A DNA stretch of 63,822 nt, counting the filler. It is 3 parts of 3 records of this genome, joined end to end, with 100 filler letters (N's around TTAATTAATTAA, not from the genome) between each part and the next. Parts side by side here need not be neighbours in the genome. Positions count along the whole stretch, not along the records: positions 1 to 25,864 come from SRR20825019_1919; 2 more parts are not named here. One strand, given 5' to 3'. A program made the translations under genes and the position numbers. Within the stretch, counting starts at the first letter, position 1; each line of letters begins with the position of its first letter. The notes beneath the pieces are model-generated. The model was not told the origin of the DNA. It did no database searches and was given only the letters and a program-made list of their open reading frames with translations. Positions 1-63,822 of this stretch are shown here, piece after piece.

Positions 1-1
1 T

Positions 2-238
2 GATGGTTTCAGAAGATCTTTTGATAAAAAAGGAATCCGAATTAAAAAACGTGGGATTCTTCAAACGATGGAAATTAAGCCTCCTTTAGAAATTGACTAC
101 GAAAACGACACCATGGATCAAATTGTTGAAAAGTTGGAATATGCTATTGAGCAACATCCATCTTTCTTAAAGGTTATCCCTGCTGCAGAAATTCAAAGTG
201 AAGAAGAATTAAACAAACAACGACAGTGGCATTACTAA
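2..238 (+). CDS. 3' end of a probable lysophospholipid/1-acyl-sn-glycerol-3-phosphate acyltransferase family protein (partial)
   Basis: Open frame from the window edge, DGFRRSFDKKG...AIEQHPSFLKV...QWHY*, with TAA at 236-238. Resembles the C-terminus of flavobacterial acyltransferases; catalytic motifs lie outside the window. Confidence 0.55.
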   Translation, partial: DGFRRSFDKKGIRIKKRGILQTMEIKPPLEIDYENDTMDQIVEKLEYAIEQHPSFLKVIPAAEIQSEEELNKQRQWHY

Positions 239-270
239 GACTTGGTACTATGTGCTAATTGATTTGTCTC

Positions 271-305
271 TCAACATTCAATATTCAATTCTCAACTCTC
301 AATAC
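271..305. repeat. Five tandem heptamers (TCAANNN) between convergent genes
   Basis: TCAACAT TCAATAT TCAATTC TCAACTC TCAATAC at an exact 7-nt period. Confidence 0.7.
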
Positions 306-322
306 TAGGTATTATCACCACC

Positions 323-970
323 TCAACCTTCAATTTTCTCAAGTTCTTTATAGTTTTTATGAAGTCTTCGTAATAAGATTCCGTAGACCAATCTATAAAA
401 AAGGAAGACAAAGCCAATAGCTAATAATCCAAAGATAAACTGAACCCAGAAAAATATTTTCAGAAACTTTTCTTTCCCAATAGATTCTGAAATTCCGTAA
501 TCTTCAACCATATATTTGAATATAATGTCTTGATTGAAGTAATAATAAATATTGCTACCAAGGATTAATAAAATAGCAATTACGATGTTATAGATTATAA
601 AATACCTTACAATTTTTCGACTGCGCAGAATATTTGCCATTAAACTTTTTACTGAATCTGTTACTTGTATTTTGCGATAATTTATATAAATAAGGATTAT
701 GAATGCAATAATAACAACATAACTTACAATGTTTACAATCATTAAAAAATCATGAAAACCAATATCGTCTGTAAATTTGGTGCTGGACTCGGGAACCAAT
801 AATGAGAGTATAACCCAAAAAATAATCTCAGCGATACTTATATAGAAAATCCACTTCACGATAGACGAAGATTTCTTCAATAACATTTTATAAATGTCAT
901 CATAGGAAAGTTTCGGGAGATCTTGTTCCCGACTTTGCCATTGCTTTTTTAATAAATCTAATTCATCCAT
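323..970 (-). CDS. Four-TM membrane protein, probable anti-sigma factor for the upstream ECF sigma
   Basis: Four hydrophobic segments; MDELDLLKKQW N-terminus; starts 6 nt after the ECF sigma stop. Confidence 0.65.
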   Translation of the reverse strand: MDELDLLKKQWQSREQDLPKLSYDDIYKMLLKKSSSIVKWIFYISIAEIIFWVILSLLVPESSTKFTDDIGFHDFLMIVNIVSYVVIIAFIILIYINYRKIQVTDSVKSLMANILRSRKIVRYFIIYNIVIAILLILGSNIYYYFNQDIIFKYMVEDYGISESIGKEKFLKIFFWVQFIFGLLAIGFVFLFYRLVYGILLRRLHKNYKELEKIEG

Positions 971-976
971 AGTGGG

Positions 977-1471
977 TTACGGATTTAAAATTGTTCGTAA
1001 TTTTTCCTTTATCCTATTCATTTTTACTCTTGCATTTACTTCGGTAATACCTAATGTTTCAGAAATCTCTCTATAATTTTTATCTTCCAAATAAAGAAAA
1101 ACTAAGGCTTTATCAATATCATTTAAATCTTTAACAGCGCTATACATCAATTTTAGTTGCTGCTCTACAGTATCGTCATAATCTTCAGAAGAAATTTTAA
1201 AACTTACACCCTCAAAATCTTGAGTTTTTATGCTTCGTTTCGATTTTCTGTATAGAGTAATTGCTGTATTTAAAGCCACACGATACATCCAAGTGCTAAA
1301 CTTAGAATCGCCTCTAAATTTTGGGAATGCGCGCCAAAGCTGAATGGTTATTTCCTGAAACAGATCGTTGTGTGCGTCACTGTCGTTGGTATATAACCTA
1401 CAGATTTTATGTACAATGTTTTGGTTTTCCTCTAATTGAGTTACAAAACTATGTTCCAGTTCTTTGTTCAA
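977..1471 (-). CDS. ECF RNA polymerase sigma factor (sigma-70 family)
   Basis: Region 2 DLFQEI...FSTWMYRVALNTAI; region 4 YREISETLGITEVNARVKMNRIK. Confidence 0.93.
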   Translation of the reverse strand: MNKELEHSFVTQLEENQNIVHKICRLYTNDSDAHNDLFQEITIQLWRAFPKFRGDSKFSTWMYRVALNTAITLYRKSKRSIKTQDFEGVSFKISSEDYDDTVEQQLKLMYSAVKDLNDIDKALVFLYLEDKNYREISETLGITEVNARVKMNRIKEKLRTILNP

Positions 1472-1586
1472 TGGTTTTTTGTTGGCTTTTTTATTAGTGT
1501 TCTATTTAAACCCTTTGTTACAAAATTCCTAAAAAATAAGTGTACTTCCCCTACAAAGACTAATTTTGTTATATAAATTTAAAAAG

Positions 1587-2858
1587 ATGAATATTCCTGA
1601 AACTGGTGTCCCACGTATAGTTGTAATCGGTGGTGGATTTGCCGGTATTTCCTTTATAAAACAACTTCAGAAAGAAAAAGTGCAAATAGTACTTTTTGAT
1701 AGGCATAATTATCACACCTTTCAACCTTTGTTATACCAAGTTTCTACAGCAGGGCTGGAGCCAGATTCTATTGCATATCCACTTCGAAAAATTTTCAGAA
1801 AAAACAAAGATTTTCACTTTAGAATGGCGGAAGTGGAGCATATTAATACGGATACTAATACCATTTCAACGTCGGTTGGGAGTTTAACATATGATTATTT
1901 GGTAGTAGCCACTGGTACGCGAACTAATTTTTTTGGAAATAAAAGCATTGCTGAAAATAGCATGCCAATGAAAACTGTTCCTCAAGCTTTAAACATTCGT
2001 AGTTTGATTCTACAAAACATTGAAAAAGCAGATATTACAACAAATGAAACGGAACGTAAAAGACTTTTAAATTTTGTAATCGCAGGTGCAGGCCCAACGG
2101 GTGTTGAGCTTGCTGGTGCTTTGGCTGAATTCAGAAAAGGAATTCTTGAAAACGATTATCCAGCGCTTAATGAAATTGAAATGAATGTTCATTTAATTGA
2201 AGGTTTAGACAGAGTTTTACCGCCAATGAGCGAAAAGGTTTCTAAAAAGGCACAAAGTTTTCTTGAAAATCTCGGCGTGCAAGTTCACCTTAAAACATTT
2301 ATAAGCGATTATGACGGGAAAACGGTAACAACCAACGACGGTAAAAAATTTGAAACCGCTACTTTTATTTGGGCAGCAGGAGTAACAGGTGCTCCAATTG
2401 AAGGTATTAATGGCGAAGCTTTAATAGAACGTGCAAATAGGTATCGTGTTGATGAATTCAATAAAGTGAAAGGTTTTAAAAATATTTATGCCTTGGGCGA
2501 TATTGCTTTAATGCAATCAGAAAAATACCCTAAAGGGCATCCGCAAGTGGCGCAACCTGCAATTCAGCAAGGGAAAAGTTTAGGAAAAAATTTTGCTAAA
2601 ATGTTGAAAGGTTCTAAAATGGAAGCCTTTAAATATTTTGATAAAGGAACCATGGCCACTGTAGGAAGAAATAAAGCTGTGGTCGATATTGGTAATATGC
2701 ATTTTGGAGGTGCTATTGCCTGGTTTTTATGGATGTTTGTACACCTTTGGTTCTTGGTAGGTTTTAGAAATAGAGTGATTACTTTTTTTAATTGGACGTA
2801 CAGCTATATAAATTATGACCGAGCTGCACGATTAATTATCCGTCCGTTTAAAAAATAA
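1587..2858 (+). CDS. ndh: Type II NADH dehydrogenase (NAD(P)/FAD-dependent oxidoreductase)
   Basis: Two Rossmann motifs, GGGFAG and GAGPTGVELAG, plus FQPLLYQV and AQPAIQQG; ATG 1587 preferred as start. Confidence 0.92.
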   Translation: MNIPETGVPRIVVIGGGFAGISFIKQLQKEKVQIVLFDRHNYHTFQPLLYQVSTAGLEPDSIAYPLRKIFRKNKDFHFRMAEVEHINTDTNTISTSVGSLTYDYLVVATGTRTNFFGNKSIAENSMPMKTVPQALNIRSLILQNIEKADITTNETERKRLLNFVIAGAGPTGVELAGALAEFRKGILENDYPALNEIEMNVHLIEGLDRVLPPMSEKVSKKAQSFLENLGVQVHLKTFISDYDGKTVTTNDGKKFETATFIWAAGVTGAPIEGINGEALIERANRYRVDEFNKVKGFKNIYALGDIALMQSEKYPKGHPQVAQPAIQQGKSLGKNFAKMLKGSKMEAFKYFDKGTMATVGRNKAVVDIGNMHFGGAIAWFLWMFVHLWFLVGFRNRVITFFNWTYSYINYDRAARLIIRPFKK

Positions 2859-2885
2859 TGACTGCATTTTAAAGCAATATTTAGC

Positions 2886-3482
2886 TTAACAGTTTTTATA
2901 TTTATCATAAAGTCCAATTCCTTGTTTAATCATTACTGAGCATTTCTCAAGGCGACTTTGTTGTGTAATTTCACGTTTGGCATTCCCAATATGTTCTGCA
3001 TATTCACGCTGTTTACCTGGAGTAAGTTTATAAAATTGCACTTTTAAATTTTTGTCTTCTGAAAGTGCTTTATTAAAAATTTCAGGGATGGAAATATCTT
3101 TTTTCACCACTTTTTTTAATTCTTTTCCAGCTATCGAATTTGCTATTGCTTCTTCTACATACTCCAATACAAGTTTAGAATCTATGGTGTCGCTTTCTTC
3201 AAATCGCCACTGCCGTAGTGCTTTTGTAACCCCTTCTTGCGCATTGATAAGTTTATTGCTCTTGTCCTTTAAAAAAACGCCTTGATGAAACCAAATGGCA
3301 ATGTGGTTTTTAAAATCGGACATTGCTGCAATCATTTTTCCATTAAGAGTATATGTTGGTTTTCCCCATTTTACTTCTTCTTTTAGCTCCGTTTTTTGAA
3401 AAACTTCGCGAAGCAATTGCAGCTTTTCTTTCCACTTTGTTTGCTTTGTTATAAAAGCATCTACTTTTTCAGAATCGGTCAT
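2886..3482 (-). CDS. YdeI/OmpD-associated (DUF1801) family protein
   Basis: KWGKPTY, WFHQGVFLKD, LTPGKQREY...AKREITQQSR. Confidence 0.85.
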   Translation of the reverse strand: MTDSEKVDAFITKQTKWKEKLQLLREVFQKTELKEEVKWGKPTYTLNGKMIAAMSDFKNHIAIWFHQGVFLKDKSNKLINAQEGVTKALRQWRFEESDTIDSKLVLEYVEEAIANSIAGKELKKVVKKDISIPEIFNKALSEDKNLKVQFYKLTPGKQREYAEHIGNAKREITQQSRLEKCSVMIKQGIGLYDKYKNC

Positions 3483-3584
3483 ATTTTTTATTTTAATCCG
3501 AAGATACAATTTTCTCTAAGAATTTTTAAAATCGATTTTTCTCGTTTATTGTATAAAAATCCATAATGCTTTTTTGTTGAAATA

Positions 3585-3621
3585 AAACATATATTTATTG
3601 TTTATCAATAAATATATGTTT
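3585..3621. promoter_or_regulatory. Perfect 16-bp inverted repeat, probable operator of the DUF2975-XRE operon
   Basis: AAACATATATTTATTG-TTTAT-CAATAAATATATGTTT, abutting a Bacteroidetes -7-like TATATTCG at 3621-3628. Confidence 0.65.
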
Positions 3622-3650
3622 ATATTCGCAAAATAATTTTAAATCTTATT

Positions 3651-4178
3651 ATGATGAAAACAGCTATTATAATGAAAGTGATGAATGTTATTTTCTGGAT
3701 AATCTTTGTCAGTTTGTGTATCAAAACCGGTGCCTTGATAGTTTCTTTTTTTATGAGTTTGTTTCCTAACCCTGATGATTTAGTAAACCTTTATTTGGGA
3801 GTTAGCTTTTTCGAATTGAACCCAATTTATATAATCCATTACATAGGTGTTCTCAGCTTTTTAATGATATTGACGGGAATGAAAGCCTATATCGCCTATC
3901 TTGCTATTAAGCTTTTTATGAAATTTGATTTGAATAATCCATTCAACAAAAGGGTTGCAGACTTAATTTCAAAAATCAGTTATTTTGCATTGAGCATTGC
4001 TGTTGTCGCTTTAATTGCCAATCAATATACCGAACGTATAGTAAAAAAAGCAGCAGAAATGTCCCAAATAGATTGGGGTGCACAGGAATTTCTGTTTTTT
4101 GCGGGTATCATATATATTCTAGCTTTGGTTTTTAAAAGAGGAGTGGAAATTCAAAACGAAAACGAATTAACAATATAA
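3651..4178 (+). CDS. DUF2975 family membrane protein
   Basis: Four TM segments; C-terminal VFKRGVEIQNENELTI; followed by a small XRE gene. Confidence 0.88.
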   Translation: MMKTAIIMKVMNVIFWIIFVSLCIKTGALIVSFFMSLFPNPDDLVNLYLGVSFFELNPIYIIHYIGVLSFLMILTGMKAYIAYLAIKLFMKFDLNNPFNKRVADLISKISYFALSIAVVALIANQYTERIVKKAAEMSQIDWGAQEFLFFAGIIYILALVFKRGVEIQNENELTI

Positions 4179-4181
4179 AGT

Positions 4182-4385
4182 ATGCCAATAGTTGTAAACT
4201 TAGACGTAATGATGGCGAAACGAAAAATGTCATTAAATGAGCTTTCCGAAAAAGTGGGATTAACCCTTTCCAACCTTTCCATTTTGAAAACTGGAAAAGC
4301 AAAAGCAATACGTTTTACCACTTTGGAAGCCATTTGCGAAGTGCTTGAATGTCAGCCTGGCGATATTTTGGAATTTGTTTCTTGA
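4182..4385 (+). CDS. XRE/Cro-family HTH regulator (YozG-like)
   Basis: LDVMMAKRKMSLNELSEKVGLTLSNLSILKTGKAKAIRFTTLEAIC...CQPGDIL. Confidence 0.92.
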   Translation: MPIVVNLDVMMAKRKMSLNELSEKVGLTLSNLSILKTGKAKAIRFTTLEAICEVLECQPGDILEFVS

Positions 4386-4389
4386 ATTT

Positions 4390-4419
4390 ACAATTGAGCA
4401 ATCCATTTTTACAGTTCGG
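4390..4419 (+). promoter_or_regulatory. LytTR-type direct-repeat site upstream of the TonB-dependent receptor
   Basis: ACAATTGAG-N12-ACAGTTCGG. Confidence 0.75.
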
Positions 4420-4485
4420 TCTATTTTCTTCTGAAAAGTTATTTCAGAGTTTCATTTTTGTACTGAAAATAAAACCAACCGCTAC

Positions 4486-6639
4486 ATGAAAATTTCAGTT
4501 ATTACCCTTTTACTCATCGTTTTTCCGTCCTTGTTTTTTGCACAAACCATTATTTCAGGAACTGTTACAGACAACAAAGGCATCCCGATTATTGGCGCTA
4601 ATGTATATTTAGATGGTACCTATGATGGCACTTCAACTACCGACAGCGGCACTTTTTCATTTGAAACCTCAGAAACGGGTACACAAACCTTAACCATTTC
4701 ATACGTTTCTTTTGAAACAACTATTTTGATTAAAGAAGTTTCAGAAATGAAAAATCTAGCGATTGTGCTTCGTGAAGATGTAAACTCATTAGAGACTGTA
4801 ACTATTGCTGCGGGCTCATTTTCTGCAGGCGATAATAGTAAAATTTCAGTTTTAAAACCTTTAGATATTGTAACAACTGCAAGTGCTTTGGGTGATTTTG
4901 TAGGTGCACTACAAACGTTGCCAGGTACAACAACTGTTGCTGAAGACGGTCGTCTTTTTGTTCGTGGTGGCGATGCTAATGAAACTCAAATTTTTATTGA
5001 TGGCATTCGTGTTTTTACGCCTTATGCTCCCTCAACAAATAATATCCCTACACGCGGCCGGTACAGTCCTTTTTTGTTTGATGGAATTACATTTTCTACG
5101 GGTGGATATTCTGCGGAATATGGACAGGCGCTGTCTTCCGTATTGCTTTTAAATACAATTGACGCACCTGATCAAGAAAAAACAGATATCGGTATTATGA
5201 GTGTAGGTGGTAGTTTAGGGCATACAAAAAAATGGGAGAAAAGCTCTTTAAGTTTAAATACTTCATATATAAACTTAGCTCCTTACAATGCTATTTTTCC
5301 GGATAGAAATGAGTGGCATAAGCCTTTTGAAACAGTTTCAGGTGAGGCAGTATTTCGTCAAAAAATTGGGGATGGATTGCTAAAAGTGTACGGTGCTTTT
5401 GATACTTCCAACTTTTCATTAACTCAAGAAGATATCAACCAAGCGGAAGGCGTAACTTTTAGTCTTAAAAACCAAAACTTTTATACAAACGCCAGCTATA
5501 GTGAAATGCTTGAAAAAGATTGGACAATTTTTGTAGGAGGAAGTTATACGCATGGCCGAACAAAAATAGGTATCGATGAAGCAACAATTAAAGATGTTGA
5601 AAATTCAGCCCACCTTAAATTCAAATTAAAAAAACGCTTTAGTAATTACTTTAAATTAAATTTTGGAGCAGAACAGTTTTTGACTGATTTCAACGAAAAC
5701 TATAAAGAACCTAACTTTGACACAAAATTAGGTTTCAACAATGCTATTTCTGCAACTTTTACTGAAGCAGATATTATTTTTTCAAGAAAATTAGCTTTAA
5801 AGTTTGGTGTTCGAGGAGAATACAGCGAATTATTTAGCGAATTTACATTTTCACCAAGAGCTTCATTTGCATATAAAACAGGTAAAAATAGCCAGCTTTC
5901 ATTAGCGTATGGAGACTTTTACCAACAACCTAATAGTGAAGTGTTGAAGTTTACAAATAGCTTAGAAGCACAAAATACCCAACATTACATTATGAACTAT
6001 CAATATTCTGCAAACAACCGAATTTTTCGAGCTGAAGTTTATAGAAAACAGTATAATAATCTTGTAACATATTCGGAAGCGTTACCTAATGAAGCCTCTA
6101 TTTTTTCGAATGACGGAAATGGATACGCCCAAGGCCTTGATTTATTTTGGCGGGATAATAAAAGTATTAAAAATGTAGATTATTGGCTGAGCTATTCCTA
6201 TTTGGATACCGAACGAAAATATAAAAACTATCCAACGGAAGCCACGCCAAGCTTTGCAAATACACATAATTTTTCCGCTGTTGCGAAATATTGGATAGAC
6301 GATTGGAAAAGTCAAGTAGGTTTTAGCTATCAATATGGTAGCGGCAGAACCTATACCGATGCAAACGAACCAGGATTTCTTCAGAAAAAAACAAGAGGAT
6401 ATAATAATGTAAGTTTAAACTGGGCGTATTTACTTTCACAACAGAAAATCCTTTATTTTTCAATAAATAACGCTTTCGCTTTTAATAATATTAATGGGTA
6501 TCAATACGCAAACACACCCGATGTTAATGGAAATTTTGCAAGACGAGAGCTTCAGCCAGCCGCTGATCAATTCTTTTTTGTAGGATTCTTTTGGACAATT
6601 AGCGACGACGGAAAAGACAATCAATTGAATAATTTATAA
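4486..6639 (+). CDS. TonB-dependent receptor with N-terminal carboxypeptidase-regulatory-like domain and plug
   Basis: Signal peptide; ISGTVTD...PIIGANV; plug LQTLPG...LFVRGG...FSTGGYSAEYG; aromatic-rich beta-barrel. Confidence 0.9.
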   Translation: MKISVITLLLIVFPSLFFAQTIISGTVTDNKGIPIIGANVYLDGTYDGTSTTDSGTFSFETSETGTQTLTISYVSFETTILIKEVSEMKNLAIVLREDVNSLETVTIAAGSFSAGDNSKISVLKPLDIVTTASALGDFVGALQTLPGTTTVAEDGRLFVRGGDANETQIFIDGIRVFTPYAPSTNNIPTRGRYSPFLFDGITFSTGGYSAEYGQALSSVLLLNTIDAPDQEKTDIGIMSVGGSLGHTKKWEKSSLSLNTSYINLAPYNAIFPDRNEWHKPFETVSGEAVFRQKIGDGLLKVYGAFDTSNFSLTQEDINQAEGVTFSLKNQNFYTNASYSEMLEKDWTIFVGGSYTHGRTKIGIDEATIKDVENSAHLKFKLKKRFSNYFKLNFGAEQFLTDFNENYKEPNFDTKLGFNNAISATFTEADIIFSRKLALKFGVRGEYSELFSEFTFSPRASFAYKTGKNSQLSLAYGDFYQQPNSEVLKFTNSLEAQNTQHYIMNYQYSANNRIFRAEVYRKQYNNLVTYSEALPNEASIFSNDGNGYAQGLDLFWRDNKSIKNVDYWLSYSYLDTERKYKNYPTEATPSFANTHNFSAVAKYWIDDWKSQVGFSYQYGSGRTYTDANEPGFLQKKTRGYNNVSLNWAYLLSQQKILYFSINNAFAFNNINGYQYANTPDVNGNFARRELQPAADQFFFVGFFWTISDDGKDNQLNNL

Positions 6640-6643
6640 AGTT

Positions 6644-6673
6644 ACAATTCAGTTGCTAAATGCAACAGTTGGG
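6644..6673 (+). promoter_or_regulatory. LytTR-type direct-repeat site upstream of DUF2141
   Basis: ACAATTCAG-N12-ACAGTTGGG; -7 element TAACTTTG at 6697-6704. Confidence 0.75.
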
Positions 6674-6743
6674 TTCATTGCTTTTTTAAGTATGCCTAAC
6701 TTTGGTGAAATTTGAATAATTAAAAAACTTAATACTATATAAA

Positions 6744-7160
6744 ATGAAAACAATACTCACTTTAGTACTAATTTTTTCAGCTACAATGGTTCTTCAGGCA
6801 CAGAATACTATTGAAGTTTCCATTTCTGGTTTCACAAATGATAAAGGAAAAGCGATGATTGGTCTTTATAATTCAGAAAATGACTTTCTAGAAAACGAAT
6901 ATAAATATGCAACACCAGCAATACTTAATAAACAATCAAAAGCTTCTTTTGCAGGAATTCCAGATGGAGTATATGCCATTTCTGTTTTTCATGATGAGGA
7001 TGATGATAATGAATTTGATATGTTTATGGGTTTTATTCCAAGGGAAGATTATGGAAACTCTAATAATGTACCGCCAAGATTTGGTCCGCCTGAGTGGAGT
7101 GATGCAAAGTTTGAAGTTAAGGGAGGTGAAGTCACCACAATTGAAATTAAAATACTTTGA
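6744..7160 (+). CDS. DUF2141 family secreted protein
   Basis: Signal peptide; GVYAISVFHDED...GFIPREDYGNSNN...FGPPEWSDAKF. Confidence 0.88.
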   Translation: MKTILTLVLIFSATMVLQAQNTIEVSISGFTNDKGKAMIGLYNSENDFLENEYKYATPAILNKQSKASFAGIPDGVYAISVFHDEDDDNEFDMFMGFIPREDYGNSNNVPPRFGPPEWSDAKFEVKGGEVTTIEIKIL

Positions 7161-7219
7161 TTTTTTATACAGTTACAACAAATAAATTCTTGAGAATAGT
7201 AATCAATAAAACAATAATC

Positions 7220-7882
7220 ATGCAACACATACTTACTTATTTTACTTTGTTTTTTACTGCTTTAGTAATGCAAGCACAAACCGAACTTCCTGAAACTGGT
7301 TCAGATTCTGACCCTACAAAATATCAAATAGGAATGCAAAAAGCTTTTAAACTCTGGGAAGAAAACAAACCTTGGGAGGCTGCAAATGTTTTTGAAAGAA
7401 TTGCCACTGCCGAACCTGATAATTGGTTGCCGCCTTATTACGTAGCTCAAATTAATATTATGTATAGTTTTTCTGAAAAAGATGCTGTAAAATTAAAAGC
7501 ACAATTAGATAAAGCTCAGGATTTTATAAATGATGCCACAACAATTTCAAAAGATAACCCAGAATTACTAGTGCTTCAAGCGCAATGGTATACCGTTTGG
7601 ATTGTTTTTGATGGACAGCAATATGGAATGAAATATTCTGCAAAAGCAGCTGCGCTTCACAATAAAGCAAATGCCTTGGCTCCAAATAACCCACGTATTA
7701 TTTTAGCAAAAGCTGAATGGGATATGGGTGGTGCAAAATACTTTGGGCAACCATTAGATCCCTTTTGTAAGGACATTCAGCGTGCCATAGATCTTTTTGC
7801 TACCTTTAAACCTGCTGGAGAATTTTACCCAACTTATGGTGAAGAAAGAGCCAAACAAGTTCAGGCAGAAAGTTGTAAATAA
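7220..7882 (+). CDS. Secreted TPR-like helical protein
   Basis: Signal peptide from ATG 7220; FERIA...WLPPYY and APNNPR helical-repeat motifs. Confidence 0.7.
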   Translation: MQHILTYFTLFFTALVMQAQTELPETGSDSDPTKYQIGMQKAFKLWEENKPWEAANVFERIATAEPDNWLPPYYVAQINIMYSFSEKDAVKLKAQLDKAQDFINDATTISKDNPELLVLQAQWYTVWIVFDGQQYGMKYSAKAAALHNKANALAPNNPRIILAKAEWDMGGAKYFGQPLDPFCKDIQRAIDLFATFKPAGEFYPTYGEERAKQVQAESCK

Positions 7883-7953
7883 TCCTTTTTAGTATGAGTT
7901 CAAGAATTTATATAAAGAAAATTCTTGAGGCTTAATTAACAATAAATTAAACG

Positions 7954-9288
7954 ATGGTAATGCGTATTTTAAAAGATTTAGGAAAAGCTTTTTTTGTAGG
8001 AATACTTGTGTTTATTGTACTGGGCTTAATTCAGTATGCTAACGGTTATGAGTTTCAGAGTGGGAGCGAACTCCTTAAATTTTTTCTTTATAACCAACTA
8101 TACTCTGTTGTGCTTTATATGCTGAATGCAAATTACTTTGGGTTTTTATTGAAGCAGTTTCCAAACCAAGTTTTTAAAGCGAAAAACCTTTTAAAAGGAC
8201 TTTTTGGTGGAATTATAGTTACACTTATAGGCCTATTTTTTATACGCGTTTTTACTGAAGTTCTTATTGAAGGAAGAGATTTTTCCACATTTATAGCTTC
8301 AGAAAAGATCCAATATTATTATATCTCGTTTATCATTTCTATAGTTGTAACCATTATTTTTTATTCGGTTTATTATTATAGAAATAAGCAGGAAAGTAAG
8401 GTAACAGAGCAAAAAATAATTGCTGGTACTGCTTCAGCTAAATTTGATGCGCTTAAAAATCAGCTCGATCCACATTTTCTTTTTAATAGCTTGAATGTAC
8501 TTGTTAGTTTAATTGAAGAAAACCCTCAAGCAGCAACTCGGTTTACTACGTCACTTTCAAAAGTGTATCGGTATGTACTGGAGCAGAAAAATAAAGAATT
8601 AGTGACATTGGAGGAAGAATTGAAGTTTGCTGAGTTGTATATTTCGCTATTGGCAGTTCGGTTTGAGGATAGTATTATTTACACTCCACCTGTAACATTA
8701 AAAGATTCGCAAGCAAAGGTTGTGCCTCTATCGTTACAGCTTTTACTAGAAAATGCGGTAAAACACAATCAAGTTACTCCTTCAAAAAAACTTCATATTA
8801 CCATTACTGAAGAAAATGGAAACTTAATTATAACCAATAACAGTCAGCCAAAACAGGTTTTAAAAGAAAGTACCGGTGTAGGTTTACGGAATATTCGTGA
8901 TAGATATGCGCTATTAACAAACCAGCCCGTACTTATTCGAGAAAACAGAAAGGAGTTTAGTGTAACGATTCCTGTTTTGACTCAAAACATAAAATTTATG
9001 AATACACAAGAAACTTTTATTTCAGAAAAAAAATATACGCTAGCTAAAACCAAGGTGGAAAAATTAAAAGCATTTTATGTTCACCTTACAATATATTTAC
9101 TATTTGTACCTGTCTTTATTTACTTAAATTACATTTCAAATGCTGGGTTTCCTTGGGCATTGTTTCCTATTGTAGGATGGGGATTTGGTGTAATGGGCCA
9201 TGCAGCTGAAACATTTAATTACAATCCTTTTTTCGGGAAAGATTGGGAGGAACGTAAAATCCGTGAATTAATGGATAAGGAAGATTAA
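7954..9288 (+). CDS. LytS/YehU-type sensor histidine kinase with a C-terminal 2TM domain
   Basis: N-terminal TMs; LKNQLDPHFLFNSLN, LLENAVKH, TGVGLRNI; C-terminal FYVHL...GWGFG...WEERKI. Confidence 0.92.
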   Translation: MVMRILKDLGKAFFVGILVFIVLGLIQYANGYEFQSGSELLKFFLYNQLYSVVLYMLNANYFGFLLKQFPNQVFKAKNLLKGLFGGIIVTLIGLFFIRVFTEVLIEGRDFSTFIASEKIQYYYISFIISIVVTIIFYSVYYYRNKQESKVTEQKIIAGTASAKFDALKNQLDPHFLFNSLNVLVSLIEENPQAATRFTTSLSKVYRYVLEQKNKELVTLEEELKFAELYISLLAVRFEDSIIYTPPVTLKDSQAKVVPLSLQLLLENAVKHNQVTPSKKLHITITEENGNLIITNNSQPKQVLKESTGVGLRNIRDRYALLTNQPVLIRENRKEFSVTIPVLTQNIKFMNTQETFISEKKYTLAKTKVEKLKAFYVHLTIYLLFVPVFIYLNYISNAGFPWALFPIVGWGFGVMGHAAETFNYNPFFGKDWEERKIRELMDKED

Positions 9289-9291
9289 ATT

Positions 9292-9321
9292 ACAGTTCAT
9301 CCTTTTAATATTACGATTGGG
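9292..9321 (+). promoter_or_regulatory. LytTR-type direct-repeat site upstream of the 2TM genes
   Basis: ACAGTTCAT-N12-ACGATTGGG. Confidence 0.7.
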
Positions 9322-9387
9322 AGACTTCAATTTTAAAAAGGAACTAAGCTGTATTATTTTTATCCTATAATTTAAAACAATCTAAAA

Positions 9388-9693
9388 ATGGAATTTGAAA
9401 ATAAAGAAAATAAGTATCTTAAAGCTAAAGAACGTGTAGCTGAAATTAAGAAGTTTTACACCAGTCTTATATTTTATGTAGTATTTATTTGTGCCCTAGC
9501 AGGATTAAATTATTATGTAAATGAGCTTCGCCACCCTTGGTTTTTATGGGCAGCATTTGGTTGGGGAATCGGAATCTTTTTTCAAGCGTTAAAAGCTTTT
9601 CGCTGGACACCTTTTATAGGAAAAAATTGGGAAGAAAGAAAGATGAAGCAGTTTATGGAAGAAGAGGAATACAACAACAATAACTCCAATTAA
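9388..9693 (+). CDS. 2TM domain protein
   Basis: AKERV..IKKFY...WGIG...WEERK. Confidence 0.85.
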   Translation: MEFENKENKYLKAKERVAEIKKFYTSLIFYVVFICALAGLNYYVNELRHPWFLWAAFGWGIGIFFQALKAFRWTPFIGKNWEERKMKQFMEEEEYNNNNSN

Positions 9694-9694
9694 G

Positions 9695-10024
9695 ATGAAT
9701 TATTCAAAAAAAATGAAATTTGAGAGTGCCCAAAAAAGGGTTGAAGCATTAAAAAGTTTTTATAAGCATGTACTGGTTTACGGTATAGTAAACATTGCAC
9801 TTTTCGTTGTTAGAGGACAGATACTTGAGTTTTTTATGAACGAATCAACAGATAAAAACTTTATTGAGTGGATAGATTGGAATATTTTAATAGTTCCTAT
9901 TTTTTGGGGAATTGGTTTGTTATTTCACGCAGCAAAAACGTTTAAATATAAGTTGAAGTTTATAAAAAACTGGGAAGAAAACCAACTAAAAAAATTCATA
10001 ACTAAAGAACAAAACGAACGCTAA
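9695..10024 (+). CDS. 2TM domain protein
   Basis: AQKRV..LKSFYKH...FWGIGLLFH...WEE. Confidence 0.85.
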   Translation: MNYSKKMKFESAQKRVEALKSFYKHVLVYGIVNIALFVVRGQILEFFMNESTDKNFIEWIDWNILIVPIFWGIGLLFHAAKTFKYKLKFIKNWEENQLKKFITKEQNER

Positions 10025-10026
10025 AA

Positions 10027-10335
10027 ATGGAAACCGAAAAGAGTTTGGCTTATTTAAGAGCAAAGAAAAAAGTAGAAACACTTAAAAGTTTTTACAGTCA
10101 TTTGGTGGTTTATTTACTAATTAATACCGCAATCATACTTGTTTCTGCGAATGTTTTTAATGATAAACCAATAAATTTTTCACACTGGAGTATGTATTTT
10201 ACCGCAATGTTTTGGGGTATAGGTTTGGTTTCACACGCACTCTATGTACTCTTTGTTATGAATTTTAAAAATAATATTTTTAAAAACTGGGAAGAGAAAA
10301 AACTAAAACAATTTCTAGAAGAAGATCAATCATAA
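10027..10335 (+). CDS. 2TM domain protein
   Basis: AKKKV..LKSFYSH...FWGIGLVSH...WEEKK. Confidence 0.85.
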   Translation: METEKSLAYLRAKKKVETLKSFYSHLVVYLLINTAIILVSANVFNDKPINFSHWSMYFTAMFWGIGLVSHALYVLFVMNFKNNIFKNWEEKKLKQFLEEDQS

Positions 10336-10361
10336 AATAATTTACCAGCAACCACAAATTA

Positions 10362-11117
10362 ATGAATGTATTAATAATTGAAGACGAAAAACCATCTGCA
10401 CGCTATTTGCAGCGTATGCTAGAAAAACAAGACGTTAAGGTTAGTCAAATGCTTCACAGTGTAGAAGAAGCTGTAAATTGGTTTCAAAATAACCCACATC
10501 CAGACCTTATTTTTTTAGACATTCAATTGAGTGATGGACTTTCTTTCGAAATTTTTGACGCCGTTGAAGTACACAGCGCCATAATATTTACTACTGCATT
10601 TGACGAATATGCTTTGCAAGCATTTAAATTGAATAGTATTGATTATTTATTGAAACCAATTGATGAAGACGAATTATATGTAGCAGTTGTAAAGTATAAA
10701 TCGTTTAATCCAACAGTTCAAAATGTTCAGTTTAATTTTGAGGATATTAAAAAAATGCTTGTAAACCCTGTAGAAAGAGCGTATAAAAAACGTTTTACAA
10801 CAAAAATTGGCCAGCATATAAAGATGATTTCTGTAGATGAAATTGAATGCTTCTATTCTGAAAATAAAGGCACCTACGCACACACTGTAGACGGACGTAA
10901 TTATTTGTTAGAAACTACTCTAGAGCAATTGGAGCAAGAGCTTTCGCCAGAATTATTTTTTAGAATAAGTAGAAAATTCTATATAAATATTGAAGCTATA
11001 AAAGATATTATTTCATACACAAACTCACGACTTCAATTAAAATTGAATAACTATAATGAGCAGGAAGTTATCGTAGCGCGTGAACGGGTGAAAGATTTTA
11101 AACTTTGGCTAGAATAG
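10362..11117 (+). CDS. LytTR family response regulator
   Basis: Receiver domain IIEDE...IFLDIQL...FTTA...LLKP; LytTR domain FFRISRKFYIN. Confidence 0.95.
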   Translation: MNVLIIEDEKPSARYLQRMLEKQDVKVSQMLHSVEEAVNWFQNNPHPDLIFLDIQLSDGLSFEIFDAVEVHSAIIFTTAFDEYALQAFKLNSIDYLLKPIDEDELYVAVVKYKSFNPTVQNVQFNFEDIKKMLVNPVERAYKKRFTTKIGQHIKMISVDEIECFYSENKGTYAHTVDGRNYLLETTLEQLEQELSPELFFRISRKFYINIEAIKDIISYTNSRLQLKLNNYNEQEVIVARERVKDFKLWLE

Positions 11118-11119
11118 CA

Positions 11120-12343
11120 CTATTTTTTTTCTTTATTAATTTCAATTCTATTATCCTGAAACGAAGAAGGCAACAATTTTGGAATAAATTTCACTAATAA
11201 AGGAAGTAAAACACTACCACCAGGAAGCAAAAAAATAGTCAATGACGGAATGCTTTTACAAACGTCCAAAAGTTGCTCCTTAACTTTGTTTTTTTCTTCG
11301 GGAGATAAATCTCGTAAAGTAGATTGCCCCAAAAGTACAACCAACTCGCCACTTTCTTCCAGCTCGCGTGCTAAACGGTCTTTATTTCTTATAATTAATA
11401 ATTTTACAGTTGAAGCAGATTGCTTGTAAAACTGCTTCACAGGGTGCGAATATTCAAAAAGAAGTATTTTTTCAGTGTATTTTTTTGAAAAATTAGCAAG
11501 ACACTCCAAGCTATTGTTTAAATCTTCTTCGGAATAATTTAAAGTTAAAACTAATTGCTGTAAAAACTGATGTTCCGTTTCATCAAGTTTTAAATCTTCC
11601 CAAATAGTAAGACAGCATAAATCCAAGATATACTTTCTTTCCAAGGAGTTTTCAGTAATATTTAAATAGTTTAAACTCTCTAAAAAAGTAGAAAAACTAC
11701 CATCGGTTTTGGCAACTATATATTCAGATGAGGTTTCGAAAAGCTCAATTAGTAATTTATCGTATTTAGATTTTTTCTTTTTAGATTTCAATGTGTAAAA
11801 ACAAGCTGTAAGTACAATTGTTTCTTGTTGTTTGTAATAGTTTTTGGCATTGCTTGGTTCTTTTTGCCAATGTTTATAAGCAAGAACATCCAAATATAAA
11901 AGTGCATGCGTAAGCAGTGAAATTGTATTTTTCTTTAATAACGAATTTGTTTCTTGCAAGCGCGCCGATAGAATATGCTCTAAAGTATTTGAAGGACTTT
12001 GTGAAAGTGTAAATTTTTGAAAAAAACCTGTTTTACCTTTTTCTATATGCCTGTAAAAAGAAAGAATATCTGTTATAGCTTCCGAATTGCTGGATTCTGG
12101 ATTTTGCTGATAAAATTGAAAAAGTAAGGAGTGAAAAAGATTTATTTTTGTGAGTTCTTCTTTAGTAAGTTTTAAGTTGCCAAGCGATTTTTTTGGTAAG
12201 GCAGAAACAGAAACACCATAAATAAACCCAGTGTTTTTAAGCGCTTCATAGAATTTTAAGTTAGTTTGAAAAGAATCAATTAATTCATTCTTTTCAAAAA
12301 GATTTAAAAACTTTAAAATCCAATCGGCTGCAGAGGGGTTCAT
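11120..12343 (-). CDS. LETM1-related protein (Bacteroidetes type)
   Basis: C-terminal QLLDVCKSIPSLTIFLLPGGSVLLPLLVKFIPKLLPSSF matches the LETM1 membrane motif. Confidence 0.8.
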   Translation of the reverse strand: MNPSAADWILKFLNLFEKNELIDSFQTNLKFYEALKNTGFIYGVSVSALPKKSLGNLKLTKEELTKINLFHSLLFQFYQQNPESSNSEAITDILSFYRHIEKGKTGFFQKFTLSQSPSNTLEHILSARLQETNSLLKKNTISLLTHALLYLDVLAYKHWQKEPSNAKNYYKQQETIVLTACFYTLKSKKKKSKYDKLLIELFETSSEYIVAKTDGSFSTFLESLNYLNITENSLERKYILDLCCLTIWEDLKLDETEHQFLQQLVLTLNYSEEDLNNSLECLANFSKKYTEKILLFEYSHPVKQFYKQSASTVKLLIIRNKDRLARELEESGELVVLLGQSTLRDLSPEEKNKVKEQLLDVCKSIPSLTIFLLPGGSVLLPLLVKFIPKLLPSSFQDNRIEINKEKK

Positions 12344-12416
12344 TGAAATATTTATGATTATTTTAGGCGTTCAAACGCTGGTTTTGCTACGTTAACAAAA
12401 GATTAACGTTTTTGAA

Positions 12417-12446
12417 AAAACCATGCACTCACATTTAAACGTAAGT
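12417..12446 (+). promoter_or_regulatory. ECF-type promoter of the DUF4331 operon
   Basis: AAAACCA-N16-CGTAAGT; the same boxes recur at 15215-15243; AAC/CGT cores are typical of ECF promoters. Confidence 0.65.
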
Positions 12447-12489
12447 ATAGCGAACAAACAAAAATAATTAATAAAAACTAACAAAAAAG

Positions 12490-13176
12490 ATGAAAAATTC
12501 AAAACTTTTTGCAGTAATCGGTGGACTGGGCATAGCCGCACTATCGGTATTTTTAATATCTGCGGATCACATTGACGCACCAGCAGTTGCAGGTACAACA
12601 GCAGATATTACAGACTTTTACGCCTTTCAAGGCGAGAACAGTAATAACTTTGTGCTAGCAGCAAATATACAAGGACTTTTGCCTCCGGGTACTCCTACAG
12701 ACCAAGCCGAATTTGATGAAACGGTTTTGATAGAATTCAATATTGACAGAAATAACGACCTTAAAGAAGATTTTGTTATTCAGGCAATAAAACGTGGTGA
12801 TTCAATGTATTTCTTTGGCCCCTCGGTTCCAGCTATGACAGGCGCACAAAGTACTATTGCTACAACTGATCCTATTAGTGTAAAAATTTCTACAAAAGAT
12901 GATGTTCAGATAACAGAAATGAATGGCATGAAATTTTTTGCGGGACCAAGAGAAGATCCTTTTTTCTTTGATTTTAACCAATACAACGCAGTGCTTTCTG
13001 GTACCGCAACAGGTTTTAACAATCCTGGGGATGATACTTTTGCAGGAACAAATGTATTGAGTATTGTTGTGGAATTTCCAAAGGCTATGTTACCAGGTGG
13101 AGCTACGGGCGTAAACCCATTTGCAGCAAGTACACCTATCTATAATGTATGGGTAGAGGCTAAAAGAAAACAATAA
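12490..13176 (+). CDS. DUF4331 family protein (N-terminal-half type), secreted
   Basis: Signal peptide; ADHIDAP, DITDFYAF, FAGPREDPFFFD, DTFAGTNVLSIVVE. Confidence 0.85.
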   Translation: MKNSKLFAVIGGLGIAALSVFLISADHIDAPAVAGTTADITDFYAFQGENSNNFVLAANIQGLLPPGTPTDQAEFDETVLIEFNIDRNNDLKEDFVIQAIKRGDSMYFFGPSVPAMTGAQSTIATTDPISVKISTKDDVQITEMNGMKFFAGPREDPFFFDFNQYNAVLSGTATGFNNPGDDTFAGTNVLSIVVEFPKAMLPGGATGVNPFAASTPIYNVWVEAKRKQ

Positions 13177-13204
13177 AAATTGCTAACACTAAAAATTTAA
13201 AAAG

Positions 13205-13831
13205 ATGAAAACATTTAAATATATATACCTTTTTGCCGCAATAACAACGTCAGTATTGTTTGTGCAATGTACCGATGATGACGATAATATAATTACGAAC
13301 CCAACTTGTACCGATGGAATTTTAAACGGTGATGAAACAGAAATTGACTGTGGCGGAACAGCTTGTGCACCTTGTGGAGAAGTAGTGGATTTTAGCGGAA
13401 CTTACATACAGGAAGACCAAATGGGGCGTCCTGGTATAAATACCGTATTTGGATCAGAAGGATTTAAAGATGCATTTAATGTTACTGTACCATCTGCAAT
13501 GCAAGTAGCTTTCCAAGCAAAATTTGAAGCAAAATTATTGGCATTGAATTCTGGATATACTACTAATGCTTTAGGTTTAACTGCAGAACAATTCACAACA
13601 GTACTTTCTAACGATGTTTTATGGTTAGCTGAAACAGGGATAACTACTTACTTTAACGGAACCGAAATATTGACTGGTAGAACCTTGAATGATGATGTGA
13701 TTGATGTATCCTTACTTTTAATTTTTGGAGGTCCTGACGGATCTGAAAATCCAACATTAACAAGTGATGGAGTGTCAGGTAATGATGCTTCGTTCTCTGC
13801 GTCATTCCCATATATGGCTGGACCATTTTAA
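13205..13831 (+). CDS. DUF4331 family lipoprotein (C-terminal-half type) with a Cys-rich module
   Basis: Lipoprotein signal FVQ-C followed by acidic TDDDD; CTDGILNGDETEIDCGGTACAPC; QMGRPGINT, GRTLNDDVID, FPY. Confidence 0.8.
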   Translation: MKTFKYIYLFAAITTSVLFVQCTDDDDNIITNPTCTDGILNGDETEIDCGGTACAPCGEVVDFSGTYIQEDQMGRPGINTVFGSEGFKDAFNVTVPSAMQVAFQAKFEAKLLALNSGYTTNALGLTAEQFTTVLSNDVLWLAETGITTYFNGTEILTGRTLNDDVIDVSLLLIFGGPDGSENPTLTSDGVSGNDASFSASFPYMAGPF

Positions 13832-13849
13832 TAAGTAAAGTTTTAATAC

Positions 13850-13879
13850 AAAAAAGAGAGCGTTTCGTTCTCTTTTTTT
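13850..13879 (+). terminator. Intrinsic terminator/attenuator hairpin after the DUF4331 pair
   Basis: AAAAAAGAGAGCG-TTT-CGTTCTCTTTTTTT. Confidence 0.7.
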
Positions 13880-13929
13880 GTTTAAAATATATTTAAATGA
13901 AAAATTTGACCAACACAAATACCTTCAAA

Positions 13930-15207
13930 ATGAAAAATTTAATACCCTTATTATTTTTTGCTGTTTTTATTGGATGTCAAGAAAAGACTGAAAAAATAAC
14001 CGATAGTAAAGATTATAACCCGTATTTAATTACCACTAACAATCCTTCAAAAGAAGCACTTTTATCTGAGTTTGAATTTTGGGAGAAAAGATTCAATAAC
14101 GATTCAACTAACTTGATGGAAATGACCCGTATGTCTAGCCTTCATGCAAGAATGTTTGGAATAAACGGAACTATTTCAGAATTAAAAACTTCAGAAGAAT
14201 TAATTAAAAAGGCATACGCTGTTTCAGCACGTAATAAAGATACCTATTTGCGCAGTTTAGCACATAATTATATTTCACAACACCGTTTTAAGGAAGCAAA
14301 AGTTTTATTGGATAGCGCATATACCTATCCAGATAATCATAAAGAAACGGAGATGATGCTTTTTGATGTGGCGATGGAATTGGGCGACTATCAGCTTGCA
14401 GATACGCTGTTGGGAAAAGTAAAGGCTCCAAAAAATTTTAATTATTTAATTCGTTTGGCAAAATGGAGCGACCATAATGGAAATCTTGATGCAGCCATAA
14501 AATATATGGAACAAGCTAAAACAATTGCTGAAGCACGAAAAGACAAAAGTTTAATGGTTTGGGTTTATAGCAATATTGGCGATTTTTATGGTCATGCTGG
14601 ACGTATTCAAGATTCTTATAAAAGTTATTTGAATACATTGGCAATTCAACCAGACAACCATTATGTAAAAAAACAACTTGCATGGATGATTTATTCTCTT
14701 GAAAAAAATACCAAGGAAGCAAATCGTATTTTAGATTCCGTACAGGTAAATCATAATATACCTGATTATCATTTATTGAAAGCTGAAATGGCTGAATATG
14801 ATGGCGATATTTCTAAAGCAAACAATGAATATGAAAAATTTATAAAAGCTACAGATAATGTGGCCTATGGTGGAATGTATACTACCTACCTTATATCAAT
14901 TTATGCAGAAAAGGATCCAAAAAAAGCACTTGAATTAGCCGAAAAAGAAATTATGAATCGCGCTACACCAGAAACGTATCAATTGCTTGCATATGCCCAA
15001 TTAAAATCTGGCAATAAAGAAGTTGCTCTTAATACAATTGAAACGTTTGTTGTTGGAAAAACTTCAGAGCCTAATGCGCTTTTTCATTCAGCTTTAATAT
15101 ATAAAGCAAATGGAATGAATGCTGAGTTAAATTCATTAAAAACTGAACTGTTAGAAGCATTTTATGAATTGGGACCTTTAAAAGCAAAAGAAATAAAAAT
15201 GTTATAA
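13930..15207 (+). CDS. TPR-repeat lipoprotein
   Basis: MKNLIPLLFFAVFIG-C lipoprotein signal from ATG 13930; multiple TPR-like helices. Confidence 0.8.
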   Translation: MKNLIPLLFFAVFIGCQEKTEKITDSKDYNPYLITTNNPSKEALLSEFEFWEKRFNNDSTNLMEMTRMSSLHARMFGINGTISELKTSEELIKKAYAVSARNKDTYLRSLAHNYISQHRFKEAKVLLDSAYTYPDNHKETEMMLFDVAMELGDYQLADTLLGKVKAPKNFNYLIRLAKWSDHNGNLDAAIKYMEQAKTIAEARKDKSLMVWVYSNIGDFYGHAGRIQDSYKSYLNTLAIQPDNHYVKKQLAWMIYSLEKNTKEANRILDSVQVNHNIPDYHLLKAEMAEYDGDISKANNEYEKFIKATDNVAYGGMYTTYLISIYAEKDPKKALELAEKEIMNRATPETYQLLAYAQLKSGNKEVALNTIETFVVGKTSEPNALFHSALIYKANGMNAELNSLKTELLEAFYELGPLKAKEIKML

Positions 15208-15214
15208 CAAAATG

Positions 15215-15243
15215 AAAACCAAACTACTACTTTTTCCGTAAGT
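15215..15243 (+). promoter_or_regulatory. Second ECF-type promoter, with no protein gene downstream
   Basis: AAAACCA-N15-CGTAAGT, boxes identical to 12417-12446. Confidence 0.6.
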
Positions 15244-15247
15244 GTTA

Positions 15248-15365
15248 ATGAGGTTGGTTATCTATCGAATAATTGATAGATATTTTAAAACCGGAAATAC
15301 CGGTTTTCAGAGTTTTTTTGTTAGTTGGAGCGCCCGTCATAATTTTGATGGGCGCTACTTTTTTT
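15248..15365 (+). ncRNA. Candidate ECF-dependent small RNA (about 118 nt)
   Basis: Own promoter; hairpins TATCTATC-N8-GATAGATA (15259-15282) and AAAACCGG-AAATA-CCGGTTTT (15287-15307); unpaired TTTTTTGTTAGTT; terminator. Confidence 0.55.
15329..15365 (+). terminator. Intrinsic terminator, plus strand
   Basis: AGCGCCCGTCA-TAATTT-TGATGGGCGCT followed by ACTTTTTTT. Confidence 0.85.
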
Positions 15366-15388
15366 AATATTTTTAAAAATATATTTTC

Positions 15389-15420
15389 AAAAAAAAACTT
15401 GAGCGTGAACTCAAGTTTTT
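15389..15420 (-). terminator. Intrinsic terminator of the sigma/anti-sigma operon
   Basis: AAAAACTTGAG-CGTGAA-CTCAAGTTTTT, with an A-run that forms the minus-strand U-tract. Confidence 0.75.
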
Positions 15421-15440
15421 AAATATAACTTTTCTTTTTC

Positions 15441-16238
15441 TTAAATAGTTATTGTTCCTAACGTATATAATTGTGATAGGGTAGGTATTTTACTTCCTCC
15501 AGCAGGTTCTAAAGTTATTCCAAAAGCTTCAGGATCTGGGAAATTTTCGAACTTATAAATTCCGTTTTCGCCGGCTTCATTTTCGGCAGCAATTAAACCT
15601 ACACTTGTTGGCGTAAGAGGTTCCATTTTTAACGACCATAGTTGGTAAACTTTTCCTGGAGGTGGCGTAGGTAAACCTTTAACATCTATGTAAGCTATGT
15701 TGTTTTTTTTATCTAAATACACTTTTGCATAAGCTTCAGGTGCAACAGCTTGATTTCCGGGAAGTGTATAGGTTTGGTATTCTTTAGACCTTAATACATC
15801 CAGTATTTTAGTGTTAGCTACTAATTGATTTTCAATAACATTTTTATCTTCTTTTAAAACGGTGTTTTCTGTTGAAGTTATTTGTAGTGAATTATTTAAA
15901 TCATTATTTTGTTTTAACATCCATAAGATACCACCCATAAATAGTATAGCGGCTGCCCAACCTGTAATGGCTGACCAATTAAGTGTTTTTACCTTGGTAT
16001 CACCAATATTCTTAACATATCTAATTGAGTTGAGAATGTGTGTCCATGTCATTGCTTGCACGGGAGGCGCAACATTTTCAGCAATGTGAATAAGAGATTT
16101 TTCAATTTGCTCAACTTCTCGCTTCACTTCTTCGCTATTGGCAATTGCAGCTTCCACTTCAATAACTTCTTCTTGTGGCAATGCGCCACAAACGTACATT
16201 TCTAATTTCCCTGATGCTATAATTTCTTCAGTATTCAT
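15441..16238 (-). CDS. Anti-sigma factor, RskA family
   Basis: N-terminal LEMYVCGAL domain, one TM, C-terminal LPTPPPGKVYQLW...AFGITLEPAGGS..PT. Confidence 0.9.
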   Translation of the reverse strand: MNTEEIIASGKLEMYVCGALPQEEVIEVEAAIANSEEVKREVEQIEKSLIHIAENVAPPVQAMTWTHILNSIRYVKNIGDTKVKTLNWSAITGWAAAILFMGGILWMLKQNNDLNNSLQITSTENTVLKEDKNVIENQLVANTKILDVLRSKEYQTYTLPGNQAVAPEAYAKVYLDKKNNIAYIDVKGLPTPPPGKVYQLWSLKMEPLTPTSVGLIAAENEAGENGIYKFENFPDPEAFGITLEPAGGSKIPTLSQLYTLGTITI

Positions 16239-16242
16239 AATT

Positions 16243-16776
16243 TTATCCTAGTACCATTACCCGTAATTCATTTATACAGGTTCTGTTTCTTGTTTTTAAA
16301 GTTCCTAAAGGTATCTCAAGTGTTTTTGATGCTTCCGCTTGTGTATATCCTTTAAAATATAAAAGGTCAATTATTTTTATACATGCTGGTTTTAAGGCAT
16401 CTACAAATTTTTTGAGACCAATTGCATTTGTTTTTGTGTTTAAGCTATCTGAGGATGATAGTATATCTACGAAGTTTGTGGTGCTTAGGTTTTTTTTAGT
16501 GTTTTTAAATGCTTTTGACCTAGTTTGATCTATAGCTGTATTTCTTGCAATGTTTAATAGCCAAGTAAAAAACCGTCCTTTATTTACAGCATAAGAGCCG
16601 GAATTATTCCATACCTTTATGAATACGTCTTGTAGCACTTCTTCAGCAACACTTTCATCTAGTACAATACTGTATATTATTCCATAAATAGCTTCACTAT
16701 ACATGGTGTATATGCGGGAAAAGGCTTTCTCATTCCCGTTTTGCATCGCTATGATGAGATCATTGGGTTGTTCCAT
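16243..16776 (-). CDS. ECF sigma factor (SigK-like, RskA-coupled)
   Basis: AEEVLQDVFIKVW, FFTWLLNIARNTAID, YFKGYTQAE...IPLGTLKTR. Confidence 0.92.
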   Translation of the reverse strand: MEQPNDLIIAMQNGNEKAFSRIYTMYSEAIYGIIYSIVLDESVAEEVLQDVFIKVWNNSGSYAVNKGRFFTWLLNIARNTAIDQTRSKAFKNTKKNLSTTNFVDILSSSDSLNTKTNAIGLKKFVDALKPACIKIIDLLYFKGYTQAEASKTLEIPLGTLKTRNRTCINELRVMVLG

Positions 16777-17088
16777 AAATTTATTCTTCGAAAGTAAAAG
16801 TAATAAATTAATAGCTTAAGTTTCATTTGATTTTTTGATTTGTAGGAAATTAATTTTTAGGTCATTTTATTTGAATTAAATCTCATTTTAATCATTCATT
16901 GACTTCATTAACCTTAAAGATGTTTATCAGAACTTTTTGTTTGTAAATGGTTGTTTTTCAGTAATTAATAATTTGTAGGAAAGGTTTAAAATGATTTTTT
17001 TTAGCGTTTTTTCAGTATTTTTACAACTGCCGCATTTCATATAACATGCGCTTTGCGCTAAAAAAACAAACCTGAAAAAATTAATATT

Positions 17089-19755
17089 ATGAAACAAACT
17101 AATTGGATTTTATCCATAACTCTACTCTGTTTTTTTTGTAGCAATGTTGCAATTGCTCAAAATTACACAACGGCAATCAATAAACAATTAAATGACCTAG
17201 CTGCCCAAGATAAATTGGCCCCCCAAGATGCTAATTGGATTTTAAGCTCACATCACACCAGTTCTATTAGTGGAGTGGAGCATGTATATTATAGTCAAAA
17301 ATTCAACGGACTTGAAGTATACGGTACCGCATCTGGTGTACATTATCTTCCTAATGGGCAAGTAATCTCTAAAAACAATAGTTTTATAAAAAATGTAGCA
17401 CAGAAAGTTTCTGGTTCTTCTTCTCCAGGATTAACTCCTGAAGAAGCAATTCGTTCCGCAGCAACTCAGCTAGGATATAAAATTGTAAAACCCATAAGCG
17501 TGTTAGAGAGTAAAAAAGGAAACGGTAAAGAGTTTCTTTTAAGCGATGGTGGAATATCATCATTACCTATTCCTGCAAAATTATTGTATATTATTACTAA
17601 AAATGATCGTGTAGCATTAGCTTGGGATGTTTCAATAAAAAATATTGAACCAGGAAGTGGCGAATGGTGGAGTTTAAAAGTAGATGCTACTACAGGAAGT
17701 ATTATCGATAAAGTTAATTGGATGCTAAGCTGTAGCCCTGGTCATGACCATGATCATGACCATGATTCAAAAACGCTAAATTTCAATGACAATTTATACG
17801 ATATTCCAAATTATAAGGAGACTCTAGCTACTAAACCAGCTGCATGTACAACTTGTTACGAGGTGTTTGAAATGCCTAAGGAAAGCCCATATTATGGCGA
17901 TAGAACAATCGTAAATTCTCCAGCAAACCCCATAGCATCTCCTTATGGTTGGCATGATACCAATGGTGTCGCTGGTGCAGAATATACAGTTACCAGAGGT
18001 AACAATGTAAATGCTTTTGATAATGTTACAGACTTTCAACCAGATGGTGGCGCTGATTTAGATTTTTCAGGCTTTCCATTTTCACAAACTTATACGAATA
18101 CCAATCAATATGAGTCTGCCTCAATTACTAATTTGTTTTACTTGAACAACATTTATCATGATATCATGCATTTTTACGGTTTTGATGCTCCAGCTGGGAA
18201 TTTCCAAGAAAACAATTATGGAAATGGTGGTGCTGGAAGCGATTCTGTGAATGCACAGGCACAAATGGGTATAGTGTGTAATGCTTTTTTTGGAACACCT
18301 GCAGATGGTGGAAACCCTGTAATGGAAATGTATGTATGTGATGATAAAGACGGTGATTTTGAAGCAACTGTTGTATTTCATGAATACTCACATGGTACTT
18401 CAAAGAGGTTAACAGGAGGTGCGTCTAATATAAATGTCTTGTTTAATAATGAACAAATGGGCGAAGGCTGGAGTGATTTTTATGGAATAGTATTTACTAT
18501 TAGGTCTAGTGATACTGGAGAGACACCACGTGCTATTGGAAATTACCTTAAAGGACAGGGAATCGATGGTATAGGAATAAGAACTTTTCGTTATTCTACA
18601 GATATGACCGCTAATCCTCAAACATATAATTCTATTAAAGGTACGGTAGGAGCTCATGCCCTTGGTGAAGTATGGGCTGGAATGCTTTGGGAGCTTACTT
18701 GGGGTTTAATAGACGAACACGGGTTCAATGATAACCCTTATGAATTTACAGGCGATATAGCACAAGACAAAGGAAACACAATGGCTGTTGCAATTGTAAC
18801 TGAATCATTAAAATTACAACCAGGTAGCCCAGGATTTGTAGATGGAAGAGATGCTATACTTGCAGCAGATCAAGCAATTTATGGTGGTGCAAACGCATGT
18901 ATTATTTGGAAAGCTTTTGCAAAAAGAGGTGTAGGTTATAGTGCTAACCAAGGTTCTTCAAATAACAGAAACGATGGAACTGAAGCCTTTGATTTGCCTG
19001 CTCCAGAAACCACAGACCTAACTGATATTTGTGTTGGAAGCGAAGTAACAGTTACAGCAACCCCAATAAGCGCATCTAGCACCATAAACTGGTATGATGC
19101 AGAAACGGGAGGAACTTTATTGTTCACTGGTGCTTCATATACTTTTACCCCAACAGTAAATACAGATCTTTATGCTGAAGAAGTACCTGCAACTGGCGCT
19201 GGCTGTTTTACAAGAGCACACACACAGGTTCTTGTAGATGCTATTAATCCAGAAATTGTATGTCCTGCAAATAGTGTTGTTGAAGTAAATCAAGGGGAGC
19301 AATATACATTGCCAGATTATACTACAGCTGCAACAGCAACAGATAACTGTACTACTTCTCCTGTAATTACTCAAAGCCCAGTAGCGGGCACAATGGTGAA
19401 TGTTGGTAACACAACCATTACCTTGTCTACTGAGGATGAAGCAGGCAACGAAGCAAGCTGTACTTTTATAGTTACAGTAGATGAAAGGTTAAGTGTTGCT
19501 GATAATGATTTCTATAACAGCATAACACTTTTTCCAAATCCAACAACTGGAGAAATTACATTGGCTAATAAATCAGCTTTTCAATTGAAAAATGCTATTA
19601 TAACAGATATAAATGGTAGAACCATTAAAACGATAAACCTTGACAATGCTGGAGTTGAAACAAACTTCTCTTTAAATAATCTTGCGGCAGGAATGTATTT
19701 TATTAAAATAAATTCTGAAAACACAAGTGTAGTAAAACGTATAGTTAAACTATAA
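17089..19755 (+). CDS. M36 (fungalysin) metallopeptidase with propeptide, Ig-like/HYR domains and T9SS type A sorting domain
   Basis: SPYGWHD, AGNFQ, HEYSH zinc motif, MGEGWSD, HALGEVW; HYR-like ATDNC..ITQSP; CTD LFPNPT...GMYFIKI...KRIVKL. Confidence 0.92.
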   Translation: MKQTNWILSITLLCFFCSNVAIAQNYTTAINKQLNDLAAQDKLAPQDANWILSSHHTSSISGVEHVYYSQKFNGLEVYGTASGVHYLPNGQVISKNNSFIKNVAQKVSGSSSPGLTPEEAIRSAATQLGYKIVKPISVLESKKGNGKEFLLSDGGISSLPIPAKLLYIITKNDRVALAWDVSIKNIEPGSGEWWSLKVDATTGSIIDKVNWMLSCSPGHDHDHDHDSKTLNFNDNLYDIPNYKETLATKPAACTTCYEVFEMPKESPYYGDRTIVNSPANPIASPYGWHDTNGVAGAEYTVTRGNNVNAFDNVTDFQPDGGADLDFSGFPFSQTYTNTNQYESASITNLFYLNNIYHDIMHFYGFDAPAGNFQENNYGNGGAGSDSVNAQAQMGIVCNAFFGTPADGGNPVMEMYVCDDKDGDFEATVVFHEYSHGTSKRLTGGASNINVLFNNEQMGEGWSDFYGIVFTIRSSDTGETPRAIGNYLKGQGIDGIGIRTFRYSTDMTANPQTYNSIKGTVGAHALGEVWAGMLWELTWGLIDEHGFNDNPYEFTGDIAQDKGNTMAVAIVTESLKLQPGSPGFVDGRDAILAADQAIYGGANACIIWKAFAKRGVGYSANQGSSNNRNDGTEAFDLPAPETTDLTDICVGSEVTVTATPISASSTINWYDAETGGTLLFTGASYTFTPTVNTDLYAEEVPATGAGCFTRAHTQVLVDAINPEIVCPANSVVEVNQGEQYTLPDYTTAATATDNCTTSPVITQSPVAGTMVNVGNTTITLSTEDEAGNEASCTFIVTVDERLSVADNDFYNSITLFPNPTTGEITLANKSAFQLKNAIITDINGRTIKTINLDNAGVETNFSLNNLAAGMYFIKINSENTSVVKRIVKL

Positions 19756-19770
19756 ACTACCTATTTTTTG

Positions 19771-19807
19771 AAAAACCCGTATCAAAATATTTGATGCGGG
19801 TTTTTTT
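19771..19807 (+). terminator. Intrinsic terminator after the M36 gene
   Basis: AAAAACCCGTATCAAA-ATA-TTTGATGCGGGTTTTTTT. Confidence 0.85.
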
Positions 19808-19835
19808 ATACTCTCCTTTTCAATAACTTTGAACG

Positions 19836-20378
19836 ATGAAAAAAATTTTATTCTTTGCGGGAAGCAATAGCAGTACATCTATAAACCATAAACTTGTAAG
19901 CTTTGCCGCGCTCCAACTTGTTGGTTATAATGTTCAAATCATTAAACTGACAGATTACGATTTACCTATTTTTAGCGAAGATATTGAGCGCGAAAAAGGT
20001 TTTTCCGTAGATTTAAAAATGCTTTATAATAAAATTAAAGAAACCGATGCTCTTGTTATTTCTGTAAACGAACATAATGGCATGGTTTCCGCTTTTTTTA
20101 AGAATACATTGGATTGGCTTTCACGTTTAGATCGCAACTTTTTAGAAGGAAAAAAAATATTGCTGATGAGTACTTCTCCAGGAAAACGAGGTGCCGCTTC
20201 TGCTTTAGAATATACAAAAAACACCCTTCCTCGATATGGAGGTAATGTAGTGGAAAGCTTCAGTATTCCTTCTTTTTATGAAAATTTTTCAGAAGAAACC
20301 CAATCAATAACTGATGAAGTTTTATTAATTGGTTTTACCGATGTACTTCAAAATTTTGCACATCAAATAGAACAATAA
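19836..20378 (+). CDS. NADPH-dependent FMN reductase
   Basis: FAGSNS..SIN, NEHNG...FKNTLDWLSR, STSPGKRG. Confidence 0.9.
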   Translation: MKKILFFAGSNSSTSINHKLVSFAALQLVGYNVQIIKLTDYDLPIFSEDIEREKGFSVDLKMLYNKIKETDALVISVNEHNGMVSAFFKNTLDWLSRLDRNFLEGKKILLMSTSPGKRGAASALEYTKNTLPRYGGNVVESFSIPSFYENFSEETQSITDEVLLIGFTDVLQNFAHQIEQ

Positions 20379-21679
20379 TGCGCACGGTAAAGAAATATCC
20401 TTTTTCTTTAACCGAAGATTCTAAAAAACGTTTCCTTCATTGGGCACAGCAGTTTGATGAGGTTGTGTGGCTGGATGGTAACAACTACCCGCAGGCACAT
20501 CAAACTTATCAGGCAATTCTTGCTGTAGATGCTTTTACAGCTTTTAAAACCGACGCTCACAATGCTTTCAATAAATTAGAAGAATATCAAAAAACAACTG
20601 CAGATTGGCTTTTTGGATATCTTTCCTACGATCTTAAAAATGATGTAGAAAAGCTTCAGTCCAATAATTTTGATGGATTAAATTTTCCAGATCTGTATTT
20701 TTTCCAACCTAAAAGATTGTTTCTTTTTTCTGAAACACATATCGAAATTCATTATTTAAATTTCGTTGCAGATGAACTTGAAGAAGATTGGAAATTAATT
20801 TCAGAACTTATTTATCAATCTCATACAAATGAAGGTGCCAACAATGTGAAAATTCATATTCGAACTTCAAAAGACAGCTATATTCAAAAAGTAAACGAAA
20901 CGCTTGAACATATAAAGCGTGGTGATATTTACGAAGCAAATATTTGTCAGGAATTTTATTCGGAAACGCACTCTATCAATCCTTTGGATGCTTTTTTTCA
21001 TCTTAATGAAATTTCAAAACCACCTTTTTCTGTTTTTTTGAAGTTGGATAAACGCTTTGCACTCTCTGCCTCTCCAGAACGATATCTAAAAAAAACAGGG
21101 AATACGGTTATTTCTCAACCCATAAAAGGTACCGCCAAACGTCTTGAAAATAAAGAAGAAGATTTAAAAATGGCGCAGCAGTTGGCCGCAGATCCTAAAG
21201 AGCGTAGCGAGAATATTATGATAACAGATTTGGTGCGAAACGATCTTTCTCGAATTGCCGAAAAAGGAACTGTAAAAGTTGAAGAACTTTGCGGTATTTA
21301 TTCTTTTGCGCAAGTACATCAAATGATTTCTACCATTTCATGCACTGTTCCTAAAGATATTTCTAGCGTAGCTATTATAAAAAATACATTCCCAATGGGA
21401 AGTATGACTGGTGCTCCAAAAATTTCTGCAATGCAAATTATTGAGAAAATAGAAGATGCGAAGCGCGGATTATATAGTGGCGCAATTGGCTATTTTTCAC
21501 CTTCTGGCGATTTCGATTTTAATGTAGTTATTCGTAGTATTCTGTATAATGCAACTAATAATTATATTAGTTTTTCCGTGGGAAGTGCCATTACCATTAA
21601 TTCTATTCCCGAAAAAGAATATGAAGAATGTTTGCTTAAAGCAAAAGCAATGCGAGAAGTATTAAATTCAATTTATTAG
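20378..21679 (+). CDS. pabB: Aminodeoxychorismate synthase component I (anthranilate synthase component I family)
   Basis: SASPERY, PIKGT, KERSENIMITDLVRNDL, FPMGSMTGAPK, RGLYSGAIG. Confidence 0.85.
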   Translation: MRTVKKYPFSLTEDSKKRFLHWAQQFDEVVWLDGNNYPQAHQTYQAILAVDAFTAFKTDAHNAFNKLEEYQKTTADWLFGYLSYDLKNDVEKLQSNNFDGLNFPDLYFFQPKRLFLFSETHIEIHYLNFVADELEEDWKLISELIYQSHTNEGANNVKIHIRTSKDSYIQKVNETLEHIKRGDIYEANICQEFYSETHSINPLDAFFHLNEISKPPFSVFLKLDKRFALSASPERYLKKTGNTVISQPIKGTAKRLENKEEDLKMAQQLAADPKERSENIMITDLVRNDLSRIAEKGTVKVEELCGIYSFAQVHQMISTISCTVPKDISSVAIIKNTFPMGSMTGAPKISAMQIIEKIEDAKRGLYSGAIGYFSPSGDFDFNVVIRSILYNATNNYISFSVGSAITINSIPEKEYEECLLKAKAMREVLNSIY

Positions 21680-21751
21680 TTTTTAAGCTTATAAAAATCA
21701 TTTATTAGTGTTTAAGCTAATATTTTATATTTATTAGTGTTTAAACTGATA
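21671..21751. promoter_or_regulatory. Three 29-bp-periodic palindromic repeats upstream of the satD-like gene
   Basis: ATTTATTAGTTTTTAAGCTTATA (21671), ATTTATTAGTGTTTAAGCTAATA (21700), ATTTATTAGTGTTTAAACTGATA (21729); core TATTAG-N8-CTnATA; -7 boxes at 21758 and 21768. Confidence 0.8.
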
Positions 21752-21782
21752 AATGTGTATATTTGAATAAATTTGAAGTAAA

Positions 21783-22469
21783 ATGAATTATTCAGTTATA
21801 TCTGGCGATATTGTTTCTTCTACAAGTCTTACTAATGAAGACCGAAAGTTTGTTGAGGAAAAACTAAAAAGTTTACTTAGCGACTTACAGCGTGAATTTA
21901 ATGTGTATGGTCGTGTAATAAAAGGAGATTATTTGGAGTGTGTCGTACCAAATCCTTCCGAAGGACTACAAGTGGCATTGGCAATAAAAAGCTTTGTAAA
22001 AGCAATTCCTATAGAAGTACAAGCTTACAAAACGGCAGATAGTAGGATTAAACTGTTTAAAACCCACGGAATAAGGCTCGCTATTGGCTATGGCGAACTT
22101 ACACGTTATATACCTGATGAAGGTATAATTGATGGGGAAGCAATTTATTTTTCAGGGCGTGAAATTAGTGGTGAAACTACCTACAATAAAGAGCGTATAG
22201 TAATAAAAAACACCTTGTTTTTTGCTTCAAAAAAGGAAGAATTAAATAAAAATTTTCAACCTTTACTGGCATTGTTAGATGTTTTAATGAGTAAGGCAAC
22301 TTCAAGGCAATGTGAAGTTTTATACCTAAAATTATTAAATAACCAAGAAGAAGGAATAGCGAAACAACTAGGTATTGGTCAATCAGCGGTGAATCAACAT
22401 TCCACTAGCGTAGGCTGGAATGCCATTGAAGAGGCTGTAAACTATTTTAAATTTATAATTTCAAATTAG
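21783..22469 (+). CDS. SatD-like protein (nucleotide-cyclase-like palm domain + C-terminal HTH)
   Basis: VISGDIVSS, IKGDYLE, RLAIGYG, DGEAIYFSG; HTH IAKQLGIGQSAVNQH...W. Confidence 0.75.
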   Translation: MNYSVISGDIVSSTSLTNEDRKFVEEKLKSLLSDLQREFNVYGRVIKGDYLECVVPNPSEGLQVALAIKSFVKAIPIEVQAYKTADSRIKLFKTHGIRLAIGYGELTRYIPDEGIIDGEAIYFSGREISGETTYNKERIVIKNTLFFASKKEELNKNFQPLLALLDVLMSKATSRQCEVLYLKLLNNQEEGIAKQLGIGQSAVNQHSTSVGWNAIEEAVNYFKFIISN

Positions 22470-22473
22470 CGTT

Positions 22474-23178
22474 ATGGGAATAAATGAATTTTTGCTGCTC
22501 CAGTTTATTGCTCACCTCTGTTTAGATTACTTTTTTCAAACCGATAAATTGGCAAAACAGAAAAACACAATTGGGTTTAAAAGTCCTTTTTTGTATTGGC
22601 ATGCATTGATTTGTTTTTTGTTATCGTGGCTGTTTTCCTTACAGTTAAACTTTTTTATAGGCGCATTAATCATAGCGATTACACATTTTCTTTTAGATGG
22701 ATTTAAACAACACCTTAATAACAGTAAATGTTTTGGTCGTTATGCTTTTTTCATAGATCAAGCCATACATTTAGGAATTATGACGCTGGTAGTTTTTCTT
22801 TTTAATAAATGGCAAGGTATTGATCCTTCGGTGGCTAGTAACATTAATTTCAAATACGTATTGATTATTACAGGCTATTTAATTTGTTTAAAACCTGCAA
22901 ATATTTTTATAAAAGAAGTATTTAAAGCTACAGAGATACAAGTTAGTAGCGATAACGAAATGCCAAACGCCGGAAAGGTAATTGGTGTTTTAGAACGCAT
23001 TTTAACCCTTACTTTTATAATTGTATTCCAATATGCTGCGGTTGGTTTTTTGATTGCAGCAAAATCAATTCTTCGGTATAGGAATGATGAAACTTTAAAA
23101 ACCGAATATGTTTTGATTGGCACCATGCTCAGCTTCGGAATTGCCGTAATTGCAGGGATTTTAATTAACCTTTCATAA
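22474..23178 (+). CDS. DUF3307 family membrane protein
   Basis: AHLCLDYFFQ, WH, HFLLD, DQAIH; NAGKVIGVLER, AAKSILRY, EYVLIGTMLS. Confidence 0.88.
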   Translation: MGINEFLLLQFIAHLCLDYFFQTDKLAKQKNTIGFKSPFLYWHALICFLLSWLFSLQLNFFIGALIIAITHFLLDGFKQHLNNSKCFGRYAFFIDQAIHLGIMTLVVFLFNKWQGIDPSVASNINFKYVLIITGYLICLKPANIFIKEVFKATEIQVSSDNEMPNAGKVIGVLERILTLTFIIVFQYAAVGFLIAAKSILRYRNDETLKTEYVLIGTMLSFGIAVIAGILINLS

Positions 23179-23193
23179 AAAAGTATTACTAAA

Positions 23194-24501
23194 TTGATTT
23201 CCTCATTTAAAAAAAATATTGAAAATAATTTTCCTTTCCTCATCGGAAAAAAACTGCTTGTAGCTTGTAGCGGAGGTGTTGATAGTGTTGTTTTGGCACA
23301 TTTATTAAAAAAATCTGGTTTTGAAATTGCACTTGCACATTGCAATTTTTCACTTCGAGCGAAAGAAAGCGATGGCGATGAAATGTTTGTAATTGGATTG
23401 GCAAAAAAAATGGAAATTCCAGTTTTTGCAGAAACATTCAATACAACTAAATTTTCTGAAGATCATAAAATTTCTACCCAGATGTCAGCTCGAACGCTTC
23501 GGTATAGTTGGTTTGATGAAGTTTTAAAAAACTTTGAGTATGATTATTTACTAACTGGCCATCATCTGGATGACGATTTGGAAACTTTTTTTATAAACCT
23601 TTCGCGTGGAACAGGTTTAAATGGTTTAACCGGAATTCCGAAGGAAAATGACAAAGTAATTCGGCCTATTTTAAATTTTTCAAGAGATCAGATTTTAATT
23701 TACGCTATTAAAAACAACTTAAAATGGCGTGAAGATAGCAGCAATAAAAAAACAGATTATCTTCGAAATAAATTGCGTTTGGAAGTGCTTCCTAAATTCA
23801 AAGAAACTAATGATTCACTGCTAAAAAACTTTCAAAAAACACAGAATAACTTGCAAGCTTCTCAAAATCTTATTGAAGATTATATGGCTTTGGTTTACAA
23901 TCTTGTGGTTGTTGAAGAAGCAGATTTTTATAAAATTAATATTCCAAAACTTAAAGAGCTTCCACATACCGATGCCTTGCTTTATGAGCTTTTAAATGGT
24001 TTTGGCTTTACTGAATGGGATGATATTTCAAATTTGCTTGATGCACAAACGGGAAAACAGGTTTTTTCAAAAACGCATCAACTTCTAAAAAATCGGGATC
24101 AATTATTACTTTCAGAAATAGATACAACAGATTTTAATGAAGAAATATTTGTTTCCGAAGCAGGAATTTCAGCTCCAATTTCTTTAAAAATAGAACCTTC
24201 AGAATTTATTGGTGAAACAGAAAAAAATCTAATTTATGTTGCTTCAGAAAAATTAATTTTTCCCTTAAAACTTAGAAAATGGAAAGAAGGTGATAGCTTT
24301 CAGCCATATGGAATGAAGGGTAAAAAAAAAATAAGCAAGTTTTTTAAAGATGAAAAAATTCCTTTAACTGAGAAAAATAAAATCTGGTTACTTTTAAGTA
24401 ATGAAAAAATAGTTTGGATACTTGGCTATCGAATGGACGATCGCTTTAAAGTAACAGACACCACAAAAAATATTTTGAAAATAACAAGCTTTAAGAAATA
24501 G
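23194..24501 (+). CDS. tilS: tRNA(Ile)-lysidine synthetase
   Basis: PP-loop ACSGGVDS, AHCNF, ARTLRY, HHLDD, WREDSSN, RNKLR; TilS C-terminal domain. Confidence 0.95.
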   Translation: MISSFKKNIENNFPFLIGKKLLVACSGGVDSVVLAHLLKKSGFEIALAHCNFSLRAKESDGDEMFVIGLAKKMEIPVFAETFNTTKFSEDHKISTQMSARTLRYSWFDEVLKNFEYDYLLTGHHLDDDLETFFINLSRGTGLNGLTGIPKENDKVIRPILNFSRDQILIYAIKNNLKWREDSSNKKTDYLRNKLRLEVLPKFKETNDSLLKNFQKTQNNLQASQNLIEDYMALVYNLVVVEEADFYKINIPKLKELPHTDALLYELLNGFGFTEWDDISNLLDAQTGKQVFSKTHQLLKNRDQLLLSEIDTTDFNEEIFVSEAGISAPISLKIEPSEFIGETEKNLIYVASEKLIFPLKLRKWKEGDSFQPYGMKGKKKISKFFKDEKIPLTEKNKIWLLLSNEKIVWILGYRMDDRFKVTDTTKNILKITSFKK

Positions 24502-24519
24502 CGATAAAAAAAATATAAT

Positions 24520-25864
24520 ATGAAAGCATTTAAAATAGCAGTGATTTTGTTGTTTGTTAGTCTCTTTTCATTTGCACAAAATGAAAATTATGTAAAAGAA
24601 AACTACAATAAAACTGAAACCACAATAACGATGCGGGATGGCATCAAACTTTTTACGGTAATCTACTCGCCAAAAGATACTTCAAAAGAATACCCAATTC
24701 TTTTACAACGAACACCCTATAGTTGCCAACCTTATGGCGAAGATGAATTTCGTTCAAAAATTGCTCCTAATGAATTTTTAATGAAAGAAGGGAACATCGT
24801 GGTATATCAAGATGTGCGTGGTCGCTGGATGAGTGAAGGGATTTATGATAATATGCGAGCTTATATTCCGAATAAAAAAGGCAAACAGATTGATGAAGCA
24901 AGTGATACCTATGACAGTATTGATTGGCTTGTAAAAAACATACCTAACAACAATGGAAATGTAGGGATTTGGGGTATTAGTTATCCAGGTTTTTATGCAA
25001 CATACTCGCTGTTAGATTCACATCCAGCTTTAAAAGCAGTTTCTCCACAAGCCAGTATTGGCGATTTCTTTTTTGATGATTTTCATCATAATGGTGCTTA
25101 TTTGCTTAGTTATTGGCGGGTAACACCTTTATTTGGTCATGAAAAAACACAACCAACAGCTAAGCCTTGGTTTAATTTTCCAGATTTAGGAACAGAAGAT
25201 CAGTATCAATTTTTCCTAGATGTAGGGCCTTTATCTAACCTCGATGCATATTATAAAGAAGACAATGTTTTTTGGCAACAACTAAAAGAACATCCTAATT
25301 ATGATGATTTCTGGAAATCACGCGGAATCGTTCAACATTTAAAAAATGTAAAACCTGCAGTGATGTTTGTTGGTGGTTTTTTTGATGCCGAAGATTTATA
25401 CGGGCCATTTAACAGTTATCAAGCTGTAGAAAAAAATAGTTCTAATTATAACACTATTGTTTTTGGACCTTGGAGCCACGGGGATTGGGCAAGAAATAGT
25501 GAGCGTCAGTCAATAGGTAATGTGTATTTTGGAGATAGTATTTCACATAAATATCAAAAAAATATAGAGACTACTTTTTTCAATAATTTTTTGAAAAATA
25601 AGTCACAAGATAAAGTGAAATTACCCGAGGCTTATATGTTTGATACTGGTTTAAACCAATGGGAACAATATGAACAATGGCCACCTAAAAACACAGAAAA
25701 GAAAAGCTATTTCCTACAAAATAACCAACGTTTAAGTACAAATGCTGAAAAAAGTTTCACTTTTGAAGAATTTGTTAGCGACCCTAAAAAACCAGTACCG
25801 TATTCAGAAGATATAAAAATGGTTTTCACCCCACGAAAATATATGACCGACGATCAGCGTTTTG
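24520..25864 (+). CDS. CocE/NonD family hydrolase (truncated at contig end)
   Basis: MRDGIKL, RTPY, QDVRGR..SEG, nucleophile GISYPG, GPWSHG. Confidence 0.9.
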
Positions 25865-25964
25865 NNNNNNNNNNNNNNNNNNNNNNNNNNNNNNNNNNNN
25901 NNNNNNNNTTAATTAATTAANNNNNNNNNNNNNNNNNNNNNNNNNNNNNNNNNNNNNNNNNNNN
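25865..25964. other. Artificial contig spacer
   Basis: N44-TTAATTAATTAA-N44 (stops in all six frames); base composition changes abruptly across it. Confidence 0.98.
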
Positions 25965-28840
25965 CCCCCCCCCCCCCCCCCCCCCCCTCCGCACCCGGTC
26001 TCAGTAAGCTCACCGTGCCTGTCCTTCCACCCCACAGAGCTGCGGAAAGCAGAGCCAATACAAGCACCAAATTGAAAACGAAATTAGGGACCGCATCAAG
26101 GAGCTGGAGATTCTTGACAATATTCAGAAACGCGACGCCATCCCAGCTCTGCGTGCCGAAGTCTCTGGCGATGTGGGCGTCGGTAAAGAAAATTCCGAGG
26201 CATGAAAATTTTCGGCGGAATCCCAGGGGGAGCCGGGGCGCCAGTGCAAAACACTACCCTGCCAAAGCAAACCGTTGAATCTGGAGGATAATTTCATCGG
26301 CAAGTCAGGTATTGCAGGTGTTCTTTTAGTCACTGGACTTGCGTACGTGCACCATGTGGACGTTCCCAAAGACTTCGTTGAAATTTTCCGACGGGCCGGC
26401 AACTTCTTTAAGGTCACCTTCCATCTGCATGCCAACGAGTCAGCCCCCACTCCAAAAAGAGAGACTGAAACGGTATAAAAATATGACAGGATGCTCACCA
26501 CATTCAACTTCTCGTCGTTTGTCAAGGTCATGTCGCCGCAGTGGCTCGAATCGATCTGGCTCCGGAGACTGCTCTGGATGTCACTAACCCGCGTACCATC
26601 CGAGACCTTCTCCCACAAGACACATTGAGTGGTCTGGCCCTCGGTGATAACAAATGGACGCTTCCCCTTGATATCTCCGTCGCACGAGCACAGCCTCCTG
26701 TCGTGCTCAGCTGCGCTCTTGCATTCAAAGTAGTCTTCCGCAACTTCTGTCATCTCCGCGAAGGGGTCGTCGTCGTCGCCGTCATCAGAATACTGCACTT
26801 GGTTAGCAAGACTCTCCATTCCCCACGACGCCGGCACCTACATCCTCCATGCACCAACAGCACTTGCCGCTCAACACGCACGCATTGCCCTCGCGGAAAT
26901 GCGAGCAAGACTCCTCAATAGCGCGGGCGGCCTCCCTCACATGCTCCTCCGCCTTTTCATCCTCCCAGATGACCGCCTCGAGGTCATCTCCCAAATCGTT
27001 AACCCAGCCCTGGGGCTCGTCATCCTTCACCGTCGTCATGACTTTTTTACTCCGCGAGCCTGCCAAGCAAGGAGTTAGCCATCCGGTGGTTCGGGAGCAC
27101 ACCGCAACAACCAACGTACCCAGCTGCAACTTGTACGGCCCGTCGATGGCGCAGGTGCTCTTGGCCAGCGCGTTTCTGATCGATGACACCAGGCTCATGC
27201 CCCCCTCCTCGACGACTGTTAGCGAGCACTGCGTGACCAACCTCAGGTCTGATAAGAACACACAATGTCAGCTTGTAGCGACACGAGCACGGGCACGCCC
27301 ACACACCATGTAGCTTCTTCACGAGCACCCGGACATTCTCGCGTTTCTTTGCGGTTGACTCGCCGCTTGCCTCCTCGTGTGCGACCTCGCGTGAGGATTG
27401 CACCTTCACAAACTGCAATGCATCAGAACCTCTATCATCAAGCGCCGCCGGCGTGCACAACCCACCCCAATCAGCTGCATGGCGAGCGTGTTGGCCCCGT
27501 CCACCTTGGTGAAGACCACCTTCTCAGCGACGCACTCTCCGGCGTTCTTCATCGCAATGCCTTCTCTCCCTGCGCAAGGATATGTCAGGAGGGCCCATCC
27601 CCACCACCACAACACAAGATGCGTACGCTCGGTGCCTCCAATCGTATCGCAGGGACATGCTACCGGCAGCTTCTTCACTTTTTGAAGGACCAAGTCCTTG
27701 GCAGCCGCGCATCCAGTCTTGCCGTCCATCGTGACCTTCACGGTGCAAATCTTATCCCCGTCCTCAGTGAACACGTCGACACTCTGCAAGCATCCAACTC
27801 AGGCACGCCCGGTCCACTTATGCTCGGGTCACTCACGACATCGCCGGCGGATTCATCCACCGCAGGAGCAGCCGCGGCGCTTGTTGCCGGCTCCAAGTCC
27901 TCATGGTTGCCCGACTCGTGTACCAGGCCTCCGTCCGACTCTCCATGGCTGACGTGCTGGGCAGCTGGGGAGTATTGCAAGTAATACTCATTCTCGCCAA
28001 GGCCAACGAGGACACCGCCACGCACGCGGTTCCTGTTGACAAAATCAGCGCAAGTCCACAGACATGACCCTCCCCACAACAAAAGCAGTACTTGTTGTTC
28101 ACGGGCTCAATTGAACCCATCGACACGTCCGGGCACGAGGAGCGGACCATGTCCTCAATCTCACTAAGGAGAAGAGCGGGCACAGTCTCCTCCTTGCCCT
28201 GGCACTGGGTCGTCTCGCCGCCTCCACTCTTCTTCAGGTAAAACTTGGCTATATCACAACAGTGAGCCCCCCATTGCCATATCACAGACCCCCTCCCCAC
28301 CCGTCACCTACGTGTGGATTTCGTCGCTGTCAAAGGTAGCTTCATCTTCTCTTCTATCCATTCTATCTGCTCCCTCAACTTGTCGCGGTTCAAGTCCACG
28401 GAACTGGAAAGATCGCGGGAAAGCTCGTTGATTTTCTCTTCCAGCTGACCAAGGTCGGCGGTCTCCCCTAACTCTTCGGAAGCCGGAGCGGTGGCTTCGG
28501 CTCCGTCCTTTTCAGCGTCAACTGGCTTGAGGGCCTCGTGCTTGGGCTCGACGCCCACCCCTCCCGATTCAGCTTTATCTCCGTCCTTTTCTGCTGCAAT
28601 AGGCTCGAGGACCTCGTGCTTCGGCTCGTTTACCACCCCTCCAGAGCCAGCTTCGTCTCCATCCTTCTCGGCCGGAACAACATCTCCCTTCTCTTTGGGA
28701 GTGCTGTCGGCTATCGACCTTTCTGTTCCAGTGCTGCCGCCCCTTGCTCTGGCAGTGTCTAACGACGTTGCAAGCGCCCCAGCACACAGCAGCCACACCA
28801 GCAGGACCACTCCCGTGGCCCTCGCCGCCGAACAGCGCAT
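25965..28840 (-). CDS. Multi-exon eukaryotic gene for a signal-peptide, membrane-anchored protein of unknown function (3' truncated)
   Basis: ATG 28840 MRCSAARATGVVLLVWLLCAGALA; minus-strand ORF pieces joined by short GT-AG introns; TM FVFNLVLVLALLSAALW near 26050. Exon limits approximate. Confidence 0.55.
28495..28675 (-). repeat. Coding tandem repeat, 26 aa (78 bp), about 2.3 copies
   Basis: AEKDGDEAGSGGVVNEPKHEVLEPIA / AEKDGDKAESGGVGVEPKHEALKPVD / AEKDG. Confidence 0.75.
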
Positions 28841-29204
28841 GGTTCCCTGATCAAACATCTGAGAATACCCACCACTTATCAATATGGTGGCCGTAGCAGT
28901 CGAGCCATCCGTCCCACCTCACGCAGACCAGCCCGTGGTCTCCATAGTCAGTGGTGTGTTCAAGAGTGTGTGACTGCGGTCGAGCCGCAGGGGTGCCGCG
29001 CGACGGCCCTAGCGCGAACGTGCGCCCAGAGCGGCCCGATTGTCATCAGTGCACAGACAGCCGGCAGCCGGCCGGCCGGGAGCCCCTGAGCTTGCTCGTG
29101 ACAGTCACTCTGCAAATGCTACACCGGGGGACAAGACGGCATCTCTAGATATAACGAATCATGTGGAATATCGGGTTCCGATTTGAACTTTAAATTAAAT
29201 ACGA

Positions 29205-31904
29205 TCAATGGAAGGGAGGTGGGCGGGGCTTGACGAGGCTCATGAGGTCAAGCGGCCGTTCATGGAGGTTCAGCGTACTGAGGTGGCCGTCGTAGACATT
29301 TTTGATATGGTAGAAGAACACCGCTATGGCCTGGAACAAGTTGTCCTTTCCCTGGACAGAAACATCACCTAAGTAGCACGTCGCACTCGCCCGTCCACCA
29401 CCCTTACCTGTTCAATCGCGAAGGTGTGTTGGTCCACAACTACCTCAAAGTGCGGGGGGTGCTGCTGTAGCTGGTAGAGCGCCACCCGTTCTCTGATCTT
29501 GCTCTTTTTCTCTGGTTTGCACAAGGAGAAGTTCTGTGTGAAAGGTCTGGCAAGGGCGGGTCAGAGCCAAGACATTCACGCAAGAAATTACGGTTGGTTG
29601 CGCACCTTTGTCCAGTGTCCGCGGCAGCCTGGATCGTATAATCAAAGAACGTGCAGAACACGTTGTACAAAATAAGACTATCCGACGGAAGGTCTGGCGA
29701 CCACTCCTTCAGGCTTCCACCTGCATTCACTCGTAAGCCAACGAGGCCGCTAACCCGCGCGCAACACCGCTACCATTGCCCTTGCGAATACCCCCCGAAT
29801 TCCACTTGTAGTCCTTGATGTATGCCGATGCGAGCTCTGCCGAGACGTGCGTCAGTGTCACTTCCCATGTGCCACGGCCATGGGCCAGCCTTACCTGTGA
29901 TACGATTCGAAACGTACTCCTTCATCTCCTTGGAAGCGTGAAACAGCGGGATCATCACGTAGGGCGCCTGCAACAACCGTTATAAAGGGGATTGATTCAC
30001 ATGGCGAATATCACACACCAGCTTGCAATTGGTCATGACTGCGTCGTTCATCTTGCTCGGACCGCCGGGGAAGGGGCTATTCGCGTGCACACTCTGGCCG
30101 GCAGCACCGAAGGCACCGAACATGGAGGCCGTCTGCTGCTTGGGTGGGGTGGGCCCCGTGCGGCTGTGGAGATCGAACGGATCCATCCCTGCACCAAGAC
30201 AACGTCATTCATTCACGAGAACTCCCTAGCAAAGACAGACACCGCACCAAGTTCCTTCATGGTGTGGATGTTCTCTGCAATTTTTTGCGCCAATGGAATC
30301 ACCAACGTTTCCGCAAACCACATCCTGTACAAAAAATGAGATTCCTCAGGGCTAGCAGGAGCCCCATGTGCACCAACCGGATATTTTCCGTCCATTGCTT
30401 CATAGAAACCTGAATGCCCAGTTCCTGCAGCCTCCTCTCGGCCTCGGCCGTGTTGGCATACCTGGAACGCGTGTTATCGCGACTGGTGCGGTCTTCGATG
30501 ATAGGATTACCCTAGTTCGTCCTGGACTCGTGTTGGATGGGACGGTGACTGCCGGGGAGAAACAGAAAGGCGGTAAGGTGTCTTCGCCCTGCGTGCAAGT
30601 TAGATGCAACCGTGGCCAGCGATCCACGCGGCTTTCTCACGTGTTCTGGCCTGTGCCGACGTGAGATGCCGGCGACATCGCCCCGCCACGCTGGGCCGAC
30701 CACGGCGTGCCGAAGAAACTGTCGGACCTCGTTGTACCGGACCCGGGCTGTGACGGAGTTTTCGGGGCGCTGGGGGCATAGGGGGAGTGGAGAGTCACTC
30801 CAGGAGACACTCCTGCTTTCTCCTGCTGGATCTCGGCCCTGAATTCGCACATGAGTGTCAGGCACAAGAGCCGCAACCCCGCGCGGCACAACGAACTTAC
30901 TTGTAATCCGCCAGCAATTTTTCGTCTTTATCAAGCTCGCTCCAGGAAGGGCTCACCGTCCCGACACTCAGGGGGCCGCGTGTCTTGATGGAAGAGCCAA
31001 AGAGAGACACTGTGCTGCGCTTATCCGTAGATGCCGGCGATGCGAACGATTGGTTGAGCTTGAGCGGGGGGGGGCTGGTGCCGTGTCAGCGCGACGCCCT
31101 TTCACAGACATCCGGGGGCATGTTACCTTTGATAGGTGCTTACCAGACCCGTACCAGCGGCATGATCAGATACTGGTGCCATTGGAGGCCTCCGTCTGTC
31201 GGAGCTCGCCCGGCTGCGGTCCTTCCTAGGCTCCCTGCCGGAGCGTCAATGGGCGAGGACACGAATCTAAACGCGCGGCTACATACGTGTTTGTTGGAGT
31301 GCCACTAACAGGGATGGTGGAGATGGCGCGGAGAGAAGGGGCCGTCATCTTTGTCAAGGGGTTCGCACTCGCTGCTAAACCCAGCAGGGATCGATGCTGG
31401 GGGGACTTCAGGGCAGCGGTAGACGCGTCCGCACCGCGAGACAAGAATGATCTGTGTGCACAATGCGCTGCTCAACATATGGCAACATAGTTACAACACA
31501 GCCCGGGACGCACCTGACGTATCCGAATGCGGACAGAGAGAAAAAGAACACAGAAAATGACTGCGACACCGTCGATACCGAAAAGTCGGCGCCCCTAGCC
31601 AAAGTGTGCATTAGAAACATGGACCAGCGCTTGGAAAAATAAACGGCCCGCCTACAGTTTCAAGAAGAGTTCATCCACAAACGAAGGTGTTGCCACCGAG
31701 GAGATAGACAGAAAAATGCCGAAAATCAAGCATTTCGTGCTGTTACAGGGCCCGTTAGCATGGTGAAAGGGAAAGGTTGGGAGAGTCATACGCCGATCTG
31801 AAGTGTTCTTGGCGTGAAGACACCGGAGGCGGTGTCCTCAAAGAGGTCACACTGGGGTGCTCGAACGACTCGTATTTGCTCCGTCGAACAACCCCGGTCG
31901 GCAT
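29205..31904 (-). CDS. TMEM209: TMEM209-like nuclear-envelope protein (multi-exon)
   Basis: N-terminal TM exons; RMWFAETLVIPL, YVSNRI.EL..YKWNSGG, WSPDLPSDSLILYNVFCTFFD; last exon GKDNLFQAIAVFFYHIK...LSTLNL. Start approximate. Confidence 0.75.
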
Positions 31905-32740
31905 GCCTCCTATTGCTGCGGCGCTTCGATAAAAGCTCTTTTAACCGAAAGCAGCGACATATATAGAAGCATACTTACGTTCTGACAGATGGCAGCGCGA
32001 GCAGACTGAGAGGGCCGGGCGGTTAGCGGCCAGCCTTTGCCGAGCATTGGCCCTCGCGCCGGCCGCCTGCGGCCGGCCGGGCCCCCGGCCGGCCCGCCGT
32101 CAGTGGCGTGACACCCGCGCCGGGCGGGGGCGGCCGGCGGGGCGCGCGTCCGCAGGCCGGTCACTCACAGGCGCCGGGCCGCTGTCGTTCCGTTCGGACC
32201 CCCGGTCCGTCACCGGGACTGACGTGGGCATACTGATAGTCACAATCCTTCAATTCAGTTCGGATGGCTTGAATTTCGCCCGCGCGCGGGCGGCATCTGA
32301 GGCGGGGGCCGGGCTCGGGGGGGCCCGGGCCGGGGCCCCGGCGGCGGGCCCCGGCCCGCGCACGCCGGGCGGCGCTGGCCGGCCCGCCGGGCTGGCAGGT
32401 CACATCCATGTTCCCGGCCGACGACCGGGCCTGGCCGCGAGGCGACCCGCCCGGCGACAGAGCAGCGTCCTAGGGCCGGGCCAACCGCCAACTGTGGGGG
32501 CTCGCATTGAGCTAGGCTAGGAGGATGTCGGATACGCCGCAGTCCCTCGCGCGGCGCCCGCGGGCGCGGCCCGGGGCGGTCCGCGCCGGGTGGGCCTGAC
32601 CAGCGACCCCGCGGGCGGGCGGCCCGCCCGCCCCGGGCCAGGCCGAACCTGAACTCACGCCGGTCGCCGGCGGGTCGCCACTTGGTGCTACGTTTTAATA
32701 CATCACCAAGATCAACAGATACAGTTGTGTCGGCGCAGTC

Positions 32741-33027
32741 ATGCTATTCAGTCCAAACCCCTGGAAGCGGCTTGGAGGTTCCGCGCTCTTGTTCTTTGGT
32801 GTGGGTGCGGGAATCGAAGCCTTTATGAATGTCACTGGATTTTGTATGTAATGTTCTGGTACCTTTGCAGTTCGTGTGCTGATTTTGCTGGAATAGATAA
32901 TATTGTGGTTGACAAGGAAGCAGAGAGGCTGGCTGAGCGTCGCCAACATGAATGGGAGATTGACCAGAAGTACAAGCGTCGAGTGAAAGAAATCGAGGCA
33001 GAGCGCCATAGCCAGAACAGTTCATAA
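32741..33027 (+). CDS. SMIM4/UPF0640-like small membrane protein (2 exons)
   Basis: Splicing intron 32844-32896 gives MLFSPNPWKRLGGSALLFFGVGAGIEAFMNVTGFYNIVVDKEAERL... Confidence 0.65.
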
Positions 33028-34580
33028 TGGCTCGTGGGTGTTTCCTAGGTCCAGCCGTGGCCTGGTGCTTGCAACACCTCCTCCATCGAAGACCTTCATA
33101 CAATGGCCCGTGTCCGGGTGTGTCATCCATGCATGGTTGCCTTATATATTTGAAGTTTATTTCCTTAATTACTTTTTTCCAAATATTGCATTCGTTTACT
33201 TGTGCTCCGATTGACGCACATATCCGTGTTTTCAAGTCCTACCAGGCACAGGCAGTGATCTCTCTGATCGGACTGGCGGGCCGGCAGCCGAGCTTTGCTA
33301 GCCACGGCCCATTGTATGCCCCGGGCATGACGACGGGTCGCGGTTCCGTCAGTGTATCACACGTCTGGCTTCAAGGCTGAGGGAGGTTTTGTCATTTCTG
33401 GTGATATTCCCTGAGGTGAAGTATGCGTTTTGTTGACGCGGGGTATCACTAGAAATGTTCAGTCGAATAGTAGCTCCGAAGCGGGCCAAGCCTATACAGA
33501 ACACTTGTTGTCCACGGTTGTCCGACGCATGTCATCTTCATGATGTCTGGGTTGTCCCAGCTGACCTCCTGGGCTCGGGGAACGAGGGCCCCTTCGTTGA
33601 CCTAATGTAGGGGTATTGGAGTCGTGACTCTGGAATCGGTTCATACCTCAGAAGTCCTTCTTCGTACTCATCCACTTTGCTACCACCCTGGTGATTATGT
33701 TGAACAGCGTCTTGAACGCATCTTCGGTGTCAACTTCATGCTTCCCTAACAATCTCTGCTCAGCTGGTGGGATACCGCTCCGGCAGCTGACAGCATCGTT
33801 CAAGACGTATTCCTTGACCGCGTAGGAATAATTGACCGCAGATATTGCCCCGCAGCGTCCTTGCTCGAAGATATGAGTTCTACTACACTCATATATTGAA
33901 GTGGAGAGCAGCGGTAGCCGGCGTGGAGGTGTCGGATAAAACGCCAAAGGATGGCTGAACAAAACTGACTAAACACAATGTCGGCTGCATTAAAGTGGCC
34001 TTTTATCGGAATATAGGAATCCCTCTTTTTAAATTAGATTGAGATATTTCGTAATATCGGGCTGGCTGCCTACACAACCTTGAGCTGCTTCACTTGCGCT
34101 GCCGCGCCCCGTGGCGGGGTCGGGCGGCCGCGGGTCGTCCGGTCGGCCGAGTGTGCCCTTCATTGTTGACCCCCGCCCGGCCCCGGTGGCCGCCTACTGC
34201 GTCTCTCAGTCTGAGTCTCCTCGGGGCCCCGAGCCGGCTGCCGCGACGCTGCCGCGTCCCATGGTTCCGATGCTGATCACCGTTTTCTGGTAATGCCAAT
34301 AGGGTTAGGCCCGAGCCATCCCCCGGCTCGTGTGTATGGTCGGCGCAGTTCTAATCTGTTGCCGGTGTCGAGGCAATTGGTGCATCTTCCAGACCTCAGA
34401 AAAGCGGTCGCACAAGAAAGGAACAACAAAATATAAAACAGGAGCCCATAGTCAAATCAGTGGTGGTGCAGTCTACTAGATTGGTGAAATACCGCGAGGA
34501 ACAAACCGAATCAGAGAGGGGCTACGAACAGTTGGGCTTTATTGTTGCTGTACAATTTTTTTTGAAGGTTGAGGAGTGCC

Positions 34581-35669
34581 ATGGCCTTCACTGCAGCTCA
34601 CATGAAGCTCCTGACGCTGTGTTTGCTGGTCTTTGTCACTCTTGCGAGTGCATCATATCAGGAAGAGCGGTTGTTGAGCGGATCGTTGAGGTATTCTCGC
34701 GCGAGAACTCCAGAATTTGGGGAGGGCCAAAGTGGAACCGGGAGTAACAGTTCTACGCCAGCCAGCCCCACCACCGGGGCAGCAGCCAGCACAAATCAGC
34801 CTCCGAAACCATTTGACGAGGCTCCAACTGGAACACAGGACGAAGTGTTGGCAGGCGAAGACTGGGATGGTAATCGCACTGTAGCGGAGAGCATTGAGCA
34901 AGGTGAAATGGTTTATAGGTCCGTACCCGGGGGAAATGCGATGCCGGACCCTCCTGCCGACTACTATGATGATGGGGATACCGAGATAGAGACCAAAGTC
35001 AAGGCGGGTGTGGCGAATACGACGGTTTCAGATGAGGACGAAGAACATTTGGGTCATATAGTGAAGAAGGGCGCGGAAGACTTTTACCACAAAGGCTTGA
35101 AGCCCGCAGGGCACTGGGCGTTCCACGATGTCCTGAAGCCCGTGGGCAAAGGGTTAGGGACGGCCGGCAAGAACACATACGAGGATGTTCTGAAGCCGGC
35201 GGGGGAATGGACCCACAAAAAGGTCATCAAACCGTCATACGACCACGCCATCAAGCCGGCCGGTGAGTGGACCCATAAGGAGGTTATCAATCCTATTGGG
35301 AAGGCCTTTGGCTTTGACGAAAGTGTGAATCCGAGCATGAATATGTACGGTTACGGGGACGGATCCTCTTATCAGTTTGCAGATTATGGAGACTCGGTTC
35401 CTGGTTACAATGGGGGGGTGCAGGCAAGCATGGGCTTCCCACAAGCGGAGGCTGTGCAACCATACCTGAATGAGAACGCCGGCGTGCCCACCTCGAATGA
35501 GTATCCCAAGACGTTTACCCCTTCCTTTGGTATCGGGCCGTCCGCCCTCGATCAATCACAAGATCAGCAAATGTCGCATCCCGAATATGACATGGGGTTG
35601 ATGGAAGAATCGCAGCCGGAGGCGGCCATAATGCCATCTGAAAACTTCCAACCGTTGTATCCGTACTAA
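34581..35669 (+). CDS. Secreted protein of unknown function with KPAG(E/H)W repeats
   Basis: Signal peptide MKLLTLCLLVFVTLASA; intronless ORF; KPAGHWAFHDVL/KPAGEWTHKKVI/KPAGEWTHKEVI. Confidence 0.7.
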   Translation: MAFTAAHMKLLTLCLLVFVTLASASYQEERLLSGSLRYSRARTPEFGEGQSGTGSNSSTPASPTTGAAASTNQPPKPFDEAPTGTQDEVLAGEDWDGNRTVAESIEQGEMVYRSVPGGNAMPDPPADYYDDGDTEIETKVKAGVANTTVSDEDEEHLGHIVKKGAEDFYHKGLKPAGHWAFHDVLKPVGKGLGTAGKNTYEDVLKPAGEWTHKKVIKPSYDHAIKPAGEWTHKEVINPIGKAFGFDESVNPSMNMYGYGDGSSYQFADYGDSVPGYNGGVQASMGFPQAEAVQPYLNENAGVPTSNEYPKTFTPSFGIGPSALDQSQDQQMSHPEYDMGLMEESQPEAAIMPSENFQPLYPY

Positions 35670-35909
35670 TGTTTATGAGTAAAAGATGCGCGTCGTTTCT
35701 CACTGCATATCCAGCGCCAATCATGAGACATTGGTTGGTTGATGATTGGGTTTGCGCCAACTTGCCACGGCGGTGGGTTCCCATGTGCAATGCGCAACAG
35801 AACCGCGTGAACTCACAGGAGATGCGACAACGAAAGACACACGGACTTCCGCTTGGGCCGCCCCCCCCCAGCCTTCCGAACAGCGTCTGCTGGGTTTCTC
35901 GCTAGCTAT

Positions 35910-37623
35910 TCATTTGTCTTTCTTGAATGCATTCATGATCGTGGTCACCGTTCCCAGAGTTCCGATGGCTATCCCAACAACCATAAACACCACCATTAGG
36001 ACGCGGTGTATCCAGGACTTGCTCAGCGACGTTCGCCAGCCCATGAGAATAGGATACACAAACACAATCCCAACGGCCTGCATCGGTGGCAAATGCCGTG
36101 TCAGCGTGGGGTCTTTACGCACGGCACACGCCTTCCGCACTCACCGCGGTAGATCCAACAATTCCAAATACAGTGTCGATCTTGAGGCCCGATAGAGCAA
36201 GTCCCAGGACCAGCACCCAGAGGCATATTACTTGCAGTGGCATGTACCACGACGGCTCGGATTTCACACATCCGAGGAGGTAGGATTTCAGGATGGAGCG
36301 CGCGGGCCACATTTGAATGGGGAAGGCGGTCAAGCCAACAATCTGTGCCAGAAACGAGTTAATACACCGAGAAACTATGGCAGCAAAAAAGAAGATAGGA
36401 TTCCTACCGCAATAGCAATTCTCCCTAATTGAGCCTGCAATGGCACAGACTTCGGGTCGACGCCAAATCCGACCAACACATCTCTTTCCGTGTTTTCACC
36501 AAAGAGGACATAACCGGCCGTTCCCATAGGGATGTACAATCCCAGTGCCATTGCAAACGTGCTCATAAGCACCATGTGCATCTTCTTCATGGTACGATCC
36601 TTCAACGACCCATAAATGGCTAAACAAACTAGCTAAGCACTGTTCATCGCGCCATCAAATCAAAGTTACTCACCAATCGACTGTGTGTGGCATCCCAGAG
36701 CATAGCAGCATATGGGAACGCACAAAAACGCTTCAGGGCTGAGGTTGACCCACCCTCTTGTTTCATTCAATACTGAGTTTCTCCAGCTATCCTTGAGGAA
36801 GCTTTCCACGATCACAACACACACAATATAGCACACTGCCAGTATGGAAGCAACGCTTGACCAAGCAAGATATTGAATTCTGCCCCGAATATAAGTTGAA
36901 AAGGCACCAACTGGAATGCAGGAATACTATACCTCTGAAGAAGTGAAAGAGGCAACGCAACAAAAAATGCAGGCGCGGATATTACAAAACGCCTGTCAGT
37001 GTACCAGTGAATTCCAAACCAAGTCTGGAGCATCGATGTTGCATTATCACCGATCAGAACAAGATACCCTGTCGTGGCACCTGAAATAAAATATGAGAAG
37101 CTAAGCAGTACTTTAGTTCTGGCCTCGACATACCGACAACAGCCAACAGGATGGTCCACTTTAGGACGTGGGATGCAATCGGCCCCAGCACAACCTCTAC
37201 CGTCTCCTCGAAGTTTCTTGCGTTCTTATATTCATGCGCCGTCTTGACCAATAAAAACACAGTGTAATACAACAAAGCCGCAACGCTCTGCACAGAAATC
37301 GTTGTCAACACGCTAGATTCCCAGAGAAGCCAGTGATTTTCTGACCAAGGTAACTCCCAAGCTAACTCCTAGCCCTGCCTTCATATAAGCATATGGAAAT
37401 GCCTTTTCAGGACGCAAAGTGTTATTGATAGCGAAAACAGTAATCGAAGTTTGCCTACCAACACACCGGAGCCAATAGCCGCGTTGGCGAGAGTGAACGA
37501 AGCAGCCAGCACAGAGCTTCCTCCCTCCCCTTCAACAACGCCGACATCATCATTGGCTTCCTCACCAGCCGGCAACAGAGGCTCGGACGCTATAGGGTCC
37601 ACAAGCCTATCTGAGTCGTCCAT
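35910..37623 (-). CDS. Amino acid transporter, SLC38/AVT (Aa_trans) family (multi-exon)
   Basis: SSVLAASFTLANAAIGSGVL, GYLVLIGD, GYVLFG, FGIVGSTA, many TMs; N-terminal EPLL dileucine-like signal. Confidence 0.85.
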
Positions 37624-38609
37624 GGCAGCCCTCTCTCACTTGCAAATCCATTTATCATCAATTCTATGTTTACACTTCATACTATTTTGCTCATGAGGAG
37701 CGTCGGCCAGCGCGCTGATGTGTGACCTGGCGGCAGACAAGCTCGGCCGCACCCCGATGCATCATTTCACCACTGTCTGCTGGTGGCCGGGTTGGCGGTC
37801 GGGGCCTTGGTGCGTAAGGTAGGGCTGCGCGTGCCATGCCCGGGCCAGTGGCGTTCGATCGAGCAGGGTACTGAAGTCCCGGCCCCGGCTAAAAGTGGGT
37901 GGGGGGCCCGGAGTGCACGCACGGGCCGCTCCGGCGCCCGCCAGGCCCGTGACTGAGCGCAGCCCGGCCTGGCCCGGCCGGCGCTGTCGGCTGTCAGTCG
38001 GTCAGGTCCCCCCGTCCGGCCGGGCCCCCGGCCCCGCGGAGTTGCGCCGCGCCCGGCGCGGCGGTTGTGGAGCGGCCGGCAGTCTCACGGATACCCACTG
38101 ACCCGTGGTCTGGTCGCCGCGATGACCCACCCCGTGACCCACCCGGAGTGACCGTGCGGCGCCGGGTCCGTCCGGTCAGTCCAAGTCGTCGGCTCAGTCA
38201 AATCAATTGACACAAATTCGAACCGACCGTGGCGCGGTCAGGGTATTCACAGGTAGTACACACTGACGCCCGCCATGGCTTGGCATGCGGCCATCATTGA
38301 GTCGGTGCCGGTGGCTGCATTCGTGTTGACGAAACGTTGCGTCCGGGGCCCTCCTCGTGGACGTCCCAGAAGGCCGTTTGGTCACGGCCGATGATGCCAT
38401 GGGGGATCATGCGGGCGTGGCCTGTCATCACTCATTCGTCGGCCGTCGACCCCTCGTCGGCGAATCGAGCCATTGGGCGCCAGGCCGGGTTCTGCAACAT
38501 CCCTGATGAGCCGGCGTTCTCTACCAAGAGCTTCTTATCGACAGGAGCTTGTGTGCTTATTTAGCTGTGTGCCTTGCATACCAGGGGTAGTGTGAGCACC
38601 CTTTACAAC

Positions 38610-41424
38610 ATGTTAAACACCACACTCTCTGTGGTGCTGGTTTGCTTTGCGGTTCTTCCGTACTGCTTTGCGGTGGACCTAGGGGGCGATCAGTGGACGA
38701 TTACGAGTGATGACGGCTCGATTAAGCTTTCAAATGTTGTAGTCCCGGGTTCTGTACACATGGCTCTTTTGAAGAATAACGAAATCAAGGAACCATTCAA
38801 TGGTTTCAACGATGTGAAGGAGCGCTGGGTGAGCCAGAAAAGCTGGAGGTTTGAACGCAACTTTGATGCGCCCTCGAGCTGGGCCCATTCCTTAGCCAAT
38901 GGGCACAGCCGAGTTCTGCTGGTTGCCGAGGGTGTAGATACAGTTGGGAGCATATCGGTCAACGGGAAGGTGGTTGCGGCCGTCGACAATATGTTCCGAA
39001 ACTACACAATCGATGTCACCAGTGCCCTGGTCGCTCAGGCTGGGGAGTCTCACACAATATCTGTTGACATAGAGTCCCCCACTACCTATGTCGACGCGAA
39101 GTCCAAGGCGTATCCCTACCCAGTGCCCACTTCGGACAACCCTAAGGTGCAACACGGCGAGGCTAACCGCAATTTTATCCGCAAGGAGCAATGTTCCTTC
39201 TCGTGGGGTGAGTGGCGCGCGAGAGCGCACAAACGTTTGTGTGGTATCTAATGTGTTTTGTATAGACTGGGGGCCATGCTTCTTGACGCAGGGGATCTGG
39301 AAGCCCATCCGCCTTGTTCTTGTTGAGAATGCTGTCCTCGCCCAAGCCACACCGGTCGTGTACTCCGTCCCTAAGGGTGCGGGCGGCTCCTCTTCATTCG
39401 AGGTTCGGGCACGTGTTCAGGTTCAGTCCGTTGGGGCTCAGACCATTAGTCTATCGGTTGGTGTGAAGTCAGAGCACGCCGGGCAGGAAGGTGTAGTTGC
39501 CATGAGCGAAGAGTCGTTCGACCTCAGCGATGGACTTAACTTCATCAACATGACTCTTCCCGTTTCAGAAGAATCAGTCAAGCTGTGGTGGCCCATCGGC
39601 TATGGCGAACAGCCTCTGTATGTGGCGGAGGTTACTATGGGTCAAACCACTATATCCAAGAGTGTCGCCTTCCGTACAGTGAAGCTCGTCACTGCACCCG
39701 AGACAGGCGGTCGCAACTTTTTCTTTGAGGTGAACGGTGTCTCCATCTATGCCAAGGGCTCCAACTTGATTCCTCTGGATTCATTTGAAGACCGAATCAC
39801 GCCCGAGTACATGCGAATGCTAGTCGAATCTGCCGTTGACGCCAACATGAATGTCCTCCGTGTTTGGGGCGGGGGCATATACCAACGAGATGACTTCTAT
39901 GATCTGTGCGACAGGATGGGCATTATGGTGTGGCAAGAATTTATGTTTGCATGTGCCCTATACCCCGTGGACGAGTCATTTCTCTCCAGCGTCTCCCAGG
40001 AAGTCACTGACCAGCTCGATAGGCTTGCTCACCATCCATCGATTGTAGTGTGGAGCGGCAACAACGAGAACCAGGTTGCGTTGACTGACGGGTGGTTCCC
40101 AACCCCGGCCGGTGTGAGCAAGGAGGTGTACATTATCGACTACGCCAAGTTGTACTTTGACACGGTCAGGGCAACCGCCCTTGCCTTGGACTCCAGCAGG
40201 CCCATGATTGGTTCTTCGCCATCAAATGGCGTCTTGAGTGAGCAACCCTACGTGGAAAGGTGGGGCAGTGCCAACGACCCAGCATATGGAGATGTCCACT
40301 ATTACAACTACGACGCACGGTGTGACAATGTTACTGCATTCCCACGGTCCCGCTTCACCAGTGAGTATGGTTGGCAGGCGTTCCCATCCATGCTTGCCCT
40401 GAGGGACGCGTCGGAAAACCATGATATCGATCTGCAGTATTCGTCCGAATGGGTTGAGCACCGTCAGCACCACCAGTACGGAAACAAGGAGATACTGAAT
40501 CAAATCAACAATTTCTTTGCCCTGGGCAAGGCTCCCACCAGCGGCGACGCCGCGGCCTACTTTGAAAAGTACGTGTATCTGTCCCAGGCAACGCAGGCAA
40601 TTTGCATTAAGGCCGAGACGGAGCACTACAGACGCCTCCGAGCCCGATCCAGCGTGCATAATATGGGTGCCATATACTGGCAATTGAACGACATTTGGCA
40701 GGCCCCTACATGGGCTTCTATGGAGTATGGAGGGCGGTGGAAGCTGCTCCACTATGCTGCGAAGAAGTTCTTTGCTCCTGTTTTGGTATCGGTGTTCGAG
40801 GAAACTCCTTGGGATGATGCCTCCCTCGCCACTGTCGAGGTGCATCTCACGAGTGATCTTGCTGTCTCGATGAGTGATGTTGCCTTTTCTATTCAAGTCC
40901 TCAAATACGCCGACGGTAGTGTGCACTCCAGCGTATCCGACACCCTCAAGAGCGTGCCTGGCCAAGATTCCAAGACATTGTGGAAGGGTCTCTCTAAAGA
41001 CCTCCTGAAGAAGTGCTCTCGCAATGAATGCTTCCTCCGTGTAGCCGCCAGTGGCACCGACGAGAATGGGCATGAACACTTCTCTGAAAACTTTCATTTC
41101 TTTGATGGTTTGGCTCGTGCTGAACTCAAGGTGGCTAACGTCAAGATCAAGGCAGTGTCATCGCGCGCCGTGAGTTGGGGTGGTCGCCAGATTGAGCCCG
41201 ACCAGGTGTGTTCCGTCGTGATCAAGACCGACAACGTTGCTCCATATGTTCATCTCGAGTCCAGCATGAGCGGGGTGTTCAGTGACAACGGGTTCCACAT
41301 CCTGCCAGGGGATAAGGGCCTTCAGATAGACTTTGTTGCCGACCCAACCAAGACTGAAGCGAAATGCTCTTCAGATGACTTCATGAGGACACTCCGCGTT
41401 CGCTTGTTGGCTGAGTCCTCGTAA
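38610..41424 (+). CDS. MANBA: Beta-mannosidase, GH2 (2 exons)
   Basis: Intron 39208-39265 restores IRKEQCSFSWDWGP; NMNVLRVWGGG, WSGNNEN, RFTSEYG, IYWQLNDIWQAPTWAS. Confidence 0.92.
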
Positions 41425-41492
41425 TTGTAGATTATAAACATGCCCCCCATTATCATTGCGAGGATTCCAGTCCCATTCCCTGATTCCCGTGT

Positions 41493-43883
41493 CTAAACAG
41501 ACTTCCAGATATTCAGCATGTCTTCTATTCTCGATGCTGTCGGAGGCCACTTGCGGTTTCCGGCCGGGGTTTGTATCCAAAATATTGAGGAAAAACGCCC
41601 GTCGCACCGGATCACCCTGTGCTTGTCCTTAGCAATGTGTTGCACACCGCTGTCATACACACTGGGAACGTATTCTTCATGCGTAAGCCACAGTGACTTG
41701 CGGATATCCCCCAAAGCTTCCATATGATCCCATTGCGGCAGAATAATGATAAACGACAACGCTACGTGCGCCGCATTAACGCTTGAAAGAATTACCTGAA
41801 TCCGGCTCCACATTCTGTTGATCACCGCCTCTTCGAAGGGAGGGTTAGCCTCAAAGCTTCCACCTTCAGCAAAGAAACACAGAGGCAATGCAAAAAAGTT
41901 TCCAAGCGAACCGAAATACCTGTCCGTATCTGGGAACAACGAACAGAAATGCTTCAAATAGGGATTTCGATTGAGAGGGCTCGCGAAGAGCTCCGTATTG
42001 ACGCCAAACTCTGTCGTAAGGAAGTGCATCACTGCCGACGGAACTGCCATTTGCCATCCGTGTCCCTCGCTGCTTGGTCCAAACAATGTGTGATATCGAT
42101 GAAGCATTGCAAATATGGCCACCTCACAAGATACTTCATTGTCATGCCCAGTTCTACTGATCGCACTGTCGCTATACTGCTGCGTGAGCCTCGTATCCAC
42201 ATCTTTGTTGATAACATACGCGCGCATCTGCCCACATCCAAGTTGCATTTTCAGGGCATACTCAACACGCTCGCCCCGGCCATCGAAATCATTTCTCTCA
42301 CATCGCATCACAACTCCGCTTATTCGATCACTTGCAGTGTTACAAAGGGATTCCCAATATGTTGACGCAGCGTTATTGAACATCTGAGCACACACCAATG
42401 ACATCTCTTCCACACGGTCTCTGAACAGCGGCTCCAATGCAGGGAACAAAAGGTTTCGGATATCTGTCACAGCGTCGCGGTTGCCTTGCGCTGAGGAATA
42501 TGCCCCCTTGGTCAATTTCTCCTCCAGCGCTTTAATGGCTCCCTCAACGCCATCACAAACTTCCTGGGGCGCGCCGCTCACGACCGCTGTGCATGAAGCA
42601 AGGTACTTTCTAAGGTTGGTCATAGTGTCCCCTGCCGTCATTCCAGCAAGACCAGGAGTAGGATATATCGCAAGCAAGAATTTCAATACAGACTCACTGG
42701 GAATGGGCGGGTGGCTTTCCCATAACTGTGCTGTTGCCTCCCCACCAGGCTTCACGCCGATATGGCGGCTTGTCTTTTTCCGAGATGATGCCATGGCCTC
42801 GAACAACCACGCATTGAAGGCCTCCGCACTGCATCCTCTTCCCGTGCCCAGGACACGCATCCACTCCTTCTGAAATTCTTGCCGCAGCTTGGTGATGGTA
42901 ATTCGGTATACAACCGTAGATGCAACATGAACGAACTGCACGGAATTGCTACGCAAGTCTGTCATGCGGTGCTTCTTGTTGTACACGGATGGGCGTAAAC
43001 CCGTTCGCGACAGCATTTCCTCCCACAAGTCGCCCTCAGTTCCTTCGAAGTCTCCCGGAGGCCACTCGAAAGTTTCTGATATTGTCACTCCTACCTCAAT
43101 CGCTGGGGAGCTGAGCAACCGGACCAGCCACAATATGACAGACCGCACATTCGGCAACGCGCCATCAGGTATGGCAAAGCGGCCAAGACCGCGGCCATAG
43201 TCAATGCACGCTGCCCGGACTCGATGGACCCCGCCCTCCCTACAAATAGCCGCCACCTTCGCAACGACATTCGGATCTAGCTGTAGCAGCGAAGTCCCAT
43301 CACCGGGCCCGCCCTCCGGAAATATCACCCGAGTGGTGCGTCGCTTGACTCTAGCGCCGCCAATCCCCGTCATCAATCTCATGAATTTGGTGTGACTGAA
43401 GTGGCGGCGCGACGATCCCGTCTTCTGATCGCTTACAAAGGCACAGTGTTGAGCTAGAGCCGCCGTTAAGACCCATTCATCCACGGTCTTGTTGACGTGG
43501 TTGCTCATAAGAACTCGACTATCGTCCCGGGCACCATGGCCATAGCTACAACTGGCATATTTCACAACCACCTTCTCGACTCCAAATCCATACAAAGCAA
43601 GTCGCGCAATCTTTCCACACGCCCAGTTATGCACGTTATCCAAGTCACACAGCCCGGGGATTTCTACCAGGGGAGCCAATAACCCAGCACTTAACAATGC
43701 CGCCGCTCTCATGCAAGTCCTCGCTAGCGCTTGAGGATATATCAGGGCCAATGGTGTCGGGTTGGCACATTTGTGCCATTCTGCAAATGTGGCTCCATCC
43801 TGTACCAGACGCTTACTGTGGGCCTTCTCCTTATTGGACTTCGATGCTCGTGCCCTCACCGGGGGCACATCAACTGGCTCCAT
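41493..43883 (-). CDS. PCIF1/CAPAM-like adenine-N6 methyltransferase with an N-terminal acyltransferase-like domain
   Basis: C-terminal FGVNTELFASPLN, FCSLFPDTDRYFGSLGNFF, GSFEANPPF, LSFIIILPQW; N-terminal SNHVNKTVD and IFPEGG..GTSLL. Confidence 0.8.
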   Translation of the reverse strand: MEPVDVPPVRARASKSNKEKAHSKRLVQDGATFAEWHKCANPTPLALIYPQALARTCMRAAALLSAGLLAPLVEIPGLCDLDNVHNWACGKIARLALYGFGVEKVVVKYASCSYGHGARDDSRVLMSNHVNKTVDEWVLTAALAQHCAFVSDQKTGSSRRHFSHTKFMRLMTGIGGARVKRRTTRVIFPEGGPGDGTSLLQLDPNVVAKVAAICREGGVHRVRAACIDYGRGLGRFAIPDGALPNVRSVILWLVRLLSSPAIEVGVTISETFEWPPGDFEGTEGDLWEEMLSRTGLRPSVYNKKHRMTDLRSNSVQFVHVASTVVYRITITKLRQEFQKEWMRVLGTGRGCSAEAFNAWLFEAMASSRKKTSRHIGVKPGGEATAQLWESHPPIPSESVLKFLLAIYPTPGLAGMTAGDTMTNLRKYLASCTAVVSGAPQEVCDGVEGAIKALEEKLTKGAYSSAQGNRDAVTDIRNLLFPALEPLFRDRVEEMSLVCAQMFNNAASTYWESLCNTASDRISGVVMRCERNDFDGRGERVEYALKMQLGCGQMRAYVINKDVDTRLTQQYSDSAISRTGHDNEVSCEVAIFAMLHRYHTLFGPSSEGHGWQMAVPSAVMHFLTTEFGVNTELFASPLNRNPYLKHFCSLFPDTDRYFGSLGNFFALPLCFFAEGGSFEANPPFEEAVINRMWSRIQVILSSVNAAHVALSFIIILPQWDHMEALGDIRKSLWLTHEEYVPSVYDSGVQHIAKDKHRVIRCDGRFSSIFWIQTPAGNRKWPPTASRIEDMLNIWKSV

Positions 43884-44470
43884 GAGGTCCTACCTACGAA
43901 CAGCCACAGCGGTTTCAACACTATCAGGCCTTATGTCAAGTTTTCCATTTATAAGTCGGACCTAACCTTAAATGCTCTCTTAAAATCTCCTATATATGCT
44001 GATGGTGGACACTCGGACTCCGCTTCGACCCGTTGCCGTCTCAAAGCATCCTCAGCCAGTCGGTCAAACGGTCCCGGCCTACCCGTACCCCGCTCTGGTT
44101 AGGCCGGTGGCGCGCCGGCTAGCCTTGAGAAAGGCTTGCCTTCAGCTCTACTGTATCCATTCGATTGATTCCGGCCCCCCGGCGCTCCGGTACGGACGAC
44201 GGTAAATTTAATTTTTTCTAATTTTGGCAGACGCCACACTACCGTGCCTGAGGGTGGGCCACCTGACCGGATGATCGATCATCCGAGAGTCTCTCTGGCC
44301 GGCACCCTTTCATCAGAAGTCACTTGCACCAGTCGACGGTCGCCTCCGCGAGCGGCCGTGGGCGCGACTGTCCCTGTCACCCCGCCCACCCAACCAAGCC
44401 TGTCCACCACTACTTCACATATAAATGCACACGCCATACCCTCACAGTACTGATCGCACCATCAGGACTG

Positions 44471-45843
44471 ATGAAGGTCGCTGTGCTGCTGCTAATTGCC
44501 GCGGTTAGTACTTCTCCCGTGGCAGCCGCTGAGGTTGACTGCAAGGTCCCATTCGATACCAAAGCCTTCGCCTTGAGGACCTCCGTTTTGGACTTCTGTG
44601 CCTACGACTTGGATATGTCCGCTTGCTACAGCCATTACGATGATTTATGCTTCACCTTCAACCCCTTCAGGGCAGTCTCGGGGCAATACAACTGCAACGT
44701 GTATGAGACCAAAAACGGCGATTGCTATGGGAACAAGAACACTGACGTTAATTCCAATCCCTACTGTGGCAGCGGCGATGTTCCTTGTACCAGACTAATA
44801 TATCAAGATAGCAGCATGCCCGGTGGTATGACTGTATCGCACATACATTTCGTTTGTGACGCCGACGCAGCACCTGGTAACCCGTCCAAAATCGAGGTCG
44901 ATTCAGCAGTAATGGTCCCCAGTGGCTACGCCAGAATGAATGTCTACGTGAAAGAGGCATGTCCTGATCAGGTCTCAAGTGGTGGATTCACCAAGTTCGC
45001 TATAATATTGCTTATTGTGGCGCTTACTTGCATCGTCCCTATCTGCGCTTTCCTTTGTGTTGCCGTTGTGGGATGCTCGGTGGGATGTCGGCGTGCCTTC
45101 TGTTGTGGTGGCCCGGGTGCGAGAGGCTCCAAGGGCGATTCACACCGGGCCAAGACCAAGGCAGCATACGCTGTGCATGACGGTAACATCCGTCAACCCC
45201 TTCTGGGCAATAAGTGCGGAGGAGGCCCCGCCGTGCTTGCGCCGAGTGCCGTTGTCTTGCCACTGCCAACCTATGCTGCCCCGGCAATGATGCCACATAC
45301 GCCCGGCACCCAGGCGCGAGGGCAGAATGACCTGCAACTATTCAAACGTGGAGACGGAGCGGTGTATTTGTTGATCGACAGCATGCTGCGCGCGACTCCT
45401 AAGGGCATTGCTGACGGGAGTATGTTCCTGCACACGTTTGGCATTCCCAACGACGCGAAATTCATGAATGGTGAGTCTTGCTGGCAATGTGTGACGTGGC
45501 CCAAATATCACGCTGACCACAGGTTCATGTGTAACTATAGGCCACGTGGATAGCTTCCCTGTGGGCATGCCACTGCCAGAGTTCTTCCAGGCAGTTAAGG
45601 GCGCGGGTTCCCATGGAGTATACCTGCTTATGGACGAACCCAGTGCCCCCGGAGTCATGACGAAGAGGCTCATCGCCGGGCCAACCGAGTTCTCTGCATA
45701 CAGGTATGTATACGATGTCCACGTCTGAAGTGTGGAAGCTGAGGTAGCGTCTTGGGTGCAGACTGGCAATGGAGAAAGTGGCCACAATGGATGCGGGCCG
45801 TCTGAGCACTATTCCTGATGGTCCCGTCATCAGGTTGCTCTGA
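44471..45843 (+). CDS. Type I membrane protein: MRH-like Cys-rich ectodomain, TM, two C-terminal repeats (3 exons)
   Basis: Signal peptide; FTFNPF...HIHFVCD...VKEACP; TM; introns 45471-45540 and 45704-45761 give a frame ending LSTIPDGPVIRLL*. Confidence 0.65.
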
Positions 45844-46842
45844 AGGCCTTTACAGAAGGAAGCACGCTGAGCGGTTGGTAGATGCTCAAACATGACGGAG
45901 TCACGACGGCCAGACCATGGCCTGACAGCACTGACGCGCGCGTAGGCCGAGGAGCCGGTTTCAATGAAAGTGATTTGTGTGTTTCTTTGGTGTGATATAG
46001 GGAAAGTGTTTTTTGCAAGGAACCGTGTTCTGGAGAGGTTGCACCTTGGTGGCACGGCGACGGCGGCCAGTACCTGGCTCTGGCATCCACGCCAGACTGG
46101 CCTTTGATCGATTCCGTTCGTACACAACCTTGATCCGGGGCGCAGCCGGGTGCCGGAGTCGGTTGTAGGGGCGCCCGGAGCGTAGCCAGTCGCCCCAAAA
46201 GGCCACCCTGTCCGACGAATCCCTCCGTCGCTCATTAGTCCAGCGTGAGACTTCGATGCGCGGCCGCGGCGGGCGCCCCCTGGCCAGTTCAAGGTCAGTC
46301 TGATTGCGACGATTTCATTTCCTATTCACGATCCACTCGAGCGCCAGGCGGAGATCGGATTGGCCGACAAACTTCTCAGTCGTCACTGTCCGTCCGACCG
46401 CCATCCGCCCTCCGACAACTGGCCCTAACCTACGCAATGAATGCCAGACCGTCCCTCACTCAGAGAGCGTACGATAATTCCAGTCCCCCAGACCGGCCCT
46501 GGGGCGCCGTGTGGGTGATGGACTCCCCGGACTGGTGGAGACTGATGAGAGCCTGCCTGCACTGCAGGCCGTGGCGATTCGCTGACGCTGACGGACTGTG
46601 AGGCACACCGGCACCGGTCGTCATCCGTGGCCGATGAAGGTGAAGGGGACCGGATGACACCTGGATAGCACGATATGCTATCATTATTGTGAAGTTTTAG
46701 CATCGTTAGGATTGAGGTTAGGCTTTGTTAGGAGTATTGTTGGCCGCTCCTGTGACCGTCACCTGGCAAGAACAACTGGCAAGGACCGGCTTGCCAGGCG
46801 GTGAGGTGAAGGCGCCTCGCGTGCCCGGAGAATATTCTATAT

Positions 46843-48255
46843 ATGTCCTCGTTTCAAGACCGCTTCTCTAAGGAGTCTACTGAAATGGCGCCGGGTAAAC
46901 CAATGGAGGATGGTGCGAAGACTTACGAGAATGATATGAAACCGCCCACGGAAGAAAAGAGTCTCAACGGAGGGGTTCCTACTTCTCCCACCGAAAACTT
47001 GCTAGATCAGGTCGAGGAGCTCCGCCAAATGTTTCCACGCGATAGGGAAAACCATCCTCCTCTTTGCTACCAAGAAGACATACCGCTTCCACTCCAGCGT
47101 CCGTACATTACATCACACTATCTTTATGGGACAAGTCATGCAGGTTGCATCAAAGGGGCCTTTACGTGCTGCCATAATGAGTCACTTAACATTTGGACCG
47201 ACGTGATCGCTTCGGCCCAGAACATCATAAGTGCGGTGATCGACATTCGAAGAGCAATGAAGGCGAAGAATGTGGGAATTGGGCAGCTCTGGCACTTAGA
47301 AGGCCCTGTATTGGCCTTGGCAATATCAAAACTCTCATTTGCGGGATGCAAGACGTTTTCTTTCCTGGCGCATATGTTTGGTGGGAGGTCGGTGGTATCG
47401 CATGATTTCTGGTACGTATCAAACCACCTTCTTTTTCACGTTTGTTTTACTTATGCTGGGACAGGTACTCACTGGACTTTGCTGGGCTCTGTCTTACGGT
47501 GGCAGGAAGCACTCCTGCCGCTGTGGCAACCGGCGACTATCCACGCCGCATCCCACCTTATCTGTACTTGATGACCACTCTCATCATTGCCCGGCGATGC
47601 CTTAAGATTCTCCTAGGAACGACTGACAACTCAAACTCAAACAGCAAAGTATCCAACCAGTCAGCAGAGGAAGCGAAGAGGCAGCACGACATGGCTGCGA
47701 TGAAGAGGCTGGTGTCACTCGGTCTGTTCTTCTTCATCGCATTGTATCCCAACTTCCGGAGGATGCTTCGCTATGTCGGCCACGGAAACGCCAACAGCGA
47801 CATGGGTAACTTCCCCCTTGCCGTCAAGTCGTTTGGCTTGATCGTGGCCGCCGCAGCCATCTACATCATCAGGTTTCCAGAGCGGTTCGCTCCCCGCGGA
47901 AAGTTTGACCTGTTCTTGTATTCCCACTGTAAGTGAAACAACCGATCCTTTTCTGCCCTCTGACATGATCTGTGCAGGCATATGGCACGTGCTGGCGAAT
48001 GTGTCCCTAGCCTATTGGCACAAGTACGTCGCAAAAGATTTGGGGGTTAGCAAGGCCACACCTCTTGGGTCAATGTTGGCCAGAAATCACGTGAATGGGC
48101 TCCTGTCGCCCGCTTTGCTCCGCAATTTTACTGTTGTATTGTACGGTGTGATGGGCTACCTGGTACACTCCAGCTTTGGTCGCTACAAAAGTGACTTGGT
48201 GAACGAGAAGGAGATCGACGAACACCACAAGGTTCCCCGAAAAGATGCGAAGTAG
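46843..48255 (+). CDS. PAQR/haemolysin-III family membrane protein (3 exons)
   Basis: HNESLNIWT, SFLAHMF, LDFAGL, RFPERFAPRGKFD..SHCIWH; introns 47412-47464 and 47929-47977. Confidence 0.88.
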
Positions 48256-48306
48256 GGTTTCACCACCGAAAGGAAGAACGGAAAAAAACGTGGTGAGCAG
48301 AAGGCT

Positions 48307-50827
48307 TTAATAGATCTCTGCCATCATGAGGAGCACCAATGAAGACCATCCATTGAAGGGGTTGGAGCGCTTCCCCTGACCGGTGTGGGGATCATACTGC
48401 TCAAAGAAATGTCCTGTTCGTCTGTATTCCTGCGTTCGCTGGTCAGATCTGAGGATCCAACCCAACCAAAACACTTACTTTAAATAGGTTCTGCACTACG
48501 CGAGTCTTGATCTTTTTGTATATGTCCGTCGCTTGCCCTTGGTATGGGCCCTGCTCCTTCATGTACCAGCGCTTTAGCGCTCCGCACACTAGGTAGTTAA
48601 TGTTGATCCAAATCGGGCCACGCCAGTAGTTCTCGCGTGTGCCGAATGCCGGGTCCTTCATGGAGAGGGATGTGAGTCCAAACTTCGAAAGAATCTGCTT
48701 CTCATCTCCCAAGAAATCGAGGGTGGCTTTGAGCTGGGGCGAGTCAGGCGCAAGCAAACCCGCGATGAGCGGGAACAGGTTCATATAACCACGGTTAGGC
48801 ACGAACATAGGAACGGGGTCCCCGTTCTCCGTCCTACGGTACAGGCCCGCATAGTCAGAATACAATCCCTGGTCGGGGTTCCAGTGGTGTTCGTCCAGGT
48901 GACCCACGATCTCGCCGTAGGCATCAATAAACTCGGCAGGGTTGGCGCCGACAGCGGATGCAAGCTGGGCAAGAAGGCGGGCGGACATTGCCATCCAACA
49001 AAAGAGATCCAAGTGGCGCTCATCAGACCTTGGGGTGGGCCCGCGCGGGTAGTCATCAAGGCCGCTGGTGAGAGTGTGGTCGTCCGTCTTCCCCCTCCAT
49101 CGATACGAGCCCGGCTTGGATCCTTTTTGTGTCCTCATGTACCACCTCCACCAGGTTGCAAGGCGGCTGAAGTTCTCCTTCACAAACGCCAGCGCAACCG
49201 CAGGATCACGCCCAACACTCTGCTCGCCGGCCGCGTCAGTCTGAACACGCACAGTAACATCGAAGTCCATAGCTCCACCGAGCCACGGCCTTTGGTCAAT
49301 ATCATGTCCAACTGCTCGCTCCAGCAGACGGCGAAGTGATAGGAAGAACGTCGGAGGGTTTGCATAATCGGGATTTTGGACCTGGAACTGCTCGGGCACC
49401 TTGCTCCTCGCCTCCCGCCCGAGAATCTGCTCCCTAGCAATCCATCCATCATCCGTCATCTGGTCGAACCAAGACGACATGATGTCCGTGCTCATCCTAT
49501 CGCTCCATTCACCAATCAGCAACTGGTGGAACCCTTCATCCCACAAGAATCCGCGGGGAAAGAAAGGCCGGGATGGCGTACCAGTGAGGAGTCCTTTCTT
49601 CGGGCTCTCACGGGCATTTTCTCTCTCATTGTTCTGGTTAGTCCCCGGCCGGGCGATCAAAGAGGACCCGTAGAAATATCCCACTCCTCCGAGCAGATTA
49701 CTGAGCGCTGCTCGCCCGAAGGTTTTGAGCTCCTTTGCCAGCTTAGCGTCGCCATTGTGCATACTTGAAAGATCAAAGCTGCGATCGAAACTGCTCATAA
49801 AATTCTGCGACCGCCTGGACACAACCGCGTCCAACGTCGTTCCCGACAGGGCCTTCACTGCCTCCCTCACACTTCCCTTTTCCGGAAGTCCATCCTGAGA
49901 CACGAAGATCACGTCTATGGAGAATGGGAGCTGGAAGAACATTTGTATGGCCATGACATTCGGGTTCGTCTGGAGAGTGTTCGTGAAGGACACCATGGGT
50001 GGTTCCTCATTGGGATCACCGGGCACGTGGCCCGTGGTCTTGTAGTGGCTGCCCTTCCTCTTTCCCTTAGCACCCTTTCCTTGCAGCTTCGAGTTCTTGA
50101 GGTCGGAAATGACCTTTCCGGCAGCATTACGAAGTGGAGGCACAACGTACTCCCTTACATTCCATGCCTTATCCTTCTGCAGCTTCATACCGAGGTAATA
50201 AGCATTGGACAAGTCATTCAAGCCCTTCACCTTCTTCGTGCGAGGCCCTTCTGGGGCGGGGTGCTCCGGGTGGGTGTTCTTGTTGTTCTTGGGAATCACG
50301 ATCGAAAACGCACCCACGCCCTCCGCCTCGCCGTTAATATGCACATCCTTCCGCAGGCTCGGTTTCTTGGCATTGCTTCCATCAGAAACTTTCAACTCTC
50401 CTTCCCCTTCAAGATACGAATAAAATATCAACGACACATTCTGTGGCTTTTGCCCTTGAAGCTGAGTCCCGCTAATCCTTGCAGTCCAGTGCCCGCTACC
50501 AAACTCATCACTTTCCACATACATTGTGGACAGGGCCAGGTTGTTCTGTTTGTCGGTAAGGTGTTGAGAAGCATATGTGCTTCCATCGTGAGCAGAGTAT
50601 CCAAACTTCTCCAGTTCGCCAACTTGGCAGTCATGCCTTACATTGTCAAATCCGCGAGGATCGTTCGGGTTGTACCACAAAATTCCAGTCAGCAGTGAGT
50701 TGGGTGACCGAGTCCGAGTGCCAAAGTACAAATTTGGACGGTAGGTGCCCCAGTCCGCCTGGCAGCCAGACACAGCTATGAGTACAGCAAGGAAAACGCC
50801 TGAGCAAGCGAAGCCGCCTCGAGTCAT
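48307..50827 (-). CDS. MOGS: Mannosyl-oligosaccharide glucosidase I, GH63 (2 exons)
   Basis: WGTYRPNLYFG, PSRPFFPRGFLWDEGFH, SGLDDYPR, YWRGPIWININY; intron 48430-48478; last exon FFEQYD..G.G..PFNGWSSLV. Confidence 0.93.
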
Positions 50828-52246
50828 TTCGTTTGCCGTGTCTTCGCTAACTCTGGTCTGATCTTAACGTTTAAACTAATAATTTCTTTATTGCAAACCA
50901 GAATGCCTTCGCAGGGGGGGGGTGGGGGGGGGGTGCTTCCGGGGGGCGGCATGCCGGCCGGGCAGCATCTGCCGTGCCGGTTTCGTAACTTCCAGTCGTT
51001 GCCATCGCCGCGCTGGCGCCCACACGCGGCGGCCGCGTTGAAGGCCCGGGCCCGCGCCGCGCCCGCCGGGGCGCCGAGCGCGCCACCGACACTGCGGCCC
51101 CACGACCGGGCCGGTCAGTTTCCGTTCTTGGGGGTGCCCTCCGGCGCTGTCACGGCGCCGGCCGTACCGGTCCGGGGGGATCATCCGTCGATTTCATAAA
51201 GTTCCCAATAGGGAAAACATAGGGAAGCCAAGTGACCTCACTCGGGAGATTTCCCATTCCGCCATGCTTGGACCACGCAGTGCGCACGGCACCGCACGCC
51301 TGGCCCGGCTGATCAATGGCTCTTCAAGTTGACCCGACCCCGCGCGCCGGCGGCCGGGCGTGCCTGAGCCGGGCTCAGAGCGCTGCGGTGCGGCCGCTCG
51401 GCCCGGCCGGGCCGGGGGCGGGTGAGCCGCCGCGCCGACTTCCAGGGCGGGCCGGGGACGGCCGGCGCGGACGGGACCCGGCGGCGGCGTCCGGTTCTGC
51501 TTGGGCCACCGGACGGCCTGCCGTGCCGGGCCGGGAAGGATCGCGGGCTCCCGGCCCCCGGTCCCCCAGGCCGGCCTCAGCCTCACTGGCGGGCGGGGGC
51601 CGCGCCCGGCCCGCCGGGCCGCCTCCCGGACCCGCCCCGAGACGGCCGCCGCCGCCAACCCGAACTCGAACTGACCGGCCTGGTGGGGCTGAGCTTGGAG
51701 GCCAACAACCCAGCCGCAGCGAATCGGGGCTCACCCCTGACCGGACGACGTCACGCCAGCGGGGCGTCAGAGCTAGGCACGGCTGCCATGCCGTCCCGCC
51801 CCGGCCCCGGCCCGGGGGGCGGGAGGGCCGTCAACCTCCGGCCACATGAACACACCAAGCGGGGTGGCGGCGCGAGGACAGGTGCGGGCGCTCGTCGCCC
51901 GGTGGCGTGGGGCTGCCTGCATGCTGCGTGGGCGAGGGAGGGAGGTCTCCATCGCCACCAGCTATCTCAACCTGCAAGCCCCATACGAGAAGACGAACCG
52001 AGCCCTACCGGCTATGAGCAAAGTCCTGCCACCACTCTGCTCTCGCAGGTCATAGCTGAAGACGTCGCCTAACTTGGTGACGACGTCAGCGCCCGCCGAG
52101 GCCACTTCTTGCTGTACCAGCAACATAGACAAATATGTAATATTGGTAGTCAGTGTACAGTTGAGAAGCTTCGTGCTGTGATGATATTGCACTGAAACGA
52201 GTACTGTTGTGTCGAGTGCTGGTGGGTACGTCCTTGGTGAAGGCTC

Positions 52247-53454
52247 ATGACGATAAAGGAATCCGCGTCGGAGAAGCACAAGGACTTGCGCCTTGAGCTC
52301 AAGGAGAAGCGGATGAACAAACAGTACAAGATGGAGGTCTGGCGACAAACCCTCATAAACGGACTATCCGGGGTGGCGGCCGGGGCGGCCGGCGCGCTTA
52401 TCCTGTGCCCTCTTGACGTTGTCAAGACCAGGCTTCAAGCCCAAGGTATGTTGTGTGGACTCGGGAAGCTGAAGAGGAGAGTGACTCCAGCGCAGGATTG
52501 CATAAAATACCGGGGGTCCCTCCCAAATACAATGGCACCATGGGCACCATTCGAGTGATCTACGCGGAGGAAAGCTTTCGCAGCTTTTTTAGAGGATTAA
52601 CACCAACAATAGTTGGTCTTGTGCCAACATGGTGCATATATTTCGTCGCGTATGAGCGGCTTAAGGCCGTGCTCCATGATAGTTGTGGACTGGGTTCTAA
52701 TCGGCAGCACTTTGTGAACTGTGCTGCGGCTATGGGGGCAGGCGTGGGAACTGCTTTCGCAACATCCCCGGTTTGGGTTGTTCGGACCAGGCTGATGGTC
52801 AGCGAAGATATGAAACATCCGTGGAAACCAAACGTAGTGAAAAGGGAATATGAGAGCACTCTTCACGCCATTGGGAAAATTTACAGACAGGAAGGCTGGC
52901 GAGGTTTCTTCAAAGGAGTCAGTGCCTCTGCACTCGGCGCCTCACATGTTGCCATACAGTTTCCTATATATGAATACTTGAAAAAGGAGCGTCTTGGAAG
53001 AAGGTTAGAAGGAATTATTGAAGAAAGAAAATGGATTCCTTCTGAAAACACAACTGCCGGCGGGACGGGGGCTGGTGTCGCGCGGGAGGAGATGGGCATG
53101 GGCGACATCGCTTTGGCATCGGCTCTGTCAAAGGTCATAGCTGGGACCGTAACTTATCCGCACGAGGTGGTACGGACACGCATGCAGAACACACGGGACT
53201 GTGAGTAATATGTTCGGGAGGTTTGGTGGTGTAGCGCTGATGATGTGCTTGCAGCTCACCCTAAATTGATGGCGACCGTAAGTGACATCATGAAGCGGGA
53301 GGGGGTGGGGTCCTTCTATAACGGACTCCGCACCAACTTGTACAGGGTCGTGCCGGGTTCCGCCATAACGCTGATTACGTATGAGTACGTTGCTCACTGG
53401 CTGGAAGAACGGTGGGTCCCTCCGTCCGTCACCGGCAAGATATGGAAGGGCTGA
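52247..53454 (+). CDS. Mitochondrial carrier (SLC25; NAD+/folate carrier-like), 3 exons
   Basis: PLDVVKTRLQ, PVWVVRTRL, PHEVVRTRMQ; introns 52446-52495 and 53201-53254. Confidence 0.9.
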
Positions 53455-53748
53455 GCGTCGCCTCCGCATTCCATGGTACTCGTTGAAATATTCAGGCAAC
53501 AAGTGACTTCTTTTGATGTGCCGAGGTATTCACGCAAGGAATCTGTGAGGACCGGGCCACTGGACCCGTGGCGACACCGAGGATGGGGCCACGTTGATTA
53601 GACTCCTGTTCCCTTGGGCTGCCGATCGACCCGGCACCGGCCCGTCTGTATGGAGGAATAGTTTGGTGCTTGTTAACCCAGGCATACATAAAGGGCTGTG
53701 ACCGTGACACCGATTTGGCCCACTGGTATAGGGGACAACAAGGTAACT

Positions 53749-56139
53749 TTAGTTTAGGGTAAGCAGCGCCTGAGCAACCTTGCCTTCCGGGTCATCCTCG
53801 CCCTCCTCCTGCATCGCCACATCTTCACCATCGTCATCCTCTCCGTCTGCCTTGGCCTTCTTCTTTCTCTTCTTGAGCGTGTCAGATGTGTGGCCGGGAG
53901 GGAGGTGCTGGTGGCACTTATCGCACCGTGGTTCCGTTGTACGCCTCGAGTCCTGCTTGATCATCTTACGGATTGACATAGGCATGCATGTGCGGCAATA
54001 AAGGGACCTATCCTTCCCCAGCCGTGCACCCATGACCATATCCGTGCCACCGCATTTGCAACAGACACGGTTCTCCATGCTGCTGTACTTGGTCCACCAG
54101 CCCATGCAGGGCATGCACCACCTATCCTTACCCATGCGAACGCCACCCGCGTTATACGGAACTGCGGCGCGTTTGAGTCCGTCAAGAGGGCGTGAACAAT
54201 ACTGGCATTTGAGTTCCTTCTTCTCCCTCTCCCTGCAGTCGACACACACAACCTCGTCACTCTCCGATCCCCGTTCGAAGTGGCGGCGAAGAAGGACTTC
54301 AGTGGTCTTGCCGCAAGTCTGGCACAAGAGCTCGTCCAACGATTTTCCACCCTTCCTCCATGTGTGGCAATTGTAACAAACGTAACTCGGCGGTGTTTGT
54401 CCTGGAATACGGTACGCTCTCTTGTGATGCAGTGTTGCATACTTCACAAGGCAGTGGGAGCAGCGACCAGTGAAATCTTCCGGTGGAGTCGTGGTGATGT
54501 CACCATGGTTGGCATTTTGGGCGGCCTCCTTCGTTAGGTCGATCTGAGACGGGCCCTGGGCAAAAAGTTTGCTGAGTGAGTTCAAGCACTGGCAACAGTA
54601 ATTGCCAGAGGGAAATATGCTCAAAGAGGCATCCTTGAGCTGCTGCTTGGATAGAGGGAAGGTCTTCCGGTGGGCAGTCTTACAGACCCTGCAGCTACGC
54701 TTGCCGGGCGCGTCGGAAGCCCCAGCTGTCATCCACTTCATATGCTCCACCTTGCACGCCTTGCAGAGCTTAAGCTCATGTTCAGGGTTACCATCTTCGG
54801 CAGGCACTCGGTGCCAATTCCATCCCGCGGCCGTAGAGCGGCCCAGTCCACAGAAGGAGCAGGTGTCACATACGTCGATACTGGCCTTGTCCTTTGGTAC
54901 AATGTCCGGGTTTTCCACCACAGCACACTCCCGGCAGACCCTCCAGCCAGGCTTGCCACACACCTTCAGTCCTTGTGAGTGGAAGAGGCGGACATGCGTC
55001 CCGCCATACGTCTGGGTGGTTGAGGCGGTAAGTAGGGGAAGCTCCACCGTGCAACGCATGCAGTTCAGGCCGACCGTCTGAACCATGATACAGTCAACGC
55101 ACATGAGAAAATAGCCATCACCCCAAGGCATCCTGGCCAGATTGGCTGGGCAATGACACTGGATGCACCGCCGACGCTGGAGTGAGTTCGCGCCATTCTC
55201 AACACGATACCTATAACATTCGACACACAGCACCACGCCAGGGTTCGGGTCGGCAGTCACCGCCCCGCTCCGACCAACAATCTTCACTACTCCCTGCTTC
55301 TTTTTCGGAGGCTGACCGTTCGCCTCGCCGGCCGTGGCGTTGGGGACGGGCCGATCGTTTTCATCGCCATGCCCATTCTTATCCTTGTTGCCTTGGTCGT
55401 CACCATCAGAGTCGTCCTCGTGTATGAGGCGAGACTCGGGCAGCTGGTCTGCCTCTTCAGGGCCGTCATCGCCATTCTCACCATCCTCATTCGCAGCCGC
55501 GTCCTTCTTGTCACCTACATCTGGTGTGTGTTTTTTCGCCGAAGGATCATTCTCTGGGAGGGTGTACTGAGGCAGCAGGTTATTCCAGCCGAGGAGAGGG
55601 CCGCGGCAGTGGTCACACTTGTTCCTCCTGAATCCCTTCGACTTACGCCCGTCTAGCGGGGTCTCCGTAGCACAGTGCACACACGTGTGATTGCTCCTCT
55701 TGTTCGCCACGCGGAAGACACCAGTACGGGACGAGAACTGCTTCCCATTCGGAAAGATCGTGCAGTCGGGCGACACACACAGGGGGTCATAGTATTCCTC
55801 GGGCTCTCCCAGTAGCTCCCCTTCAGGCCCAAACTGCTCAACCCTCCTCTTGTATCCTCTCTTTACCGCGGCCTGGATGCCGGGTTTGTTCGTCATGTCC
55901 TTTACCCGGTTCATGTGAGAAGTCACATCAGGTACCGCCTCTGTAGCAGTATGAGCCGGTGCGTCACGATTCTTGGGAGGTCTCCCCCTTTTCCGCGGTG
56001 GGTCGTTTGGCGATCTCTTTTTCTTCCGCTGCTCAGGGAAATGGCTGTACACAAAGTTCACCTCATCGTTGGCCTGCTGTTGCACCTCGTCGGGAATTGC
56101 CAGGGCTTCCTGGGCATGCTGGGCATGCTGGGCATGCTG
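53749..56139 (-). CDS. AT-hook + multiple C4 (GATA-like) zinc-finger protein (5' truncated)
   Basis: RKRGRPPK; about 20 CxxC knuckles; basic NLS-like tracts; frame open to the contig edge (QHAQHAQHAQ). Confidence 0.7.
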   Translation of the reverse strand, partial: QHAQHAQHAQEALAIPDEVQQQANDEVNFVYSHFPEQRKKKRSPNDPPRKRGRPPKNRDAPAHTATEAVPDVTSHMNRVKDMTNKPGIQAAVKRGYKRRVEQFGPEGELLGEPEEYYDPLCVSPDCTIFPNGKQFSSRTGVFRVANKRSNHTCVHCATETPLDGRKSKGFRRNKCDHCRGPLLGWNNLLPQYTLPENDPSAKKHTPDVGDKKDAAANEDGENGDDGPEEADQLPESRLIHEDDSDGDDQGNKDKNGHGDENDRPVPNATAGEANGQPPKKKQGVVKIVGRSGAVTADPNPGVVLCVECYRYRVENGANSLQRRRCIQCHCPANLARMPWGDGYFLMCVDCIMVQTVGLNCMRCTVELPLLTASTTQTYGGTHVRLFHSQGLKVCGKPGWRVCRECAVVENPDIVPKDKASIDVCDTCSFCGLGRSTAAGWNWHRVPAEDGNPEHELKLCKACKVEHMKWMTAGASDAPGKRSCRVCKTAHRKTFPLSKQQLKDASLSIFPSGNYCCQCLNSLSKLFAQGPSQIDLTKEAAQNANHGDITTTPPEDFTGRCSHCLVKYATLHHKRAYRIPGQTPPSYVCYNCHTWRKGGKSLDELLCQTCGKTTEVLLRRHFERGSESDEVVCVDCREREKKELKCQYCSRPLDGLKRAAVPYNAGGVRMGKDRWCMPCMGWWTKYSSMENRVCCKCGGTDMVMGARLGKDRSLYCRTCMPMSIRKMIKQDSRRTTEPRCDKCHQHLPPGHTSDTLKKRKKKAKADGEDDDGEDVAMQEEGEDDPEGKVAQALLTLN

Positions 56140-56239
56140 NNNNNNNNNNNNNNNNNNNNNNNNNNNNNNNNNNNNNNNNNNNNTTAATTAATTAANNNNN
56201 NNNNNNNNNNNNNNNNNNNNNNNNNNNNNNNNNNNNNNN
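56140..56239. other. Artificial contig spacer
   Basis: N44-TTAATTAATTAA-N44. Confidence 0.98.
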
Positions 56240-56333
56240 CACACACACACACACAACGCCTCGCACACTCGTAATCATAAAAGAACACACCCACATATTA
56301 AACGTTACATACACACCCATTTTGACAAATAAT

Positions 56334-59300
56334 ATGCCTAGTACCAACACTTCATCTGCGACGATAGATGGCCAGGCCCAGTCCGGCCGTATCTTCACTG
56401 CGCTCTTCTCCGAGATGGAGTCTAACGCGGTAGACTGTTTAAACCTACTTGATGTGGAAGTCGTCAAGCAGCACCCGCCCCTCCGAAGGCTGGTACTAGC
56501 TGTATTAGAACTCCTACAATCTGATGTCGCACGTATGGAGTACTTTGAGTTTGAAGTAGATAACTTTCAACAACTGCAGCAACGCTATCATCAACATCAG
56601 CAGCAGCTGTCAGGCTCTGGCAGTCCCAAGAAGGAGCGTACTAGCGTTGTCACTATTGACAAGGGCGCCATCACTTCTACTAGCGACCATCATAACCCCG
56701 CACACCATCCTAATCAACAACATTCCCTAACCTCAAGCACAGCTGACGTCGTAATTAACTCCTCCAGCACCACAACCAACCTCACCACTTCTAGCAGTAA
56801 CAAGGTACAGTCCTTGTTGGTGATGATTGTGCCGCCATACCCTGTTATTCACAGGGGTACTTGGGCCCGGCTAGAGAGGGCCTTCGTAGACCTCGATCAT
56901 TTCACTCTGAATGCATCTAGGTACTACATCTCTGACCGACGACTGCTGGCACGGTTATCTCACTGCCTAGTTGCATGGAGAGAGTTAGAGAAGTGCAAGG
57001 AGGTGCTTTACACGGCAATCCACGATACCGATGCTGCTGCTGCTGCCAATTCTACAACTGGTAATAATACGGCTACCTCAATTTCATCATCTTCACTACA
57101 CCGAGGTGGCAGTGGTCGGGATAAGTCGAAAACTAGTATTACCTCCCCCGAGACTTTCGCACTACTCACCTCCAACATCTCCAAGTCCCACATGGCTTTT
57201 GTAGATGCATGCTTTTCCTTGATGGAGGTCCTACCAAAAATACACCACAAGATGGGGGATGCACCAGTCATCTCGAGCTGCTCACTTCTGGATGCCATCA
57301 CGAGCCGTATGCCAGATACAGTCTCTCCTATTGTACACATGGTAGGCCTCACGATCCTACCCCCTATTGTGATGATGCTAATGGGCAAATTCATCGCAGC
57401 GAATTTTACTACAAATAATATTCAGAGCTCTCTACTCAAGCGATTCGCTCTCATCAATACAGTTGCGGTGGGGGCTAATGTAATTTTATACATCTCTCAA
57501 GAAATCTCCCACCGAAACAATTTAAGTAGGGTCACAAATGTATTGACTGATGTCCAGCCGATTGTGTTCACTGTGCCAGATGAGGGGAACTTAAACACGA
57601 GTGGTAATAGTAATGACCCACTTCTACCTACACACGCCCAGATGAACAACCAGTTAGCCAGTTGGCAGCGTGAGTTAGCCTGGCGCTTTCCCAACCTACC
57701 AATTCCATCCACCCAATCGACGCCCCCTGAGAAAGCATTCCTCTACTTCCCTCGAAGTGATACAGATGACGGCTCCATCCTCGGCATGACTCTCTCTCAC
57801 CAATGCCCCTCCGCACTCCAACAACGTCGCCTTCTAGCTAATGTAGGGCAAGCTCAGTCCTCCCAGCACTTTGGCCCCTTCGCTCCCATATCAGCCTTCT
57901 TCCCACACTACGTGCTCAAGGGTTGCTTAGCCACATACTTCCAAGGTGGCCCGCAACCGATGGCCGCTTCCATCAACACTCCCCAAACTCCCTCCGACCT
58001 CCTCACATCAAAGCACCACCGCCAACATACCAGCAGCAGTCGGAACATCAAACGCCGCATCATCAGCGGCCTGGATGATACCACGTTACAGTCCCCCCTA
58101 GTAAGTACCAACACTACCACCGATAATAAGCGGCAGTCTCAAAGTGTGCTATTGTCGTCTGGGAGTCAATTTATGAGGGATAGAATGATGGATGATCAGG
58201 TGGCTGGATCTCGGGGCCGTGGGGATCATCAAAGTGCTACTGATGGTGATGTTGAGGAGGTAATAGTCAGAGGTGGTGGTGGAGGAGCCCTCTCCGAGGT
58301 TTCTTCAGGCCAAGGAAGTAATGTAGATGTGTCGGATCGGAGCGATGGTACATCCCATCTTCAAGAGGTACCTACTCCCCCAGTCCCACTCTCATCAGGT
58401 GATATCCAAGAGTCCTCCGCTAGCTTCTTCTCCCCACCCCCCAACACCACAACTACTCTCGGCACTGATGGAGATATGAAGAGTAAGAATGATGGTTCGG
58501 CGGTGGGATCGTGGTTAGTGGGGGAGGTAAGCTTCTGCCTCAATCGACTTGCAGAGGCCTCTGCTTCATTTTCTAGCCGTAATAAACTTCTTCTCAGTGA
58601 TACCACTACTTCTACCACACTACAACAGTCTTCGTCTGTAAAGGCACTTCCTCACCCTCCTACTATGGTGAATCAAGCCCAACAGACGGATGTCATGTCC
58701 TTCTCTCCACTACATTCCGACCTGGGGGTCTCCGCAATAAATACCGATTCTACATCGCCTCTTATTGATAGTGATACCGCCATTGGGGCACCTGGTACAG
58801 CAGTAGTAGCTTCATTCGAGGAGGCATATCAGCAGGATGAAGAAGAGGAGGATGTCGATCTTGGGGTGGACATCGCACTCCTACTCCCCCAGACTAAATC
58901 TATGCCGATTTACGGGGTTGACGATGCGGCCGTACACCCCCATAGCGCCTCCTGGGACACAACCCTATCAAGCTTCGAGTTGATTCCCTATATAGAAATA
59001 TCGGGCTCCAACATCTCTGTATTATTTGTAAAGGATGGACATGTGATGGATGAGGTCAATGGGGCAACTGCAGCAGGTAGTGGGGGGTGTAGGTCTCCTA
59101 TACAGGCCAAAGCTGCTGAGACCCGGGCACCAGCCGCTGACCGCCTTTCTGCCCTCATTAGTAGCGCCGAAATAGCGAGAAAGCCAAGCATACTGTTTAT
59201 AGTAGCCCATGCATCAGACGTCATTGCTAACACTCTTAGGCAGGTCTCCCAGCAGCAGGTGGCGGATGTGCCAATGGAGTCTCTCGTAGTGGTGGTTACT

Positions 59301-61853
59301 AATCGGGTATCGGAGGTGGCCACACTACTCCCCATCCTCTCTGCCCTCGATGCCCCCATCACATCATCCTCCCCCCACCAGCAACTCCCTGCCCACCAAC
59401 CATGCAGCCGTCGCCCTTATGTTATTGTGGACCTTACCTGCATTACTGACATTACTCATGTACCCAACCCCCAGATGGCGGCCCTAACTACTCTCCTTGG
59501 TGATAGGCATGCCTGTGCTACCCTAGTATTTACCTCAAGCCCCACCTCTACCAATGAGGTGGATAACAACCACATACTATCCCACATTGTGGGGCTACAA
59601 TCCTCATCCAGGTTGGATTATCCGTTACGCCATGATGTTGTTCGTACGTTGGTTGCTGCAGGAGGTGCGTCCCCCACATCACGATCCCAAAGCGGCAGTC
59701 ATAACCACCCATGTGGCAACAGCCCACAGAGCGTTGCGAGGCTTCTAGGCGGTAGTAGTAACATTGGTAAGCCGCCACTGGCTGCCCTCCGTTACTCCCA
59801 CAACTCCCCATCCTCCCACCCAACAATCCCCCACGTGCGTGTTAATTCCCGAGATAGCGTAACACACGACTGGCCCCGTTCATCTCACAGTCCCCTCTCT
59901 GCACTACCTCCGTCGGGAAAAGTGAATCGCATCTTGAGTGTCGACTCAACCTTCTCCAACGGCACTGATCGACTAGGAGCTATTTCTTCAGGAGGTGGGG
60001 CTAGATCCACTGTCACAATAGTCGACGACATTCATCAGAGTAGGAATCCGCTATTCCTTTCCCAAAGCCAAATGACGACGAATGGTATATTCTCGGGTGC
60101 CTCATCGGTTAATCTCACGACTCACTCTCCCCACTTCACAAGGGGGAGTGCTAATGGGTCCTTCCGTCGTGGTGGGGGTAGTAGTATTGGCTCAGATGTC
60201 TTCCCAGAGGGCGTCTCCTGCAAGATTAGTAGGTGCATTGGACATGGTACCTTCGGAGTTGTGTTTTTGGGAAGGCTTAGACAGATGCCTGAGACGGATG
60301 TTGCCATCAAGCAGTTCTACCTACGAACAGGGGAAGAGGATCAATTCCTGGTCGACATTGCCTATGAAGCTGCCCTCCTTCGCTACCTCGAACACCCAAA
60401 CATCGTTCAATACTACAACAGCTTCGTAAGTGATAATTGTGTCAACATTGTCATGCAGTATTGTAACGGTGGTAATCTTAATCTGCGAATTGGAAGTGCG
60501 TCTCTCAGGAGTGAGGAGTACTTGATGATGATGAGGGACATCTTGGAGGGTATCGTTTACCTACACGAACACTCCATCATGCACAGGGACCTAAAGCCAG
60601 AAAACGTCCTCTTCCACGACGGAACCCTAATGCTCGCAGATTTTGGAACAGCCACGAAGAGTATTGAAACGGTGGATGGTCTTCATGAAATTAAGGGAAC
60701 TTTTGCGTATATGGCCCCCGAGGTGCTGCTAGGAAAGGAGTACGGCATTGCGTGTGATATATGGTCATTTGGCTGCATTTGTGCGGATTTGATTGGTGTT
60801 CCACTTCCACACAGGAACATGGACCTCCAAGCTATCCGTCATCTTTATAGTGATGCATCTGACCTCAAGAAGCCCGTATTTAAATACGATCCCAATAATC
60901 GTCTTCCGAAAGATGTGCGGGCCTTTTTCGATTTATGTTTCGACATGGATTGGAAGAAGCGTGGATCGGCCAGACTTCTCCAGGAGTGTACCCTTATGAA
61001 CGATCCCGCTGTTATTACAAAATACCAGAAGCACCTCCAGTTCGGCCAGCTTGCTCAAAACTCCCTTACATCGGCTAGCATTGCAGAGGCAAAGCGGTTA
61101 ACACGATCCATGCGGTCCAACAACACTCGCTACTCTGGTGCCAGCAGTCTGGGAGATGTTCACTCTGCCGTCGATGGGGTTGTATTGTACTCTGTCGCTA
61201 ATAGGTCACAGGTAGTGGAGCGTTTCCTACGCAGCGGTCGCGTATCCCGCCAGAATACCCCACTCCACTCTGCTGTTACAAGCGACCTACCTCTTATTGA
61301 TATAGTACCCCCTCAAGCAGCATCCCCCTTCCACCACGGTAGCCCCCTACACAGACCAACCCACCATCATGCCCGTCTAGGCCGGTCTGCTCGTAGTGAA
61401 TTCGAAGCCTCCTTTGATAGCGGTCCGTTAACAGGAATCCGTTTCTCTCGTTCAGTTGCGTCGTCTTCCACAGGTGGGGCTGGATTCGTACCTGCTCACC
61501 TTCCCAAGCCACGGCTCCCAACTGGTCGTAATCCCAACTCTCAGTCACGAGGCTCCGCAGTGTCTAAGCGCCATGGCGGAGATGCCACTACTAGGGCATC
61601 TGGTGTGATATCACCAGTAGAGGTACCAGGCACTGATGTAGGAGACCACGATCCATTGTATGGGTCAGGTATGGGTGAGGAGGAGAGTGGTGGAGGTGGT
61701 GATAGCGATGCCTTCAGCAGGTCTCATGATGTTAATGAAGATGATGGAAGTATATGGTTCCCTGTAAACCAATTGCTTGGGAGTAAATTGGGGCTGACCC
61801 CTACCTCACCTCTGTCACCAGTTCGCAAGTCCCCAACATCCGATTCAGAGTAG
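56334..61853 (+). CDS. Large intronless membrane-anchored Ser/Thr protein kinase (STE/MAP3K-like)
   Basis: IGHGTFG, VAIK, HRDLKPEN, DFG, GTFAYMAPE, DIWSFG; two hydrophobic helices near aa 340-390; first ATG 56334. Confidence 0.88.
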   Translation: MPSTNTSSATIDGQAQSGRIFTALFSEMESNAVDCLNLLDVEVVKQHPPLRRLVLAVLELLQSDVARMEYFEFEVDNFQQLQQRYHQHQQQLSGSGSPKKERTSVVTIDKGAITSTSDHHNPAHHPNQQHSLTSSTADVVINSSSTTTNLTTSSSNKVQSLLVMIVPPYPVIHRGTWARLERAFVDLDHFTLNASRYYISDRRLLARLSHCLVAWRELEKCKEVLYTAIHDTDAAAAANSTTGNNTATSISSSSLHRGGSGRDKSKTSITSPETFALLTSNISKSHMAFVDACFSLMEVLPKIHHKMGDAPVISSCSLLDAITSRMPDTVSPIVHMVGLTILPPIVMMLMGKFIAANFTTNNIQSSLLKRFALINTVAVGANVILYISQEISHRNNLSRVTNVLTDVQPIVFTVPDEGNLNTSGNSNDPLLPTHAQMNNQLASWQRELAWRFPNLPIPSTQSTPPEKAFLYFPRSDTDDGSILGMTLSHQCPSALQQRRLLANVGQAQSSQHFGPFAPISAFFPHYVLKGCLATYFQGGPQPMAASINTPQTPSDLLTSKHHRQHTSSSRNIKRRIISGLDDTTLQSPLVSTNTTTDNKRQSQSVLLSSGSQFMRDRMMDDQVAGSRGRGDHQSATDGDVEEVIVRGGGGGALSEVSSGQGSNVDVSDRSDGTSHLQEVPTPPVPLSSGDIQESSASFFSPPPNTTTTLGTDGDMKSKNDGSAVGSWLVGEVSFCLNRLAEASASFSSRNKLLLSDTTTSTTLQQSSSVKALPHPPTMVNQAQQTDVMSFSPLHSDLGVSAINTDSTSPLIDSDTAIGAPGTAVVASFEEAYQQDEEEEDVDLGVDIALLLPQTKSMPIYGVDDAAVHPHSASWDTTLSSFELIPYIEISGSNISVLFVKDGHVMDEVNGATAAGSGGCRSPIQAKAAETRAPAADRLSALISSAEIARKPSILFIVAHASDVIANTLRQVSQQQVADVPMESLVVVVTNRVSEVATLLPILSALDAPITSSSPHQQLPAHQPCSRRPYVIVDLTCITDITHVPNPQMAALTTLLGDRHACATLVFTSSPTSTNEVDNNHILSHIVGLQSSSRLDYPLRHDVVRTLVAAGGASPTSRSQSGSHNHPCGNSPQSVARLLGGSSNIGKPPLAALRYSHNSPSSHPTIPHVRVNSRDSVTHDWPRSSHSPLSALPPSGKVNRILSVDSTFSNGTDRLGAISSGGGARSTVTIVDDIHQSRNPLFLSQSQMTTNGIFSGASSVNLTTHSPHFTRGSANGSFRRGGGSSIGSDVFPEGVSCKISRCIGHGTFGVVFLGRLRQMPETDVAIKQFYLRTGEEDQFLVDIAYEAALLRYLEHPNIVQYYNSFVSDNCVNIVMQYCNGGNLNLRIGSASLRSEEYLMMMRDILEGIVYLHEHSIMHRDLKPENVLFHDGTLMLADFGTATKSIETVDGLHEIKGTFAYMAPEVLLGKEYGIACDIWSFGCICADLIGVPLPHRNMDLQAIRHLYSDASDLKKPVFKYDPNNRLPKDVRAFFDLCFDMDWKKRGSARLLQECTLMNDPAVITKYQKHLQFGQLAQNSLTSASIAEAKRLTRSMRSNNTRYSGASSLGDVHSAVDGVVLYSVANRSQVVERFLRSGRVSRQNTPLHSAVTSDLPLIDIVPPQAASPFHHGSPLHRPTHHHARLGRSARSEFEASFDSGPLTGIRFSRSVASSSTGGAGFVPAHLPKPRLPTGRNPNSQSRGSAVSKRHGGDATTRASGVISPVEVPGTDVGDHDPLYGSGMGEEESGGGGDSDAFSRSHDVNEDDGSIWFPVNQLLGSKLGLTPTSPLSPVRKSPTSDSE

Positions 61854-62352
61854 TGCACCACAACATCAGCACACCCCATAACACGTAATACCCCAGAAGA
61901 GAGGTGATGAAAAGCGCAGCACTGTCATCATAGTGTTTGTACCACAAGAACGAAATAAAAGAAAGCCCTGTCATCAACCCACTAATAATGTTCAGACACA
62001 CAAGTTCTAAAAGAAACACACAAATTAAAAACACACAGAAAATAGTGTAAATCCAATATGCACTTTTCCATATACCCAGGTGTTTGCAGGTTTGGAGTGG
62101 TGACGCCAGAGTCTCTCTGGTTGTCCCTAATTACTATTTGCAAACATCTGCCCCAACATTATTACATACTCACACAAGAGAGAGGTCAAAGAGGAACCTG
62201 TTGCCGTTGTTGTTGTCGTCGTCGCTGTCGTTTAAAACACACGTCAATGGATAGGATTACGTTTTGGTTTAAAATTAACGTTATTATTTTGAAACTTTTA
62301 TCGTACAAGTTGTGTTTGATGGAGCTCAAAGGGCTTTCACGTTGTTGTGACA

Positions 62353-62400
62353 TTTGTTTCTGTATTCTATTATTCCTCTTCTTCTCCATTTTCTAAAAAG
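62353..62400 (+). promoter_or_regulatory. Polypyrimidine tract + AG, candidate (trans-)splice acceptor
   Basis: TTTGTTTCTGTATTCTATTATTCCTCTTCTTCTCCATTTTCTAAAAAG ending 76 nt before ATG 62477. Confidence 0.5.
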
Positions 62401-62476
62401 GTCGATTAGAGGTCATATTTCAAGAAGTAATCAAACAGAAGCGATTTCTATTAATAAAGACGTTCTAGTTAAAGTT

Positions 62477-63822
62477 ATGCCTCTCTCTAAAAGTGTAACC
62501 TCTCGCAGTACCCGTGGTGTTACCTTCGAGTTGCCAAGTGGTGATCAGCCCATATCTGGGGGCCACAACCCCCTATCTCGTCGCCGGGGCCAACCATCCT
62601 CCTCCTCTGGGAATGGCGGATTGGGAGAGAGGGATTACCAAGGTGATAGTAGTAGTAATATCAGTGGTGCCTCAGTCTATTCATCAGGAATGTCTATGGA
62701 TCGGGGCTTTATGTCCTCCGCGTCCCCATCCCCCGCCTCGATCGGTATCTTTGGCCGTACCTCAAGTATGACAACCCCCACACCCATCACATCCCCCAAC
62801 ACCAACACTGGACGTGGTCTACCCTTCCCCTCCCTTCCCACTGGGCAGTTCGATCAGCATCAGCCCCCATCCTCCTTAGTGGCCACTTCCGTACCTACCT
62901 TTGGCGAAGTAAACTTTTCATTCGGCCAAGCAGCATCTTCATCATCTCTCAAGCCTCCACTTTCGACCCCCCGCGGTACCTCTTCTTCATCAGGAGGTCA
63001 TCAGGATGTCTCTGCCGCCCCACGGCCACGATCAGCAGGCATTATGGGACGCTTCTCTGCTGTATCCGCATTCCAAGCTATGGCGAACTTTGTCGGTGCC
63101 GTCAAGACTGAGGAGAGTAGCAGGGCGATGGTAGCACAGGGCCCCAAGGTGTCAGCTGCAGCCACCACTGAGCAGACATCCTCTAATACCATCTCCTCGT
63201 GGTCTCTCTCGACTAATAAGATGGACCTACTCAGGGCTACTGAGAGGGGTGGTCATCCCCATTTGTTCGATGGAGATGGTAAGCTGACCACAGGGATGGA
63301 GGTATCTCGCACCGGCCATGTTCATAGTGTGGGGAGGCCCCACTTGGGAATTCAAGGGGATGAGGCGTCCTTGAGGGGTCGTGGATCCCACCGTCATGGT
63401 ATGAGTCAAGAGTGGCTTCAGCGAACTGTGCACGTCACAGGCGCCCCTCCAGGAGAGCATGAGGAGATCGTCGATACCCTCACACGACTATGCGGACAGG
63501 TGGCACACCACAGGACTCTCCGTTTCCGTGTTGCTCATACCAACCGGAGCTCCATCATGGCTGCTGCTACTGACTCATGGGAGTCTGCTATTCCCACCCG
63601 TTCAACTCCCGATATCCCTACCCCCCTTCGCATCACCTTCAGCAAGGCCGCCAGTGCCGAGAAGGCCATCGCGTTGGATCTCGGAGGTGTGGGTGTCATT
63701 ACTACCAGCAGCGGCCGTCGTATTGCTATTGTTGCTGGGGATGATGTGAGCTCCTCTACTGCCGGCTCCCACCCTACTGTTGGTAGCCAACATATGTTTC
63801 TACAAGATGAGGAGGACCAGTA
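62477..63822 (+). CDS. Partial ORF missing from the ORF track; Ser/Pro-rich N-terminus and an RRM-like (Nup35/Nup53-type) domain
   Basis: Open from ATG 62477 to the window end; RTVHVTGAPP...LCGQV...LRITFSKAASAEKAIAL. Confidence 0.55.
   Translation, partial: MPLSKSVTSRSTRGVTFELPSGDQPISGGHNPLSRRRGQPSSSSGNGGLGERDYQGDSSSNISGASVYSSGMSMDRGFMSSASPSPASIGIFGRTSSMTTPTPITSPNTNTGRGLPFPSLPTGQFDQHQPPSSLVATSVPTFGEVNFSFGQAASSSSLKPPLSTPRGTSSSSGGHQDVSAAPRPRSAGIMGRFSAVSAFQAMANFVGAVKTEESSRAMVAQGPKVSAAATTEQTSSNTISSWSLSTNKMDLLRATERGGHPHLFDGDGKLTTGMEVSRTGHVHSVGRPHLGIQGDEASLRGRGSHRHGMSQEWLQRTVHVTGAPPGEHEEIVDTLTRLCGQVAHHRTLRFRVAHTNRSSIMAAATDSWESAIPTRSTPDIPTPLRITFSKAASAEKAIALDLGGVGVITTSSGRRIAIVAGDDVSSSTAGSHPTVGSQHMFLQDEEDQ

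Follow-up and report, generated by a model that had tools for sequence, protein, structure and literature searches.

The interval between a TPR gene and the convergent gene of an RskA-like anti-sigma factor probably harbours a real small regulatory RNA gene, located beside a stress sigma factor and conserved in marine flavobacteria. We give somewhat better than even chances to a reading in which this sRNA is driven by the adjacent sigma factor, is embedded in the 3'UTR of the preceding operon, and would block the translation start region of a START_2 gene and, variably among lineages, those of its own operon. A full-text literature search, with most subscription journals outside its reach, found no paper on this sRNA.

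The window, i.e., the whole stretch of DNA analysed (63,822 nt), is made of unrelated contigs joined together, with N runs and a jump in GC content from 32% to ~55% at ~25865-25990. The contig hosting the locus is its first ~26 kb, the N run near 25865 marking the contig end, and among the genomes of the collection Aequorivita sp. Q41 is closest to it (TPR 95%). Two DUF4331 genes and a TPR gene are followed by the convergent genes of an anti-sigma factor resembling RskA and of a SigK-like ECF sigma factor:

12490..13176, plus strand: DUF4331 protein a (PF14224, 83.7 bits)
13205..13831, plus strand: DUF4331 protein b (PF14224, 43.6 bits)
13850..13879, plus strand: hairpin and U-run separating DUF4331b from TPR (sequence inspection; comparable hairpins in orthologues)
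13897..15207, plus strand: TPR protein, with the sRNA inside its 3'UTR (gene call and profile search)
15389..15420, minus strand: rskA terminator, a hairpin at ~15389-15420, separate from the sRNA terminator
15441..16238, minus strand: RskA-like anti-sigma factor (PF10099, 67.2 bits; NF052375, 100.5 bits against a cut-off of 100)
16243..16776, minus strand: SigK-like sigma factor of the ECF type, carrying two Cys in its region 4 (best model SigK NF007228, 113 bits)

The score of the sigma factor against NF007228 compares with a curated cut-off of 226 bits and makes it SigK-like only. By context, having an RskA-like anti-sigma at +1 and DUF4331 nearby, it probably belongs to ECF214, a Bacteroidetes ECF group described with an RskA-like anti-sigma at +1 and with DUF4331 listed in the context of its subgroup s1 (PMC7826278). 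The part of PMC7826278 that deals with this group defines no group promoter consensus and does not mention an sRNA, whereas here a consensus, AAACC-N16-CGTA, is derived from comparative data and an sRNA is associated with the sigma factor. The signal would be oxidative or thiol stress, because SodC adjoins the sigma gene in distant loci and region 4 carries two Cys, a pair of the kind that acts as redox sensor in SigK (PMC7826278). The hairpin at 13850-13879 is likely a partial terminator by which the ratio of DUF4331 to TPR would be set. A near-palindrome (GTTAAC-AAAAGA-TTAAC, 12388-12409), conserved in orthologous leaders, lies a short way upstream of the DUF4331 -35 box, where the LETM1-like and DUF4331 genes diverge, and is a possible regulator site.

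The predicted sRNA, whose 5' end would lie at 15247-15251, comprises the following parts:

15248..15365, plus strand: predicted sRNA, ~115 nt (102 bits with model R1, which was partly built from this sequence)
15250..15259, plus strand: 5' conserved motif GAGGUUGGUU
15259..15282, plus strand: hairpin 1, with two-sided changes at 7/7 pairs
15287..15307, plus strand: hairpin 2, from the fold, with two-sided changes at 5/8 pairs in the plain alignment and 0/8 in the model-fitted one
15308..15328, plus strand: seed arm CAGAGUUUUUUUGUUAGUUGG, mostly unpaired, with the invariant core UUUUUGUUAG at 15315-15324
15329..15365, plus strand: intrinsic terminator common to sRNA and operon, with two-sided changes at 9/9 pairs in the model-fitted alignment and 5/9 in the plain one

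Folding of 15247-15368 yields two hairpins, an unpaired stretch at 15308-15328 and the terminator (z = -5.5; 0/200 shuffles equally stable), which confirms the architecture proposed in the preliminary description, including a terminator distinct from that of rskA. The 5' motif (GGUUGGUU) is unpaired in the window and stem-paired in several other genera, where it forms part of an extended hairpin 1. The unpaired arm, UCAGAGUUUUUUUGUUAGUU, is near-invariant: in 40 aligned rows, chosen for having the seed, its core is the same in 40/40, UCAGAG is nearly so and the stems vary, the median unpaired probability of the core being 0.75 (n=52 sequences). Covariation reaches 0.248 in the plain alignment and 0.528 in the model-fitted one, which is biased toward the structure; 0/500 shuffles attain these values, slid controls stay at or below 0.117 and 0.146, and the signal is good for hairpin 1 and the terminator and weaker for hairpin 2. 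The element combines a conserved structure with a terminator of its own and a conserved seed left unpaired.

An alignment of relatives, proposed at the outset as a check, bears out the conservation of promoter box and seed as well as hairpin covariation: among 78 related loci found through the TPR protein, 54 carry box and seed 3' of the TPR stop, in addition to the window. In a 121-genome family sample, RskA is detected in 59 genomes; 22 genomes show the promoter-plus-seed pattern, which lies beside rskA in 17 of these, while the reversed control gives a single hit; box and seed are also present in 7/39 distant rskA loci, and an order-wide model search of 151 genomes (best 24 candidates scored in each) gave a true match only in G001. 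The sRNA appears to be single-copy, with one strong copy per genome and no strong paralogue in five genomes (best 150 candidates scored in each). Rfam 15 returned no match over 15215-15365 at E <= 10, and only sub-threshold matches at 10 homologous or related loci. In G326 (L017:7245-7368), close to the end of the contig, the sRNA is interrupted past its 5' motif, where unrelated sequence takes over.

The preliminary description had pointed to two copies of one motif, AAAACCA-N16-CGTAAGT at 12417-12446 and AAAACCA-N15-CGTAAGT at 15215-15243. Both are present and are the only AAAACCA-N15/16-CGTAAGT sites in the whole 63.8-kb window, against ~0.0007 expected in the 26-kb host contig for a motif picked post hoc. 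Reduced to its core, the box occurs at three positions of the locus:

12418..12443, plus strand: AAACC-N17-CGTA, the ECF-type promoter box that serves the DUF4331 operon, also seen by eye, uncounted, in most orthologous leaders
15216..15240, plus strand: sRNA promoter box AAACC-N16-CGTA, with a fixed spacer across elements
16468..16492, minus strand: internal AAACC-N16-CGTA box within the sigma coding sequence, ~230 nt ahead of rskA, under synonymous freeze

The internal box is present in 91/100 distinct sigma genes, and the codons spelling it are frozen (AAC 97/99, TTC 98/99, GTA 99/99), as compared with frequencies of 0.42, 0.19 and 0.40 for the same codons elsewhere in the same genes; such a box would raise rskA alone, a negative feedback. 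Outside the locus, 23 of the 27 loci parsed, out of 30 fetched, have the box ahead of the first gene of the TIGR04169/ArsS arsenosugar operon. Copies seen in single genomes stand ahead of DUF547, of a TIGR04283 glycosyltransferase gene, of a PiT-like transporter gene, of msrB and of a TonB-receptor unit. The arsenosugar cluster (TIGR04169, ArsS, TIGR04282/04283, ArsM, DUF547, PiT-like; L128:12130-14895, L131:8540-16924, L302-L331) contains as many as four copies of the ECF box. Genome-wide, the promoter pattern shows no enrichment over its reversed control, so the argument rests on position: copies upstream of DUF4331 and of the arsenosugar operon, together with the one spelled by frozen codons inside the sigma gene ahead of rskA, tie the box to the SigK-like sigma. 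The early suggestion of a promoter belonging to the adjacent sigma/RskA pair is therefore upheld, and the sRNA has a conserved promoter of its cognate ECF sigma factor upstream.

No terminator was found between the TPR stop (15207) and the sRNA, so the latter is also the 3'UTR of the operon and shares its terminator, a location of the OppZ/CarZ type. Read with nine distant operons that have a G/U tract and no second promoter, this would equally suit a structured operon 3'UTR with no separate RNA, the downstream box being non-functional or a read-through relic. We regard such a situation as very improbable: the spacer of the sRNA box is 16 nt in 54/55 elements (window included) although its letters vary freely, the box is kept when the sRNA follows different upstream genes (TPR, DUF4331b, TonB receptor or LytTR regulator), and the hairpin upstream of TPR would limit read-through. 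In 8/9 of the distant operons a G/U tract comes before the terminator, as opposed to 1/89 background hairpins of terminator type taken from 400 kb of a single genome (with windows of at most 30 nt and of 25 nt), which rules out a generic terminator feature. The retention of the tract in promoterless operons suggests two forms of the element, a 3'UTR form and a promoter-bearing form; here the sRNA's own promoter argues for primary transcription, while promoterless forms would need processing.

A wobble-tolerant scan of 26 genomes for complements of the arm yielded 55 rows, four of which were the same START_2 gene; in a looser scan of 10 genomes, START_2 was found in 7 among the matches listed, other recurring rows lying within coding sequence by eye. 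The gene encodes a START_2 (PF19569) protein and is followed by a class IV aminotransferase gene. One relative of the protein, 2lio, is solved and has no assigned function, and PMC13525633, searched by term, does not mention a Bacteroidota START_2. The leader is ~16 nt long and lies directly downstream of a TATATTGG box. The host's START_2 gene being outside the window, all counts come from relatives' genomes; they exclude discovery genomes, and G326, an incomplete assembly whose START_2 leader lacks CTAAC, is in neither group. CTAAC occurs within 24 nt of the START_2 ATG in 18/23 genomes with the canonical arm, in 3/24 genomes in which no arm was found and in 4/327 background genes (Fisher p = 6.5e-6 for arm presence, uncorrected for kinship; the arm-bearing genomes are mostly one clade), and in 0/5 close relatives lacking the arm (START_2 at least 80% identical). 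Its distance to the ATG is 8 nt in 10/18, and CT precedes the START_2 ATG in 11/23 versus 24/327 background genes, both of which match the geometry of the arm.

G295 shows a change on both sides: a variant arm, GUUGGUUG, faces a variant leader, CAACCAA (rank 1 among 327). The G234 arm pairs with the START_2 leader via G-U wobbles. In the nearest genome, START_2 has an accessibility-corrected energy of -14.6 against a background minimum of -11.4, and a cognate test on 16 START_2 leaders, one of them from a discovery genome, gives p = 0.0026; since START_2 was found by scanning for arm complements, shuffle controls are post hoc. Several genomes depart from the pattern: CTAAC is kept without an arm in G315, G320 and G322, the START_2 leaders of the armless G313 and G314 still pair at ~-20, and the arm variants of G269, G277, G306 and G307 show no pairing with their own START_2 leaders. 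CTAAC lies approximately at the predicted START_2 transcript start and could be kept for initiation. The best reading of these data is that the START_2 leader is the main and better conserved predicted target, DUF4331 being secondary, and arm invariance is better explained by this leader, outside the window, than by DUF4331.

Tracts related to the arm also occur elsewhere. A similar GGUUAGUU tract precedes the terminators of other genes, and (UU)GGUU(G/A)GUUAGUU lies directly before those of hsp20, clpB-like, dnaK-like, acyl-CoA dehydrogenase and basic-tail genes; the clpB, dnaK, uvrA, acyl-CoA dehydrogenase and PL-I-like labels are presumptive assignments made from translations. Hfq-bound terminators are preceded by a U-rich tract. 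The G/U tract and terminator could likewise be a protein-binding module (of RRM/RbpB type, or an analogue of the Hfq U-rich tract) that titrates a protein, recruits one or makes the 3' end more stable, with leader complementarity as a by-product of composition. Several observations fit this idea: the related tracts before hsp20 and other terminators do not pair with the leaders of those genes, no exact, near-exact or long ungapped trans complement of the arm is conserved in 44 genomes, and shuffled arms pair equally well with the average start region (54/60), a result that also disposes of the arm as a general antisense to the start regions of all genes. In Bacteroides, RbpB binds single-stranded sRNA regions, as far as PMC11697453 describes it. 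A protein-binding module is nevertheless unlikely, as it leaves unexplained why CTAAC, its spacing and the CT before the ATG are kept in START_2 mainly where the arm exists, as well as the two-sided change in G295, and the shared tract, at 7-10 nt, is shorter than the 20-nt arm. Genes with signal peptides are not enriched among the top predictions (9/33 versus 82/327).

Pairing with the sRNA's own operon is the second line of evidence. As reported in the preliminary description, the segment 15314-15326 matches exactly, as reverse complement, the stretch 12476-12488, which ends 1 nt ahead of the DUF4331a ATG (12490). Another 13-nt match to the sRNA region, a direct one, exists in the window at 20664, so that a single 13-mer is in itself not rare; a perfect complement to the arm of more than 10 nt is found in 0/327 background start regions (-30 to +15 around the ATG). 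Two start regions are candidate targets in the window:

12476..12495, plus strand: DUF4331a start region, with a 13-nt perfect arm complement and possible extra pairing over the AUG; predicted secondary, lineage-variable target
13175..13219, plus strand: DUF4331b start region, a weaker candidate target (net -10.1; shuffled arms are equally good against ATGAAA genes)

Corrected for accessibility, DUF4331a reaches a net -13.0 kcal/mol, whereas no background region (n=109) goes below -11.4. Both DUF4331 start regions of the window outrank all 327 background regions, DUF4331a being rank 1; over all loci, the latter has a median at the 6th percentile and falls in the top 5% in 22/53. Plain shuffled arms never match this ranking (0/40), and U-run-preserving control arms are borderline (4-19/100 as good by energy, 7-40/100 by rank). 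The perfect 13-nt match is present in 2/53 loci, with a central mismatch in most Aequorivita and further divergence in other genera. Each arm pairs better with the start regions of its own operon than with those of others (-1.51 kcal/mol, p = 0.0018, 20 non-independent lineages; p = 0.013 without the window and G295), compared with -0.48 +/- 0.35 for same-genome control genes; a small cognate advantage is also seen for non-operon genes (-0.51, p = 0.017, few control genes). A long DUF4331b duplex (-23.6) is formed in G295, and the variant arm of G269 pairs with that genome's own TPR and TonB-receptor leaders. In the latter genome (L334:5085-8622), both leaders are AAC(A)-repeat tracts matching that variant arm.

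Own-operon pairing is thus a modest, statistically detectable signal. It could be held that the sRNA mainly damps its own DUF4331 operon by feedback of the OppZ/CarZ kind, the START_2 match being incidental. This is what the rank of the DUF4331 starts in the window would predict, as would the showing of DUF4331a across loci when set against rskA (top 5% in 0/49), the cognate advantage above same-genome controls, the G295 and G269 pairings, and the G/U tract that 8/9 promoterless operons keep in their 3'UTR (1/89 in background). We find it improbable, given that the arm is invariant while the leader drifts, that U-run-preserving controls are borderline, that non-operon genes share in the cognate advantage, and that G234 and G305 keep the sRNA without a PF14224 match, in genomes that may be incomplete. 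Of the initial proposal of a damping feedback, what stands is an aggregate pairing above chance over 20 lineages; as the site-level match is rare and the sRNA persists without DUF4331, feedback on DUF4331 is plausible and cannot be the sole function. Besides rskA, three other candidates were rejected: LETM1 (top 5% in 2/53 loci), the TIGR04169 peroxidase (0/27) and the 5' motif as a seed for DUF4331a (0/48). Among host-contig genes, the start region of a 2TM-domain gene (10027; region 9997-10041) has the lowest raw duplex energy, -20.1, partly via hairpin-2 bases.

The preferred reading, with START_2 as main target and the own operon as secondary, can be laid out as a mechanism. Conservation, structure, promoter-sigma link and complementarity are established by computation; from them we infer transcription, the 5' end, the signal, in vivo pairing and the direction of regulation. 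Upon release by RskA, the adjacent SigK-like sigma would turn on the DUF4331-TPR operon, the arsenosugar operon, rskA (from the internal promoter) and the ~115-nt sRNA, the latter transcribed from its own promoter just past the TPR stop up to the terminator common with the operon. The sRNA would be the repressive arm of the regulon, its unpaired U/G arm pairing with A/C-rich start regions devoid of a Shine-Dalgarno sequence. In the predicted duplex, GUUAG would sit on CUAAC, ~13 to 9 nt ahead of the AUG, U7 would cover the A-run, AG would match the CU that adjoins the AUG, and CA-UUUU would face UG-RRRR, leaving a single G opposite the A of the AUG; the 3' U-run of hairpin 2 is also predicted to be able to pair over the target AUG. 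Ribosome loading would be blocked by this duplex, the ~16-nt leader of START_2, the most conserved target, being fully covered, and start regions of the own operon (in the window that of DUF4331a, elsewhere those of different cistrons depending on the lineage) would provide feedback as secondary targets.

MicA, RybB, MicL and DapZ are further sRNAs with which the element was compared, and the promoters of MicL and DapZ lie at a gene's 3' end, as here. GcvB, an Hfq-dependent enterobacterial sRNA with many transporter targets, binds C/A-rich translation enhancers through a G/U-rich seed. The likeness consists in a G/U-rich unpaired seed facing C/A-rich leader elements, no sequence relation being claimed. 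OppZ and CarZ, the autoregulatory 3'UTR sRNAs of Vibrio cholerae as presented in PMC7398697, share the location in an operon 3'UTR, the common terminator and the pairing with starts of the own operon, which is predicted here; they are cut out by RNase E, whereas the present sRNA is served in many lineages by a sigma-dependent promoter of its own, the predicted target with the best conservation lies outside the operon and there is no Shine-Dalgarno sequence to occlude. The sigmaE sRNAs of Salmonella (PMC1804206) and FoxJ of Fusobacterium (PMC11005410) are, in the accounts consulted, the repressive arm of an ECF regulon, as is proposed here, but the sigma factor here is of an RskA-type group, in another phylum, and the sRNA sequence is another; unlike for the sigmaE sRNAs, we predict as targets a cytoplasmic START_2 protein and genes of the regulon rather than porins.

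Closer in taxonomy, GibS/FopS of Bacteroides thetaiotaomicron, going by the descriptions in PMC7366714 and PMC11697453, also pair through a long single-stranded seed around the start codons of mRNAs without a Shine-Dalgarno sequence, and FopS-10 blocks initiation on susC (PMC11697453). By its description, FopS is multicopy, 5'-seeded and under the housekeeping sigma (PMC11697453), in contrast to the present sRNA, which is single-copy, has its seed beside the terminator, carries an ECF box, has no Rfam match and hence falls outside the FopS/GibS family. Rfp11 of Flavobacterium psychrophilum is likewise a putative flavobacterial sRNA with an ECF-type promoter bearing a CGT -10 box (SM6; PMC9723704); the SM6 genes given in that paper belong to secretion systems and to Band-7, with neither DUF4331 nor arsenosugar genes among them, and the comparison is by description only. 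In its proposed action the sRNA is like the sigmaE-arm sRNAs and OppZ/CarZ, and it belongs to none of the compared families.

In the literature compared, worked-out sRNA-target pairs of Bacteroidota come from gut Bacteroides, and the sRNA described here is marine-flavobacterial. For it we can name a sigma factor, derive a promoter consensus and a regulon, and specify a predicted duplex that includes a natural compensatory variant. To our knowledge, the phylum Bacteroidota is reported to lack Hfq, and sRNA repression of a Shine-Dalgarno-less mRNA in such a phylum becomes testable by two point mutations. An uncharacterised RskA-type sigma is further linked to the arsenosugar operon, and the START_2 protein is predicted to be under stress control.

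A broader, speculative generalisation, which we consider rather unlikely, is a family-wide, Hfq-independent anti-leader code in Flavobacteriaceae. Under such a code, 3'-end RNAs of several stress transcripts (this sigma operon, hsp20, clpB-like, dnaK-like and the basic-tail gene) would have a UUGGUUAGUU-type seed in common and cover AAC(U/C)AAC and the AUG of Shine-Dalgarno-less mRNAs; the present sRNA would be the version that acquired a sigma promoter for itself, while START_2 would serve several of them as a hub target. Pairing of the hsp20 and basic-tail-gene 3'UTRs with their own leaders was rejected.

Some minor observations concern these tracts. The hsp20 3'UTR (L191:1985-2049, L193) is highly conserved and ends in UUUGGUUAGUUAGUU and a terminator, with antisense rows in 5/5 genomes; it is a candidate 3'-derived sRNA. 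The basic-tail gene, whose tail is of low complexity, has a conserved 3'UTR, UUUUUGGUUGGUUAGUU (~1500-1610 in L285, L287, L290 and L300; also L296, L194, L199), and in 4/121 genomes an AAC-N17-CGTA box lies 63-68 nt upstream of it, inside the coding tail, possibly a second promoter-bearing form or a chance occurrence in low-complexity sequence. Finally, in 9 Aequorivita genomes (L164, L165, L177 and others), codons 3-6 of a gene that we take to encode a BlaI/CopY-like repressor contain 11-12 nt complementary to the arm, which may reflect coding constraint.
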